Assembly: GCF_000143415.4 (NCBI RefSeq) | Contig: NW_003314306.1 | Coordinates: 163,620 to 227,619 of the forward strand | Direction of reading: 5' to 3' | DNA length: 64,000 bases | Origin: Selaginella moellendorffii | Lineage: Eukaryota; Plantae; Lycopodiophyta | The notes under the pieces: generated by a model | Told to the model about the DNA's origin: nothing | Seen by the model: the letters and a program-made list of their open reading frames with translations, nothing else | Database searches by the model: none | Part shown: positions 1 to 64,000 of the stretch, in pieces | Layout of the letters: each line of letters starts with the position of its first letter | How positions within the stretch are numbered: the first letter of the stretch is position 1 | Program-made: the position numbers and the translations under genes

Positions 1-124
1 AGAAACATTTATCAATCAAAGCTTCTATATATAATCAATATAAATTCATATGAAAAGTAAATAATGAATCTCAACATCCAATCTTTAACAATATAAATAC
101 AGATTGAAATAAACTTAGTTTTTC

Positions 125-2979
125 TCAGCATATATTTTTGAGGTCCTCCTTGCTCCTTAGACGTGCTGGGAGGTCATCAAAGTTGAGGCTGGTGTTTGAA
201 AAGTTAAGCTCAATCAACCCTGGGAACATTTCACGTTCGTCCATGGCACTTGACTCGATCAGCAACTTCTCCAATTTGTAACACTCCCTCACCGACAAAC
301 TCTCCAGCTTTGGAGACCATGCCACCACCAGAGGCAGGCACTGGATGCGCGTCCCCTCAAGATTGAGCACCCGGAGCTCACTGAACACGTCCTCTTGCCC
401 CGGAAACTCTTCCAGCAGACCTTTCACCAAGCCTCCGTTCACTACATGAAGCTCCTTGAGCTTTGGGAGCCGAGTTACCGATCGAGGAAGATAGAGCAGG
501 CTCCGACACGAATGAAACTCGAGCTTTGCAAGCATAGGGAATGATCCTGGGTTGAAATCCTTGAGCTCCTCGAATGTGGAGTCCCAGAAAACCAGGGTAG
601 TCAAGCATGGAAAGACTGAAGAGCTTGCAAAGGATGCTGGTGGCATGCTGCAGCCGTGTAGTGTGAGAGACGAGAGCGCCACAAACTTGTCCACCTCTGG
701 GATTTCATCGAAGCAAGTTCCTACCTCGAGCAGCCTCAGATAATTACACCCTTGGAACAGCTTCTTCCACGAGCCATGCAAGGTTTCCACTCGCACCACG
801 CAGGACTCGAGATTGGCCGGCATGGCAAAGAAGTTCCGGAGGTTTGCCACCCTTGTATGGAGTGTCAAGTACCGGAGGTTGGCCAACTTTGCTGGGCTGC
901 TCGAGAAGATCTCTATGCTGCCGTGGTTTTTCTCGTCGCTCGAGAGCTCCAGGCTCGTCAGCTTCTCAAGGGCATCTAGATCCAGCTTCTCGTCCCGAGG
1001 GCTGCGAAAGTTCAGGTGTAATACCTCCAAGTTAGAGAGCTTGTGGAGCATTGCAAACTGGAAGTTTCTAATTCCTTTGAAGCTCGAGCTTGTGAGAAGA
1101 TCCAAGTATTTGAGCGAGGACATGGTGTAGCAGCACTGGGGGACTTCTTCCAGCCTCGAGTCCCGCAGATCGAGCACTTGGAGTTGCCCGAGGCTGCAAA
1201 TCTCGCTCGGTAGAACCTTGAAGCTCGTCCCTCTCATGCTCAAGACTTTCAAGTTGATGAAACTCTTGACGGCACTCAATCCACCATCTGCGAGGCTGTT
1301 CTTGTCGAGCAGCAAAACCCGAACGTCGTGTGCCACGCCCTCGCTCGGTGGAAGCGAAGAAATCCCGGAAGCTCGCAGCGAGATCCTTCTCACTCCTACC
1401 AACTTGGAGCTGAATAGATCTGTGAGCCTCTTCCCTGTCGCTCGTCCAGCCAGAAAAGCACACCCTTCCTCGTGCTCCCCTCGAGGATTGTCGAGGCGGC
1501 GCAGGATGAGCTCGCGAAGAACATCGTGAAGGCGGTAGCCACCACCATCAACCTCGACTTCAACCATGGATCTCTTCACCAGGACGTCGAGAATCATCCG
1601 AGCTTCGTCCCAGCCGCTGGTCTCGCCCTGCTCCACGGCCAGAGGCGGGATGAGATCGTCTCCTCTCCACAGCGCCACGAGCTCCTCGAGCGTGATCCTG
1701 GCGTCTCCCTCGTACGCAGCCATGCAGAGGTAGCACTCCTGGAAGAGCTTCCCATACTCGAGCGTCAAGAGGTCCTCGTAGCTATAGTCGAAGAGGTGAG
1801 ACACCTCTCCCTCCTCCTCCAGTGCCGCCAGCCCTCGCGCTTTCACCTTCGCGGCGGACACCTTCCAGCTTGCCCGATCCGTCTTGCCCGCCATGGAAGA
1901 TCCCACCACCTTGAGCGCGAGCGGGAGTCCCTTGCACGCCGCCGCCATCTCGCCCACGAGATCATCGATCCCCGGCTGCTCGCTCCCGGCGTCCTTGAAA
2001 GCGTGCATGCAAAAGAACTTCTTGTTATCCGCGCTCGAGAGAAGCCCCGCCGAGGTAATCACTTCCGCCTTCCTCCGCTCGAGCAGCCCGGAGTTTCGCG
2101 TGGTGACGAGCATCTTGCTCCCGTTTGCCCGATCCAGGACGTCGAGCCCATCCAACACCGCGCCTTCCCAGACATCGTCCAGTATGAGCAGCGTTCTCTG
2201 GCCGCCCAGAAGATCATGCAGCGTCGACTTGGGCTGATCGAGAGCTCTCCCGCGATCATCGTCCAGGAGGTTGAACAGCGCCCTCTGCAAGTTCTCCACG
2301 CTCGCGTTGCGATGGACGCCCAGGAAGTAGACGCGGCCTTCGAAGTGCTCGAGAACTCTGGCGTCGTTGTTCACCAGGCTTGCGAGGGTGGTCTTGCCGG
2401 ATCCACCCATCCCGCAGATGCCAATCCACTTCCCCTTCTCCGGGTCCATGAGCAGCCGGATGATCTCCTCCAGCTTCTCGCTCACTGGCATGATGTTCTC
2501 CGGAACTGGCTGCCTCCGGTAGCCGTGAGTACTCCGCTGCTCCACGACCAAGCACGACAAGGTGGCCGCTGGAAGATCGTTGTGAATGACACAAAAGGAG
2601 AGTCTTTGCCTCTTGATCGCGAGCCAGATCCTTCGTCTAGAACAAAGATGATTGAAAGTTATGGATGTGATCACGATCGACAAGCAAACCTTTCAAAGAT
2701 CTGGTATTTCCTAGCTCCTCGCCTCGCTAGCTCGATCACCTCCATGGTATCCATGCACCATCGGTTGAATTCTTCCCTCCAGTTCTGGAACTGGCTGGAT
2801 TGCGTTTGGTACTTGTTCTTCGTTGGATTGGACTCCATCTCCTTGAGCAGGGCGACGTATTTGCGGTGATCCTCGGCTAGAGGCCGGAGCTCCTCCTTGT
2901 ATCTCGCCACCTTGATAAACTCCCCAGCAACAAACTTGAAAGCATTTCCTATGACCCAATCGACAATCACTTCAACCAT
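125..2979 (-). CDS. NLR immune receptor (N-terminal CC/RPW8-like helical domain, NB-ARC, LRR); 2 exons
   Basis: P-loop GMGGSGKTT, kinase-2 LLILDDVW, RNBS-B GSKMLVTTRN, GLPLAL, MHD-like YRLHDVLRE and LRRs in ORF 125-2683. A 53-nt GT..AG intron (2637-2689) joins ORF 2671-2979 in frame, giving a 2802-nt CDS. Confidence 0.92.
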
Positions 2980-3096
2980 TTTCTTTTCTTTCTTTTAGAT
3001 TGATCCTAAACATTCAAGTTCTTCCGGAATATATACGTGGTTGATGCTTTGCTTGTGTGAATCGCTTCAATTATTCTATAAGGAAAGTATTTCCAT

Positions 3097-3221
3097 CTTT
3101 GCTTAGCTCTACATAAAGTCGAGCTTCCTACTTTGCTTAGCTCTAAAGACGAGCTTCCATACTTTGCTTAGCGCGATATCTTCTTAAATCCATGGTTACT
3201 TTGCTTAGCGCGATATCTTCT
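3097..3221. repeat. Four imperfect copies of CTTTGCTTAGC(TCTA/GCGATATC) between the NLR start and the RBM39 3' end
   Basis: Direct repeats visible in the sequence. Confidence 0.7.
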
Positions 3222-3349
3222 GATATTAACAGAGAATCAAAGGTAATAAGACCAATAACAGATCACTCTCTGTAAAGTAAAAACCATTAGGAGGAGTAAA
3301 TCCTCCACTACATTTTTCTTTTTATCAATCAGCAAAATAAGCACACCCG

Positions 3350-5804
3350 CTAGAGCTGCTTGCTCTCCGGGAACTTCTCTTCGTAGACTTGCACATTCTG
3401 CGAATTCAAGAGCGTTTAGAACTTGAACAAGAAAAAAGCATTGCCTTACCATGAATGTCGCCCGAATCGTTTTTCCAGCGAACCATCGTTTGTTCAAGTT
3501 TAGCTGCGCGGCCAAAGCATCGATTGCTGTACCGAATCTTACGTAGACGTGCCCTTGACTGTACCTGCAAAAACAAACGCGTAACGCTCCACTGCGAATC
3601 ACCAAAGGAAAAAAGCTTACTTGTCGACGCTTATATGTTTCACGGGACCAAACTTTGAGCATTCATCCTGCACGTCGTTTTTAATATCGATATCAAACTC
3701 TGGATCAGTCTGCACAAAAGCAAATCAAGTTTAGAAGGGCAATCAAAAAGAGAGATTCCAAACCTCTGTGGCTGGATCAAACATGTTCTTCAAAAGTAAG
3801 CATTCGCTAGGTGGTCCTATTGGCTCCTCCGGAAGCACCGATCCATTTTGCATCGACAATGCAGAACCTATACCACCGTATACGGGTGGTACAGCCATGG
3901 GGGCCTGAGGCTGAAGAGAAGCGGGCGCCCTACAGAGGTTTGAAAATGTGAGAAACTGTAAAGGGAATGAAAACTTACCCAACACCACCACTGCGGTCAA
4001 GCTTTTGCATAAGTAGAGCCCTGGACCGAGCATTCAAAGCCTGCTAATACCAAAGTATCATAATCGGCATTATGCGATCAAAAGCAGGACCTACCAATCC
4101 ACCTCCCTCATCGTCATCAAGATCATTTTGCGTAGTGCCGATGTCTTGTCCAGTTTGTTGATCGGTAACAGCAGATACCTGGAAACAAACACAGAACAGG
4201 CTGAAACCACAGTCCAGATAAAAACAATGTACCTTGATGGCTCGTCCAGCAAGCTCCAAAATTCCATTCAGTCCTTGTTGAGCAGCTCGCGCATCCTCAA
4301 GTTTGCTATACTGCACAAAGCCGTACCCTTTACAAAGCCCTGTTTCTTGGTCCAGCGGGAGTTGAACAAGCTCGATGACGCCGAAAGGCTCGAAAACCTG
4401 ACAAAAAAAGGAGCTGAAATGTCGAGAGATATTCGTTCTTACCTGCCGGAGCTGGTCCTCAGTGATATTCACATGTAGATTTCCAACGTACAAACGCCGA
4501 GCACCACCGGAATAAGGGCCATTGAAAGCTCCCGCGGCTGATCCACCACTAGCTGAGTGAACCAAATTCTTTTCAGCTTCGGACGGTTTTACCATCACAT
4601 TTTGACCAAGCAGCGGCTGGTTGTTTAATTGGAGGGCCAGCGGAACAGACATGGCATCGTAGAACTCGATATACCTGCGAGAGCATACAAGAAAATTAGA
4701 CGACACAAAATCAAGGAAAAACAGAACGAGAAAACGTACCCAACACCCTTAGATCTTCGAGAATTCCGATCCATGATGAGACGCACATCCCGGACCTGTA
4801 TAGACAGCACAAAGAGCACGTGGAATTTTTTGAGATACTTGTTACGAAAGTGAGAGCGAGAGAACAACCCAGACCACGGCAAGCTAGTGGCTTCAACAGA
4901 AGATACCGTTACAGTATTCGGAGCCACAAGATACTTACATGTTTTCCCACGTCGAAAGCAGACAGGTGCTTTTTTCATACTGCAAATAGGAGCACAAATG
5001 ACTTATCTGATGCGAAGACAAAACGAAATGACCAACTCAGACATTAAACTCACGCACTTCCTATCAGAGCTAGATCACTAGAGTGTGCTCACCTTTCCGG
5101 CTTTGGAGAAAAAATCGTAGACGTGCTTCTCGTCCGCTTTGAGACAAATCTGCAAAATCAACACTTCTCTGTGAGAAGGAAAGAAAAATAAAAATGGAGA
5201 ACTTTCAAGGACCTGCCAAGCAAAGACTGTTCGCTGATCTCTTTCCGGATCAGGCTCAGACTCCGCTGGTGCTGATTCTTCTTTCCTGTCTCGCCTCTCT
5301 CGAGACTTCCTGGACAAAGGAAAAAAAAAACCAAAAAAACCCATTAACTCAAAGAGAAGAGTTTGATAAGACTCACCGAAAGTCCTTATCTTTCTCCCTG
5401 TCCTTGGAGCTTGCCCTCTCCTCCTTCTCTTTATCTCGGCTGTGGCGTCGCGAGTCTTTATCCCTGTCATCCCTTCTACTCCGAGACCTTTCCTTGTCCC
5501 TATCCCGGTCCCTATCCCTCTCGGATTTCTCCTTGTCGTCGCCGCGCCCTCGATCTCTATCCTTCTCCCGCTCATACCTGGAGCTCCTGTGTTCCCGGCG
5601 CGAGCGCTTCTCTCGATCGCCCTTATCCCTATCGCGCTCCTCGTCCCCCCGCGAGCGCTTGCTACTGCGGTGTTCGCTCTTGTGCCCATCGTCCTCCGCC
5701 GCCGCCACCGCCTTGGCGCCCTCGCCATTCGCCCCGGCTGTAGCACCGGCGGCAGCGGCGCTCTCAACCGTCTTCTCCAGGTACTCGTACTCGTCGAAAT
5801 CCAT
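3350..5804 (-). CDS. RBM39: RBM39/RBM23 (CC1-like) splicing factor: RS/RD-rich N-terminus, two RRMs and a UHM; multi-exon
   Basis: MDFDEYEYLEKTVE start; ERDQRTVFA, VRDVRLIMDRNSRRSKGVGYIEF, RRLYVGNLH, ECLLLKNMFDP, GHVYVRF..RWFAGK; last exon NVQVYEEKFPESKQL-stop at 3350. Confidence 0.93.
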
Positions 5805-5859
5805 CTCCGCGCTCTAGATTTCCTTCTGTACCGGTGCCGGATAGCTCATCCTACTTCAA

Positions 5860-5960
5860 GAACCCTAGAAATTTCGATGAGCCCTAACCCTAGATGTGCA
5901 GTATATTCGTTTACAATTTAGAGGTCTTTTTCATCTTTATCCATTAACTTTATAAAGGGC
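5860..5960. promoter_or_regulatory. Short divergent promoter region with telo-box-like AACCCTA motifs and a TATAAA
   Basis: AACCCTAG at ~5861 and ~5886, TATAAA at ~5951; only ~190 bp separate the two divergent start codons. Confidence 0.45.
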
Positions 5961-5996
5961 CGCCCTCGGCTAGATAGGTTTTGGAAGAGTGGATCC

Positions 5997-7473
5997 ATGG
6001 CGTCGTCTTACGCGCTCGCGGATTTCGTCGGCAATGGCACGCTCAAGGAGATCATCGATTCGCTTGTCGCGGATGGCTGGGACGACGTTCCGACGATCAA
6101 GATGATGAGCAGCGAGGACATGGAGGCGCTCAATCTCACGCAGCAGCAGCGGGTATGAATTTCTTCCAGATTTCGCGTGCCTTGCGGCGATCTAACGAAA
6201 TTTCTTGCGATCTAACGAATTTGTTGCAGGACGCGCTCGAAATCCGCAGCTACTTGCACGATCGAGCGCTCATGGAGTACGCAGACAAGCTGGAAGCGTC
6301 CGGCAAAACCCTGGCAGAGCTGATCGGCGAATCCCCCACCGCGCTCGCCAGCCAGTTTGGAATGAAGCGCGGCCACGTCGCGCGATTCGTTGATCGCTCC
6401 GTCGCGTGCGGCATCCGGATGCCGCCATCCTTGTCGCTGCCGGCCTCGCGAAGAACACGCTCCACAGTATCGACGGTATCTTCCAAAGATTCTCAGCCGG
6501 AGGAGCCCGACAGTGCTCGTCCCGCCAAGAACCCTAGTCCTCCTCGAGACGATCCGTCCAAGAAGGAGACCAAGGGGATCGTCGCGTCGGCGCCAGCGGT
6601 CCCGAAGCTCTGTGGCCTCATCCCTCCCCTGCGTGTCGACGAGAATGTGACGCCGATCGAAGTCCTCGAGAAGATCAGCGTGCAGCGCGTCACTCCAGAG
6701 CACAAGAGGGGCAGCTCCATCGATGGATGGAGCATCGATTCGGGCGTGGCATTGCCTCCGCCGATCAAAGCGGCGGATCTCTGGAGCCGTCGCCCGGCAT
6801 TGCTGTTCATCATGAGAAGACCCGGGTAAGTTCAAGTTTGAGAGTGAGGCCGAGTTCCTTGAGAGATTCGTGTTCTTCTCGCTAACTTGTTTCATAGATG
6901 TGTCATGTGTCGAGCCGAGGCACACCAGCTCTACGCTCGCAAGCCGATCTTCGACGCCATGGGCGTTCATCTCGTGGCAGTCCTTGGCGAGTACATGGAA
7001 GCCGAGGTAACTTTGAGCGATTCTTTCCTGAAAACATCATCAAAAACTCTTTTTTCTAGGTGCGAGCGTTCTGGCCTCGCTACTGGGGAGGAATGGTGGT
7101 GGTGGACAAGAACAGGGAGTTTTTCCAGGCGCTCGGAGGTGGCCGGTTGCTCAAAGACAACCTTGTGACGGGCTTTTGCTTCAACGCGGCAGCTCGGATG
7201 AATTACAAGCGCGCGCAGACGAGCGGAGCCGAGGGGAACTTTGTGGGAGAGGGCCTGATCAAAGGCGGACTCTACATCATACGTGCTGGGAAAGCCGGGG
7301 TTGCTTACCAGTTCGTGGAGAGGAACTTTGGAGACTGGGCTCCCGTGGAAGAGCTTCTCAGCGTATGTTCTTCGTTTCAGCCGGTATGTTGAAGGATAGA
7401 ATGGTTTGATCCATCCGAGACGCTGATGAGTTTTCCTGCCTTGCAGAAGACTGTGGATAAGAGTCAAGACTGA
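5997..7473 (+). CDS. SAM-like N-terminus fused to a peroxiredoxin-like 2A (FAM213A/AhpC-TSA) domain; multi-exon
   Basis: ATG 5997 MASSYALADFVGNGTLKEII..GWDDVPTIK; spliced RRPG|CVMCRAEAHQL CxxC motif; FWPRYWGG, GEGLIKGG, ERNFGDWAP; final exon stop at 7471-7473. Confidence 0.85.
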
Positions 7474-7581
7474 GTGATCGATCTGTAAGATTTCCTGTGA
7501 TTTATACGAGCGTGTGTACATTACTATCGATGTGGATTTTCTCATAGCGTTTTTTCAGACATGTCTGGTTGAAGAAGGTTA

Positions 7582-8462
7582 TCAAAAACGCGACTTTAGC
7601 CGAGGCCTCACCAACGACTGACCGCCATCCACCGCAACGGTGGTACCAGTGATGAAAGACGAATCCTTGCTCACGAAGTAGAGCAGGCTCGAGGCCAAGT
7701 CGCGGGAACCATCGGCCCAGCGCTCCAGCGGAAGAAGCTTGCTCACGCTGCTCGTCGTCAAGGCCGTGTTCTTGCCACTCGAGTTTGCCGAGATCATGGC
7801 CGCTGCGTCCGACTCGCTCCAGCCACGAACAACGCAGTTGACGCGGATGTTGAATTTGCCGAGCTCCATCGCCAGCGCCTGGCCAGGAACATCGAGATCG
7901 ATCAAAAACTTTCCAGAGGTATGGAACTTTTTCTCTCTCACCTTGCTCAACTGATGGACTCCCGCAATGCAGGTGCTGTAGATCCCCGCTCCTGGAAACA
8001 ATCCTCGCTCGCTCCCAGCGATGGACGTCACAAACACGATCGATCCACCAGCTCCGGAGAGTTTCATGCGTCTCGCCACGGATCTACTCACCAGCCAAGC
8101 CGCCTTGAGGTTCTTTTCCACCGCTCCATCCCAATCTTCCTCGCTCGCTTCCAGCACCGGCTGAAAGCTCCCTTGATCGTGATCGCACAAGAAGACGAGC
8201 GCATCGATCCGCCCAAAAGCCGCCCACGTGCTGGCGATCGATTGCTCCACGCTCGCTTCATCGCCACGGAGATCGAGCTCCACGAATCTGCAAGACGCTG
8301 GGGCAATTGGAGCCGGTCTGCCGCCCGCGATCACGATCCTAGACAGGGAAAAGCGTGAAACTCGAATCGAGCGCCGCTCACTTACTTGAAATCGCTGGAT
8401 GCGAGAGTGAAGAGCAGAGTGTCACTGTCTGGCGTTGGAGTCACGAGGAGCAATACTGCCAT
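7582..8462 (-). CDS. Short-chain dehydrogenase/reductase (FabG-like, atypical)
   Basis: FGRIDALV, GGSIVFVTSI, LAMELGKFNIRVNCV, SSFITGTTVAVDGG; first exon MAVLLLVTPTPDSD from ATG 8462 ending at a GTAAGT donor. Confidence 0.85.
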
Positions 8463-8737
8463 AGCTTCCGGGTATAGGGTTCCTCCTTGCTAATGACAAT
8501 TCATAAAAACTTTGGGATACCATATAAACATTTAGGGCTGACGTGGACAAATCACATAGAGATTTTAGCGCTGGCGTGGCCCCGTGACACAAACCGTCAC
8601 TCCTATTTTGAAAACCAGAAGAGGGAGAGAGGAGCGATGGTGAGTGGAAAGGAAATGGCGGAGAGGAGAGGCGGCGGAGGGAGGAGCGGCGGCGATGGAG
8701 CGATTGGCGGCACGGGTGCGTAGAGGCGGCGGTGTTG

Positions 8738-10591
8738 ATGAAGCTGAAACTCCCCAAGGTTAGGGTTGGAAGGAAGATATTTGGCAACGGGGGCATTCTT
8801 GCCAAGGCAAAAAAGGGGTGCGCGTCGGGGATGGCGCCTCCCTGTGGGGGCGGCCCTGACAGCACCGCCGCATCGACTCCTCGGGTAAGCGATCCTCGTC
8901 ATTCTTGGATATTTCGCTTGGATTCGTTGCATTGTCGAGTGTTTCGATCAATCTTCCTCAAGCTAGCTTGCATTCTTGGATATTTCGGCTGGATTTATGA
9001 GTGCCGCTTGCATTATCGAGTGTTTCGATCAATCCATTCGAAGCTAGTTTGCATTCTTGGATCTTTCGTTTAAATTCGTGAATGCCTCGAGTATTTCGAT
9101 CCATCCATTTGCTTACCTGTGACATTCAAGCTGCTTGTGTTGATCTATTTCACGCTCGATTTTTTTTGCGAATGCGATTCGTGCAGGAGCGGACAAAGCT
9201 GAATCAAAAAGCTGCCAAGCTCATGAGCCAGTCAACAAAAAGAAGACTTGCAGTGAGTGCCGAATCAGATATTGAGAAAGCAGCAGCTTATGTTCCAAGG
9301 GTAAGCTCGTCGCTCATTCCTCTATGTTTGGTTCTGTCAATGCTTGGAATTTTTCTCAACGAGCGATCGATGTTTTTGCTTTTCTCATTTCTCAGGCCAT
9401 CGAAAAGAATGAAGCCGCGCGGGAACGCATTCAGCACGCATTGGAGAAGAACTATCTTTTCAAGTCTCTCGACAAGGAGCAAACAAAGACGGTAAAAGTT
9501 CTTCTCCGCAAAGAAGCTTTGCCGATTAGCTCACCATAATCCCTCAAAGGTGCACGGTAACAATTATAGTAGCTCAAAGCATTTGGCTTTTGTGTTTGAC
9601 GCGGGATTGTGCTTCAGGTGGTGGATTCTGTGGAGGAAGTTAAGTACAACCCCAATGACATTATAATCAAGCAGGGCGATGAGGGTGACAAATTTTTCCT
9701 CATCGAGGTGTGCTTCGTCATTCCATGTTTTTTCCCTTGTTTTGACTCTTTGTTTAGATAGGTGAATGTGAAGTGTGGTTGAAGGACCCAGAGAGGATAC
9801 GCCCCGAGATGGTCAAGAGATATGGTCCTGGAGACACATTCGGAGAGCTTGCGCTTCTGTACAATGCTCCCCGTGCGGCAACTGTCAAGGTTTTACAATT
9901 CATTAAAATATGTTTGCTGGTTTTGCAGGACTCATTTGGTATTCTTTCCAGGCAATTACAAGCTGTACACTCTGGGCGGTAGACAGGCCCACTTTTCGAG
10001 CGATTCTTATGCAAACTACCAACAACAAGCGGCAATTATACGAAAAGTTTTTGGCAGAGGTTCCTTTGCTGAAGGTAAATAGTTTGCAATCGTTTCTCCA
10101 TCAATTCGCCTTTATTTTGGTTGGCGTGTAGACGCTAACAGCGTACGAAAGATCCGCAATTGCCGATGTTTTGGACGCGGAATACTACGAACCAAACACA
10201 GACATTATAGTGGAGGGCCAAGAAGGAAACAAGTTTTATTTTCTGGAAGAAGTAAGGCTCGCTACCGCTTGTGGAAACTGAATTTATTTCGCAGGGAGAA
10301 GCCGAGGCAAGGACAGGAGACAAGGTACTAATGAAATACAAGCGTGGAGATTACTTTGGGGAGTTGGCGCTACTAAGCAACAATCCTAGAGCAGCGACTG
10401 TCAGAGCGACAACGAAATGCAAGTGCGTTTCAATTCATCGGGACAGTTTCAAGGTCAGCTCATTTTGTTGAAGTTGCTCGTATTCCTACCGCATTTGCTC
10501 GTTTGTACTCTAGAGATTGCTTGGAAAAGTAGAAGACATCTTAGAGCGGAGGAAAGAAGAATACGAGAAAACTTCTGCAGGCACAAGCTAA
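8738..10591 (+). CDS. PKAR: cAMP-dependent protein kinase (PKA) regulatory subunit; ~9 exons
   Basis: Inhibitor site KRRLAVSAES; two cNMP-binding domains with phosphate-binding cassettes FGELALLYNAPRAATV and FGELALLSNNPRAATV; IIKQGDEGDKFF; C-terminus RLLGKVEDILERR. Start codon is inferred. Confidence 0.92.
8900..9112. repeat. Three imperfect ~70-80 bp tandem repeats in PKAR intron 1
   Basis: Each unit starts CATTCTTGGAT and contains CGAGT(G/A)TTTCGATC. Confidence 0.75.
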
Positions 10592-11075
10592 TCGCGAGAA
10601 GACTTAGCCACAGTTCTGGTTAACTCCAGGTTTGCCGTAGATATTTGAAATTGGAGTGTCAGGATCAGGTTCATGCATATTTGACTGGGAAAAGAAAGCA
10701 GTGTCATTTTGCATTTGGAATCCTGTGTCACGTGAACCGCCGCCTCTCTGATTCTCGCAGAGCAAACTAATCTTGCGATCTGCAAACACTTCGGTACTAT
10801 AAAGTGAGAGAGGAGCACCGCCGAAGCGTGGAGTTCGTAGTGAGTCCTAGTTCAGCTTTTCATGCTGTCTGTGTGAGCGCGCCTCCTCGCTGAAAAGGCA
10901 TCCAGTACCTCAGGACGCTTAGCTCCTGTTTCAGGACTGTATATTGCGTGTTTGTCTTCGGAGAGGATTCTTCCTAGTGCTGCTTTCTGATGCATAAAGT
11001 CTATATCTAAGCAGTTAGTCTAGGATTGTGGTGTCCGAGTTGCTTGCTGTTCTTTTAACGACTTGATATCTTGCA

Positions 11076-12336
11076 ATGGCAGCAGCTCAGACACTCCAGC
11101 CAGCTTCAGTTCCTTCGGTCCACAATATTCCCATTTCAGGGGCAAGCACCAACGTTGGCTCCCTTGCGAAAGCTTTGCAAGGCACAGAGACCATTCCGGA
11201 GGTGTTCTTGCTTCCTGAGTCGGAGCGTGTCACAGTGCCTCACGATGGTTACTCCGAGCAGGTGTCCCTGCCAGTTGTGGACCTCGGGGAACTGTTGCTG
11301 CCGGAGTGTTCCGAGGAGTCGAGGAAGAGAATTGCTCGGGAAGTTGCGGAGGCCAGCAGCGAGTGGGGATTCTTTCAGGTGGCTGGCCACGGCATCCCTC
11401 TGGAGCTGCTGGAAAGAGTGAGAACTCAAGGACGAGCGTTCTTTTCACTGCCTGCCGAAGACAAGGAGAAAGCATCGCTCGGTCTCTTCCAGGGATACGA
11501 AGGCAGGCACGGCTTCATTCCAACTCGCGTCCCGTGGTCCGAGACTTTCACTTTGCTAATTGCTCCAACTTCCAACGTGGTGCCGATAGTTGAGAAGTTA
11601 TGGCCAGATGGAAACTCGGAGCTCAGGTACTTCAGTTATCTCTCTTCTATTTACAGTTTCCCGCTCGTTGATCACCTCATTCTCGCAGCTCCACCATCAT
11701 GGACTACGGCAACGAACTCCACTGCCTCGGGGTCAAGATCCTGGAGCTTTTAGCCGAGAGCCTGGACTTGGACCAGGATTTCTTCAGCAAGAACTTCAAA
11801 TCCAAGCACTCCGCCGGGATGAGAATGAACTTCTATCCACCGTGTCCGCAGCCGTCCATGGCACTCGGTCTGGGAGCCCACGCCGACCCAAACTGCCTGA
11901 CAATGCTCTACCAAGACGAAGTCGGTGGCCTCCAGATCCAAAAGGACGACAAATGGATAGCCGTCAAGCCCGATGTCGACTCACTGGTCCTAAACATTGG
12001 AGATAGCCTCCAGGTAAACCAAGTTATTCTCTTCTTTAACTTCTCGCTCGTTACTGCTTTCTCTTTCAGGCGTGGAGCAATGGCAGGTTTCGCAGCGTCC
12101 AGCACCGCGCTGTTGTGAATGGCAATAACGCTCGTTTGTCCGTTGCCTTCTTCTACAGCCCGGACGACAGTGTATCCATGGAGGTTCCAGCGCAGCTCGT
12201 GGACGAAGCCCATCCACTGCTCTACAGGCCCTTCACTTGGGCAGAGTATTTGCAGCAGATTAGAACCAAGCGGATGCGCGGCAAAGGTGGCCTGGACACG
12301 TTCATGAAGATCTCAGACGAGAGCAAGACCGACTAA
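11076..12336 (+). CDS. 2-oxoglutarate/Fe(II) dioxygenase (DOXC), GA20-oxidase-like; 3 exons
   Basis: WGFFQVAGHGI, VPWSETF (cf. GA20ox LPWKET), RMNFYPPCPQP, HAD...HRAVVN...RLS; introns ~11627-11688 and ~12014-12070. Confidence 0.9.
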
Positions 12337-12585
12337 AAGGAAACCTCAACGCAAATGTCTAGTTTTATCTTTTTATGAATGACAGATCTAAGCATTATAT
12401 GGACGAGTGCATCTGAAAATAAAGCGTGGTCCCCACGACAGCCAGGCCAGAGACTATTCACACGAATTTTCCGTGTGATTCAGGACCACAAAAGATTTAT
12501 CACGTATGACAACAACATTCCATCCGTGTCCACTACATTTTTTTTATATATATATATTTGAGGTAATCCAAGATGCTACAAGAAG

Positions 12586-12970
12586 TGGCACCAAAACCAT
12601 AATATCTTACAAGCTTTTACAATTTGTTCCTGGAATGCAAAAGGCACTATAGCAATTGCCATAAAGGGTCACAAGGAAGATGATTTTACATTCAGCTTAG
12701 TTAATTATCAATGCAAGTTCATTCATTGTAAGCAATAAAGGATTATAACAATGGAATTAATAAGGAACGGAAGCCAGAAGTTCCATTCATTCATGGTGAA
12801 GATAACCAGTTAACCAGCGCATAAGGTTGAACATGCATCCATTACATAAAGCACAGTGCTGGTCAGCCATCTTCACCATGAATGAAACAGGAACAGGCTC
12901 TAGGAGATTTCTCCAGGCCTCCTCCAGCAGGATGTTTCACTCCGCTTCCACCCTCGATCACTGCACAACA
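12586..12970 (-). mobile_element. Degenerate Ty3/gypsy aspartic-protease remnant (copy 1; duplicate of 19186-19581)
   Basis: Minus strand reads VIEGGSGV..(frameshift)..VSFMVKMADQ, resembling retroviral-type protease LIDGGSGVNI..MAD; near-identical to 19186-19581. Confidence 0.5.
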
Positions 12971-13385
12971 TGGTGCTACCATTGGATTGGACTCGGCTCC
13001 GCCCTGGATGATCTTGTCGTGGATGTCTCTCAGATCTTCCAGCCTCTAGCACGCGTTTAGAGCCGTGATCTTGTTTGGAGCCACGCCGTGTAGCTGCATG
13101 GTTTGGAAGATCTTGAGAGCTTCCTTGGCCACGCCACTGTGCTCGGCGATGGTTTCGGTCCACAAAGTCACATCCGGTTCCACCAGTGCTTTGCTCGCAT
13201 CCATCATGCTGCCGCACTTGAGGTACATCTTGACGATGTTCTTCCCGAGGAAGGCATCGAGCTCCAGTCTGTAATTTCACGTGGAGCTCTTGGGCTTCGC
13301 AGAGTGCCCGGTGCTCGCCACAAAAGTTTGCTACTGGAGCATACTCGCCAACCATCTAGAGAGCTTACCAAGTTCCTTAACTGCC
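12971..13385 (-). pseudogene. Truncated, frameshifted copy of the 5' part of the PPR gene at 19798-21384
   Basis: Aligns to 20940-21390 (MYLKCGS..., LKIFQTMQLHGVAPNKIT) with small deletions. Confidence 0.88.
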
Positions 13386-13392
13386 TTCCGAA

Positions 13393-13878
13393 CTTCCAGG
13401 CAGGCATGGCTTCATTCCAACTCGCGTCCCGTGGTCCGAGACTTTCACTTTGCAAATTGCTCCAACTTCCAACGTGGTGCCGATAGTTAAGAAGTTATGG
13501 CCAGATGGAAACTCGGAGCTCAGGTACCTCAGTTATCTCTCTTCTAGTTCAGTTTCCCACTCGTTAATCATCTCATTCTCGCAGCTCCACCATCATGGAC
13601 TACGGCAACGAACTCCACTGCCTCGGGGTCAAGATCCTGGAGCTTTTAGCCGAGAGCCTGGACTTGGACCAGGATTTCTTCAGCAAGAACTTCAAATCCA
13701 AGCACTCCGCCGGGATGAGAATGAACTTCTATCCACCGTGTCCGCAGCCGTCCATGGCACTCGGTCTAGGAGCTCACGCGGACCCAAACTGCCTGAAAAT
13801 GCTCGACCAAGACGACGTCGGGGCCTCCAGACCCAAAAGGACGACAAATGGATAGCCGTCAAGCCCAACATCGACTCT
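13393..13878 (+). pseudogene. Internal fragment duplicate of the GA20ox-like gene, including intron 1
   Basis: Nearly identical to ~11490-11982 with frameshifting indels; truncated by a copia fragment. Confidence 0.9.
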
Positions 13879-13879
13879 G

Positions 13880-14830
13880 ATAAGGATGAACAGGCTCTCG
13901 TTCATCACGAGAGGCTACAAAACCGCCTGAGAGCTCTGGAGAATATGCTATGCCAGCATATTCATATCACTCCCACTTGAGCACTAAGGTGCTCGCTCAA
14001 GGAGCTCTCTCATGCCAAGTGCTTGTACGTGTCGCTGGAACAGTAACGCCTTGGTAAAAATATCTGCAACCTGCTTTGTTGGATGAGCTCCAAAACATGC
14101 TGGTTCACTTGATCTCAAATATAATGGAACTGCACCTGGATATGTTTGGTACGCCCATGGCACCTGGGATTCATGGTGAGTGCGATAGCACCCTGGTTAT
14201 CGCAAAAGGTAACTGTTGGCGCTAGCTGATGCCGTCCAAAAGTTGTCGTAGCTAGCAACATTCCTTAGGATAACGCTATAATTGACTGTCGCTTGCTGCA
14301 CCATGTGAGAGTGCCACTGCCGAGACTAAAAATATAATCTGAGGTGTATTTGCGCTGCTCAACCTCGCCTGCAAAGGCAGCATCTGTGAAGCCATACCTG
14401 CTGGGACTTTGGAGTACGTGAGTGCATAATGTGTGGTCCCCTTCAAGTAGCGAAAGATGCATTTGACTGCCAACCAATGAGGAATCCTTGAGTCTTGAGA
14501 AACTGGGACACTGCTCCCACTAAAAAAGCCAAATCTGGCTGTGTGCAGACCATCAGGTGAATTAAGGTGCCAACCATCTATGGGTACAGTATCTGCTTCA
14601 TCTTCTTGCATTCCTCAACTGTTTGTGAGACTTGATCTTTGCTGAGATGGAGGCCAGCTTCCATAGGAGTTTATGCTTCATTCAGCTCAGCAAGATGAAA
14701 CCTCCAAGATATTGTCAACATACTTTTGCTGAGATAATTGTATGATGCCAGCTTGCCTGTCGTGTATAATCTTGATCCCCAAAAAATATTTCACTGATCC
14801 AAGATCCATCATCTTAAATTATGCTTATAG
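13880..14830 (-). mobile_element. Ty1/copia RT-RNaseH remnant
   Basis: Minus strand: KMMDLGSVKYFLGIKI, HWLAVKCIFRYLKGT, WCSKRQSIIALS, HIQVQFHYI, QVADIFTKAL. Confidence 0.88.
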
Positions 14831-15593
14831 CTCATGCTTAAGCTTCTGTTAAGCTACATGAGTTGGACTGACTGTTCACATAGCTTGAATTTAAACTTTT
14901 CGAAAGGTTATTTAATATAGTATAATTCAAACCTAATTCCAGGATAGCTATGCTTGATCTATCATAGCTTCTAGACTTAAATCTCCATTCTCTCTTGTCT
15001 AAGTTGTTCCCAGCCAATATATAAAATATCCAAGAATATTTTAGATATATCTATTACCATCAATTAATAAATTATAAAATAATAAATGTATTCCTCTTAT
15101 TTATATAGAATAATATTTAAGCATGTTTAATGAGGTGAGAATATTATTTATGTGAGGGCCAAGTGTACAACTACAATGCTGTATACTAATATTAGCGTAG
15201 TGGGATTTTGGTAACCGTTGGATTGGTTTCAATCTGGACCACTCGCTCCTATATATAAGCTAGGGTTTTTGGGCTAATTGATATGCACATTTTCTGTATT
15301 CCCTTTCCATATTCAAAGCACTCACATTAGTGGAGGTGAGGGGCATCTTTGATTATCCTTAGGGAAATATTTATTTATTTATCTATATGTGTGTATATCT
15401 ATAATAAGCCAACTGATGCTAAAGTGCAATAAAGTATTATTAGTACTTCATTTTCTCTAACTTTATTCTCTAGATATTATTATATCCACCATAGTAAAAC
15501 AAATATAACAACTGTTAAAGTTTTAATTTTAAATTTTTTATTTAAAAATAATTATAAATAATAATACCTAATCATAAATTAATATCTATAATC

Positions 15594-15926
15594 ATGAATT
15601 ATTATTTATTAGTTTTAGTTATATTAAATTTTACAATTGGTATATTATCTGATGAGCCATGTGGTGGATGGATTAATACTTGTAAAATTCTAACACTTGA
15701 GCCTTTATACTTAAGTGTTAGTGTAAGTTGTAAAAAAATTGATAAATCTTGGCATCCATCCATTTTTGTAATTGGTCTTTGTAGTTATGAAATTTTATAT
15801 TGTAATTTGTATCCAGAAAGGAAAGAAAATAATTTAATTTGTCATGATTCTCAAGGACAGGAACTTGAACTTAATAAACTTGCAGGAAATAATGATGGGC
15901 ATGTTATTTGTTGCTCACCTCCATAA
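15594..15926 (+). CDS. Small secreted Cys-rich protein, cyanovirin-N homolog (CVNH)-like, intronless
   Basis: Hydrophobic signal peptide; CGGWINTCK..L.VSC, and C-terminal LELNKLAGNNDGHVIC resembling the CVNH motif IDLNxxIGNxDGxL; open frame with ATG in very AT-rich DNA. Confidence 0.6.
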   Translation: MNYYLLVLVILNFTIGILSDEPCGGWINTCKILTLEPLYLSVSVSCKKIDKSWHPSIFVIGLCSYEILYCNLYPERKENNLICHDSQGQELELNKLAGNNDGHVICCSPP

Positions 15927-16259
15927 CAAGAGCCAACATTATTTTCTCCATAATATTTAGTATTTGTATTTATTTATAATTATTTTATAAGATTATTTTT
16001 ACATTTACTAATTTTAAATAATTTTATATCTATATAAGGTTTTTAAATAATTATATATATTACAAATGTTTATTTTTTTTAATAATAGTTTCTAGTATGG
16101 TAAGCAGTTTGTGATGATAGTTTTTAGGAAGAGGTACACCTCCCAAAAAGGGAAGTACTTGTAGTTTGGCAAAAAATTATACAAACCTATAAAATTTATA
16201 AAATATAAACACATATGTGGTTGAATTGTTATAACACATATGTATGTATGTATGTATGT

Positions 16260-16337
16260 ATAAGGTTTAATGAACTTCTCACAGCGTCGCCGGTGGCGAA
16301 CCGTTAGCATCGCTGCAATCTGAACACTTCACCAGAT

Positions 16338-16397
<60 letters not shown>
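16260..16397 (-). pseudogene. Isolated 138-bp fragment of the 3' region of nuclear 18S rRNA
   Basis: Contains GACGGGCGGTGTGTACAAAGGGCAGGGACGTAGTCAACGCGA (reverse complement of the universal SSU 1391 region) and an adjacent helix-44-like segment; flanked by (TATG)n and (TA)n. Confidence 0.92.
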
Positions 16398-17759
16398 CTT
16401 TATATATATATATAAAATATTTGTATTAATTCCCCAAGCAATAGTGTATCAGAGGCTAGAATGTTTCTTTTTAAACAAATCTTTCAAACTTAATTTTGTG
16501 ATGGGAAGGAGGTAAGAAATATTTTTTCTCTATAATTTTTCAATTTTTCACTTTTAAATGTTATTTATGATGTCCACAATCATATCCTCTAAAATGATCT
16601 AGCTTGGGACATATACAAACTTTTATTTTACATCATACTTTCTAAATGCCATAGCAGCTTTGCTTATGAAAAATAGAAGAAAGTTTAAAATCTTCCTCTA
16701 AATAAACTTCTTTCAAATACAAATCTTTTTATTGTAACTCCATTAGAAATCATCTCATATTTATCTAGTTTTTTCTTCTGCACTTAATGCAAAACTGCAA
16801 GATAAGATATTGCATGATGCTACCAATTGCAATTCCTCTCACTAGACTGATCTTGTGTACTCTCTTCCAATGGTATGCATTTGATAATCTTGCCACCCAA
16901 GCTGTATCATCACTTTCTCATTTTAATAAATGGTTTCCACTTTTTCCTTCCTTTGATCAATTTAGGCTTTATATACATTACTTGTTTCATGTATGTTTCT
17001 TATGCTCTTGGAATGTTGAATATATTGATGGATAGAGTGATCAATCAAATTTGTTATTATCAAGATGATATGAATGAGGTTGTTGGAGAGATGGGGGAGA
17101 AGTTGAGTATGCTATGGTGTGGATTCATGAGCACATCAAACCTCTAATAGTATTATTTAGATACATGATTATTCTAATTTTATATCAATTGTTACTAAAA
17201 TATCCAAGCATATTTAAGCTCTATTTCGTTAAAGTGGGAATTGTCATTATCCCACTTGTAAAATAAGGTTTTCAAACCTTTATATAGTATATAAATATAA
17301 CAAAATTCAACTGCATTGAGGCACATGCCATTTTATTTTAAACAAGGAAATGTCTACTTAATCACTTCTCCTCCCCCTGCCACTGCTTCACCTCTCTCTT
17401 CTCCTTGTTATTGTCGTCTAATTTCTTTCCATCCTTTTAATATTGGCTCAGTTGCTCCAAGTCTAGGTGGAGCCCAAGTCCCCATTTAATCTTTACTTTC
17501 CCCTTATTAATAAAACAACTTCGTAGACTTCCAATAACATGCTGTAACACTTCTAGTATAATGCAAATCCTCTCAAAGAATTGTCTTTTAATATTAATAC
17601 AATGGCATGGAACCCATGCCATAATAAGTTACATTTTTAAATAAATACATGCCATCTCAGACTGTTATTTTTTGCCTCCAACACCTATACAATAATCTTG
17701 GAATTTCATCAATCTCCACACTATCAGGATTTAAACCCAATAGTAATTAAAGAGAATGA

Positions 17760-18860
17760 CTCTTAAGAGATTTATAAGAAAATGAAAAATAATGCATCTT
17801 TTTTTCCAGGGTAACCATCTTTTTTTCCAGGTCTACAAAAGTCACAAAATAGAGCTTCTTCTCTCGAGAAAGTATTGGCATCATACACACCTCACAGTGG
17901 ATGAGCTTTAAACTCTCGGTAGCTCTTGTAGCAGCACCAGCCTTGAAAGGAAATTGTGCTGCTTCGAGAGAACGCACGGCTCACAAAACCTCAGCTTCTG
18001 AGAAGTGATGTGAAGACCGTCAACCATGCCTGAACTCGCGAGTTGTTCAATATCCGGCAATGGCATGTCTGGAGGTCAACCGCATGCTGAGAACCTGCAA
18101 AAAAGAAGCTGCTCGCTAGTTCGCAATCACGATCTGTGATTCTTCCAACGGAGAAGAGTGTCTTCTTGACACCAGGAACGTAGTAGACTCCACTGACTGC
18201 TACAGCCTGTCCTGTGGCAAGTCGAACCTTGATCGTACCCACTCCACACACGCTGTGTGAATAGTCATCGCCGAGGTAAATTCGCTTCCCGTCTGGAACT
18301 TCTTATAAATGCGAGAAAAGGCTTTGGAGATAAAGTACCCAACACTCCAAGAACAGCATATGGACAGAGCCATGAACAAGCTGCCATTACTGACAGCATC
18401 TTGCTCTGTTCGTGCGTAATTGGCGACTTGCTTCCTCTTCCTGATTTCCTTCCGGATCTTGGCCACTTCAGTCCCGGGCAAAGTGTCCTGGCTTTTTACA
18501 GATATTACAGAGACCGTTATATTTGCGCTTCTTGTTTCTCTTTCGCTCGTTTTGTCCTTGCGTTCTTTGGCAGCACCCTCCTGGCGCGGAGACCTTGGCC
18601 TGAGACCTCCTAACAAGGTTTCCAGCGCTAACATCTCGTTAACGATCTCGTGGCCACATGTCCAGACTCCAGTGGCAGCAAGTTGAAACGCTGTTGGAAT
18701 GCCCTCCGTGACAAGGTCGCTGTCGTCCACTTTGGTGGAAGATTAAAGGGTGTCTATCTGCTTCGCATCCTTCAACGACTTGCATAAGCTTGGATTGACT
18801 CATCCTTCTTCTTGACCATGTTGCCAATCTTGGTTTTCATCTCAATTACGTTGGTCTTGT
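17760..18860 (-). mobile_element. Ty1/copia gag-protease-integrase remnant
   Basis: Zinc knuckle CNICKKPGHFARD-stop, GVGTIKVRL..VYYVPGVKKTLFSVG, LKLIHCEVC. Confidence 0.85.
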
Positions 18861-19185
18861 TGGTTCAGCTAAACTGTCAGGGATGTGTCAAGGTGACACC
18901 GATAGATCTTCCCCACTACACGTCCAAGGATTCCAAGAGCTAGAGTGTTTTGTCTATTCCACTCTTTCTCGGCTGCAACCTCTGTCGCTGCTGGTCCCAG
19001 AGACTATGCCCCAAAGAAAAACTGCATCTGAGTTTGCCATCCATGGACGTCTCTGGGCAGAGATTTCAATGGATGGCGAACTCAGATGCAGTTTTAATAC
19101 CATCAAAAGCTTCCAAAATGTCTTTAGCTGCAGGAGAGAGCTCTAGAGAATGATAAGCTAGCATATTCGTATCAGATTTCTTTTA

Positions 19186-19581
19186 GAAGTGGCAAACCAT
19201 AACATCTTACAAGCTTTTACAATTTGCTCTTGGAATGCAGAAGGCATTATAGTAATTGGCATGAAAGGCTATATTTTACATTTAGCTAATTAGTCATCAG
19301 TGCAAATTTATCCATTGTATGTAATAAACAACTGTAGCAATGGAGCTAAAAAGAGAAGATATGGAGGCAATTAAACCTCTCAAAAGTTTTATTCATTCAT
19401 GGTGAACATAGTTGACTAGCACGTAAGATCAAGCATGTATCCATTACCTTCCTCATGGTAAAGCACAATGCTAGTCAGCCATCTTCACCATGAATGAAAC
19501 AGGAACAGGCTCTGGGAGATTTCTCCAGGTCTCCTCCAACAGGATGTTCACTCCGCTTCCACCCTCGATCACTGCACAACA
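19186..19581 (-). mobile_element. Degenerate Ty3/gypsy aspartic-protease remnant (copy 2)
   Basis: Minus strand VIEGGSGVNILLEETWRNLPEPVPVSFMVKMAD. Confidence 0.5.
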
Positions 19582-19797
19582 TATATAAACTCAACATCTA
19601 TACATGGAGAGCGTAAATCTGTGATGACTTGCCATGAATTTACAATCACTTCCCTGCTGTGGCCCTTCATGGCAATTGCCATGGCCTTCCACATAGCTGA
19701 ATCCACGCCTTATCAGATATTTTTGAATTTGGATCTGGCTCATCTTGAGCCGTTCACCATTGTTTTCATCAAAGAAAAATGGAAAGATTATAAACTT

Positions 19798-21384
19798 CTA
19801 AGGAGCATAAACACTGGACAAGACCACATACCCGGACTCCCACCCCGGATCCAGCTCAAGAACACGCTCTCCGGCATGCAAGCCCACACGAACGGCATCG
19901 TCTCGCTCTCGACAAGCCCGGAGCAAGGCCATCCACGCCTCCTGATCCGGCTCCACTGGCATCCTCTCCACGAGCTCCTCTGCATCGCCAACTTCACCCG
20001 ATCGCCCAAACAAATCCACAACGCAGCCGTAGTGCTGGCCTAGCGGCGTCAATCCATAGTCCTGGATCATCGACGCGAAGTACGTGATCGCCCTGTAGAG
20101 CAGCCCCCGGTGGCTACACGCCGATAGAACGGACAGGAAAGTTACCGGGCTTGGAGCAAATCCCGACTGTTGCATCTCCTCGAAGAGCTCCAGCGCCTGC
20201 GAGACGCGGTTGTGATGAGCGTAGGCCGCGATGATCGACGACCAGGTGATCACGCTCCTCTCCTCCATCGCCTCGAAGATCTCCCGAGCTCGCCCAAGCA
20301 TCCCGGACTTTCCATACGAGTTTACCAGCGCCGTGGCCACGTCCACGTCGTGCTCGAAACCAGCGATAGCGGCTTGGAGCTGCTCGAGCTCCTTCTGTGA
20401 AGCTCGCCCGGATGATCCGTCCAGCACCGCTGTGAAGGTGATCCTGCCGGGCTTGACGCCACTCTGGTGCATTCTCGTGATGATCTCCAGCGAGTCTTTG
20501 AGGCTTCCTCGCCGCGCATGAGCTTCAGCTATGGCGGTGTACAGAACCTCATCTATGGATGCCTCTGCCACCTTTTGAAAGACAGCTTTCGCAGCTTCCA
20601 AATCGCCACACTTGCTATACATGCTGATCAAGCCCGTGGAGATGTCGATCATCGCAGAGCCCAGGCCAGTTTCTTCGATCATCCTGTGAACCAGAAAGCC
20701 GGTTTTGAGCGCTCTCTCGTCCTGGCACGAATCGAGCATGGCGAGGAATGTGATCTTGTCCGGAGTGATCCCTTCCATTTGCATCCGCTGGAAGAGCCCG
20801 AGTGATTCCTCGTGGAGGCCATCTTTCGCATAGGCCGCCACCATCACGTTATAGACGAACACGTCTGGATCGCGGACCTTGTCGAAAACTTGCCGGGCTT
20901 TCCCAGAGCTCGAAAACTTGGAGTACCTGTGGATGATCGTGGTCGCCACCATTGGATTGGACTCGGCTCCGCCTTGGACGATCTTGTCGTGGATGTCTCC
21001 CAGATCTTCCAGCCTCGAGCACGCGTTAAGAGCCGCGAGGAATGTGATTTTGTTTGGAGCCACGCCATTTAGCTGCATGGTTTGGAAGATCCTGAGAGCT
21101 TCCTTGGCCATGCCGCGCTTGGTGTGCTCGGCGATGGTTTCCGTCCACAAAATCACGTCCGGTTCCACCATTTCTTGCAGTGTTTTGCTCGCATCCATCA
21201 CGCTGCCGCACTTGAGATACATCTTGACGATGTTCTTGCCGAGGAAAGCGTCGAGCTCCAGTCTGTGATGGATGGCTTTCGCGTGGAGCTCTTGGGCTTC
21301 GCGGAGTGCCCGGTGCTCGCCGCAAAAGTATGCCACTCGAGCATACTCGCCAGCGCTAGCGTCCCCATCGAGAGAGCTTACCAA
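19798..21384 (-). CDS. PLS-class PPR protein with E domain (organellar RNA-editing factor type); true start unresolved
   Basis: Repeated MYxKCG...A..VF motifs; HYGCVVDLFGRSG; AWMALLRACR; GYVVLSSVY; no DYW domain. Confidence 0.88.
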   Translation of the reverse strand: MVSSLDGDASAGEYARVAYFCGEHRALREAQELHAKAIHHRLELDAFLGKNIVKMYLKCGSVMDASKTLQEMVEPDVILWTETIAEHTKRGMAKEALRIFQTMQLNGVAPNKITFLAALNACSRLEDLGDIHDKIVQGGAESNPMVATTIIHRYSKFSSSGKARQVFDKVRDPDVFVYNVMVAAYAKDGLHEESLGLFQRMQMEGITPDKITFLAMLDSCQDERALKTGFLVHRMIEETGLGSAMIDISTGLISMYSKCGDLEAAKAVFQKVAEASIDEVLYTAIAEAHARRGSLKDSLEIITRMHQSGVKPGRITFTAVLDGSSGRASQKELEQLQAAIAGFEHDVDVATALVNSYGKSGMLGRAREIFEAMEERSVITWSSIIAAYAHHNRVSQALELFEEMQQSGFAPSPVTFLSVLSACSHRGLLYRAITYFASMIQDYGLTPLGQHYGCVVDLFGRSGEVGDAEELVERMPVEPDQEAWMALLRACRERDDAVRVGLHAGERVLELDPGWESGYVVLSSVYAP

Positions 21385-21891
21385 GCTCTTTAGTTCGTGT
21401 CGACTTGGATAGTGGCTTAGATCTTCGCTTGTGAAACGCGGCCTTGGAAGAGCTGCGAAGGAAGGAGTGTGTGAAAATTGCGAGAAAAGCTAATGAATTG
21501 TTCTACTCACCTGGAATAGTTGAGCTGAGAAGATGCTTCTCCATATCCAGTAGATTGATCGAGCTTGAAGAATCATACTGCGAGGCCGGAGAGAAAATCC
21601 TTCGCAATTCATGGTCTCATTCTTTCTCCACAATGAAAGAACCATCACATAGTCTCATTCCTCTCCACAATGACATATGCATTTGAGGTAAGAGGTAGAT
21701 TTGACGAGAACGTAGACCATTTCTCCTGGAAAAAGGAAATCTTTCGTTCCTAGACGAATCAAACAGCAAATCGTACCTCTTTCGAGCACTCCTAGACGAA
21801 TTAGAGCTCTTTCGAGCGCGCAAAGTTTTGGCGGTGCCCAAAATGTAGGCTCTAGAACCCTAAATATTTAGGGTTCTTCGGCGCCGTTAAG

Positions 21892-22660
21892 ATGCAAGTT
21901 CTCACATTCGTTGTCTCCTCTCGCGCGATTCGCATCTAAGAAAGAAAGACTGCAAGAGCTTACCGAAAGAGTTTTCTTCACAGATATGAGCTTGGGAGGC
22001 AGCCCGCGATGACGTTCGCGGTGGCAACTCCAATGAGTGGGAATACCCAGACGCTGGTGACGAGCGCCATCGTCCAGGTTGATGCTACGCCCTTTCGAGC
22101 TTGGTACAACCATCACTATGGCGTCGATCTCTCACGCAAGAAGAAAGCTGCGTTCTCCAAAAAGGAAGGGGAGGTATGGTTTGTGGTTTCTTTGCTCGAC
22201 GTCTAGTTCCTTTTTCTGTCGGGCCTAGTTTGCTTTGGGCCGATCGCTTGTTCTTTTGGAAGTTCTCTTTTTTCCTGGCCTAAGTTCTTGCTTATTCTTG
22301 TCGTTGTCATTCCTTTTTTCTCTTTCGCGCCTGGTTGGATTTGGATGGATTCTCCAGTAGAGTTTGAAGTTCCATTTTCTTTTTTGGTATCTGAGCTTTT
22401 GGAGCTGTGCTCAGTGAAGCAACCGGCGAGGAAGAGAAGCCAAAGAGCAAGCACACGCTGCGAAAGCTTGCCGCATCCACACCTCGAGGAGCAAATGCCG
22501 AGTGGAAGGCTACTCGCGTGCATCGCTTCCCGGCCTGGACAGTGTGGGTAAGCAAGCTCACAACAAGAGAGTTTAGTCCATAAAAGTGACAATTTTCTGA
22601 TTTCCTTGTGTTTTAACATGAGGAAGATCCAAAAGAAAAAAAGGAAAAGCGTGAAATCTA
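21892..22660 (+). pseudogene. RPS8: 40S ribosomal protein S8 (eS8) pseudogene with internal deletions
   Basis: [69 protein letters not shown]; intervening conserved blocks missing; telo-boxes upstream. Confidence 0.88.
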
Positions 22661-22769
22661 AATAATCAGTGTCATCTTAAAGGTACTAACAATCTTTAGT
22701 ATAATTCTGCTTTAAGATTCTCATAAACTCGCATTTGTATATGAATACTTACATTTTATGTAAATGCCA

Positions 22770-23297
22770 TCAAACGCATTGTCTAAACAGCTTCACATCA
22801 GTGATACCATCAATACCTGAAAGCTCGTCCCTCACAGCACGATATTCTATCCCAAACGCATTCAGCACAACATCCACATACCCATACCAGCGATCCCGAG
22901 AGTAAAGTTCCTCGAGGATGGAGTGGCACATATTTACGACACTGTCAACCATGTCTTCAAACGAGTGCACTACCTGCGTCGACGGAATCGAGCATATTCC
23001 ACCCCGATCTTCAGTCCATATCTGGTTCAGCACCCGGATCTCGACGCTCACCATGACGTTTCCGGCGAGCGTAGCAACCCACGAAAACCTATTGCCGGCT
23101 CTCACCTCGCGGCGAGGACCCAGGCCCCGTACGTGTTGTATCACTTGGGCCACAAGGTCTCTCACCTCACGTACAGTGAGCCTGTTGTAGTTCAGCAAGA
23201 ACCTGAAGAGCCCATGCTGGGGTGGAGGTGCGTCGCAAGTGTTAGCCATTGCCAAGAGGAAGATCATCCACAAGAGCAAACTCAAGAGGTTTGTCAT
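22770..23297 (-). CDS. Secreted protein of unknown function, paralog A (intronless)
   Basis: Signal peptide MTNLLSLLLWMIFLLAMANTCDA; 175-aa ORF conserved with the paralog at 24222-24752. Confidence 0.8.
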   Translation of the reverse strand: MTNLLSLLLWMIFLLAMANTCDAPPPQHGLFRFLLNYNRLTVREVRDLVAQVIQHVRGLGPRREVRAGNRFSWVATLAGNVMVSVEIRVLNQIWTEDRGGICSIPSTQVVHSFEDMVDSVVNMCHSILEELYSRDRWYGYVDVVLNAFGIEYRAVRDELSGIDGITDVKLFRQCV

Positions 23298-23895
23298 CAC
23301 AATCTTGAAATGTCCAAATATGAAATGCCAGAATATATAAGAAATGGTCGTATCAATTATACATTTGAGGTTTTTGTTTTTTTTTCTCTTGTTTGTTGAA
23401 ATTATTCAGATTCTCCTATGCTGTTTTGCTACCTGCCAGCTTCGATCTGTCCTAGGCAATTAAAATTATCCAGATGTTGGGCTGAGGTGAAACAATCTCG
23501 ATCCACCTTATACATGTTTCCTGTATTTCAATGAAATTATTCTACGTATCAATGATACATAGCAATAAGCTAATATCAATATTCCAGTCTAGAAACAGAA
23601 TAAAAAGATGGCGATAAAAAGACAAATAAATTTAAAACCATAGAAATAAACATTCAAAAAGAATACCATTCTCTACAGTATTCTCTATTTGGATTTCTGA
23701 CGCCTCATGGAGCCGGCATTGTGATCCTCTAGAAACTTTTTATTTGCCAGGTGTCCATCTTTGTATATAGGGCCTCCATTTCATTTTCTCCAATCCCATG
23801 ATCCTGGATAGAGAGTGCTATATGTTTGATTTCCAAACAAGATGAGGTTATTTATGATCCAGGATCTTCTTATAAAGAGACATTCAACAAAAAAA

Positions 23896-23980
23896 TGGGA
23901 TGAGAGAGGCTCGAACTCTCGACCTCAGGATTGCTTAGCAGCTATGAGACCTACGCGCTGACCAACTGCGCCACCATCCC
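23896..23980 (-). tRNA. tRNA-Met(CAT), elongator, with 11-nt intron (23932-23942)
   Basis: GGGATGGTGGCGCAGTTGGTCAGCGCGTAGGTCTCATA-intron-ATCCTGAGGTCGAGAGTTCGAGCCTCTCTCATCCCA, followed by a T7 terminator. Confidence 0.95.
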
Positions 23981-24221
23981 TTACATTATTTTAATCTATA
24001 AGATCATAATTCTTTCCAGTGTAGTTTTTCCACAAAGTCTCAAGAACTCTTTAGCAATTGCTGGAAAAGCAAGAATTGGCTACGTTCGCTTTGAATTTAG
24101 AAATTTTCTTTCACTGCCCATAATGTACTTAACATAATTGTTTAAAAGCGTTTAAATTTAAAGTAATTGTTAGCACCCAAAAACATGATATATATATATA
24201 TATAGACACACACACACACAT

Positions 24222-24752
24222 CTAGCCCATCGTATTGCAGTATCTAAAAAGCTTCACATCTCCATTAATATTTAAAAGCTCATCTCTTTGAACTTGATAT
24301 TCTATCCCAAATGCATTCAGCACAACATCCACATACCCGTACCAGCGATCCTGATTGTAGAGCTCCTCCAGGATGGAGTGGCACATATTTATGACATTAT
24401 CAACCATGTCTCCAAACTGGTACACCACCCGTGTTGAGGGAATGGAACATATCCCACCCTGATCTTCTCGCCATATCTCGTTCATCACCCGGAGCTGCAC
24501 GCTCACCACCACGTTTCCAGCCAGCGTAGTAACCCACGAAAATGTGTCGCCCACTCTCACCTCGTGGCGAGGCCCCAGGCCTCGCACATATTGTATCACT
24601 TGCCCCACAAGTTCTCTTACCTGAGCTACAGTGAGCCTGTTGTTGTTAAGCAGGAACCTGAAGAGCCCCTGCTCGGGTGGAGGTGCGTTGCAAGTGTGAG
24701 CCATTGCCAAAAGGAAGATCATCCACAGGAGAAAACGAAGGAGCTGTGTCAT
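24222..24752 (-). CDS. Secreted protein of unknown function, paralog B (intronless)
   Basis: MTQLLRFLLWMIFLLAMAHTCNAPPP...DRWYGYVDVVLNAFGIEY; colinear with paralog A. Confidence 0.8.
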   Translation of the reverse strand: MTQLLRFLLWMIFLLAMAHTCNAPPPEQGLFRFLLNNNRLTVAQVRELVGQVIQYVRGLGPRHEVRVGDTFSWVTTLAGNVVVSVQLRVMNEIWREDQGGICSIPSTRVVYQFGDMVDNVINMCHSILEELYNQDRWYGYVDVVLNAFGIEYQVQRDELLNINGDVKLFRYCNTMG

Positions 24753-24958
24753 GACAGTGCAAATATCAAAGACGCGATATAGTATGAGAATGAGGGAAAT
24801 GTCTGTCTCAATTCTCAATTTATAATTTGAGGTTTTTGTTTTTCTCTCTCTTTGTTTTGCTGAAATAATTTAGATTCTTTTCTGTTTGTAGTTTCTTTAA
24901 ATATATATTTATATGAAATTATCCAGATAACAAAAAATATTAACAACTCTTTTGTTAA

Positions 24959-25039
24959 GTTGAGATGGCCGAGTTGGTCTAAGGCGCCAGATTAAGGTTC
25001 TGGTCCGCAAGGGCGTGGGTTCGAATCCCACTCTCAACA
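24959..25039 (+). tRNA. tRNA-Leu(AAG)
   Basis: GTTGAGATGGCCGAGTTGGTCTAAGGCGCCAGATTAAGGTTCTGGTCCGCAAGGGCGTGGGTTCGAATCCCACTCTCAACA. Confidence 0.96.
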
Positions 25040-25042
25040 CAT

Positions 25043-25225
25043 TTCTTGCTCCAGTTTATCACCTATCTTTATATCTTGCTCCAACGCTACTCTTTATCTT
25101 CAAATCTTGATCACAAATCTTTATATCTTGCTCCAGTCTATCACTAATCTTCATATCTTGATCACTAATCTTTATCCTCAAATCTAGATCACAAATCTTT
25201 ATATCTTGCTCCAGTTTATCACTAA
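25043..25225. repeat. Degenerate tandem repeat (ATCTTTATATCTTGCTCCAG(T)TTATCAC-type units) directly after tRNA-Leu
   Basis: Repeated ATCTTGCTCCA and ATCAC(A/T)AATCTT motifs. Confidence 0.7.
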
Positions 25226-25251
25226 ACAGTTTCCGAAAGAATATTGGGTAC

Positions 25252-28200
25252 CTATACTCCAAGGTCGGACAGGAGTTGCTTCACGCAAGGCCTTACTCCT
25301 CCACTTGGTGCCGTGATCAGCGAGTCCTGACCCAGGCAATCGCGAAGGATATCTGCTGGTTCTTTGGCACCACCGTGCTGAAGAATTCCCCGCCTTAGAG
25401 TTTGCCCTGTCTCCAGGCTTAGAGGGTTCGCAGCGCAAACTTTTTGCCAGATGCTAGCTGCGATGCACCGTGCATACAAGTAGCTGTAGTATCCTGGAAC
25501 ACAAGCACCCCTGTCAGGAGCAAATCTGGGAAGCAAAGCACGGCTTACCAGCGCCATAAGTTATCATGTGTCCAAATTTCGATTGCCAGTGCGTGCCTTC
25601 GATGTGCTTCCAGTTTTTGCTGAGCTCTTGCATCTCCACGAGCACTCCAGTAGTGCCGCCAGCAGGTAAAGGTTGCGGTCCGAAAAACTTTTGATCCACC
25701 ATGGCATACAAGACCTGGAGAGATTTTAAATTAGTGGAGTCGTGTCGCGTCTACTGCAACCCATACCTGTCTCAGTAACTCCGTGACACCAAGCATCTTT
25801 TTCGCTTGGTTCATTGATACCACCATCTTCTCTGGAATCGTTTCGCCAGCTGAGTTTTGTGCGAAGGTTTTCAACACTTGATAGTCCCAAGCAAAGCATC
25901 TGGAAAATGAAAATTAGTAACTAGAACATGAAGTTTTAAACCTTTAAACTTACTCGAATACGTTTGAAGGTGTTTCCGCAAAGTCAATAACTGTTCTCGT
26001 CCCAGAAAAATGTTGATACTCCTGCGATAAGTGAAGGTTGAAAAAAAAAAAAAAAAGGCAGCAATATTTTCGTACCGTTCGTGATAAAAGCGAATGAAGA
26101 GCATGGCCGAACTCGTGGAAAAGGTTTTCCACCTCCCAATGATGTAGTAACGCAGACATTGACGACAGAGGCTTAGAAAAATTACAGACCAATGCGACCA
26201 CCTGAAGACAGAGAAACTCAGCAGTGAAGAAGTATTAGGAAGAAAAGTGATCGTACTGGCAATTGGTATTCAGTCTCGGATGTTCTACGCCCGCCTTTGA
26301 GAGTAAAGTGAGCGCAATTTGGGTATTTTTCTTTCCGCGAATACAAGTCCAGAAACATATGGCCTAAACAACCCTGAAGAAAATTGTTTTGATCAAGGTG
26401 CCATGTAGCAAACAGAAGTCTTTTACCTCGGTGCTATGCCGAAGTTCCCACTTTTGAACGTCAGAATGCCATACTTCTCCAGGTGCTACGGAAACTTGTT
26501 CAAAAGACGCATCGAACAGGGATTTTACAATCACTTTAAGACCATTCATGCATCGCTCAAGTGGAAAATACGAGGAGATTACCTGGAACAAAATAGCTCA
26601 GAAGCATTCTTAAGCATGAGCTTTAATTTTACCTTGGAGTCTAAATTTTGAGCACGAGCTTTGTACATACCAGTGTAATATGCTTCATCCCACGGCTCGA
26701 TTGAGCTGCTACGTGCAAAACTCTCGAGCATTTTCAACTCCTGCACAGCCTCCAAGATTTAGCCAAAGTGCTGAAGCCTTTGCCAAGAACGGAACCTCGT
26801 TTGCTTTAGATTGCGTTTGCGATAAAAGATCGTGCAGGAAAGATTGGACAACTTCGGAAGATCCTGCCATAGTTGGAGCAGTTGCAAATTCAGCATATGA
26901 ATTGAATCCTATAAGCTGGAAAAAGAGACATCAGCTGGAGTAAGAAGCTGATGAGCATACCTGGGCAAGTTCATGCCTGGATTCAATTAGCTTATCCAGG
27001 ACCAAAAGGTTGTTCTTCGCAGTACTGTGACTGCAAATATAGACTTCTTTCCTGATCTGTATGTAGCATGCCTTGATCAGTGATGCACTATTTACAAAGA
27101 GAGCTCACCTCAGCATCTGGTACCCACTTGAGCACACTCGAAACAACTCCAGCATCGGTGCTTATACGTAGCCCAGTGTCTTCGCTCTTACTTTTCCAGC
27201 TTTTCGAATGGCTGCGTATCGGTTGCATTAAGTGGTGCAAACTTTCCGGTACTTTTGATGCTGGGAAAACATCGACATGGCCCTGAGATAGCTGCATATT
27301 TTCTGTAAACCTGTTCGTTACACGTCAAGTGCCAGTTTACAAGAAAATGCAAGCTTACTCTCTTCCTAGTCGCGTAATCTCAAGGTTCAACTCATTCACA
27401 CGCTCCATCTTTTCTGAAATTTATGAGCCTGATGTCTGTTTAAAGCAAATTCTTGAGCTTACCAGGAGGTAGATGGATTCCACCCCTTTCAAAATCAATT
27501 CTTAAGGTTTTTGCAGCTCTCTTGGCTTCTTCCGTAGTCAAAGCATCCGAGCTCTCAACATGGACGACGGCGTCATAGAGAGATTTGTGAGTGTTAAGGT
27601 ACTGCAAAACATCTATGAGTAACTCTGGTCCGTCTTTGAGAAGCAACTTACATGCAAATATTTGTACAATTTCAACGATGCGGCATTCGCTTCGTCCACA
27701 TACTCCCTGCTCGTGGAAACGAGGAAGATGAGCACGAGATTGAAAACATTTCAAGGGCGCAGCACCTTACTTGTCAGGATGAGTATTTCTACAGAGCTCC
27801 GCAGCATCAACAACCATGCACACCTGATCCAAAACAAAAGCAGAAGGAACTAAACTAGAAAGCAATGCCAGGAGCTTACAGTGTTGGAGATGTCATCCAT
27901 ACACTTGATGGTCTCCATGGACGGCGGAAGCTCTTTGACACGCGCAATGAGATCCTCAGACCTGTTACAAAAGAAAAAAAAACCTCCATTTTAGCAAAAA
28001 CCGCAGAAACAATCGCTGAAAACTCACTTCGCAATCGCTGTTTCAGCAAATGCACGAAATCCCTTGGCAGTTTTCAAAGCTTCATATCCATACAATCCCA
28101 CCGGATTCTTTCTCAGGAGCTCGTGTGCATCCCTTCCATCGTCGGGCGATACCACGCATTCCAACTCAGCCACAGACGAGGAGCAAGGATCCTGCCGCTG

Positions 28201-28284
28201 CTTCGATCCATGGCCGGCAATGTAGCGCCTGGATTGCGACCACAAGCGCGAGGAATTCCGCCTCGCAGCTCCCCAGCGCAGCAT
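25252..28284 (-). CDS. OCT1: Mitochondrial intermediate peptidase (M3 metallopeptidase, MIP/OCT1); multi-exon
   Basis: Arg-rich presequence; LFHEFGHALHSLLSRT; GTRTVIDFAETPSNVFE; FGHMITYGAG|YYSYLYAR. Confidence 0.92.
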
Positions 28285-28359
28285 CACCGCCCGCTTCCAA
28301 CCCTAAAACCCTAAATATAATTTAAATATAATCAAGATTAAATCCAACTCCATAGCTAT

Positions 28360-30816
28360 TCACATAGCTAAGCTTGCATAGATATCACTCATGAGTATGT
28401 AATCAGCTGAGTCTTTGCCACCAGCAGCCACTAGTGCATCAAATGCAATCCTTGCAATTCTGAGGTTTCTCCATTTCTTGCAAGAACCCAGCAAAGTCCT
28501 CCAGATGACAGCATCAGCTCCAGTTCCTGGAATGCTCTGGACAAGAGCCAGTGCTTCCTCTAGCATGTTGGATCTGCCCAGCAAATCAACCATGCAATTG
28601 TAGTGACTCCCATCCAAGCTCTCAATCCCACACTCTTGGGCCATGAATTCAAAGTACAGCTTCCCTTCCCTCACCAGGCCCATATGACTACAAGCCATCA
28701 AAATGCAGGTGAGTGTGATGCCATTCATCTGAACACCACCATCTCTAATCTGCTCTGCAAGAGCAAACACCTGTGAGTAATTTCCATTTGAGCTGTACCC
28801 TGCTATCAAGGTGTTCCATGATATTATGTCTGGGGAGCTCATGCTGTTGAAGATCTCCTCAGCCCTTCTCGTGCTACCACATTTCATGTAGAAATCCACA
28901 AGTGCAGTTGCAACCACTTGATCTTGCTCTAATCCAGCTCTGCAAATTCTGATGTGGATTTGTTGCCCAGCTGATAGTGTGGCTAAGGATTCACAGGCCT
29001 TGAGTGCAGTAACATAGGTGAATGTGTCTGGTTCACAGTCCATTCTAGCAAATACTTCCAAAGCTAGCAAGCTTTCCCCATTCTCTGTGTAACCAAGTAT
29101 CAAGGAAGTCCATGTTACAACATCTGGATGGGGTATCTTATCAAATATTTCTCTGGCATTTGCCATGCACCCACATTTGCTATACATGTCTAGCAAGGTG
29201 GTGGAGATGGATTTATCAGATTCCAAACCACTTGCTTGGACTTTTTTGTGGATCAAAATACCCTTTTCAAGGCAAAACTGCTTCTGTGATTTGTTCTCAC
29301 TTGCCAGATTCCCGCATGCTTTGAGTGCACTGATATATGTCACAGAGCTTGGTTCACAACCAAGATCAAAGAAAAGCTCAATGGCTCTAGCGCTTTCAGC
29401 ATTCTCGGCATATCCCAGGATCAGAGAATTGCATGCAACCACGTCTCGATCGATAGTTCTATCAAAAACGTTTTTCGCGATTTCTAAGCTGCCACACTTG
29501 CAATACATGTCTATCAACATGTTTGCCACAATCACATTGGATTCTAAGCCCCGGGCTCTGATTGTTTTATGAATTGCAAGTCCCTTTTCAAGGTAAAACT
29601 TCTTTGATTTTGAATCTTTGGCCAAAAGCCCGCATGCCTTAAGCACAGCCACAAAGGTGACATAGCTGGGCTCACAATCCATGTAGTTAACGTATATATT
29701 TAATGCTACAAAACTCTCCCCATTCTCAACATATCCCCAGATGAGAGAGTTCCAAGTCACAACATTTCTATGCTTCATTGTATCAAAAACTTTCCTAGCA
29801 AGAAACATGGCTCCACACTTGCTATACATGTCTATCAAAGCGCTAGCCACAACTATATCACCCCCAAATCCAAGTTTGCTTGCTTGTTTGTGGATCAACA
29901 TCCCCCTCCCGAGACAAACTTCCTTTTGGTACTCACTCTCACAAGCCAAACTCTTGCATGCCGTGAGCGCTCCAACAAAGCTCACAGAGCTGGGATCACA
30001 GTCCATGCTCGCAAAGAGTTCCAAAGCACGCAAGCTTTGCCCGTTTGCGGCATATCCAAGAATGAGCGAGTTCCAGGAAATATGATCTCGTCGGCTAATC
30101 TTATCAAAAACATCTTGAGCAATTTTCATGTTTCCACACTTGCCATACATGTCCACCAAAGTATTTGCCACAACTACATTAGATTCCAGCCTTTTAGCTT
30201 TTACTTTCTTATGGATCTCGATTCCCCTCTCTAGGAAAAAGGTCTTGTCTTTGGATTCTTGAGCCAAGCAACCCAAGGCCTTGAGCACAGCCACGAAAGT
30301 GAAAGAATCTGGCTCGCAATCCATCTCATTGAAGAGATTCAAAGCTCTCGAGCTCTCTCCATTCTCGACGTATCCCAGGATGAGCGACGTCCATGCAACA
30401 ACATCCCGGTGGATCATCCCATCAAAAACTTCTTGCGCCAGGATCATACTCGAGAAAATGCCGTACATTTTGATGAGCGCCGCGGCTATGTACTTGTTGG
30501 TGTGAAATCCCGCAGCAAATGCCTCTTGGTGGAGAAACTTCCCATTTGCCAAGTCCCGGCATTTTCTGAGAGACACGACAATCTCCAAAGCAGTCTTTAG
30601 CTTGATGTGTGTTCTAGCTCGCTTTGGATTTGCAGCTTCCGAGTTTGTGGTACTCCGCGAAAATTCTGGATTTGCAACTTTTAAGTTTGTGATGCTCCGT
30701 GAAAATTTTGGATTTGCAACTTCCAAGTTAGTGATGCTCCTTGGAGTAGCCTAGAAAAATCACGTTAGAATATAATCTCTTCCTCCAAATTGTCTTACTC
30801 TAGATTCGAGGAGCAT
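28360..30816 (-). CDS. PLS-class PPR protein with E domain; short first exon MLLESR (intron 30751-30798)
   Basis: Many P-L-S motifs (LVDMYGKCG, WNSLILGYAENG); HYNCMVDLLGRS; WRTLLGSC; YILMSDIYA; a 48-nt GTAAG..TAG intron restores an ATG. Confidence 0.88.
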
Positions 30817-30988
30817 ACTTTTAACTTTGCATTTACTCCTTAGGGCTTTTCTAGGGTTTATGGAATAGTTTTAACTTTGAATGTACCCGCGAACTCCTTA
30901 GGGCTTCCCTAGGAGACGATCCACAACGGGCTAAGCGTGAGCGCAGCGAAGACAGGTCCGATCGCTCCATTGCATCGTCCAAGATCGC

Positions 30989-32440
30989 AATGGCGGCCGT
31001 GGCCGCGGCCTCAGCACACCAAGTCCCTTGCTGCCGTGAGGATCGCTGCCACCGCCGCTCTTGAAGATGACAAGCTGCGAGAGGAATGCGGCGTTCTTGG
31101 GATGCTCCAGGCGTGGGGAGAGGGCGAGGGCAGCGCCTCCATTGCCGATCTCCTACCAGGCATTGAGCAGGCTATTGGAGGGCGCCGGGATTGTGACTTG
31201 CGACGAGCAGGGATTCTTTCACGAGGTGAAAGGATTGGGGCTCGTCTCCAAGGTCTTACAATGTTCGTGAGCTTCTCAAGAGCAATGCGAGCTCCATCGG
31301 TCACGTAAGACATGGCACGGCAGGGATGTCGAGCCTGGCGAACGTCCAGCCCTTTGGGATGGATCTGGGCGATGGAAAGATGCTATGGATAGCTCACAAT
31401 GGAAACATCGTCAACTATGAGGAGCTGAGATCCAAGCTAGAAGCCAAAGGCTGTGAGTTCCACAGCTCCTCCGACTCGGAACTGATCCTCCACCTGGCGA
31501 GGAGGCGCCGCTGCTGGGAAAGATCTGCTTGGCTTGCGAGCAGCTAGACGGAGCTTTCAGCTTGATCTTCATGACTTCGGAGATGGTGGTGGCGGTGAGG
31601 GATCCTCGCGGCTTTCAGCCGCTGGTGCACGGTGGTTTTCGCGTCGGAGACTTGCGCCTTCAATCTTATCCACGCCAGGTACGAGAGGGAAGTCGAGCCG
31701 GGGGAAGTTTTGGTGGCGACCAAGTCGGAGAATGGCCGCGGCAGCGTGAACGTAGAACATTTCCACGAGCTCGAGAAGGCCGAGTCTCTGAAGCTGTGCT
31801 TGTTCGAGCTCTTCTACTTGTCCTGGGCGGATTCCTTCCTCTTTGGAACCTCACCAGATACAGGCTTGGCGAGCTTCCAGCCGAGGATTTCCCAGTGGAC
31901 TGTGACTTCGCCATGGCGATGCCAGATTCCGGGATGGTGTCGCTGCTCGGCTACGCGAGCAAGCTCGGGATTCCAATCCAGCAGGCGCTCATCCGGTCGC
32001 ACGACTCGTCTCGGACTTTCATCCAGCCGCGAGAAGTTGACCGGAAGCGCAAGGTTTTGATGAAGCTGGCTCCGGTTCCGGAGATCCTGGAAGGCAAGAA
32101 GGTGGTCGTGGTGGACGACTCCATCGTTCGCGGGACAACTTCCAGGATCATCGTCGAGATCTTGCGGTCGGCTGGAGCGAGAGAAGTTCACTTGAGGATC
32201 CCGAGTCCTCCGGTGATCGACAGCTGCTACTACGGAGTTGACACTCCCACAAAGGAGGAGCTGCTGCTGTTTAAGATGTCGCAAGCCGAGGCTTGCGAGT
32301 ACATTGGAGCCGACTCGCTCGAGTTCTTGTCGCTGGAGAGGATCAAAGCAAAGATAGGGAATGGCCGCCATTTTTGCTATGTGTGCTTCACTGGGTGTCA
32401 CATTGGGTGCTCCAAACGAGCTGTGGAATTGGCAGTTTGA
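30989..32440 (+). pseudogene. ASE: Amidophosphoribosyltransferase (PurF/ASE) pseudogene
   Basis: DKLREECGV, AHNGNIVNY, RDPRGF, FASETCAF, VVVVDDSIVRGTTS, CYYGVDTP spread across different frames, with deletions. Confidence 0.88.
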
Positions 32441-32453
32441 TCTTGGGGAGGGG

Positions 32454-32478
32454 GAGAGAGAGAGAGAGAGAGAGAGAG
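32454..32478. repeat. (GA)n microsatellite
   Basis: Direct reading. Confidence 0.9.
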
Positions 32479-32620
32479 CTCGAGCTCGCTCTAAGTAAAG
32501 GAACTTGTTTCCCGCCATTTTGTTTTGTTCTAGGTCTAGGGCTTTTGTTTTGGCGCCGGGAGGTAAGGGATGAATCGCGCTCTCCATGGATGAGCAATCG
32601 GCGCGTGCTTTGATCCAGGC

Positions 32621-34342
32621 ATGGCGGATTCGTCCTCCGAGGCGGGGATTATCGAGCAGCTGCGAGCGCTCGTTTCGGATCTGTCGCTCATGGTGAGATG
32701 ACGTTTTCTCTCTGTTTCACTTCTTCGTGTGTTTCTAGGTCTCGTATAAGTGGCTGAGCAGGAAGTTTCTTATTTCATCCAATGTGGCAAAACGGTATGC
32801 TCGTCCTCTCCTATTTGGTTCTTTTTTTTTTTTTATCTTCAAAGCATTTGCAGGCTGCTCTACAAGTTTGTAGAAAAATACGGGGACGGCTTGGAAGTCT
32901 TGTACTCTGTTTCGGGATGGACTCAAAGCCAACCTCGGAGTTATTCTGTTAAAGTAGTCAAGCTATCGCAGCTTGAAGGTCTACCGATTTTGACAGTTCT
33001 TCTCTGCTCTGGAAATGACTTTCGAATTTTTTTCTTGATAGGAGCCAAAGCTCTTCTCGCGGAAGGGTCCTCCGTTCACATCTACAGCATCCAAGCTTCT
33101 GTCCCTAGAGATCCAGCGCTGGTGTGGAGTCCAGACAACGTCCAAGCCGAGGAGTTTTTTAACCAGCCTCTCGATGCTGTTAATTGCCTTCGTGATAACA
33201 GGTACGTATGAAAAAGCTCGTAGTGGCCGATGATACCATCCTTTTATGTCAGGTTTAGCGGAGTATCATGTTCTCTCGTGAAACGGGATAACAAAGGAAC
33301 AGTTTCCAGTTCTGCTCCAGCCTCTGAAAAACCATCATTACCGCTGCCGCCTAAACCAGCTCTTATGAAGAATGAGACGAGCATTGCCGCGAAAGCTTCA
33401 AATGGTGAAACAAGTAATCCGTCAGGAAGTTCAAAGCAGGCGAACTCTACAAGGGGTGACAAAGGTAACGTCAGTGCAGGGACGGTAAAACAAGAAAATG
33501 GTGAAGGAAGGCGCGATGCAAACAAGCGCAAGGAAGGGAGTACTACAGCGCAAGGAAGCTCGATAGCCAACTTATGGGGGCGTCCATCAAACAATTCAAA
33601 GGCAAGTCCACCAAAGAATGATTCTCCTCAAAAGCCATTACCCGGTGAGTGTGTGAGTTTGTTCTTTCTGCCGCGGTTATCTGATTTACTTTCTTATAGG
33701 AAATGCCGATGCTTGCATAAATGCACTGGAAGAGCATGAAAACGGTGGTAGCAGTGACGACGATATTACAAACTTTCGCCGCCTCAGGCGGGGTGGACAG
33801 AAGCGAAGGGTTGTTCTCGACGACGAAGTGTCAGAGCTCAAGGAAGAAGAAGCAGCTTCGGAAGAAAAGGAAGAGGAAGAAGAAGAACAAGTCATCAGCC
33901 TCATCTCTCCAGAGAAGAAAATCGAAGAGACGAAGCACGAAGATAAAGCATCAAATTCAAACTCGAGGAGCGGTGACGATAAACGCATGGACCCCAAAAA
34001 GAAGAGAAAAGTCCTCAGAACACGCATTGATGAGCGAGGACGCGAAGGTATGGGCTTCCATCGTTTCTCCGTTTTATTATCGCAAAGCTGATCGATGGAT
34101 TTGCAGTGACCGAGGTTGTCTGGGATACGGAAGAACCCGAAAGCTCGAAGATAGAAGAGATAGAAAAGGTGAAAGCTCCCAACAAAACTGCTGCTCCACC
34201 ACCGCCACCTCCAGCAAGCAAGCATCCTGCTTCCAAGGCCTCCACCAGCAAAGTTTCCACAAAACCTTCGTCCAAGCCGGGCAAAAAAGCCGCTTGCGGT
34301 CCTCAACAAGGCAGCATAACTTCGTTCTTCAAGAAAAAGTGA
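32621..34342 (+). CDS. POLD3: DNA polymerase delta subunit 3 (POLD3/Cdc27); multi-exon
   Basis: VSYKWLSRKFLISSNVAK, VHIYSIQA, NCLRDNR, KRKVLRTRIDERGRE|VTEVVW, C-terminal PIP box QGSITSFF. Confidence 0.92.
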
Positions 34343-35224
34343 GCTTCAAACGCTTTGTCTAATGGTTTTATTCCAGAATGATCTCTCTGGAGACATCCAC
34401 AGCTTCTGAGCTAAATCTTATTCTCCTCCAAACCAGTGCTGGTGGAATGAAGAAAAAAAAAAGGAAAACTAAGAGTTAAAGATCAAACAATGGGCTCCAT
34501 CCAAGTCGCGTGCTTCAAGCTCACTCTGGAACTATAAAATCAAGTTATTCCTCTATCAAATCGACCGCCACCTTTTCGGGGTTGTGTGTGCCAGCTGATA
34601 ACTTATAAGAGAATCTGAGAGAAAAACAAAAGAAAGTACTTCGAAAGGATTACATCTAATGAGAATCTCGCTCTTTGATCATATAAAACCTTGGTTGACG
34701 ATGTTTCAATTCTGTCAACTTGAGTAATTGATGACAGCCTTGAAATGTATGTGCTGTTTGTTCTTATCACACAGCACAGAATTTGGCATTGATTCCGGAA
34801 TGGGCTTTTCTAGAAATCGCTCCAGAAAAGCATAGCAAAAATTTGATGATCTCATTTGAAAGATCGTCAAATCAATACCTTGAGGAAACAAAGTATTCGT
34901 CTCATAGAAAACTCGTGAACGGGATCCTGACGAATCGAAGCTGCTCCAACGCCGCCATCGCTCGATCGCTATTCCCAGATTTCGCGTATCGTCGTGGCGC
35001 GGTTTGGACCGTTAGATCTTGATCCTGGATCCGACGGCATCGCGTATATCTCCTCGGCGATGGAATATTAGGGTTCTTGCGCGGCATGCCGCCGGGGTGC
35101 TCGAGTCGCAATGTGGGATCCATGACGCTCCCTGGCGATGGATTTCGCCGGGGAGAAGCTGAGAAGCTGAATCGCGAGTGATAATCTCTGTGCTCGAGCG
35201 AATTCGTTGTGATTTCTGGCCGCA

Positions 35225-38171
35225 ATGGAGCAGCATTCGTGGAAATATTTTCTTCTTCTCGGGGTCTTGCTCGTCTCGGCCGCGGCCGAGACGGATCCAG
35301 TCGACGCCGAGGCGCTGCAATCGTTCCAGAAGGGCTTGAGCAACGGGGAGATTCTCCAGTGGAGCGGCACCGATCCGTGCGGCGCGGCGTGGAAGCACGT
35401 CCAGTGTCGGGGGAAATCTGTGACAGGGATCGATGTGGCGTTTCTGGGGCTCCAGGGGATCGTCTCTCCATCGCTCAACCGGCTCTCCAATCTCGAGTAC
35501 CTCGGGATGCAAGGGAACGCTCTATCTGGATCCATGCCCTCGCTTGCCGGGATGGCCAACCTCAAGATCGCCTACTTCGACAACAACGATTTCTCCTCCA
35601 TCCCGGGGGATTTCTTCGCAGGCCTCGAATCCCTCGAGGCGATCTACCTCGACAACAATCCTCTCAACGGCACGGCCGGATGGGAGCTCCCGGTGGATAT
35701 TTCGCACCTGGGAGCTCTTGCGAACCTCTCCCTCACGAACTCCAGCGTCGTGGGGAGCATCCCAGCGTTCCTGGGAGCGATGCCGCATCTCAAGGTCTTG
35801 AATCTCGCCTACAATCGCCTCACCGGTGGGATCCCTCCCTCGTTTGTAAGTTCCAATCTCGTCCAGCTCCAGGCCAACAACATGCAAGGCCCGGTTCTCA
35901 CAGGCCCGATCGACGCTGTGGGCGGCATGGGATCGCTCGTCCAGCTATGGCTCCAGGTGAACGAGATCGCTGGAACCATCCCACCGGGGCTGGGCAACGC
36001 GCTCGCGCTCCAGGATCTCAAGCTCAACGACAATCGCCTCACAGGACCCATTCCAGCGAGCTTGGCAGAGCTTCCACTCGCGATCCTTTCAGTGGACAAC
36101 AACGAGCTCATCGGTGTTCTTCCGGCCTTCAAGCCCGCGACCAAGGTCCTCGCTACTGGGAATAACTTCTGCCAGGCGGTCCCGGGGCTGCGATGCTCTC
36201 ACGACGTGGAGACGCTGCTCGAGTTTATCGGGGAGTTTGGCTACCCGGCATCGATCGTCTCGTCGTGGAAGGGCGACGATCCGTGTCTCTGGACGGGGAT
36301 CGTCTGTGACTCGGGGAAGCGGGTGTCGGTGATCGATCTCGCGGGGAGCCAGCTCGTGGGTCGGCTCTCTCCGGCGCTGGTGAATCTCACGGCGCTCACG
36401 GTGCTGAGGCTCAACGGGAACAACATCAGTGGCGGCATTCCTCCGGTGCTCACCAGCATGAAGTCGCTCCAGCAAGTCGACTTACACAACAATAACCTGT
36501 CTGGCGATCTTCCGCAGTTCCCCGAGTCCGTGAAGACGAATTTCCAGGGGAATCCTTTGCTGCTCCAGAGCTTGCCACCCGTGACTTCTCCTCCAGTTGC
36601 TCCTGCGCAGCCGTCTGGTTCTTCTGGCGGGGGTGGTGGTGCTAAGAACACGAACACCACGGTGGCGAACAATGCGACGGCGGCGGAGGTTTTGCCGAGG
36701 AGCCACCACAATTCCGTGAAAGCTGGACTGATTGCGGGGCCGGTGGTGGGAGCGGTCTCTCTGCTCGCCATTGGGCTCGCGCTTTCCTTCCTGTTCTACA
36801 AGAGGTCCGAGAAGCGGTTTGTGAGAGTCCAGGGCCCGACAATGGTGGTGCATCCGAGGGACTCAAGCTCCGAGGACATTGTGAAGATCATCGTTCCTGG
36901 CGGTGCCGGCAACAACGTGAACTCACGCAGCCTTGTGGAGACGGCGTCCGTCAACTCCAACGGGACCGACGTCCAAGTTGTGGAGGCTGGGAACCTGGTG
37001 ATCTCGATCCACGTCCTGCGAAACGCTACACGAAACTTTAGCGAGGAGACTGTTCTCGGCCGGGGAGGATTCGGGGCGGTGTACAGGGGGCAATTGGACG
37101 ACGGCACCAACATAGCTGTGAAGCGAATGGAGGCTTCATCCGTGGTGAGCAGCAAGGGCGTCAGCGAGTTCCATGCCGAGATAGCTGTTCTAAGCAAGGT
37201 CAGGCACCGTCACCTGGTGGCTCTTCTCGGGTACTGCATCGACGGCAACGAGAAGCTTCTCGTGTACGAGTATCTCCCGCAGGGTGCACTGAGCCACCAT
37301 CTCTTCGAGTACCGGCGGATGAGACTCAAGCCTCTGGAGTGGAAGCGGCGGCTGGCAATTGCTCTGGACGTTGCCCGTGGGATGGAGTACCTCCACGGCC
37401 TGGCATACAAGAGTTTCATCCACCGGGACCTTAAGCCGTCGAACATCCTGCTGGACGATGATCTCCGCGCAAAGGTGGCGGACTTTGGCCTGGTGAAGCT
37501 GGCACCCGAGGGGAAATACTCGGTGGAGACGAGGCTGGCGGGGACGTTTGGCTACCTGGCCCCGGAGTACGCAGGTAAAAGGCAGGCTCTTGTTTGGATT
37601 TCTTGCTTCTGATGACAAGTTGTTTACAGTGACCGGGAGGGTGACAACCAAAGCCGATGTTTTCAGCTTCGGGGTGGTGCTCCTGGAGCTGATAAGCGGG
37701 CGGCGCGCGCTGGACGAGTCCCAGCCGGAGGAAAACATGCATCTGGTGACCTGGTACCGGCGGATAACGAGCTCCAGCAGCAAGGAGTCGCTGCTGCGGA
37801 TCATCGACCCGGTGCTCGGGGTGGGCGACGTGACCGGCGACGTCTTCCACAGCGTGTACACGGTCTCGGAGCTGGCGCGGCACTGCACGGCGCGGGAGCC
37901 GTATCAGCGCCCCGACATGGGCCACGCAGTGAGCGTGCTGTCGCCGCTGGTGGATCAGTGGAAGCCGGCGGACCAGGACGGGGAGGAGAGCGCGGGCATC
38001 GACCTGAGCTTGACGCTGCCCCAGGCGCTCAAGAAGTGGCAGGCGTCCGAGGAGGACAGCAGCAGTGGCGCTGCGAGCCGGAGGATGCTGGACGACTACG
38101 ACAGCCACGACAGCTTGCCGACGAGGCCGGCGGGATTCGCCGAGGCTTTCACTGCCGCCGATGGGCGATGA
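35225..38171 (+). CDS. TMK: TMK-family LRR receptor-like kinase (LRR-IX); one intron ~37575-37630
   Basis: Signal peptide; two LRR blocks with a WKGDDPC island; TM helix; EAGNLVISIHVLRNAT; HRDLKPSN; C-terminal SLPTRPAGFAEAFTAADGR. Confidence 0.95.
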
Positions 38172-39057
38172 TGGTCACAGGTTCGCTCGCTCTTCTTTCT
38201 TTACTTCTTTTTCTAGAGGACTTCTGGGAGGCCATCGCTGGGATCGAGATCACGAGCAGGGAAATCGAGATGGTTACAGGAAGGGATGAGACGATCAATC
38301 AAAACCGCAGGGAAAAACGCAGGAAAAAGAAGATCACAGGTCCCAAGCACGAGAGCTAAGGCTGACAGTGGAAGAGGGAAGAATCATGGTTGGCTCTTCG
38401 GGCTCTCCCCGAGGTGGAGTAAAATTCTCGCTCCCAAGGTAGTGTAAGTCTGCAAGAGTTTTATCTTTTTTTACCATCTCTTTATCCATCTTTTTTATCC
38501 ATGTTATTCTATGTGATCAACTAGTCATCTAAAGTATGAAAATGTATAGATGTTCGCTCTAAACAGTGGTCATCCAATCACCCAGAAGATATATTTTAAC
38601 TAAAGCTGTTTGGACAAGCTTCTATCCATCCTCTGCTCATTTTTTAGTATCGTGGATGTCAACATCCATCCAGGCAGCCAGCGATTGTCACGGACAAAGA
38701 ACCCCTTCTTTCATTTTTTTTGACGAGCTTTCCTTTGTCTCTGGCTCATGCCAGGACGTAAGCTAAGATTAACAAGCTAAACTATAACAAGGACGCACAG
38801 AAACCATGGCCGCTGGCTCCGCGACTAGATTTAAGCTAAATACGAAGCTATCTATCAACCGAGAGCTTAGAGAAGAGAACAAGAAGCTTAGTTCCAAACT
38901 AAGGACAAAGACGAGAAAACTCAACTCAAAAGCTGCCAAACTCCTTCGCTTAAGCGCGGGCGAGAGGTCTCTCGCTCGGCTTGATCCAATCCGTCATTAT
39001 TGGAAGAAGTTCCCAACACCGAAAAGGGCGAGCGGGACACTGCTTTCCAGCTTGGAA

Positions 39058-39112
39058 CACACATACTACACACTCACTCACACACACACACAATGCATAC
39101 ACACACACAGAG
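39058..39112. repeat. Interrupted (CA)n microsatellite
   Basis: Direct reading. Confidence 0.8.
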
Positions 39113-39806
39113 AGACAGGCCCGCCAGTCCGGTCCAATCCATAAAAAGAAGCAGGGGAAAAGAGACCAAACACTACACTGGACTGCACCACTGTGAAGAA
39201 CCAGCCCAGACGAAAAGAAGAGAAAAAAAGACAAAGAAATGCGCCTAAAAGAATTGAATGCTCGGACAGACCTGGCGGCTTCTGGATAGCGAGATTCGAC
39301 GATGGGATATATTCTCCGAGCGTGATTAGCAAGAGGAAGAAAAGCGCGCTTCATAAAGTCCGGGAGTGGAATAAACTGGCTCTGTGGTGGCCCTTGATAG
39401 GCGATCTTGTGCGTGATTGACGGGTTGACAAAGCGTTGCTCTGTGACAATCCAACAAACAGTGTATCAGAAAGGAATACTAGAGAGGAACAAGCTACTTA
39501 CCGCGAGCTGGCCTTGCGCAGAGCCAGCACGACGATGGAAGTTCTTCCAAGAAAATAAGGACACACTCGTCCCTACAAACATCTGTAGAGAAAACATTAA
39601 AAAGTTAGCTGGCAAACACAGCCATTGTTCGAATGTTGATGGATAGAGGCCCGGAAAACATCCAGAGCGTCAGTGTACCTGCAACTCGGAACAAAACGAG
39701 CGGACAGCCGTGCACAGTGCTACATGCGATTCATAAAGGAAAAAGAGAGAACGAGAATCGAGTACCTCACAGATTTACGTGACTAAGTTGGACGAGTCGA
39801 ATCGCC

Positions 39807-41337
39807 CTACATGAGAAAGCCTGAACTCTCCCAGCCACCTTGTTTTGACAGATAGATCCGTGTCGCCTCTTTGAGAGTCTGCGACTTCAAGAGCCCCTCT
39901 GCGCGAGTTCGACCTGACGGATGCGTGGAGATGTACTGGACATACTCGGGGAGTTTCTGCAGCTCTCCCAGCTTGAGATAAACTCCTGGAGCAATTCTGG
40001 GATCGTAGCCAGCCGCAGCCATGACTAGAGCTCCGATATGGTCGGCTTCAATCTCCATCCTAACGGGGAAATGCAAAAAGTGTTAAACAAAACTTAAACA
40101 AAACGGATTCTTACTTTCTAGAGAACGGAAGCCTCAGCAAGAGATCGGAAGCTGGGCCGACGATGTTGGGAGCCTGGACAACGACTAGGAACAGCAACTC
40201 GATGAAGCCAATGAAGATGCTTCGTGTAAGCATCTCTCCAGTGTGCCTGGCAATTGCGTGGCCAACCTGCACGAAATCGCACGATAAACAAACACCAAAA
40301 CTTGAGAACCTGGGGGAGGAGCTCACCTCATGTCCGAGGACCGTCGCTAGTTCCTCGTCGTGAGGAAACGCCTTCAAGAGCCCCGTGAAGACGATGATCT
40401 TACCACCCGGCAAGCATGCAGCGTTCACCACGTTGGCATCCACCACAACGATCTCCCACTTGAAGTGATCGACGTGCTGCGTTTGAGCCTTGCGTCCCTT
40501 TTCCTTGGCAGTCTTTCGGCAGTCCTCGACCCACACATCGTCCACCGCACTCTCGTTCTCACGGTACAGATCTTTCTCCCCAAGTTTCAGAAAAAACGAT
40601 GGCTGTTCCACGTCCTCGGCTGGTCCTAGCACGTAATCTCGGCTCCTCGCGGAAGGCAGTTTCTTCGACACATCCGGAGTGTACTCCAGCTGATTTTTTC
40701 CAGTGGCATGAATCCCTTCCATCGCCGAGTTGATCGAGTTCTGAGCGATCCTGGCGACTCGAACGACAGCCGGGTGGTAAGGTGGCAAGATCCTGTTCTG
40801 GAATTGTTTCTTCATCTAAGGAAAAAAACGAAGGATCATAGTTAGAGAACAAAGTAGAAGAAAGAATTCACTTACATTGTTGAAAGTTGTCTCGCCAAGC
40901 ATCGCTTCCATCTGCGGGGATATGAGAACCAGATGCTTCCGGTTCGTGTATGGAACCACCTCCAAATGGGTGTAGTAGAAGTAAACCATGAAGCCACCGA
41001 TGCAGCCAGCCACGAGAAGGAATTTCTGAGAGACACCACCTCCTGCATTGGCCCATCCTCTCATCCCTCCCAGGCTCCTTTGCTCGAAATGCCGGACACC
41101 ATATCGATCGACGTAGTAGGACCTCTGGCTGAGCTTTCTACAATCCAAGCCAGCGCTCTCGATGAAGAAACTCTTGGAAGAAAAATTCCTGCGCGGATTT
41201 CCCTGTAAGAGGCCATCTAGATAGGAATCGATGGCGCCGGACCGCGATCGCGGCTTGCCAGCGCTCGGCGATGGCGAAATGGAGCTGATCGCGAGCTTGC
41301 CGCCGAAGCGCCACCATACCTGGCGGATGATCCCCAT
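39807..41337 (-). CDS. OMA1: Mitochondrial M48 metalloprotease OMA1; multi-exon
   Basis: LEVVPYTNRKH, VNAACLPGGKIIVFTGLL, LGHE|VGH, EIEADHIG, THPSG. Confidence 0.93.
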
Positions 41338-41405
41338 CGCCGCCGGGCGCTTGCTCTAGAAATCGCCCTAAAATAGTTTTTGAAACGTAAGAAATTAAAA
41401 GCTTT

Positions 41406-41429
41406 TGCACTGCCCGGGAATCGAACCGG
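41406..41429 (-). pseudogene. Duplicate of the 3' 24 nt (T-arm and acceptor strand) of the adjacent tRNA-Gly
   Basis: TGCACTGCCCGGGAATCGAACC occurs at both 41406 and 41467. Confidence 0.8.
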
Positions 41430-41466
41430 TTACTTCACAGACCAAACAAAATGTAAAAACAACAAT

Positions 41467-41537
41467 TGCACTGCCCGGGAATCGAACCCGGGTCTGTTCC
41501 GTGGCAGGGAACTATTCTACCACTAGACCAGCAGTGC
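41467..41537 (-). tRNA. tRNA-Gly(GCC)
   Basis: GCACTGCTGGTCTAGTGGTAGAATAGTTCCCTGCCACGGAACAGACCCGGGTTCGATTCCCGGGCAGTGCA, T5 terminator downstream. Confidence 0.95.
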
Positions 41538-41632
41538 TGGGGATGTAAACCTATTCTCATGGATTTTTCTCGGGGTTATGGGTGAAGGTTAAGGGTTTAA
41601 GGTGGTTTAGGGTTCTATGCTTGTGGAGGTTT

Positions 41633-42668
41633 ATGGCTTCCAGGAGACTGGCAGCGGCATTGCGATCTCACGCGCGGATCTTCGAGAATGTGAGTAGATT
41701 CTCGTCTAATCACAGGGGATTCTTCTCGGCCAGCGCCAGAGAGCCAGCATTCTATCTCGATCGCGCAGGAGGGTTTTTTCTGTTCGTGCGGCATCACACC
41801 GATGGCGCTGTGACGCAGTCGGTGTTTAGCCCCTTCAAATCCGTGAGGCTGGGGAAGCAAAAGGGGCACCTGTGGCGGACGCGCAAGACACTGTCGCGGG
41901 AGACGCAGCTGGTTGTGAGCGATCTGGTGAGGCACAAGAGCGAGCCGGAGAGGGTGAGCAGCATCATCAAGACCAAGGTGTCGCGGCTGCTCAAGCTCGA
42001 TCTATTTGGAGCGCTGCGGGAGCTCCAGCGGCAGCTAGAAGGCGAGCTCGCTCTCAAGGTGAGTATTTGCATTGTCCTTCCTTCTATCTTAGCTTGTTCT
42101 TCCTGGAACTTACCGATCGCTTCTCATTGTTTTTCCCTTCTATCTTTTGAGCTTGTACTTCTTGATTGCTTCTCTGGTTTCTCTCTCCTATCTTAAGTTT
42201 TTGAGCTTGTTCTTCCTGGACTACTACTCGATCGATCGCTCATTCTCATCACCTTTGACACTTTCTTCCCAGGTGTTCTACGAGATCAAAAAGGAGGAGT
42301 GGTACACGCCCGACATCCTGCAGTACGCAAAGATGCTGGGCTGCCTCGCGAAGGCAGGGCTGACATCGCAAGCCGAGAAGCTGTTCGAGGAGATGCAGAG
42401 CGTGGACGGGTTGGAGCCGGAGCTCAACACGTACACGGAGTACCTGCGCTCGCTCATCTTCTCGAGGCAAGTGGACAAGGTCCATGCGACGGTGCGCGAG
42501 ATGAAAGAGCAGGGGTGTCCGCCCGACTTGGTGGTGTACAAGGTGCTGTGGGTGGGCCTCAACGCGGTGCACAAGCCCAAGGACGCCGAGTTTTACAGGA
42601 ATGAATTGCTCGAGGCCCAGACTCGCAGGCAGCATGAGCGGCTGCCAGTGGAGGAGATTGAAGTGTAA
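41633..42668 (+). CDS. Short P-type PPR protein, THA8-like (organellar intron splicing family); intron ~42059-42272
   Basis: LWRTRKTLSRE..SRLLKLDLFGALRELQRQ..LALK|VFYEIKKEEWYTPD; organellar-type presequence. Confidence 0.85.
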
Positions 42669-42937
42669 GGGCACCCTGTAATTCGTAGAGCAAACTATAA
42701 CTGAAGACAACCTTGTGACAACCGAAGTCACTCTAAGTCAACTGAAGACAACGAAAGACAAACAAAAAACCAAACTAGTCCGCTCAGGGGTGACATTTTT
42801 TTCCAATCTTTGCTATAAAATATTCACTAGCATCTTCCTGGCTATGCAGCTTGTCTGAATAGCTGTCTGTGCAGGGGTGGCATTTTTTTTCCAATGTGTG
42901 ATGATGCAAAGGAGTGTGCAATGCTCCTGGACACAAG

Positions 42938-43037
42938 NNNNNNNNNNNNNNNNNNNNNNNNNNNNNNNNNNNNNNNNNNNNNNNNNNNNNNNNNNNNNNN
43001 NNNNNNNNNNNNNNNNNNNNNNNNNNNNNNNNNNNNN
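42938..43037. other. Assembly gap (100 N)
   Basis: N run. Confidence 1.
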
Positions 43038-44414
43038 ATGAGAGGGATGAATCTCATGAGCTCGGTCACAAACGAGAGAAAGCTTCATTCTAGCTTCTCT
43101 CATTCATGTCATTCAGGATCATCTAGTTTGTGCCTGGAAGAAAGGTGTGCAAGAGAGCCCTGGGCACTACCACAGAGTTATTGAAGGTAAGCTTTTCTTT
43201 CTCTTAAAGCTGCTTCATTTATGCAATGTTCAGGTTTCCTGTGTTGGAGACCATTTGGGCTGTGACTGTGTAGGAGTTGGGGCAAGCCATGCAGTAAGTT
43301 TTTGTGTCCATGTTCATGACAAGCTGGGATGGTAGAGTTTCATATTGATGGACAAGGAAGCCATCATCTGCTCTGGACATTAGTAGTGCAGCCTGCAATG
43401 GATGCTAGGAGCCAGATTTCACATTCCAATTCATCAGTCTTGCATTGACATCTTCTTGAGAGAGTGGTTTGCACTAATCTTATGACCATGAATAAACTTA
43501 TGTTTGAGCAGCCAGTGCAATAAAGAAGTAGTGTTCTGTTGGGGGATGGCACACGGCTTGGTATCCAGGGAGTCGGTAAATTCAAGCTCACTTTGGAAGA
43601 TGGCAATGAAATAAGCTTCACAAACATTGAGAAAGTTTTTGATCAAGCTCACATTCCATCACCAAATAGTCAGGATCAAGCTTTAGTTCAACCATTTGAC
43701 AACCAAGATCCAAATCAGATTCCATTAGTAAATAACAATGATTGAGTGGTTTATAGAATAAAGCAAAATTAACTTTTACAAATAAAAGGTGGTAATATAT
43801 ATATTTTACAACAATGACTGTTGGTAGTAGTTTCATTCCAGCTTGACGAGATTCTTGTGATGAAAAGTTGGAGGAACTCTTGTTGACAACACGTTATATA
43901 ACAATAGTATATTAATTCTTATTTTTTAGCTCTTTTATAGGTCTAATTTGTTTCCCACTGAGCACTATGGGTGTATTCATTGGCTTTTATAATAGATTGC
44001 TAACTTCTGTGTCAGGTTTAAATTTTCTTCCCAAGCTTCATCTCAACTATGGCCTTGTAGAGCTTGAAAGCTTCCACCACCTGTTATGTAGAAATAACAT
44101 GCATGATATCTAGGTAAAATCATTGATCAACATCATAATGTACCATGTGTTGAAATGACTAACCACTTCTATTGGTCAAAAAATATTTGAATGGGTGTTC
44201 AAGAGAATCCATGATGCAACCAACAAAACCACTCACTATAAAACTTGCCTCATCACTAAAGGTTTCACATAAGTTAAAGGGTGGATTATAGTAAAACTTT
44301 TTGCCAATGGTGAAGATGACTGGTGTCTACACTATCTTTGCAATAGCCAATGCTCAAGGATGGAAAGTCCACCAAATGTATGTTAAAATGACATTTTTTT
44401 CATGGAGTTTTTAA

Positions 44415-46443
44415 TGTCACAAATGTGACTTTGGGTATCGAAAATTATCTATTAGCTAATCCTTACATACACTCTTTCCTTACTGCCACAACAGTAGGAG
44501 ATTGGTATTGCTAGACCTGTTATCAATCCCTCTTGTTCAAGCGTTAGTAAAATGGACTTTGCATATGTACTTAGCCGGATGAGCATAAGGATAGAATTCT
44601 TAAATGTTTATTTAGCCAAGCATGTTTGGCCCGGCTTTTTAATTCTTTTTTACTCAGTCTTGCATTGGCTTAACAAGAACCCTTGTGTATTGAGATTAAT
44701 CCCTTAATATTGCTGGATGATAGCTTACTATGTCTACCAAACACCCTTGCTATCATGCACTTTGTGTTAGTTTGATTTCGGTCCCAAATGTTATTTATGG
44801 AAAGTGTCTAGATTTTCTCATTTAGCATATCTACTGTCGCGAATGTGACTTCAGGTATCGAAAGATACTTGTCGACCGGTCCTTACGGACACTTTTTCCT
44901 TACTGCCATGACGGCAAGAGGTCGGTACTGCTGGTTCCCTTCAATAGCCCCTCTTGTCCAAGTGTTAGTAAACTGGACTTAGCATCTGTACTTGGTTGGA
45001 TGAGCATAAGGACGGAATTCCTAAGTGTCTATTTGGCCAAGCATACTTGGCTCGGCTTTTTAGTTCTCTTTTGCTCTGTCTTGCACTGGCTTGGCAAGAA
45101 CCCTCGCATATTAAGACTAGTCCCTTAATATCGCCGGATGATAGCTTACCGTGTCTGCCAAACACCCTCGCTATCACGCCCTTTGTGTTAGTCTCATTTC
45201 GGTCCCAAGTGCTATTTATGGAAAGTGCCTAGATTCGCTCATTTGGCATGTCTACGGAATGTAGAGGTCGGCCTGAACACAATGGTATTCGTCCCATGTC
45301 CAAATTTGCAATCTAAAGCCATTCCATATTTAGTAAGTTTCGTACTTGTCCCAGAGACTAACTCCTGGTACTAAGGGTGGCTTGGGGTGAAAGCCCAAAG
45401 CGTGTGTTCCTCAAGGGGGGGGGGGGGGCTGTGGGGGGGTTCCAAATGTATAGTAGGGACAGTGGTTGGAATGCATGTCCGACCACCTGAGACATTAGTT
45501 TGGCTCCCACTGGGTTGTGTTGCTCCTTGTTCTGCGTCCGGCTTGGGTCTAAGCCCAAGCTCCACGCTGCTCTAGTCGGTGGAGTACCCTCCTTCTCGCG
45601 TTAGGCCACCGGTATGCCAAAATCGTGCCAGACTCCGTCTGACACCATTTTGCGTGCAGGTGCTGGATACGGGGAGCTGATGCTCGTGGGATTGTACCAG
45701 ACCCTCGTTTTGTAGTGCAACGGGCTTGGAGTTCGGCTCCAAATTCAGGTGCGCTATATCTACAAAATGTAGAGATTGTCTTGAATACAATAGTGTTCGT
45801 CTCATGTCCAAATTCACAATCTAGGGACATTTCATATTTAGTAAGTTTCGAACTTGTCCCAGAGATTAACTCTTAATACTAAGGGAGGCTTGGGGTGAAA
45901 GAAGTGTGTGTTCCTCGGGGGGGCGGGGGTATGGGGGTAGTAGGGATAGTGGGTAGGTTGGGCATGGTTGACCAACCTGAGGCATAGTCTAGCTCTTGCT
46001 TATGTGCCTATCCTTGTTCTACGTTCGGCTTGAGTCTAAGCCTAAGCTCCATACCATGTTAGTTGGTGGAGTACCCATATCCTTGCATTCGGCCACCAGT
46101 ATGCTAAAATAGTGCTAAACTCCACTTAGCTCCGTTTTGCGTGCTGGTCTTAGCATTGGGATATTGGATGCTTTAAGACTATTTCAAATCATTCCATATT
46201 CCTGTTCTTTCACTCCTTGGGTTATAAGTTTGGGAGTTGCTTCGTGGTTTGGTTCCATCACCCTTTGGCTCCATGTTTGGGAGTTTGGCACCATTTCTTC
46301 ATTTAGTGGCTTAAGGCTCTGAAACTTAGGTTTCACACCACTATCCTTTGGACATGTGGCATAAAAAGGGTTTAGGTTTCACTTCTGTGATTATCCTATG
46401 GTAAATCACTATAGGATAAAGGGTAAAAACCACATGTGCTACA
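44415..46443 (+). mobile_element. Older solo LTR (family A) inserted in the copia RT; itself interrupted
   Basis: TGTCAC...GCTACA termini; flanks TTTAA/CTTAA (TSD with one mismatch). Confidence 0.8.
44835..45758 (+). mobile_element. Younger family-A solo LTR nested in the older copy
   Basis: TGTCGCG...GCGCTATA termini; perfect TSD TCTAC (44830-44834 and 45759-45763). Confidence 0.85.
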
Positions 46444-47723
46444 CTTAATGAGGAGATATATATATATGTATTCCCCCTGTGCATGGAATTAATTTACGCT
46501 TTTACATAGTTTCTAAGGATATGGCAATGCAAAAAAGATATGGTAGTTGAAAGCATTATATGGATTAAAGCAGTTCTCTTAAGTGTGGTATCAAAGATTT
46601 GATAAGGCATTGCACCAAAATCCACTAAGTCAAAATGTACATAAAAGGGAAGGGTGATAGCATGATTATCCCTACCTTATATATGGATGATCTACTTGTC
46701 ATGGAAGGGGATGGTGATGCTATCTAGCAGTTGCAAGAGAGATTTTCCCAATGCTTCCACATGAAAGACCTTGGCATAACAAAAGTTTTTTAGGGTGGAG
46801 TGGGATTGGAAGAAGATGATGCTTAAACTCCACCAACATCAAGATATTAAGTAGCTCTTATGCCAGTTTGGCATGGAAAATTACCACTCTATACATGCAC
46901 CCTACTGTCAGTCTTCTTATGCCTCAAGATGGAAGAGACATGCTTGATCAATTGTTTGATATATTTGGCACTATCTGCTCATCCTGATATCTATTATGCA
47001 ATTGTCACCCTTAACCAATTCAGTTTTGACCTTTGCATGGAACACTGCAAAACATGTCTTGCACTACTTGAAGGGGATTATGGACTAGGGGCTGTATTAC
47101 TCTAGCATTGACATAAACTTAATGCTAGTTAACAAAAGATGCTAATTGATTATTAAATTTTACATGTAACTGCTATTAATTGGGTGAGTAAGAAACAAAT
47201 TGTGGTCGCTATCTCTTTTGTAAAGGTTGAGTACATTGCTTTAACCACCAGTTTTTATGGGAAAGTATAGCTAAAAGGCCTTTTGGAAGGAGTTGGCACT
47301 ATATAGTCACACCCAATCATGTATAGTATGACAATCAAAGCAACCTTGCTATGGTAAAGAACCCAGTTTTTCATAAGTGCAACAAGCACATTTTCATTCA
47401 ATTTCACTACAATGAGCAAGTTGAAAGGGCATAATGCATGTTGCCTACATGGCTAGTGTGGACATGCTTATTGACATCTTCACAAAACCTCTAGAGCCTG
47501 ATAAGTTTCTCAACGTCCAAGGGAGCCTTGGGATAATTTTAACTTCAGCTTATGGGGGAGTGTTAGAGTAAGTTAAACTCACATATATAGTGGGGTTTTG
47601 ACCCTTTTTTCTCTTTTTGATTGGGAGCTATTGCTAGCTATTTCTCAACTACAATGTGTTCAGGCAAAATCATACCCCAACATTTTATGAAAATGCTAGC
47701 AAATATTCTACAATCAAGAAAGC

Positions 47724-48705
47724 TGTAACACACCTTATCTCTCTCCCCTTAAGCCAACTGGAAAAGGGGTAATTGCTTGATGAGAGAGCCCTTCGTGGCT
47801 ATTTTATCCCCATTTATCCCCAAGGTTCCACGGTGACAATATATCCAAATCTCATCCCATGATCACATGCGCTACATTCACCCCCCCTTCAGAAATGTCA
47901 ATGTCCTCATTGACTATTGACTAACAACCCCTACTGAGCCAAGGGGAACCAACACCTCCATTTTCGCACTGAATCTACAAATCCTTCCATTGTGTAGACC
48001 AGCTATTGCATGTGAGGCAACTAGTCATCCACCCGTACCGCAGTGCAAGCAACTAAAGGGAATGACCCAAGAGACGATCTATGGGGTTCAAATATAAAGG
48101 GAAAGAGCCCATGAAAAAGAATGCACCCCCTTTTTCAATTGGTTAAAAGTTTTGGGATATTTGGGATTAAGCGTCCTTGGGTTTGAATAATACTGGGCTT
48201 CCCAGAAGGTCACCCAAATTCAGAAGCTTACACACATGAAAAAGAATGCACCCCCTTTTTCAATTGGTTAAGAGTTTTGGGATATTTGGGATTAAGCGTC
48301 CTTGGGTTTGAATAATACTGGGCTTCCCAGAAGGTCACCCAAATTCAGAAGCTTACACGCAGTCCCATGGTGGATACCTTCGTTTGGGATGCTCCACAAG
48401 AAGAAGGACAAGAAGAAGGACGTACGCATGGATGCCTAATATATACGATTTTCAAATTTAGGGGTAGGAATATACCTTGCTCAAGGGTATATTATATTTT
48501 AGGTAAATGGGAATCGAACCTGTGCCATTTGCTCTGATACCAACTGTAGCGCACCTTATCTCTCTCCCCTTAAGCTAACTGGAAAAGGGGCAATTGTTTG
48601 ATAAGAGAGCCCTTAGTGGCTATTTTATCTCTATTTATCCCCAAGGTTCCAAGGATCCACGGTGACAGTATATCCAAATCTCATCTCATGATCACATGCG
48701 CTACA
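47724..48705 (-). mobile_element. Complete TRIM (non-autonomous LTR element) with internal 5S-rRNA-like cassettes
   Basis: LTRs 47724-47876 and 48545-48705 (TGTA..TACA); TSD AAAGC on both sides; tRNA-iMet PBS (reverse complement TGGTATCAGAGC, 48531-48542); PPT 47877-47888; no coding region; 125-bp tandem unit 48110-48359. Confidence 0.93.
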
Positions 48706-51700
48706 AAAGCTAAATTATCTTTCTTTAGCCAATTGCAATCCACTATGTGGACTAGTTCGTCTTCACTTGTCATTGTTTATAGTTGACTTTAGTTGACTTC
48801 AATTGTCCTCATTTGCCTTCGGTTGTCACTAGATTACATGGATTATATAAATTACATGAATTACATGCTATAGCTAAAAAAAATTAGTTTAATATTAATT
48901 AACAAAGTGAAACAACTAAAGTTTAAACTTGGGAGTAATTTTTAGAAGTTAGATAATTTTTAGCTGCTTGCACTTATGCTCAAAGATCTTAAATAAGGGA
49001 TTTATAGATTAGTTTAGTAGTTGAATAATATTATCATATTTATGGAGTGAGGCTTGCTATAACACCTCAATAACATGGTGGTTTGGTTTTTTAAAAGACA
49101 TTAGAATTCATCCAACAAATTTTTTTATGGTCTCATAGAGCTATATATTTGTTCATACTTATAATATATATTAACTAACAAGATAAACATATTTTATGTA
49201 ATTTTTTATATCCACTTTTACTTTCTATGGAGATTTGAAAATTAAATTCTATACATTCCCTCACACTAAAGATACAACATTATCCTTAATGTGGTTGTAA
49301 GGTTTTCTAAAAAGGATCATTAGTAATTAAGTCAGTTTATTTTATATTTTGGTTCTAGTTTTTTTTTCCTCCATATTAAATACAAGTTTTTTTTGTGAAA
49401 AAGGCAAAATTTGATAAATAAAAAATGAAAATTATTAAAAAATTTAAAAGCTTATTCATGATGTGAGTGCTCGAGAGTTATAATAAAAGCTCTAGATATT
49501 TAGATTTACCTTCATCAAACTTTTTATTTCTAATAAAAAATATTGATAAAGATAAGTCCAAACATCTAGAGCTTTTATTAGATTATTGCACACAATTGCA
49601 AAAACCTAAAAATCCTCAATTGATTTATACAATGTAGGATAGAAATATAATTCAAAGTTATAATGCAAACATTTACAAATGGCATGATCAATTCTATAGA
49701 ATCCTGAAGAACTATATGAGTTATTACAAAATGTTTAAACCAACTTATGATTTTTAAATGCCAATGGAATCTACACCAATTGATCCACATAATCACATCT
49801 TTCTATGTGGGCATCCCAAGCTTCCTCCATAGCATAATCTTAAAGCCATAACTCTAAACTAAAACAAGGGACTTTGAGGGCCATTATAATTCCTAAAACA
49901 CAACTACCAATAAATGATAAAATTTGTCTCTACATCTTCTTCTTAATCAACTTCTAAAACCTCTACTAATTTAGACACACAATTAATGTCAAAAAGTGTC
50001 TCTATCTTCTCTTTAGTCAACCTTTAAGACTATTGTTAACTTAGAATTACAACTTTTGTCCTCATCCAACATCACATATTAGACGTTGGACCACTCCATT
50101 GGTCTTCGTATCCTCATTCCCTCCTCAAAAGAAAATAAAAACACTTTTAAAACTCTCTTAGTTCTATTTGAATTTCTTGTGTTTATCTTCACTCTATTAT
50201 ATATGTTTCACTCCACTATTGTATTTACTCATACTCACTCTATTAAAACTAAATATTCTATTCAAACTTATTACACTAGTTATCACTTCATAATCTATGT
50301 TATTTCACTTCATTGTTAGGGCTGGATTGCCACTGTTCCGTTTACCCCTTTTTTGAAAAGAAAAAAAGTTTGAGGGATGGCTAAAGAGAGGAAGTGAGAA
50401 AATATTAAGGAAGAAAGAATGTACAAAAAAGTGGATAAAAAAGCATTGGAAGAGGACATTTTAAATGCATCCAAGTGGAAATAAGGAAATAAAAAGCCTA
50501 TCCTTATTTTGGAAGCAACATTATATCCTTGAAGAATGTTCTTATAAAAAAGTTTACATCTTATAGCATACTACCCTAGTTCTCAAAACCTTTATTAACC
50601 ACACTATTGTTCTAGTAGACATTTGTCATAACATTTGGATTTTAGAGCATTGCTTTGGTCCTAGATTTTGTAATGGTTGACTACAACCAAATTACCTCAA
50701 CACTTATGAAGGATTCCATGATCTTAGGATAGGCTTGGTATAGGCATCCCCTAGCACTATAGAGATCTTAGATGGTTGCATGAAAGCCACTCTTTACAAT
50801 GCTTATGACTTACCTCTACAAGAGTAGAGGTGCATTCAAATCATAGATTCTTCCTCTTCAAGGCTTCCTCAAGAGTTGGAAGTGGTCTTCTTCGAAATGC
50901 TTGAGGATTCATCTCTACTATAACTCAAGGTGTATTTAGACAGTTTGACTACTTCTAGAGGCTTTAGTAAGTCCCTATAAGATAGTAGGGGGAGGATTCT
51001 AGGGGAACTAATTTGATTAAGGAATGTTATATTTATATGGTGGGTGATGATATGAAGTTTAAAGTTAAAGTGAACATGGATGGACAAGTGGGGTGACTTG
51101 GTGAAGTGTCAAGAGTCGGCTTTAACTCTTTCGGAAGATTGAATGGTTGATGCTCTCAATTCAAGTATAAATACTCAAATACTTTGTATAGCTTATCAGA
51201 ACCTCACTCTATCTACATGCTAGAGCACCTTAGTGGCAAAAAGTGGGGAGAATACCTACAAGTCTCATGTTAGGCTACGGTATTTTGAAATATCATTTCA
51301 AGATCTTTGATTGTGAAAAGGATCTTTTTGCTTAGTAACTAGGAGTATGGTTATTTGGTGAGGAAGTCCTAATAGTTAATGGGATTTAATGGATAGACCT
51401 TTCAACCCTAACCCAATGGCAATATTGAAGAGCATTGCCATGAATGAAGAAAGGCTTCATGGGTTCAAAGAAGGGATATTTGTCATGAATGTGATTTTGG
51501 GTATCAAAAGTTATCTATTGGCTAGTCCTTTCAGATATTCTTTCCTTACTGCTAGAGCAGAAGGTTGGTTTTTGTCGCGCATGTGACTTCGGGTATCGAA
51601 AGTTATCTGTCGACTAGTCCTTACGGACACTCTTACCTTACTACCATGATGGCAGGAGGTCGGTACTGCTGGTTCCCTTTATTGGCCCCTCTTGTTCAAG

Positions 51701-52798
51701 TGTTAGTAAACTGGACTTTGCATCTGTACTTGGCCGGATGAGCATAAGGACGGAATTCCTAAGTGTCTATTTTGCCAAGCATACTTGGCCCGGCTTTTTA
51801 GTTCTCTTTTGCTCTATCTTGCACTGGCTTGGCAAGAACCCTCGCGTATTGAGACTAGTCCCTCAATATCGCCGGATGATAGCTTACCGTGTCTGCCAAA
51901 CACCCTCGCTATCATGCCCTTTGTGTTAGTCTCATTTCGGTCCCAAATGCTATTTATGGAAAGTGTCCAGATTTGCTCATTTGGCATATCTACAGAATGT
52001 AGAGATCGTCCTGAACACAATGGTGTTCGTCCCATGCCCAAATTCGCAATCTAAGGACATTCCATATTTAGTAAGTTTCGAGCTTGTCCCAGAGACTAAC
52101 TCCTGATACTAAGGGAGGCTTGGGGTGAAAGCCCAAAGCGTGTGTTCCTCAAGGGGGGGGGGGGGGGCTGTGGGGGGTTCCAAATGTATAGTAGGGATAG
52201 TGGGTAGGTTGGGCATGGCCAACCAACCTGAGGCATAGTCTAGCTCCCGCTTGCATACCTGTCCTTGTTCTGCGTCCGGCTTGGGTCTAAGCCTAAGTTC
52301 CATTCCATGCTAGTTGGTGGAGTACCCATGTCCTCGCGTTAGGCCACCAGTATGCCGAAATAGCGCTAGACTCCGTTGTGAGACACAAAATCCCTAGGCC
52401 CCAAAGTAGAGCCGGAAAGGGCGCCACGTGGTAGTGGCCGAAGCGAGAGCCAAACGAGCGTAACACGTTTGGACCAAAAGCTCCGACTTGAAAAGTCAAG
52501 AGCGGGAGTGGAACTCCCAACGAAGTGCTCGAGGAACGAGCACGAAGCTGTGAGACACAAAATCCCTAGGCCCCAAAGTGGAGCCGGAAGGGCGCCACAT
52601 GGTAGTGGCCGAAGCGAGAGCCAAACGAGTGTAACACGTTTGGACCAAAAGCTCCGACTTGAAAAGTCAAGAGCGGGAGTGGAACTCCCAACGAAGTGCT
52701 CGAGGAACGAGCACGAAGGGAGCAAAAGGCGAGGCTCCAAAAAGGGACCCAAAAGGACCAACACATGACACGTGGGAGTGTCCGAGATGGACTTGAGT

Positions 52799-52935
52799 NN
52801 NNNNNNNNNNNNNNNNNNNNNNNNNNNNNNNNNNNNNNNNNNNNNNNNNNNNNNNNNNNNNNNNNNNNNNNNNNNNNNNNNNNNNNNNNNNNNNNNNNNN
52901 NNNNNNNNNNNNNNNNNNNNNNNNNNNNNNNNNNN
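52799..52935. other. Assembly gap
   Basis: N run. Confidence 1.
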
Positions 52936-53136
52936 AGTTGGAGTCCGAAGTGGAGTCCGAGATGGACCCGAGATGGAGTCCGAGATGGAGTCCGAAGTGG
53001 AGTCCGAGGTGGACCCGAGATGGACCCGAGTTGGAGTCCGAAGTGGAGTCCGAGATGGACCCGAGATGGAGTCCGAGATGGAGTCCGAGATGGAGTCTGA
53101 GATGGAGTCCGAAGTCGAGACCGAGACCGAGACTGG

Positions 53137-53174
<38 letters not shown>

Positions 53175-53283
53175 TCGGGACCGAGACCGAGACCGAGGCC
53201 GAGGCCGAGACCGAGCCCGAGCCCGAGTCCGAGTCCGAATCCGAGTCCGAGTCCGAGTCCGAGTCCAAGTCCGAGTCCGGAGC
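52936..53283. repeat. Compound 12-mer/6-mer tandem array (GATGGAGTCCGA)n, (GAGACC)n, (GAGTCC)n
   Basis: Direct reading. Confidence 0.9.
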
Positions 53284-55366
53284 CTGAGAGGGTGAAAGCC
53301 CAAAGCGTTCGTCTCCCAGACCCTGGGGGGTTTGGTGAGCTCCAAAAGTATAGTAGGGGGGAGGACTGCAGTGGAGCCAGTTTGGCCAGGAAAGGCTAGT
53401 TTGGCCCAGGAAGGCCGGACCCAGTGTTGGGTGATGAGCTGCCCACTGGGAAGTCCAAGACTAGAGTGAACACAGACCGACAAGCGGGGTAGCTTGGTGA
53501 AGTGTTCAAGAGCCGGCTCTAGTTCCCCTGGGAGATCGACTGGCCGATGCTCCCAGTCCAAGTGTGGGTGGCACTACCTACTTGGATACCTGGTGTGGCT
53601 CAACGGAACCCGCTCTAAGCCCATGGCTAGAGCACCCAAGGGCAGAAGGCGAGGAGAGTACCCAGGTGGCTCGCGTAAGGCCACGGTGTTCCGAAATGTT
53701 GTCCCAAAGGCCCAGACTGTGGAAAGGAGGAGGAGCAGTCCTCTGGGGTAGTGACCAAGGACACAGTCGTGTGGTGAGGAAGTCCCAGAGGACCGTGGGA
53801 CTTAGTGGTCGGGCCTGTGGGTCTCGATCCAGTGGCAGTGTTGGCAAACACGGCCAGGGGCAAAAAGGGACTTAGTGGGGATTGACAGAGGGATATTGGG
53901 GAAGGCTATTCCCCTTGTCGGTGGGCATCCTAAGGATGCTAAGGAGTGGATCTGAGATGACCACTCATGGATGGTTTGCCTAGTCTTGGAGAGCCAAGAC
54001 GGTGATGCAAGGGGTATTGGACTACCAGTGTGGCAAAGGTGATTGGACATGGCCTTAGCGTAACGGGCTGCTATGTCGGTGGTACCTTTGAGTGTCGGTC
54101 ATGGGATCGGACACGTGGAGCACTTGGACCAAGTGCAAATGTTGAGTGGCATGGACGCCATTCTCGGGGCTAGCAAGTCCCAAGTCCTGGATTGGACTTA
54201 TGGAGGTTGTGAATGAGACTCCTCCAAGTGGTCAGAGGTGTGGTTAAGTGACTAAAGTAGAATGGAAAATTTAGTCGCTTACAGGCAGGAGGTCGGTACT
54301 GCTAGTTCCCTTTATTGGCCCCTCTTGTTCAAGTGTTAGTAAACTGGACTTTGCATCTGTACTTGGCCGGATGAGCATAAGGATGGAATTCCTAAGTGTC
54401 TATTTTGCCAAGCATACTTGGCCCGGCTTTTTAGTTCTCTTTTGCTCTGTCTTGCACTGGCTTGGCAAGAACCCTCGCGTATTGAGACTAGTCCCTCAAT
54501 ATCGCTGGATGATAGCTTACCGTGTCTGCCAAACACCCTCGCTATCATGCCCTTTGTGTTAGTCTCATTTCGGTCCCAAATGCTATTTATGGAAAGTGTC
54601 CAGATTTGCTCATTTGGCATATCTACGGAATGTAGAGATCGTCCTGAACACAATGGTGTTCGTCCCATGCCCAAATTCGCAATCTAAAGACATTCCATAT
54701 TTAGTAAGTTTCGAGCTTGTCCCAGAGACTAACTCCTGATACTAAGGGAGGCTTGGGGTGAAAGCCCAAAGCGTGTGTTCATCAAGGGGGGGGGGGGGGC
54801 TGTGGGGGGTTCCAAATGTATAGTAGGGATAGTGGGTAGGTTGGGCATAGCCAACCAACCTGAGGCATAGTCTAGCTCCCGCTTGCGTGCCTGTCCTTGT
54901 TCTGCGTCCGGCTTGGGTCTAAGCCTAAGTTCCATTCCATGCTAGTTGGTGGAGTACCCATGTCCTCGCGTTAGGCCACCGGTATGCCGAAATAGCGCCA
55001 GACTCCGTTTGGCTCCGTTTTGCATGCTGGTCCTGGCATTGGGATGCTGGTTACTCTAGGACTGTTCCAAGTCGCTCCGGGCCCCTGTCCCTTCGCTCCT
55101 TGGGCTTTATGCTCGGGAGTTGCTCCGTGGTTCGGTTCCGTCACTCTTTGGCTCCATGCTTGGGAGTTTGGCACCGTTTCTTCGTTCAGTGGCCCAAGGC
55201 TCTGGACCTCGGGTTCCTATGGACACGTGGCATGGACACGTGGCATGTGACACGTGGCATCTGTCACGTGGCACAAAGAGGGTTTAGGTTCCGCTTCGTG
55301 GTGTTATCCTATGGTAAATCACCATAGGATAAAGGGTCAAAACCACGTGCGCTACAGTTTTGCTTG

Positions 55367-55614
55367 ATCCTTTATTAGTCTCCACCTAAGCTAGTTGAGA
55401 AACTAATCTTCACATGTGCACTTAACCAGATGACCATAAAGACGGAATTTCTAAGTGCTATTTGTCAAGCATACTTGATCTGGTTAAAGAAACAAAACTA
55501 GGTCAAGTATGCTTGACTAATAACACTTAGGAATTCCATCTTTATGCTCATCTGGTCAAGTGCACACATGAAGATTAGTTTCTCAACTAGCTTAGGTAGA
55601 GACTGATAAAGGAT
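55367..55614. repeat. Long inverted repeat (arms ~119 bp, 10-nt loop) derived from family-A LTR 5' ends
   Basis: 55367-55485 is the imperfect reverse complement of 55496-55614. Confidence 0.9.
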
Positions 55615-57364
55615 TCAACAATATCAGCCTTTTGTTATCGTGGTAGTAATAAAAGAATATCCGAAAGGACTAGCTGACAGATAGCTTTCAATACCCACAA
55701 TATTGGAGAATAGTGTTCCCCCATATCTTAAGGCATTCTAAGGATGCTAAGAAGTGGTCAAGACTGACTACTCATAAATAGATAGTCTAGTCTTGGAAAA
55801 TGGGAAATACAATAGTAAGAATGGATTGTGTGATATAGTCTAGTATAAATTTATAAGTAGCTTATTGAAACATAAAGACATCAATAAGCAATTGGTTTGA
55901 TAGTTTCTCCTCAATTAAATGGTCTATGAAGGAGTCTAGCAATATTATGAAGTTTGTCTTGTCAATTGTTAAAAAGGATTTTGCCTATACTGCTGCTTTA
56001 CTAGTAAGAGATTGGAGAAAGTCCCACTTCTTACAATCATTATCAAATATGGTATCGGAAGAGCAATAGTATTTAAACCGCTCAATATAGATGGAGGGGG
56101 AAATGTTACTAATGCCAAAAAATGTTGGTAGATTTCTCCCCTTTTGGACAATATGGACTTTAGATTGTTATGCCATATTATGTGAATCCCTCAAGTAGGA
56201 ATCCTTTGAGGATGTTAAATATTGATCATCCAAGTTTGATAAATAAACTCCCTCTAAAGTCATGAAAGTTTTTATATACCTTGCTTGATTGTGTCAAGTG
56301 CTGGAAATGCAAGAAGCCAAGGAGTTTAGCCAAAGTTACTGCTGATATAAATCAAATAGCAAGATCTCTTAAGTGTCAAAAACTCCACTCCAAGTTATGA
56401 GAAAAGCAAGAAAGATGCCTCCAATGAAGAAAAATAGCCTCTCTTGCAAGGAACTCTTGATGTGGCTGCTGGATCAAAAGATGGCCAAAAGGACCCCCTA
56501 GGAAGAAGCAAGAAAAAGACCCAAAGAAAGTGGAAGAAGACATATTTATGAAAGTAGCAAAAAGAAAATGACTAGAAATTATGAGATACTCAGCTTGCAC
56601 TCAAATGAAAGAGGAAGACAAAATTTTAAAACACAATGCAATAACTTTGATGAATGATGGATACTTTGGCCTAAAAAAACCCACACACTCAAAAGAGAAA
56701 AAATAATTTGCATGCAACTCCAAAGAACATGAAAATGGAAATGCATACATCAATGGAAAGAGTTTAAGCATATCTATATGATACACTAAAAGGAAATGCA
56801 AAAGAGTGGAATAATTGCAAGAACTAGACACTCAAATATGACCATGACTATAACCAAATGAGAAGATGAAGAGAAGGATTAGAATTCTACTAGACTTTGC
56901 ATGAATTTAGCTTCTAGAAAGCTCTATCACCATCCCAGACCTCTTTGGGAGAAAGATTTAGAATGAAAATGCAAATAAAAGTGCATACTTGAATCTAAAG
57001 CCTATATCCTTGAATTGCAAAAAAAGGCCATTCAAAAGAAGGCAAATAAGGGGATTACCCTAAACAAGTGTAGACCATTCTTAAGCTCACGAGTTGAAGG
57101 GTTAAGCTCTCAAGTTGAGCTTAATTTTTAATTATATTTTAATATAAATATTATAAACTTTAAAATATTAAGGTTATGGTAAACCTAATAGATTCACCAC
57201 TCTCTACACATTAAGATAAAAATATTCTAAAGGACACTTATTTTAACAATTTAAATATTTACTATATGCTATAATAGGGATGTTTGTTAGAACATAAAAT
57301 AAGATGTTTGCAGAAAAATTAATCTTGTTACTTCCTTAAATCTATACTCTATAAATCTGTACTT

Positions 57365-57860
57365 GAGCACATTTTTGGTCTGAGGGACTGAGGTATTTAA
57401 GTAACCTCGGCCCCTAGGCTATAGAAGTGCTCAAGGTTAAATTTGGGCCAACCACCTTAGACACATTTGCAGTTTGGGGGTTTAAGGTTGTTTGAATAAC
57501 CTCGACCCCCTGGGCTGTAGAAGTGTCCAAGGTTGAGCTCAAGCTGGTCATCTCGGCACATTTGTGGCCTAGGGGCTGAGGTTATGGCCACAAAAGTGCT
57601 TGAGGTCGAGCTTGTGCCAGCCACCTCAAGCACTTTTGGGGCCTGGGTGGCCAAGGTTAGGAAGTTGCAAAAGTGTCTAAGGTTGAGCTTGGGCCAGCCA
57701 CTTTAGGCACTTTTGTGGCCTATGGGGCCGAGATTATTTGAATAACCTTAGCCCTCAAGGAACACAATGTACCCAAGGTTGAGCTTAAGTTGGTCACCTC
57801 ATGCACTTTTTATGCTCATAAGGCTAAGGTTATTTGAATGACCTCAAAAACACAAAGTGG
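57365..57860. repeat. Degenerate ~85-bp tandem repeats with internal palindromes (transposon subterminal-like)
   Basis: Recurrent GAGGTTATTTGAATAACCTC-like and CCAAGGTTGAGCTT..CCACCT motifs. Confidence 0.7.
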
Positions 57861-57949
57861 TTAAGTTTTGGCTAGCTTAATGTTTTGTCTTTTTATCTTT
57901 AATTTATTATTAACTTTATTTAGTTTGACTAACAAAATTTCTTTTTTTG

Positions 57950-59000
57950 CAGAAAAGGAAAATAGTGCCATCTAAAAATGTTGTTAAAGCCATGAGAATA
58001 TAAGAAGGTGAATTTGACATTGATAAAGAAGAGTTGCAAATCTTCCTAACAACATGGTGGATAAGTGCTTCCATAAAACTATTATAGGGATAAAAGAAAA
58101 AACAATTTATCAAACACTTGTAGCACTCAAGTGGCTACACCCTAGTGATTTGATCAAGGAAATCCTTTTTTGCCATTTGCAGCAGACGAACTTTATGTGC
58201 ACAACATTAAAGTATGTTAACCCACATATATAACTTGTTTAAATAGAATGGTCTTGTGACGAATATTGGTATGTTTCTAATCTCTTTCTGCAAGTTAAGG
58301 ACAATAAATATTGTTACCATCACACATGAGATCGTGAACAACTGGAATCCTATTTGGAGGAGGAAGTCCCTTGAAATTGATAACATGCTTATCAAGCTTA
58401 CAGGGATAATATTCCAAATTATTAATGGTAACCATTAGTATAGGTTTGGATGAAGTGTATTGACAATTATTTTCATGATGATCCCATTTACCATATCAAG
58501 TTTCTAGTTGGCCATATCTACATGAGGGGGCCCTGAATGTCAACAAACTTTTCTTAACTTGCCAAAAGATCAATATGTAAGTTTTAAAATTTCACTTTTA
58601 ACTCCATTTTAACTTTTTTTGTCATGTTTAAATGCAAGGTTAAGCAATTTTCTGTCCAAAAGCAAAATATTATCTATAACATCAAGTAACTCTATTTTTT
58701 GACAAACTTGAGTGAGGATGACATTCGACAATATTATGGTGATGATCTTGCAACATTTGTTTGGCACTTATGCATTCAAAATGATGGTACAACATGGTTT
58801 AATAATCTAATCAATTTTATACTCATAATGTATTGCAAGGTATGTCTTTCCCTTTCACTTTATAAAAACCTCTTTATATTGTTTTGGTTTCTAGCCTTTG
58901 GTGAAGGTTAAGCAAGATGTTTATAAACTTGCACATCTAAAGAAGAGTTAGGAAGAGCTATTGGCTAAGCTCGTACAAATTGAGCATAAAATTTAGCATA
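57950..59000 (+). pseudogene. Degenerate Ulp1/C48-protease-like sequence (transposon-borne type)
   Basis: IIFQIINGNH-stop (cf. IPINxxxHW) and IQNDGTT (cf. QxNxxDCG); many stops. Confidence 0.4.
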
Positions 59001-59699
59001 CAAAGTCTTCAAAGTTGAAGAAACTAATATGTATTGCAAAACATCATAGGCCAAAGGAGTGGCTAAAGATTATATTTGAAATTTTTACTCACAAATGTAA
59101 ATTTTTTATCACATGCTTCATTTTTCTCAATTACATATATGCTATACTTTTGCAATGAATAAACTCCAGATGACATGATTTACAATATCACAAAATCAAA
59201 ACTCCCATACAAGCAATAGATCAAGACTCTAGAGTTCCTCAATATTTATTTGATGAATAAAGAAAAAAGATTGCCAGAAGTATTTGAAAACATGATGAGA
59301 AAGGCTGTCTACATCACACAAATTATATCTAAAGATAAGAAGTTCTTAGTACTGCATATTGGTGATGATTTAGATGGCACATTCATATCTTTTAATACTT
59401 ATGTTAACACATCATTGAAAGGGATCAAAGAAGAGTGGCTGCCAAAGAAGTTTATAAGCAAGACAACTTATGATTGCCAATATAGTTAGCTTTATTTCAT
59501 GCAATATGCACTTTATAGGTATAACATGATTTCTAAGATCTTTCCTAATTATATATGGAATGCGAGCTTGATTAGAAGCTTCTTCATCCTTCTCTCCATC
59601 ATCACCAACATTGCCATCATTACTAGCAGTGATAACTTCCTCCTGATCTAATGTAAGGGTCTCCTTCTCTAGGAGCTCCAACTCCCAAGAGAATTCTAC

Positions 59700-60950
59700 T
59701 TTCTATGCCTTTGGCACTCTCATAAACATTATTGAGTATATTCTTTCATCCCTTACACCCTTTGCAACTAATCAAGTGCAAACTGGTGCCTCAAATAACA
59801 TGCCTCTATATCGAAAATATCTATTGACTCACCAAATAGCTAGGATCAAGCTTTAGTTCAACCATTTGACAGCCAAGATCCGAATTAGGTTCCATTAGCA
59901 AATAATGATGATCAAGTGGTTCATAGAATATCACATTGACCTTGAGATAAGCAAAATTGACTTTTACAAATAAAAGGTGGTAACATATATTTTTTACAGC
60001 AATGACTGTTGACAATAGTTTCATTTTAGCTTGACAAGATTTTTGTGATGAGGAGTTGAAGGAACTCTTATCAACAACATGCCATATGACAGTGGTATAT
60101 TAATCCTTATTTTTTATATTCACTTAGCTCTTCTGTAAGTCTGACTTGTTTCCCCAATAACGCACCGAGGCATTATGGGTGTCTTCATTCTCTTCTATAG
60201 TAGATTGCTAGCATCTTTCACAGAAGATGATATAAACATGGACATACAACATTAGTTCAACTATTAGTGTTGAAAGATACAAAAGCCTTTACTTTCAATT
60301 GTGGACTTCATTCTCTTTGACTTTTTAGATGGTCTTTCAGATATTGATGCGAAAGTCAAGGACTAAAACTTTTTCACACTTAATCACATATGTGATGCAT
60401 TCTTTTTGTTGGAAGCACTTATGCTCAAAGTTGGCAATGTCATCTTCATCCCACCAAACAACCCCAACTAGATGTATAAACTTATAATGTATGTAGTTCA
60501 TTTCAAGTTGCTCTCTTCCTGATGCATTATGGATCCTATTATCATCAATAAAGCAAGATTGAAAAAGTGAGTATATATTTCATATCTTTATCTAATTTCT
60601 AAACTTTCTTATTTTTCAAGTTATAATGTAAAAATATCATACCTTCTGTAGAAACATGCATAATGAATTTTATGATAGCAACTGTGCAGCCTATATTTTG
60701 CCTAGGTACAACAGTTCTATTAACATTATACCCAAACTTATGGATGAGTAAATCTATAACACATTTCCTAGGTATTGATTTCAAACTCTATTAGCAATGC
60801 AAGTCTTACTTGACCTCTATTGCCCACCAAATGGTGTTGTGATTGATTGCATAGCAAGTAGTGGTTTTATAGTAAAAGTAGTATATGACTTTGGTAGGCT
60901 AGTATTTACTATTAAAGAACATTATTTTTTCAAACGCTAACTCAAAGGAT
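59700..60950 (+). mobile_element. Ty1/copia remnant related to the 43-47 kb element
   Basis: TGASNNM protease-like motif, HFLGIDF; 59828-60210 aligns with 43658-44005. Confidence 0.65.
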
Positions 60951-62182
60951 TTTGTAACCTACCTCTAACCTCAAGGAGGTAAATTATATTTATTAAGATT
61001 TCAATACATATTTAGATCTATTTTATAAATCACGGTCATCTGGAGTTTTTAAAATTAAAGGCTTTGGAAGTTTTCCCAACTATGTAGAAGCCATGGCTCA
61101 ACAAACGCAAGGTGGATCTTCCCTACAATACCAATATAGAAAAAGGTATAGAAGAAATCAATATACTAATGATGAGGTAGAAGAAAGTTACATACATCCT
61201 TATATGAAATAAAAAACCTATCATATATTAAATGTCAATGACAATGTCAGATGTTAGTAATAGTGTCAATGTTAGATATCATAATTGTAGATTGTCATTC
61301 TCACATGTTATTATCACTTTACAATGTTTATGTATTGCCATATCCTCCTTCAACATCTTCTAAACAATTGTATATGATATGATAGCACCATCTAGAACAA
61401 AGTATGTTATTTACAACTAATATCTATATATTTTCTTTTAATAGACAATTTTATAATATAATAAAGTAATTCTAGATCTTACATTCCATTGTAAAATGGC
61501 CTAAAACCCCTATATTATGCACTAGCCAATGTAGTGTTTCCTAAGAGGATATTATTCCTCACTATGAAGTGATAATGGGTATGTGTCTATAACTCGTTTT
61601 AAATCTATTATACATCCACACATAAGAAAAAATAGCATATTAAATACCGAATATAATAACATTTTGTATTTTCAAGTAATCCTACCATATCAAGAGCAAG
61701 ATCTTGTAGAAACATATGGCACTACTCTTAAAGCACTACAGGCAATCCCTCTCTAGTAGCATGATCCAAAATTTCATATATAAGGAGCTCTAGTTCAACT
61801 TCACTAGAGCCCCCAATAGAAAAAGGATTATTATGTGAAGGTGAAGGTGGAATGTTAGTAAAATTTGGGGATGGAAGTGGAGATTGATATGAAATGCTAG
61901 GGGGCTAAGTATGAATAACAGTAACTTTCTTTCAAACCATTTCTATAAAAACTTTGAAAGAGGTTAAGGCGAATAAGAAACTATGATAACTATAAATTTT
62001 CTTTACTAGTTTATATACTAAGTTTTAGTCTTGGGAAGGAGGTTTATTTATTATAATATTGATAATACTCAAATTCATGAAATGTTCATTCTAATGAAAT
62101 CTTACTTCACTACACATACTACATTTATACCAATTTTCTAAAGTGGATACACCACCTCTAGTAGCATGAGGACCCATCTAGT

Positions 62183-62626
62183 CCTCATGGTAGAGTAGCA
62201 TCCCGAGCTCTATGACCACTTCATGGAAGCTATAAACCACTCCCAAAGGTTGATGGGCAAATTCATATTTACCACATCAATACCTTTTTAAAAATTTGAT
62301 AGGGATGTAATTGTTTCTATTAAGAAGTTTGGGCTGGCTAAGCTTTTCTTTCTCCTTTGTCAACTTGAGAAAGAGAGGGACCTCAAGGCATTCACAATCA
62401 CCTTTCTTCCATTCTTCGTTTGTCTATTATATTTGTTTTTCCTCATGTGCATGGCAGGCAAGCTCTAGATGCAATTGGAAGTTCAAAAGCAATTGCATAA
62501 ACAGCTTGCAAAATTTCTCTAAAAATATATCTCTTAAATAGGAGCAAAGATACTCCAAACATAAGGTGTAGGAGAAATACTTGTAAAGTATACTCAAGAA
62601 GTAACAAATGATGACCTCTCTAGCCA
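62183..62626 (+). pseudogene. Decayed MYB-CC (PHR1/PHL-type GARP) transcription factor fragment; left arm of an inverted repeat
   Basis: PELYDHFMEAINH, TPKG, KFGLAK, MQLEVQKQLHKQL, KYL*SILKK. Confidence 0.8.
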
Positions 62627-62835
62627 ATCAAACTAGATATAGATCCAAACCCCATAATGTGAGGAGCATAAGCCAACAGGATGTAATTCTCCCTAGCTCA
62701 CATATATGCTCACTACCCCAAGCAGCAGCCTTTCAGTTCAAACTGAAAAAGTGCTCAATTAATGTTTTGCTTTCACCTTTGCCCTTAAAATGGATTTGAC
62801 ATTATTTTATTTTTTAGTTTAAATGAGAGTTTAAA

Positions 62836-63277
62836 TGGCTAGAGAGGTCATCATTTGCTGCTTTTTGAGTATATTTTACAGGTATTTCTTGTACACCTTA
62901 TGTCTGGAGTATTTTTGCTCCTATTTAAAAGACATGTTTTTAGAGAAATTTTGCAAGCTGTTCATGCAATCGCTTCTGAACTTCCCCTTAAATCTAGTGC
63001 TTACCTGCCACGTACATGAGGAAAAACAAATATAATAGACAAACAAAGAATGGAAGAGAGGTGGTTATAAATGCCTTGAGGTCCCTCCCTTTCTCAAGTT
63101 GACAAAGGAGAAAGAAAAGCTTAGCCAACCCAAACTTCTTAATAGAAACAATTACACCCCTATCAAATTTTTAAAAAGATACTAATGTGGTAAATATAAG
63201 TCTGCCTGACCTTTGGGAGTGGTTCATGGCTTCCATGAAGTGGTCATGGAGCTCAGGATGCTACTCTACCATGGGGG
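62836..63277 (-). pseudogene. Decayed MYB-CC fragment; right arm of the inverted repeat
   Basis: Minus strand PELHDHFMEAMNH, EVQKRLHEQL (exact LHEQL motif), KYL*NILKKQQ. Confidence 0.82.
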
Positions 63278-64000
63278 CATCCTTCAAGTTCATTCACATT
63301 CTTTCCTCCATAATCATGAATCAATGGATATGGGTTCCAATGGGACTTTGTGCTTAAATCTGGTCCTTTTCTGCCTGATTTCTTTACATGCCATTTTTAC
63401 TATAACATTCTACTATCTTAACATTTTTGAACAATGAATTTTGAAACAAGTTTGAATATCAAAATCATATAAAATGACAGTCTTGTAGCAAATTTAATTG
63501 TGAAAGTTCAGTACATCTTATTTCTACTGATAAAAATAAAGATCGATCTACTAGTGTAACAAAACCCCCACCACGACGTGTAATACAATGTTCTTTTATA
63601 AATTTTATAGCTTCTAAAATATCATTTCTAGTTTCTATAACATTGCGAGTTCTTCTTCTTGTTACTAATAAAGCAAATTTAAGATTTATAGAGCTTTCTC
63701 TATACCTCATTTGAAATGGATTTCATTGATTTAATATATTTGTTGAAGCTTGACAATATTCATTATCACTAATTCTTAAATGTCTTCCTCTCATATAACA
63801 AGATTCAATTGCAGGGCTTGAATAACAATGAGATTTTATTAAAATATTTACTAGAAATAGTATAATATATTAAAATACATATTTATATATTATGAAAATA
63901 TTTAATAAAAGTAATAAACTATTTTTAAGAGAAGTCTGAGAGCTCACAATACCAAAATGTGCATATGTGTATTAGCCTGAAACACTAACTTATATATAAG

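Follow-up and report, generated by a model that had tools for sequence, protein, structure and literature searches.

The closest described relatives of the sequence considered here are the Cassandra elements, TRIMs which carry a 5S segment within their LTRs. The published Cassandra query comprises box A (RGTTAAGYRHGY), an interval of 15–25 nt (typically 18), box C (RRRATRGGTRACY), and the iMet-type PBS TGGTATCAGAGC, located 5–200 nt after box C (Kalendar et al. 2020, PMC7215508). In the literature searched, Cassandra is reported from ferns and angiosperms only (PMC7215508, PMC10853983, PMC10886601), and no report of it in lycophytes was found. The Ajax TRIMs of nemerteans show that the 5S-in-LTR architecture can arise by convergence (Kojima 2024, PMC10886601). 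In Selaginella moellendorffii, a survey of TRIMs reported no 5S sequence in TRIM families other than Cassandra, and named no Cassandra from this genome (Gao et al. 2016, PMC4717578).

The window, i.e., the whole 64-kb stretch of S. moellendorffii DNA that was analysed, contains two 5S-like cassettes which the original prediction assigned to the interior of a single TRIM. The results presented below indicate that two unrelated miniature LTR retrotransposons are very probably nested here, the 5S pieces being the LTR of a Cassandra-type element that lies inside an ordinary TRIM and was then rearranged. The outer element had been described as a complete 982-bp TRIM with LTRs, an iMet PBS, a PPT, and the TSD AAAGC, and each of these parts was found in its predicted place, on the minus strand:

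47719–47723, no strand: left TSD of the host TRIM, AAAGC, read directly; the same 5-mer stands at 48706–48710
47724–47876, minus strand: 3' LTR of the host TRIM, 153 bp, TG...CA, a direct repeat with 48545–48705
47877–47889, minus strand: PPT of the host TRIM, GAAGGGGGGTGAA in the minus-strand reading, read directly and adjoining the 3' LTR
47877–48043, minus strand: internal domain of the host TRIM, PPT side, covered by contigs of other family copies, which resume at 48364
48363–48530, minus strand: internal domain of the host TRIM, PBS side, matched from 48364 at 19/20 by the loose end of the empty site
48531–48542, minus strand: PBS of the host TRIM, TGGTATCAGAGC, of the tRNA-iMet type, an exact match
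48545–48705, minus strand: 5' LTR of the host TRIM, 161 bp, a direct repeat with 47724–47876
48706–48710, no strand: right TSD of the host TRIM, AAAGC, read directly

The two LTRs are identical at 142 of 153 aligned bases, 10 of the 11 mismatches being transitions, and they differ by one 8-bp indel. Without the nested insert the host TRIM measures about 663 bp and contains no 5S-like sequence. Short LTRs, PBS, PPT, a 5-bp TSD, the absence of coding capacity, and a length below 1 kb (663 bp without the insert) all characterize it as a TRIM. With about 663 bp, LTRs of 153–161 bp, non-coding content, and very high abundance, it is typical for this genome when set beside the S. moellendorffii TRIM families SmoRetroS1-8 (PMC4717578), a likeness drawn from described features and not from assignment to a named subfamily. 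No further copies of the host TRIM or of the nested-LTR family were found within the 64-kb window, and the only PBS TGGTATCAGAGC in it is that of the host TRIM, on the strand opposite to the nested LTR.

Two minor features of the host TRIM may be recorded here. Just inside the PBS, its sense strand (48508–48530, minus) reads GGCACAGGTTCGATTCCC, a word like the tRNA T-arm or box B (GGTTCGATTCC), which could either derive from a tRNA or extend the pairing with the primer tRNA; a 12-mer from this word recurs in the T-arm of a tRNA-Gly gene (41477–41488), and about 15 extra nt are present near 48508–48530 in other host-TRIM copies (loose ends at 48500). In addition, seven RNA reads (run X21) match just the 50 nt at 47731–47780 of the host LTR and continue on both sides into unrelated sequence; apparently, a transcript from another part of the genome includes a fragment of this LTR family.

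Between the two parts of the host internal domain lies a segment with termini of its own:

48039–48043, no strand: left TSD of the nested LTR, CGCAG, present as a single copy at paralogous empty sites
48044–48357, plus strand: putative nested LTR of a second, 5S-bearing Cassandra-like family, TG...CA, 314 bp (189 bp without the duplication), with TG/CA ends and a 5-bp TSD
48358–48362, no strand: right TSD of the nested LTR, CGCAG, read beside the end of the insert

The two predicted internal units of 125 bp were recovered within this segment by a repeat search and blastn:

48110–48234, plus strand: tandem unit 1, 125 bp, 98% identical to unit 2
48235–48359, plus strand: tandem unit 2, 125 bp, 98% identical to unit 1

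When unit 2 is set in the phase 48233–48357, its end coincides with the end of the LTR, and LTR positions 67–189 are 99.2% identical to 48235–48357 (1 of 123 positions differs).

The 5S likeness of the units was evaluated against real plant 5S genes from metagenome contigs (L068:467–585 and L021:1037–1155; Rfam, 110 bits). Plant 5S arrays were found by scanning such contigs for a plant box-C word followed by an Rfam check, and the control plant 5S genes scored 54–110 bits. As had been claimed, the plus-strand 31-mers starting at 48167 and 48292 are 24/31 identical to plant 5S genes, corresponding to 5S positions 51–82 in both L068 and L021. The reverse complement of 48195–48216 matches the 5S box-C region, beginning at position 84, at 20/22 versus L068, the same value as predicted, and at 21/22 versus L021 (the latter counted by eye). 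Within each unit, the box-A-like stretch is read from the plus strand and box C from the minus strand, and the flipped relation between them was correctly described. A box-C pattern with up to 3 mismatches occurs just twice in 64 kb, in both cases within the units, where shuffled sequence leads one to expect none; the minus-strand local 5S score of 41 compares with a maximum of 26 in 5000 dinucleotide shuffles and of 26 anywhere else in the window. With an nhmmer profile built from 97 plant 5S genes, box C on the minus strand gave E = 7e-4. The plus-strand box-A side is weak by itself (E = 0.38), and only its placement next to box C, at the expected 5S positions, makes it convincing. The Rfam 5S model (RF00001) gave no match at E ≤ 10, either on 3.5 kb or on the 221-nt cassette, and we therefore regard the cassette as a rearranged 5S fragment and not as a 5S gene. 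The likeness is far above chance, and the cassettes are 5S-derived. Weak covariance matches to PVT1, CssrA, Atu_C9, and MIR162 are far below the gathering scores and were set aside as chance.

The sequence motifs of Cassandra can be located in each unit as follows:

48131–48135, plus strand: T5 run, resembling a Pol III terminator, after ATGCAC, repeated at 48256–48260 and placed as in the control loci L019 and L042
48165–48176, plus strand: box-A-like GATTAAGCGTCC, repeated at 48290–48301, with 2 mismatches to RGTTAAGYRHGY
48177–48194, plus strand: spacer of 18 nt from box A to the box-C position, repeated at 48302–48319, its length as in the Cassandra query (PMC7215508)
48200–48215, minus strand: inverted box-C segment, the reverse complement of GGGTGACCTTCTGGGA, repeated at 48325–48340

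Most other copies have G at 48166/48291, which leaves 1 of the two mismatches in box A. At the position where box C is expected, the window copy has a 13-mer with 8 mismatches to RRRATRGGTRACY, while box C in colinear relatives reads GGGCTGGGTGACC, with 1 mismatch to the published motif (by eye). The window copy thus lacks a colinear box C because the segment is inverted, and the family does not lack one. The 5S segment is located within the LTR, and so is the T-run that resembles a Pol III terminator. Two metagenome loci that satisfy the full published query including the PBS, L019 and L042, served as angiosperm Cassandra controls; L042 also shows the start of the second LTR. In an alignment of the nested LTR with these two loci, an ATGCAC block and a subsequent T-run are common to all three upstream of box A. 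A 5S-type start would be expected 50 nt upstream of box A, and the T-run is located about 15–19 nt beyond this point. In the nested LTR, as in L019 and L042, the resemblance to 5S extends no further than just past GGGAAGTCC. With a profile of 33 Cassandra-like segments, 84–93 nt of each unit could be aligned, compared with 33 nt with the 5S profile, at E values of only 0.09–0.27. Metagenomes of plant-associated samples contributed the control loci (L019:2296–2610; L042, minus strand, with the PBS at 1828 in reverse coordinates) as well as about 35 others; among them, these contigs contain 5S rDNA arrays of the host plants and angiosperm Cassandra LTRs.

The nested LTR thus resembles Cassandra (PMC7215508; Maiwald et al. 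2024, PMC10853983) in having a 5S-derived box-A-like stretch, an 18-nt spacer, and box C in a short LTR of about 190 bp, in the sense orientation of the LTR (box C being colinear in the relatives), in the T-run following a GCAC block upstream of box A, in the point at which the 5S likeness ends, and in belonging to a high-copy family whose relatives are transcribed. It differs in its lycophyte host, the published Cassandra being from ferns and angiosperms, in having C where the box-A motif has G, in the weak likeness outside the boxes (E about 0.1), and, in the window copy, in the inverted box C, the partial LTR duplication, and the lack of a PBS or a partner LTR. The boxes of Cassandra have been described as following the host's own 5S gene in their substitutions (PMC10853983); those of the present family are C in box A and CCCGGG in box C. 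It shares with Ajax (PMC10886601) the presence of only the 5S promoter part (box A, IE, and box C) in the LTR of a TRIM and the 5-bp TSDs; Ajax, in contrast, has an animal host, tRNA-Leu as its primer, and an independent origin. We read the nested LTR as that of a Cassandra-type family, which may be homologous to Cassandra or may resemble it through convergence. The suggestion of a Cassandra relative in a lycophyte is supported by the layout of box A, 18-nt spacer, and box C in an LTR. As for the further suggestion that the 5S portion is placed unlike that of Cassandra, box A does look antisense to the TRIM, since the nested LTR is opposite to it in orientation; the 5S portion is nevertheless within an LTR, as in Cassandra, namely that of the oppositely nested element.

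Evidence on other copies came from public contigs and reads aligned to 47400–49000 (runs X1, X4, and X7, and the RNA-seq run X21). The original prediction had asked whether non-inverted versions exist, and they do. RNA reads of X21 and one contig of X4 agree with the LTR as far as 48199 or 48324, beyond which they read GGGTGACCTCCCGGGAAGTCC AAACTCAGG. Here box C is colinear, and after it comes the LTR tail that the window has behind its inverted segment (AAATTCAGA, 7/9); relatives in the normal orientation are therefore present and transcribed. Of the sequence matched by the X21 reads, about 38 nt lie upstream of box A and are not 5S-like, so that the reads derive from LTR copies and not from 5S rRNA. 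The non-inverted versions appear to dominate. Summed depth, taken in 54-nt bins, drops about 10- to 20-fold across the inverted part, and contigs reaching across the bin borders can account for the depth that is left there, so that the inversion would be rare and may be confined to the window copy.

The one-unit LTR measures 189 bp and the colinear form 194 bp. The reverse complement of the colinear 21-mer (GGACTTCCCGGGAGGTCACCC) matches 48195–48215 at 18/21. The first 5 nt of GGACTTCCCGGGAGGTCACCC, GGACT, coincide with the GGGCT before box C, an overlap of microhomologies which accounts for the loss of 5 nt, and at the other end its final CC overlaps the CC preceding the tail. Relative to the colinear relatives, box C is inverted over 16–21 nt. 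Both units carry the identical inversion, which is therefore older than the 125-bp duplication. The units differ from each other at 1–2 positions (about 1%) and the host LTRs at 11/153 (7%); the nested event and the duplication are therefore younger than the host TRIM.

These observations can be arranged into the following probable series of events. An ordinary 5S-free TRIM (about 663 bp, minus strand, iMet PBS) would have inserted at AAAGC, and an element of a second family, with an LTR of roughly 194 bp and a Cassandra-like 5S Pol III control region, would then have integrated in the opposite orientation at CGCAG in the internal domain of the TRIM. Only LTR sequence of this second element is left. 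In the window copy or in its source, a template switch at the quasi-palindrome of 5S helix IV may have exchanged the 21 nt of box C for the reverse-complementary sequence, at a net cost of 5 nt: a single switch to the opposite strand and back via the microhomologies would suffice, and two later G-to-A transitions in CCCGGG would complete the match. Finally, a 125-bp stretch of the LTR would have been duplicated. The duplication can be read as a 125-bp slippage involving a 2-nt CA microhomology at 48110/48360 and one CpG-to-CpA transition. The inversion resembles the known short template-switch (quasi-palindrome) mutations, in which a hairpin segment is likewise exchanged for its reverse complement with microhomology at both ends (here GGGCT/GGACT and CC). 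In this case, the mechanism is deduced from the sequence alone and might have operated during DNA replication or reverse transcription. If so, the window copy would be a clear case from nature of an inversion produced by template switching at the 5S hairpin.

The history of the two units might have been different. It is possible, although we consider it rather unlikely, that the insert was once a complete Cassandra-like element, a later deletion having removed its internal domain together with some 65 nt at the start of its 3' LTR. The units would then be the 3' parts of two LTRs, and the inverted box C would already have been present in a source that was retrotransposed regardless. In the phase 48108–48232 / 48233–48357 unit 1 ends at the LTR terminus CTTACA and unit 2 at the LTR end, i.e., both units end exactly at LTR termini, and the single difference among 123 LTR positions is what would be expected of young sister LTRs; the identical inversion in both units would also be accounted for. 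The junction, however, fits a simple 125-bp tandem duplication with CA microhomology equally well, no remnant of a PBS or PPT is present, and the depth profile gives no sign of other inverted copies. That the units are in fact what is left of a 5' and a 3' LTR from a single Cassandra-like element, complete and with box C already inverted when it retrotransposed, seems improbable to us. Were it true that an inverted source element had moved, a Cassandra-type TRIM would have been mobile without an intact 5S box C, and the Pol III promoter would be dispensable for mobility.

Whichever history produced the two units, insertion into the host TRIM is attested by other copies of this TRIM. Of the X1 contigs, 43 follow the host TRIM as far as 48044, where they turn to CCCACGGTGGATACC..., a sequence that matches the window from 48364 at 19/20. 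The joint 48038->48360 is present in two contigs, one X4 contig joins 48044 to 48408, and X7, which carries a second organism label, shows the same loose end as X1. The 319 bp that other copies skip equal the 314-bp piece plus one CGCAG. The combination of TG...CA ends, a 5-bp TSD, and an empty site in paralogs is the signature of an integrase-mediated insertion of an LTR element. Loose ends at 48047, 48199, and 48324 place the nested piece in other contexts as well, which suggests that it is the LTR of a separate and very abundant family. Summed contig depth over the TRIM and the cassette region is about 1e5–1e6, compared with about 250 in the flanks, a depth that does not equal copy number because Logan contigs are short, collapsed over repeats, and broken at them. 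In the single-copy flanks (47515–47634 and 48725–48875), X1 differs from the window by several SNPs, by a 14-bp insertion behind 47590, and by a 9-bp insertion behind 48846, and it holds only 39% of the 31-mers of the element; this run, the best of the DNA runs, is from another haplotype or accession than the window.

The same contigs bear on the claim that the cassettes are internal and duplicated. They do lie between the LTRs of the TRIM, with one LTR segment doubled, but they are not part of its own domain, being contained in an insert with TG...CA ends and the TSD CGCAG. Their conservation across family copies, on which the original prediction had staked itself, was not observed, the cassettes being absent from the other host-TRIM copies. 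Independent capture of 5S sequence by the interior of the TRIM is likewise contradicted by the separate insert and by the host-TRIM copies without cassettes. We thus find it very hard to maintain that the TRIM family itself carries internal 5S cassettes, acquired either by independent capture or by recombination with 5S or Cassandra RNA during reverse transcription. The position of the cassettes between the TRIM LTRs would agree with such an origin, and the flanking CGCAG could be read as template-switch microhomology; against it stand the canonical family copies without the segment, the TG...CA ends and 5-bp duplication, as integrase would produce, and the derivation of the segment from a separate high-copy family known from other contexts.

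The LTR status of the nested piece rests on its TG/CA ends and its 5-bp TSD. A search for other family copies in a protein collection via a short ORF (41 aa, 48091–48213, minus strand) yielded no candidate. A 16-nt inverted match between the start of the nested LTR and 48959–48974 was rejected, being at chance level (E = 8.7). The insert is short and contains only the 5S promoter part, as SINE3 does (PMC10886601), and might for this reason be taken for a 5S-derived, SINE3-like SINE moved by a LINE. With TG...CA termini, an exact 5-bp TSD, a 3' end without an A-rich or simple-repeat tail, and a layout that agrees with Cassandra LTRs down to the upstream T-run, such an identity is highly doubtful. 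That the 5S likeness is a product of chance, as the lack of an Rfam 5S match and the weakness of the isolated box-A side might suggest, is hardly conceivable, given that none of 5000 shuffles reached the box-C score, that no pattern match is expected in shuffled windows, that the two 5S pieces stand side by side in the 5S positions expected of them, with a spacing of exactly 18 nt, and that colinear relatives exist.

With respect to function, box C is generally regarded as the main TFIIIA contact of 5S genes, on the basis of work on Xenopus. In the window copy it is destroyed as a colinear element, and this copy is for that reason most likely a functionless relic that is not transcribed as a Pol III unit of the 5S type. 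The minus strand offers a box-C-like word (2 mismatches) without a box A at the required distance. Among the 21 reads from X21, none matches the window copy at ≥99%, and all come from other, colinear copies.

Taken alone, the nested arrangement of a Cassandra-type LTR in an ordinary TRIM is of minor importance, being a dead, nested, and rearranged retroelement which offers neither a new architecture nor a new 5S capture. The broader significance lies in the abundance of a Cassandra-type LTR in a spikemoss, which would imply either that the lineage originated at the base of the vascular plants or that the design was invented independently for a third time.

Elsewhere in the window, three tRNA genes were predicted, tRNA-SeC(TCA) at 23896–23980 (minus strand), tRNA-Leu(AAG) at 24959–25040 (plus strand), and tRNA-Gly(GCC) at 41467–41537 (minus strand). 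The call of tRNA-SeC(TCA) is odd for a land plant and may reflect a mis-typed or suppressor-like tRNA. The MIR162-like covariance match, at 49482–49579, scores 22 bits versus a gathering score of 75 in an AT-rich stretch with high bias, and is most likely due to chance.

Follow-up and report, generated by a model that had tools for sequence, protein, structure and literature searches.

Positions 62183-63277 of the window (i.e., the whole 64-kb stretch of Selaginella moellendorffii DNA that was analyzed) form a long inverted repeat, both arms of which appear to descend from a gene of the MYB-CC (PHR1/PHL-type) family. The arms carry stop codons and deletions in common, differ from one another mainly by transitions, and show no bias toward changes that would keep them paired. 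The explanation that we consider likely is that a dead MYB-CC pseudogene fragment gave rise to a long inverted repeat that is inert and decaying neutrally. The structure is real and ordinary, and a regulatory role for it is unlikely as well as unproven.

Geometry of the inverted repeat and family assignment of its arms

A repeat search of the window returned two collinear inverted pairs, 62256-62634/62828-63206 (379 nt, 90%) and 62183-62250/63209-63276 (68 nt, 93%), the sole break between them being a 3-nt indel at 62251-62253. By blastn, arm 1 aligned to arm 2 over a single stretch of 452 columns (89.2% identity with gaps counted, E 2.9e-171), and global alignment gave 46 mismatches over 449 aligned nt (89.8% identity) with one indel of 3 nt. 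These results bear out the ~440-bp inverted arms described in the initial annotation. The spacer described there also exists but is 193 nt rather than ~210 bp in length, because each arm reaches 8 nt further inward than first stated. The two copies lie tail-to-tail, with their 3' ends pointing at each other. No further copy of the arm sequence was detected in the 64-kb window by either blastn or the repeat search, and blastn found no similarity between the flanks outside the arms.

Given that the right border of the repeat lies 723 nt before the end of the window, and that the assembly contains N gaps elsewhere (in the window at 42938-43037 and 52799-52935, both far from the repeat), the structure might be suspected of being a palindromic chimera generated during assembly. 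Artefactual palindromes, however, have essentially identical arms, whereas here 46 of 449 sites differ, a 3-nt indel separates the arms, and the 193-nt spacer is unique. At 10% divergence, the arms cannot come from a palindromic assembly chimera, and we attach next to no probability to an artefact.

When translated, both arms displayed the same order of motifs in shifting frames, i.e., VE*HPEL(Y/H)DHFMEA..NH, TPKG, IYHI..FLK and KKFGLAK, followed by a linker and then by (L/I)..EVQK(Q/R)LH(K/E)QL and EQ.YS.HKV..KYL*.ILKK.QMMTSLA (Table 1). All of the decayed GARP-MYB and coiled-coil peptides quoted in the initial annotation were found, at verified coordinates. The arms carry different variants of two of these motifs, with EVQKQLHKQL and KYL*SILKK in arm 1 versus EVQKRLHEQL and KYL*NILKK in arm 2. 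In a six-frame translation of the window, the exact 10-mer EVQKRLHEQL of arm 2 has 1.5e-8 chance occurrences expected, and the pattern EVQ[KR].LH is confined within the window to the two arms.

The MYB-CC family, which includes PHR1, is defined by a MYB domain together with an LHEQLE coiled coil (Pfam PF14379, Myb_CC_LHEQLE; PMC11225713). In both arms, a MYB signature (SHLQKYR-type) and an LHEQLE coiled-coil signature occur collinearly. As in MYB-CC (PHR1/PHL) genes, PELH..F.EA, TPKG, IYH, K-x-x-LAK, EVQKRLHEQL and KYL..IL.K occur in matching order, and intron-like interruptions are kept between the exon-like blocks. The residue-by-residue match of the remnants (W-x-PELH ... SHLQKYR-type, LHEQLE) was judged against what we take to be the family consensus. 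Judged in this way, both arms appear to descend from a MYB-CC (PHR1/PHL-type) gene, which is a statement of descent and not of function. The retention of intron remnants indicates that the source was a genomic DNA copy and not a retrocopy.

The surviving pieces are short. The stop-free MYB piece of 30 aa matched no Pfam family, including the profiles PF00249 and PF14379 of MYB-CC proteins, and a PDB search gave only a spurious summed match to designed 'Bagel' repeat proteins; the coiled-coil pieces without stops are 15-17 aa long. Exact-sequence look-ups gave no match for eight ORFs that lie within or next to the repeat, or for nine candidate gene products from other parts of the window. No other MYB-CC sequence was found within the window outside the arms. 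Inside the coiled-coil remnant of arm 1, positions 62458-62509 form a local palindrome (20-nt arms, 85% complementary, 12-nt loop), which is below plant pre-miRNA size and is probably a product of chance.

Table 1. Features of the inverted repeat at 62183-63277. Positions are those of the window; asterisks within peptides denote stop codons.
Feature	Position	Strand	Length or description	Basis
Arm 1, sense copy of the putative MYB-CC pseudogene fragment, from MYB-domain start to coiled-coil end	62183..62634	+	452 nt	Alignments, translation
Arm 1 MYB/GARP remnant	62196..62342	+	Holds the next six rows	Translation
TAG	62196-62198	+	In W-codon position of MYB domain	Translation
HPELYDHFMEAINH	62199-62240	+	Read VE*HPELYDHFMEAINH with preceding stop	Translation
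TPKG	62239-62250	+	Frame shifted	Translation
IYHINTFLK	62267-62293	+	Frame shifted	Translation
Intron remnant		+	28-31 nt, between IYHINTFLK and KKFGLAK	Translation
KKFGLAK	62322-62342	+		Translation
Arm 1 coiled-coil remnant	62418..62631	+	Holds the next four rows	Translation
Intron remnant	62418-62457	+	40 nt, GT..AG still present	Translation
KL*MQLEVQKQLHKQL	62460-62507	+	TAG at 62466-62468	Translation
Intron remnant	62508-62541	+	34 nt	Translation
EQRYSKHKV*EKYL*SILKK*QMMTSLANQ	62542-62631	+	TAA at 62584-62586 common to arm 2	Translation
Spacer, potential hairpin loop	62635..62827	.	193 nt; GC 0.36, 0 CpG, without recognizable homology	
Arm 2, reverse-oriented version of the arm 1 fragment	62828..63277	-	450 nt	Alignments, translation
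Arm 2 MYB/GARP remnant	63120..63269	-	Stop, frameshifts and deletions as in arm 1	Translation
VE*HPELHDHFMEAMNH	63269-63219	-		Translation
TPKG	63220-63209	-		Translation
IYHISIFLK	63195-63169	-		Translation
KKFGLAK	63140-63120	-		Translation
Arm 2 coiled-coil remnant	62831..63002	-		Translation
KH*I*GEVQKRLHEQL	63002-62955	-	LHEQL signature intact	Translation
EQKYSRHKVYKKYL*NILKKQQMMTSLAI*	62920-62831	-		Translation

Lesions common to both arms and divergence between them

Neither arm contains an intact open reading frame. In both, TAG occupies the tryptophan codon of the MYB domain (62196-62198 / 63263-63261), a further TAG lies shortly upstream of the EVQK motif (62466-62468 / 62996-62994), and TAA falls within KYL(Q) (62584-62586 / 62878-62876). 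The DNA-binding domain of each arm also has two frameshifting gaps, one of ~23 nt from FMEA..N to TPKG and one of ~17-20 nt from TPKG to IYH, the missing lengths being gauged against the literature consensus of the family. With at least three in-frame stops and two frameshifting deletions in common, neither N- nor C-terminal parts, and a decayed AT-rich composition, the arms, unlike MYB-CC genes, do not constitute a gene.

Because the arms differ by just one 3-nt indel, the common lesions predate the inverted duplication. The duplicated unit was an old pseudogene fragment rather than a live target gene, and the sequence indicates that it was already dead when copied. Judged on the family consensus, roughly 40% of the nearly invariant positions appear to have been replaced before duplication. 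From this proportion we infer that the nucleotide identity of the arms to any living paralogue is probably ~75%, a figure that is estimated rather than measured.

The 46 differences between the arms comprise 40 transitions and six transversions (K2P 0.113). Each arm has two CpGs, none of which is common to both, and each surviving CpG is TpG or CpA in the opposite arm. The ratio of observed to expected CpG was 0.12-0.13 in the arms, 0 in the spacer and 0.15 in 56000-62182, versus 0.94 in the genic 1-14 kb, and GC content was ~0.33 in the 56-64 kb stretch versus 0.51 in the same genic region. We read this combination of substitutions and CpG loss as the mark of cytosines that were methylated, and deaminated, over a long period. 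Since CpG depletion spans the whole 8-kb neighborhood, any such silencing would not be specific to the repeat.

Under selection on a hairpin RNA, transitions leaving a G:U pair in the transcript should be overrepresented. Among the 40 informative sites, a number that confers low to modest power, 16 were G:U-compatible for a plus-strand transcript and 24 for a minus-strand transcript (binomial p=0.27), with no enrichment on either strand. The pair-preserving (compensatory) substitutions that the initial annotation had proposed looking for were thus not favored. The longest perfect run between the arms is 39 nt, as against 38 nt expected with randomly placed mismatches, and the mismatches are evenly spread (4, 8, 2, 2, 5, 8, 5, 6 and 6 per 50 nt along the arms), this distribution revealing no conserved duplex island within them. 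Nothing suggests that pairing has been under constraint since the duplication, and the divergence between the arms probably reflects some millions of years.

In the scenario that we favor, a ~450-bp genomic piece of a MYB-CC (PHR1/PHL-type) pseudogene, with exons and shrunken introns, would have been copied locally and inverted, tail-to-tail, through a template switch during repair or replication in methylated, gene-poor DNA. Both arms would then have decayed neutrally (K2P 0.11), chiefly by transitions of the C-to-T type, as occurs in methylated repeat DNA.

Hairpin RNA and MIRNA readings of the repeat

As RNA, positions 62183-63277 are predicted to form one long hairpin with an MFE of -697.7 kcal/mol, a result that is trivial given the repeat. 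Pairing within the stem amounts to 90%, or to 93-95% with G:U counted. The long dsRNA that a read-through transcript had been proposed to form is thus predicted by the fold as a duplex of ~450 bp, whichever strand is transcribed. Orthologues of DCL1, DCL3 and DCL4 occur in S. moellendorffii, alongside a clear class of 21-nt small RNAs (PMC5569507), so a read-through transcript could be diced.

The repeat might, on these grounds, be an expressed hairpin RNA (hpRNA) locus at an early stage toward a MIRNA. A Pol II read-through transcript would fold and be diced by DCL4, DCL3 or DCL1, with the resulting siRNAs either directing methylation in cis, at the locus itself, or targeting live MYB-CC (PHR/PHL) mRNAs in trans. 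We regard this as unlikely. The structure agrees with the LIRBase definition of a long inverted repeat (LIR), i.e., arms >400 nt with >=80% matches and <=10% indels (PMC8728187), having arms of 452 and 450 nt that are 89.8% identical with three gap columns. siRNA production is, however, infrequent among LIRs: LIRBase lists 6,619,473 LIRs from 424 genomes, a mean of ~15,600 per genome, and in rice the libraries analyzed gave support for siRNA production from only 129-280 (PMC8728187). The predicted hairpin is highly stable, and its ~450-bp, 90%-paired stem would make a good Dicer substrate if transcribed. The whole 8-kb neighborhood is CpG-depleted and without a recognizable gene, so that silencing would not single out the repeat. 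Similarly, the DCL complement and 21-nt class noted above have to be set against the lack, in the same species, of DCL2, a 24-nt peak and PHAS/TAS loci (PMC5569507). Although MIRNAs that overlap two adjacent inverted pseudogenes, and whose target is the parent gene, are on record in Arabidopsis (PMC3237417), pair-preserving changes are not in excess here, the arms contain no island of conservation, and the repeat has no Rfam match. Finally, the EVQKRLHEQL stretch of arm 2 (30 nt) is intact and might match live MYB-CC mRNAs, yet the source, already a pseudogene, had lost ~40 nt of its MYB domain together with its matches at so many normally invariant residues. That siRNAs of a candidate diced hairpin, especially those from the LHEQL-coding stretch, trim PHR/PHL-type MYB-CC mRNAs in trans strikes us as very improbable.

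If the repeat is instead inert and decaying, as we favor, a chance read-through transcript would still yield ~450-bp dsRNA, which could be diced to siRNAs. These would be a by-product that at most reinforces local silencing, and not a selected regulator of the phosphate-starvation MYB-CC factors.

Plant MIRNA annotation calls for a foldback no longer than ~300 nt that gives one miRNA/miRNA* duplex. Young MIRNAs display extended similarity to a live target, with foldbacks typically of 300 nt or less and one dominant duplex. In contrast, the foldback described here measures 1,095 nt (1.1 kb) with a stem of 452 bp, and its pairing shows no sign of having been selected. An Rfam 15 scan over 55000-64000 (E<=1) placed no RNA family, and hence no catalogued miRNA family, inside 62183-63277. 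The locus is therefore of the long-hairpin (hpRNA/LIR) type, and the label of proto-MIRNA, which had been suggested for it, does not fit.

The inverted-duplication model for the origin of plant MIRNAs, reportedly due to Allen et al. in 2004, likewise starts from adjacent copies of a protein-coding segment, one sense and one antisense. With regard to the suggestion that the locus had taken this route, the inverted, tail-to-tail copy of a MYB-CC fragment stands; the common stops and deletions indicate, however, that it was not a fresh copy of a live target gene. Inverted pairs derived from pseudogenes are among the starting points described for this route (PMC3237417, Figure 3C). The repeat also resembles LIRs that make long hairpin RNAs, such as the soybean CHS1/CHS3 and rice germin-like gene-pair loci (LIRBase, PMC8728187), in its gene-derived arms of >400 nt that are >80% matched, its short loop and its capacity for long dsRNA. 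The functional LIRs, however, consist of intact or near-intact paralogues with documented siRNAs, whereas the present arms are long-dead pseudogene fragments.

Were the locus active, it would offer a dated snapshot, from an early-diverging vascular plant, of a pseudogene-born hairpin-RNA regulator that targets the central phosphate-starvation transcription factors. Action in trans would give a lineage without DCL2 and the tasiRNA pathway a small-RNA layer on phosphate-starvation signaling, one that originated in a dead paralogue. On present evidence, it is one more LIR made from a gene fragment. Its main use is as a negative control for candidate proto-MIRNAs, i.e., an old inverted gene-fragment duplication (~0.11 substitutions per site) with a neutral signature that is dominated by transitions, shows no G:U bias and includes common lesions older than the duplication.

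Sequence neighborhood of the repeat

Up to ~41 kb, the window contains NB-ARC-LRR, PPR, LRR-kinase and M48 peptidase genes, which are followed by LTR/TRIM-like repeats and then by AT-rich sequence from 56 to 64 kb. A Pfam search of 73 stop-free pieces from 55.7-64 kb found no credible protein domain, the best matches being SAPS (E 0.0018) and Pcf11_C (E 0.016). The AT-rich, CpG-depleted composition of 56000-64000 suggests old, methylated, gene-poor DNA. The weak match to SAPS (SIT4 phosphatase-associated protein) is at 57919-58134 on the minus strand. It falls below the cutoff, ~0.13 such matches being expected by chance over the 73 pieces, and neither the adjoining pieces nor a PDB search lent it support; the stretch could be a decayed gene fragment or noise.

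The abundance of LTR/TRIM-like repeats between 42 and 56 kb makes it conceivable that a transposon captured the gene fragments and carried them here (Pack-MULE, CACTA or Helitron type), or that such an element inserted at two nearby sites in opposite orientation. When the sequence was read, however, the borders of the arms and of the structure as a whole lacked terminal inverted repeats and target-site duplications, and none resembled the end of a Helitron; the 64-kb window held no extra copy, and the flanks were dissimilar. The marginal SAPS-like fragment 4 kb away might hint at a mosaic of captured genes, but that match is at chance level after multiple testing and its neighboring pieces add nothing. 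We thus consider transposon capture or paired insertion improbable.

A direct repeat at 43659-44008 and 59829-60216 (~350-390 nt, 77-88% identical, 16.2 kb apart) brackets nested LTR-like repeats. Its copies may be LTRs belonging to a very old element, or else AT-rich sequence that insertions have split apart. The MYB-CC inverted repeat sits outside this pair. A shorter foldback at 55360-55621, with 126-nt arms that are 88% complementary and a 10-nt loop, gave sub-threshold Rfam matches only (MIR400, 36 bits versus a gathering score of 83; mir-BART19). Because its arms resemble the LTR/TRIM-like repeats at ~44.5-45.0, 51.7 and 54.3 kb, it is probably a transposon-derived hairpin.

Elsewhere in the window, a PPR gene of the E-motif type occupies 28363-30468 on the minus strand, and its best match among S. 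moellendorffii proteins at NCBI (P0001, 802 aa, 1.84-Mb contig) reached 97% identity rather than 100%. That match is probably the other haplotype, which fits a two-haplotype assembly. A GAG/CCG-rich tandem array of at least 15 units of 12 nt occupies 52924-53288, where it abuts the run of Ns at 52799-52935.
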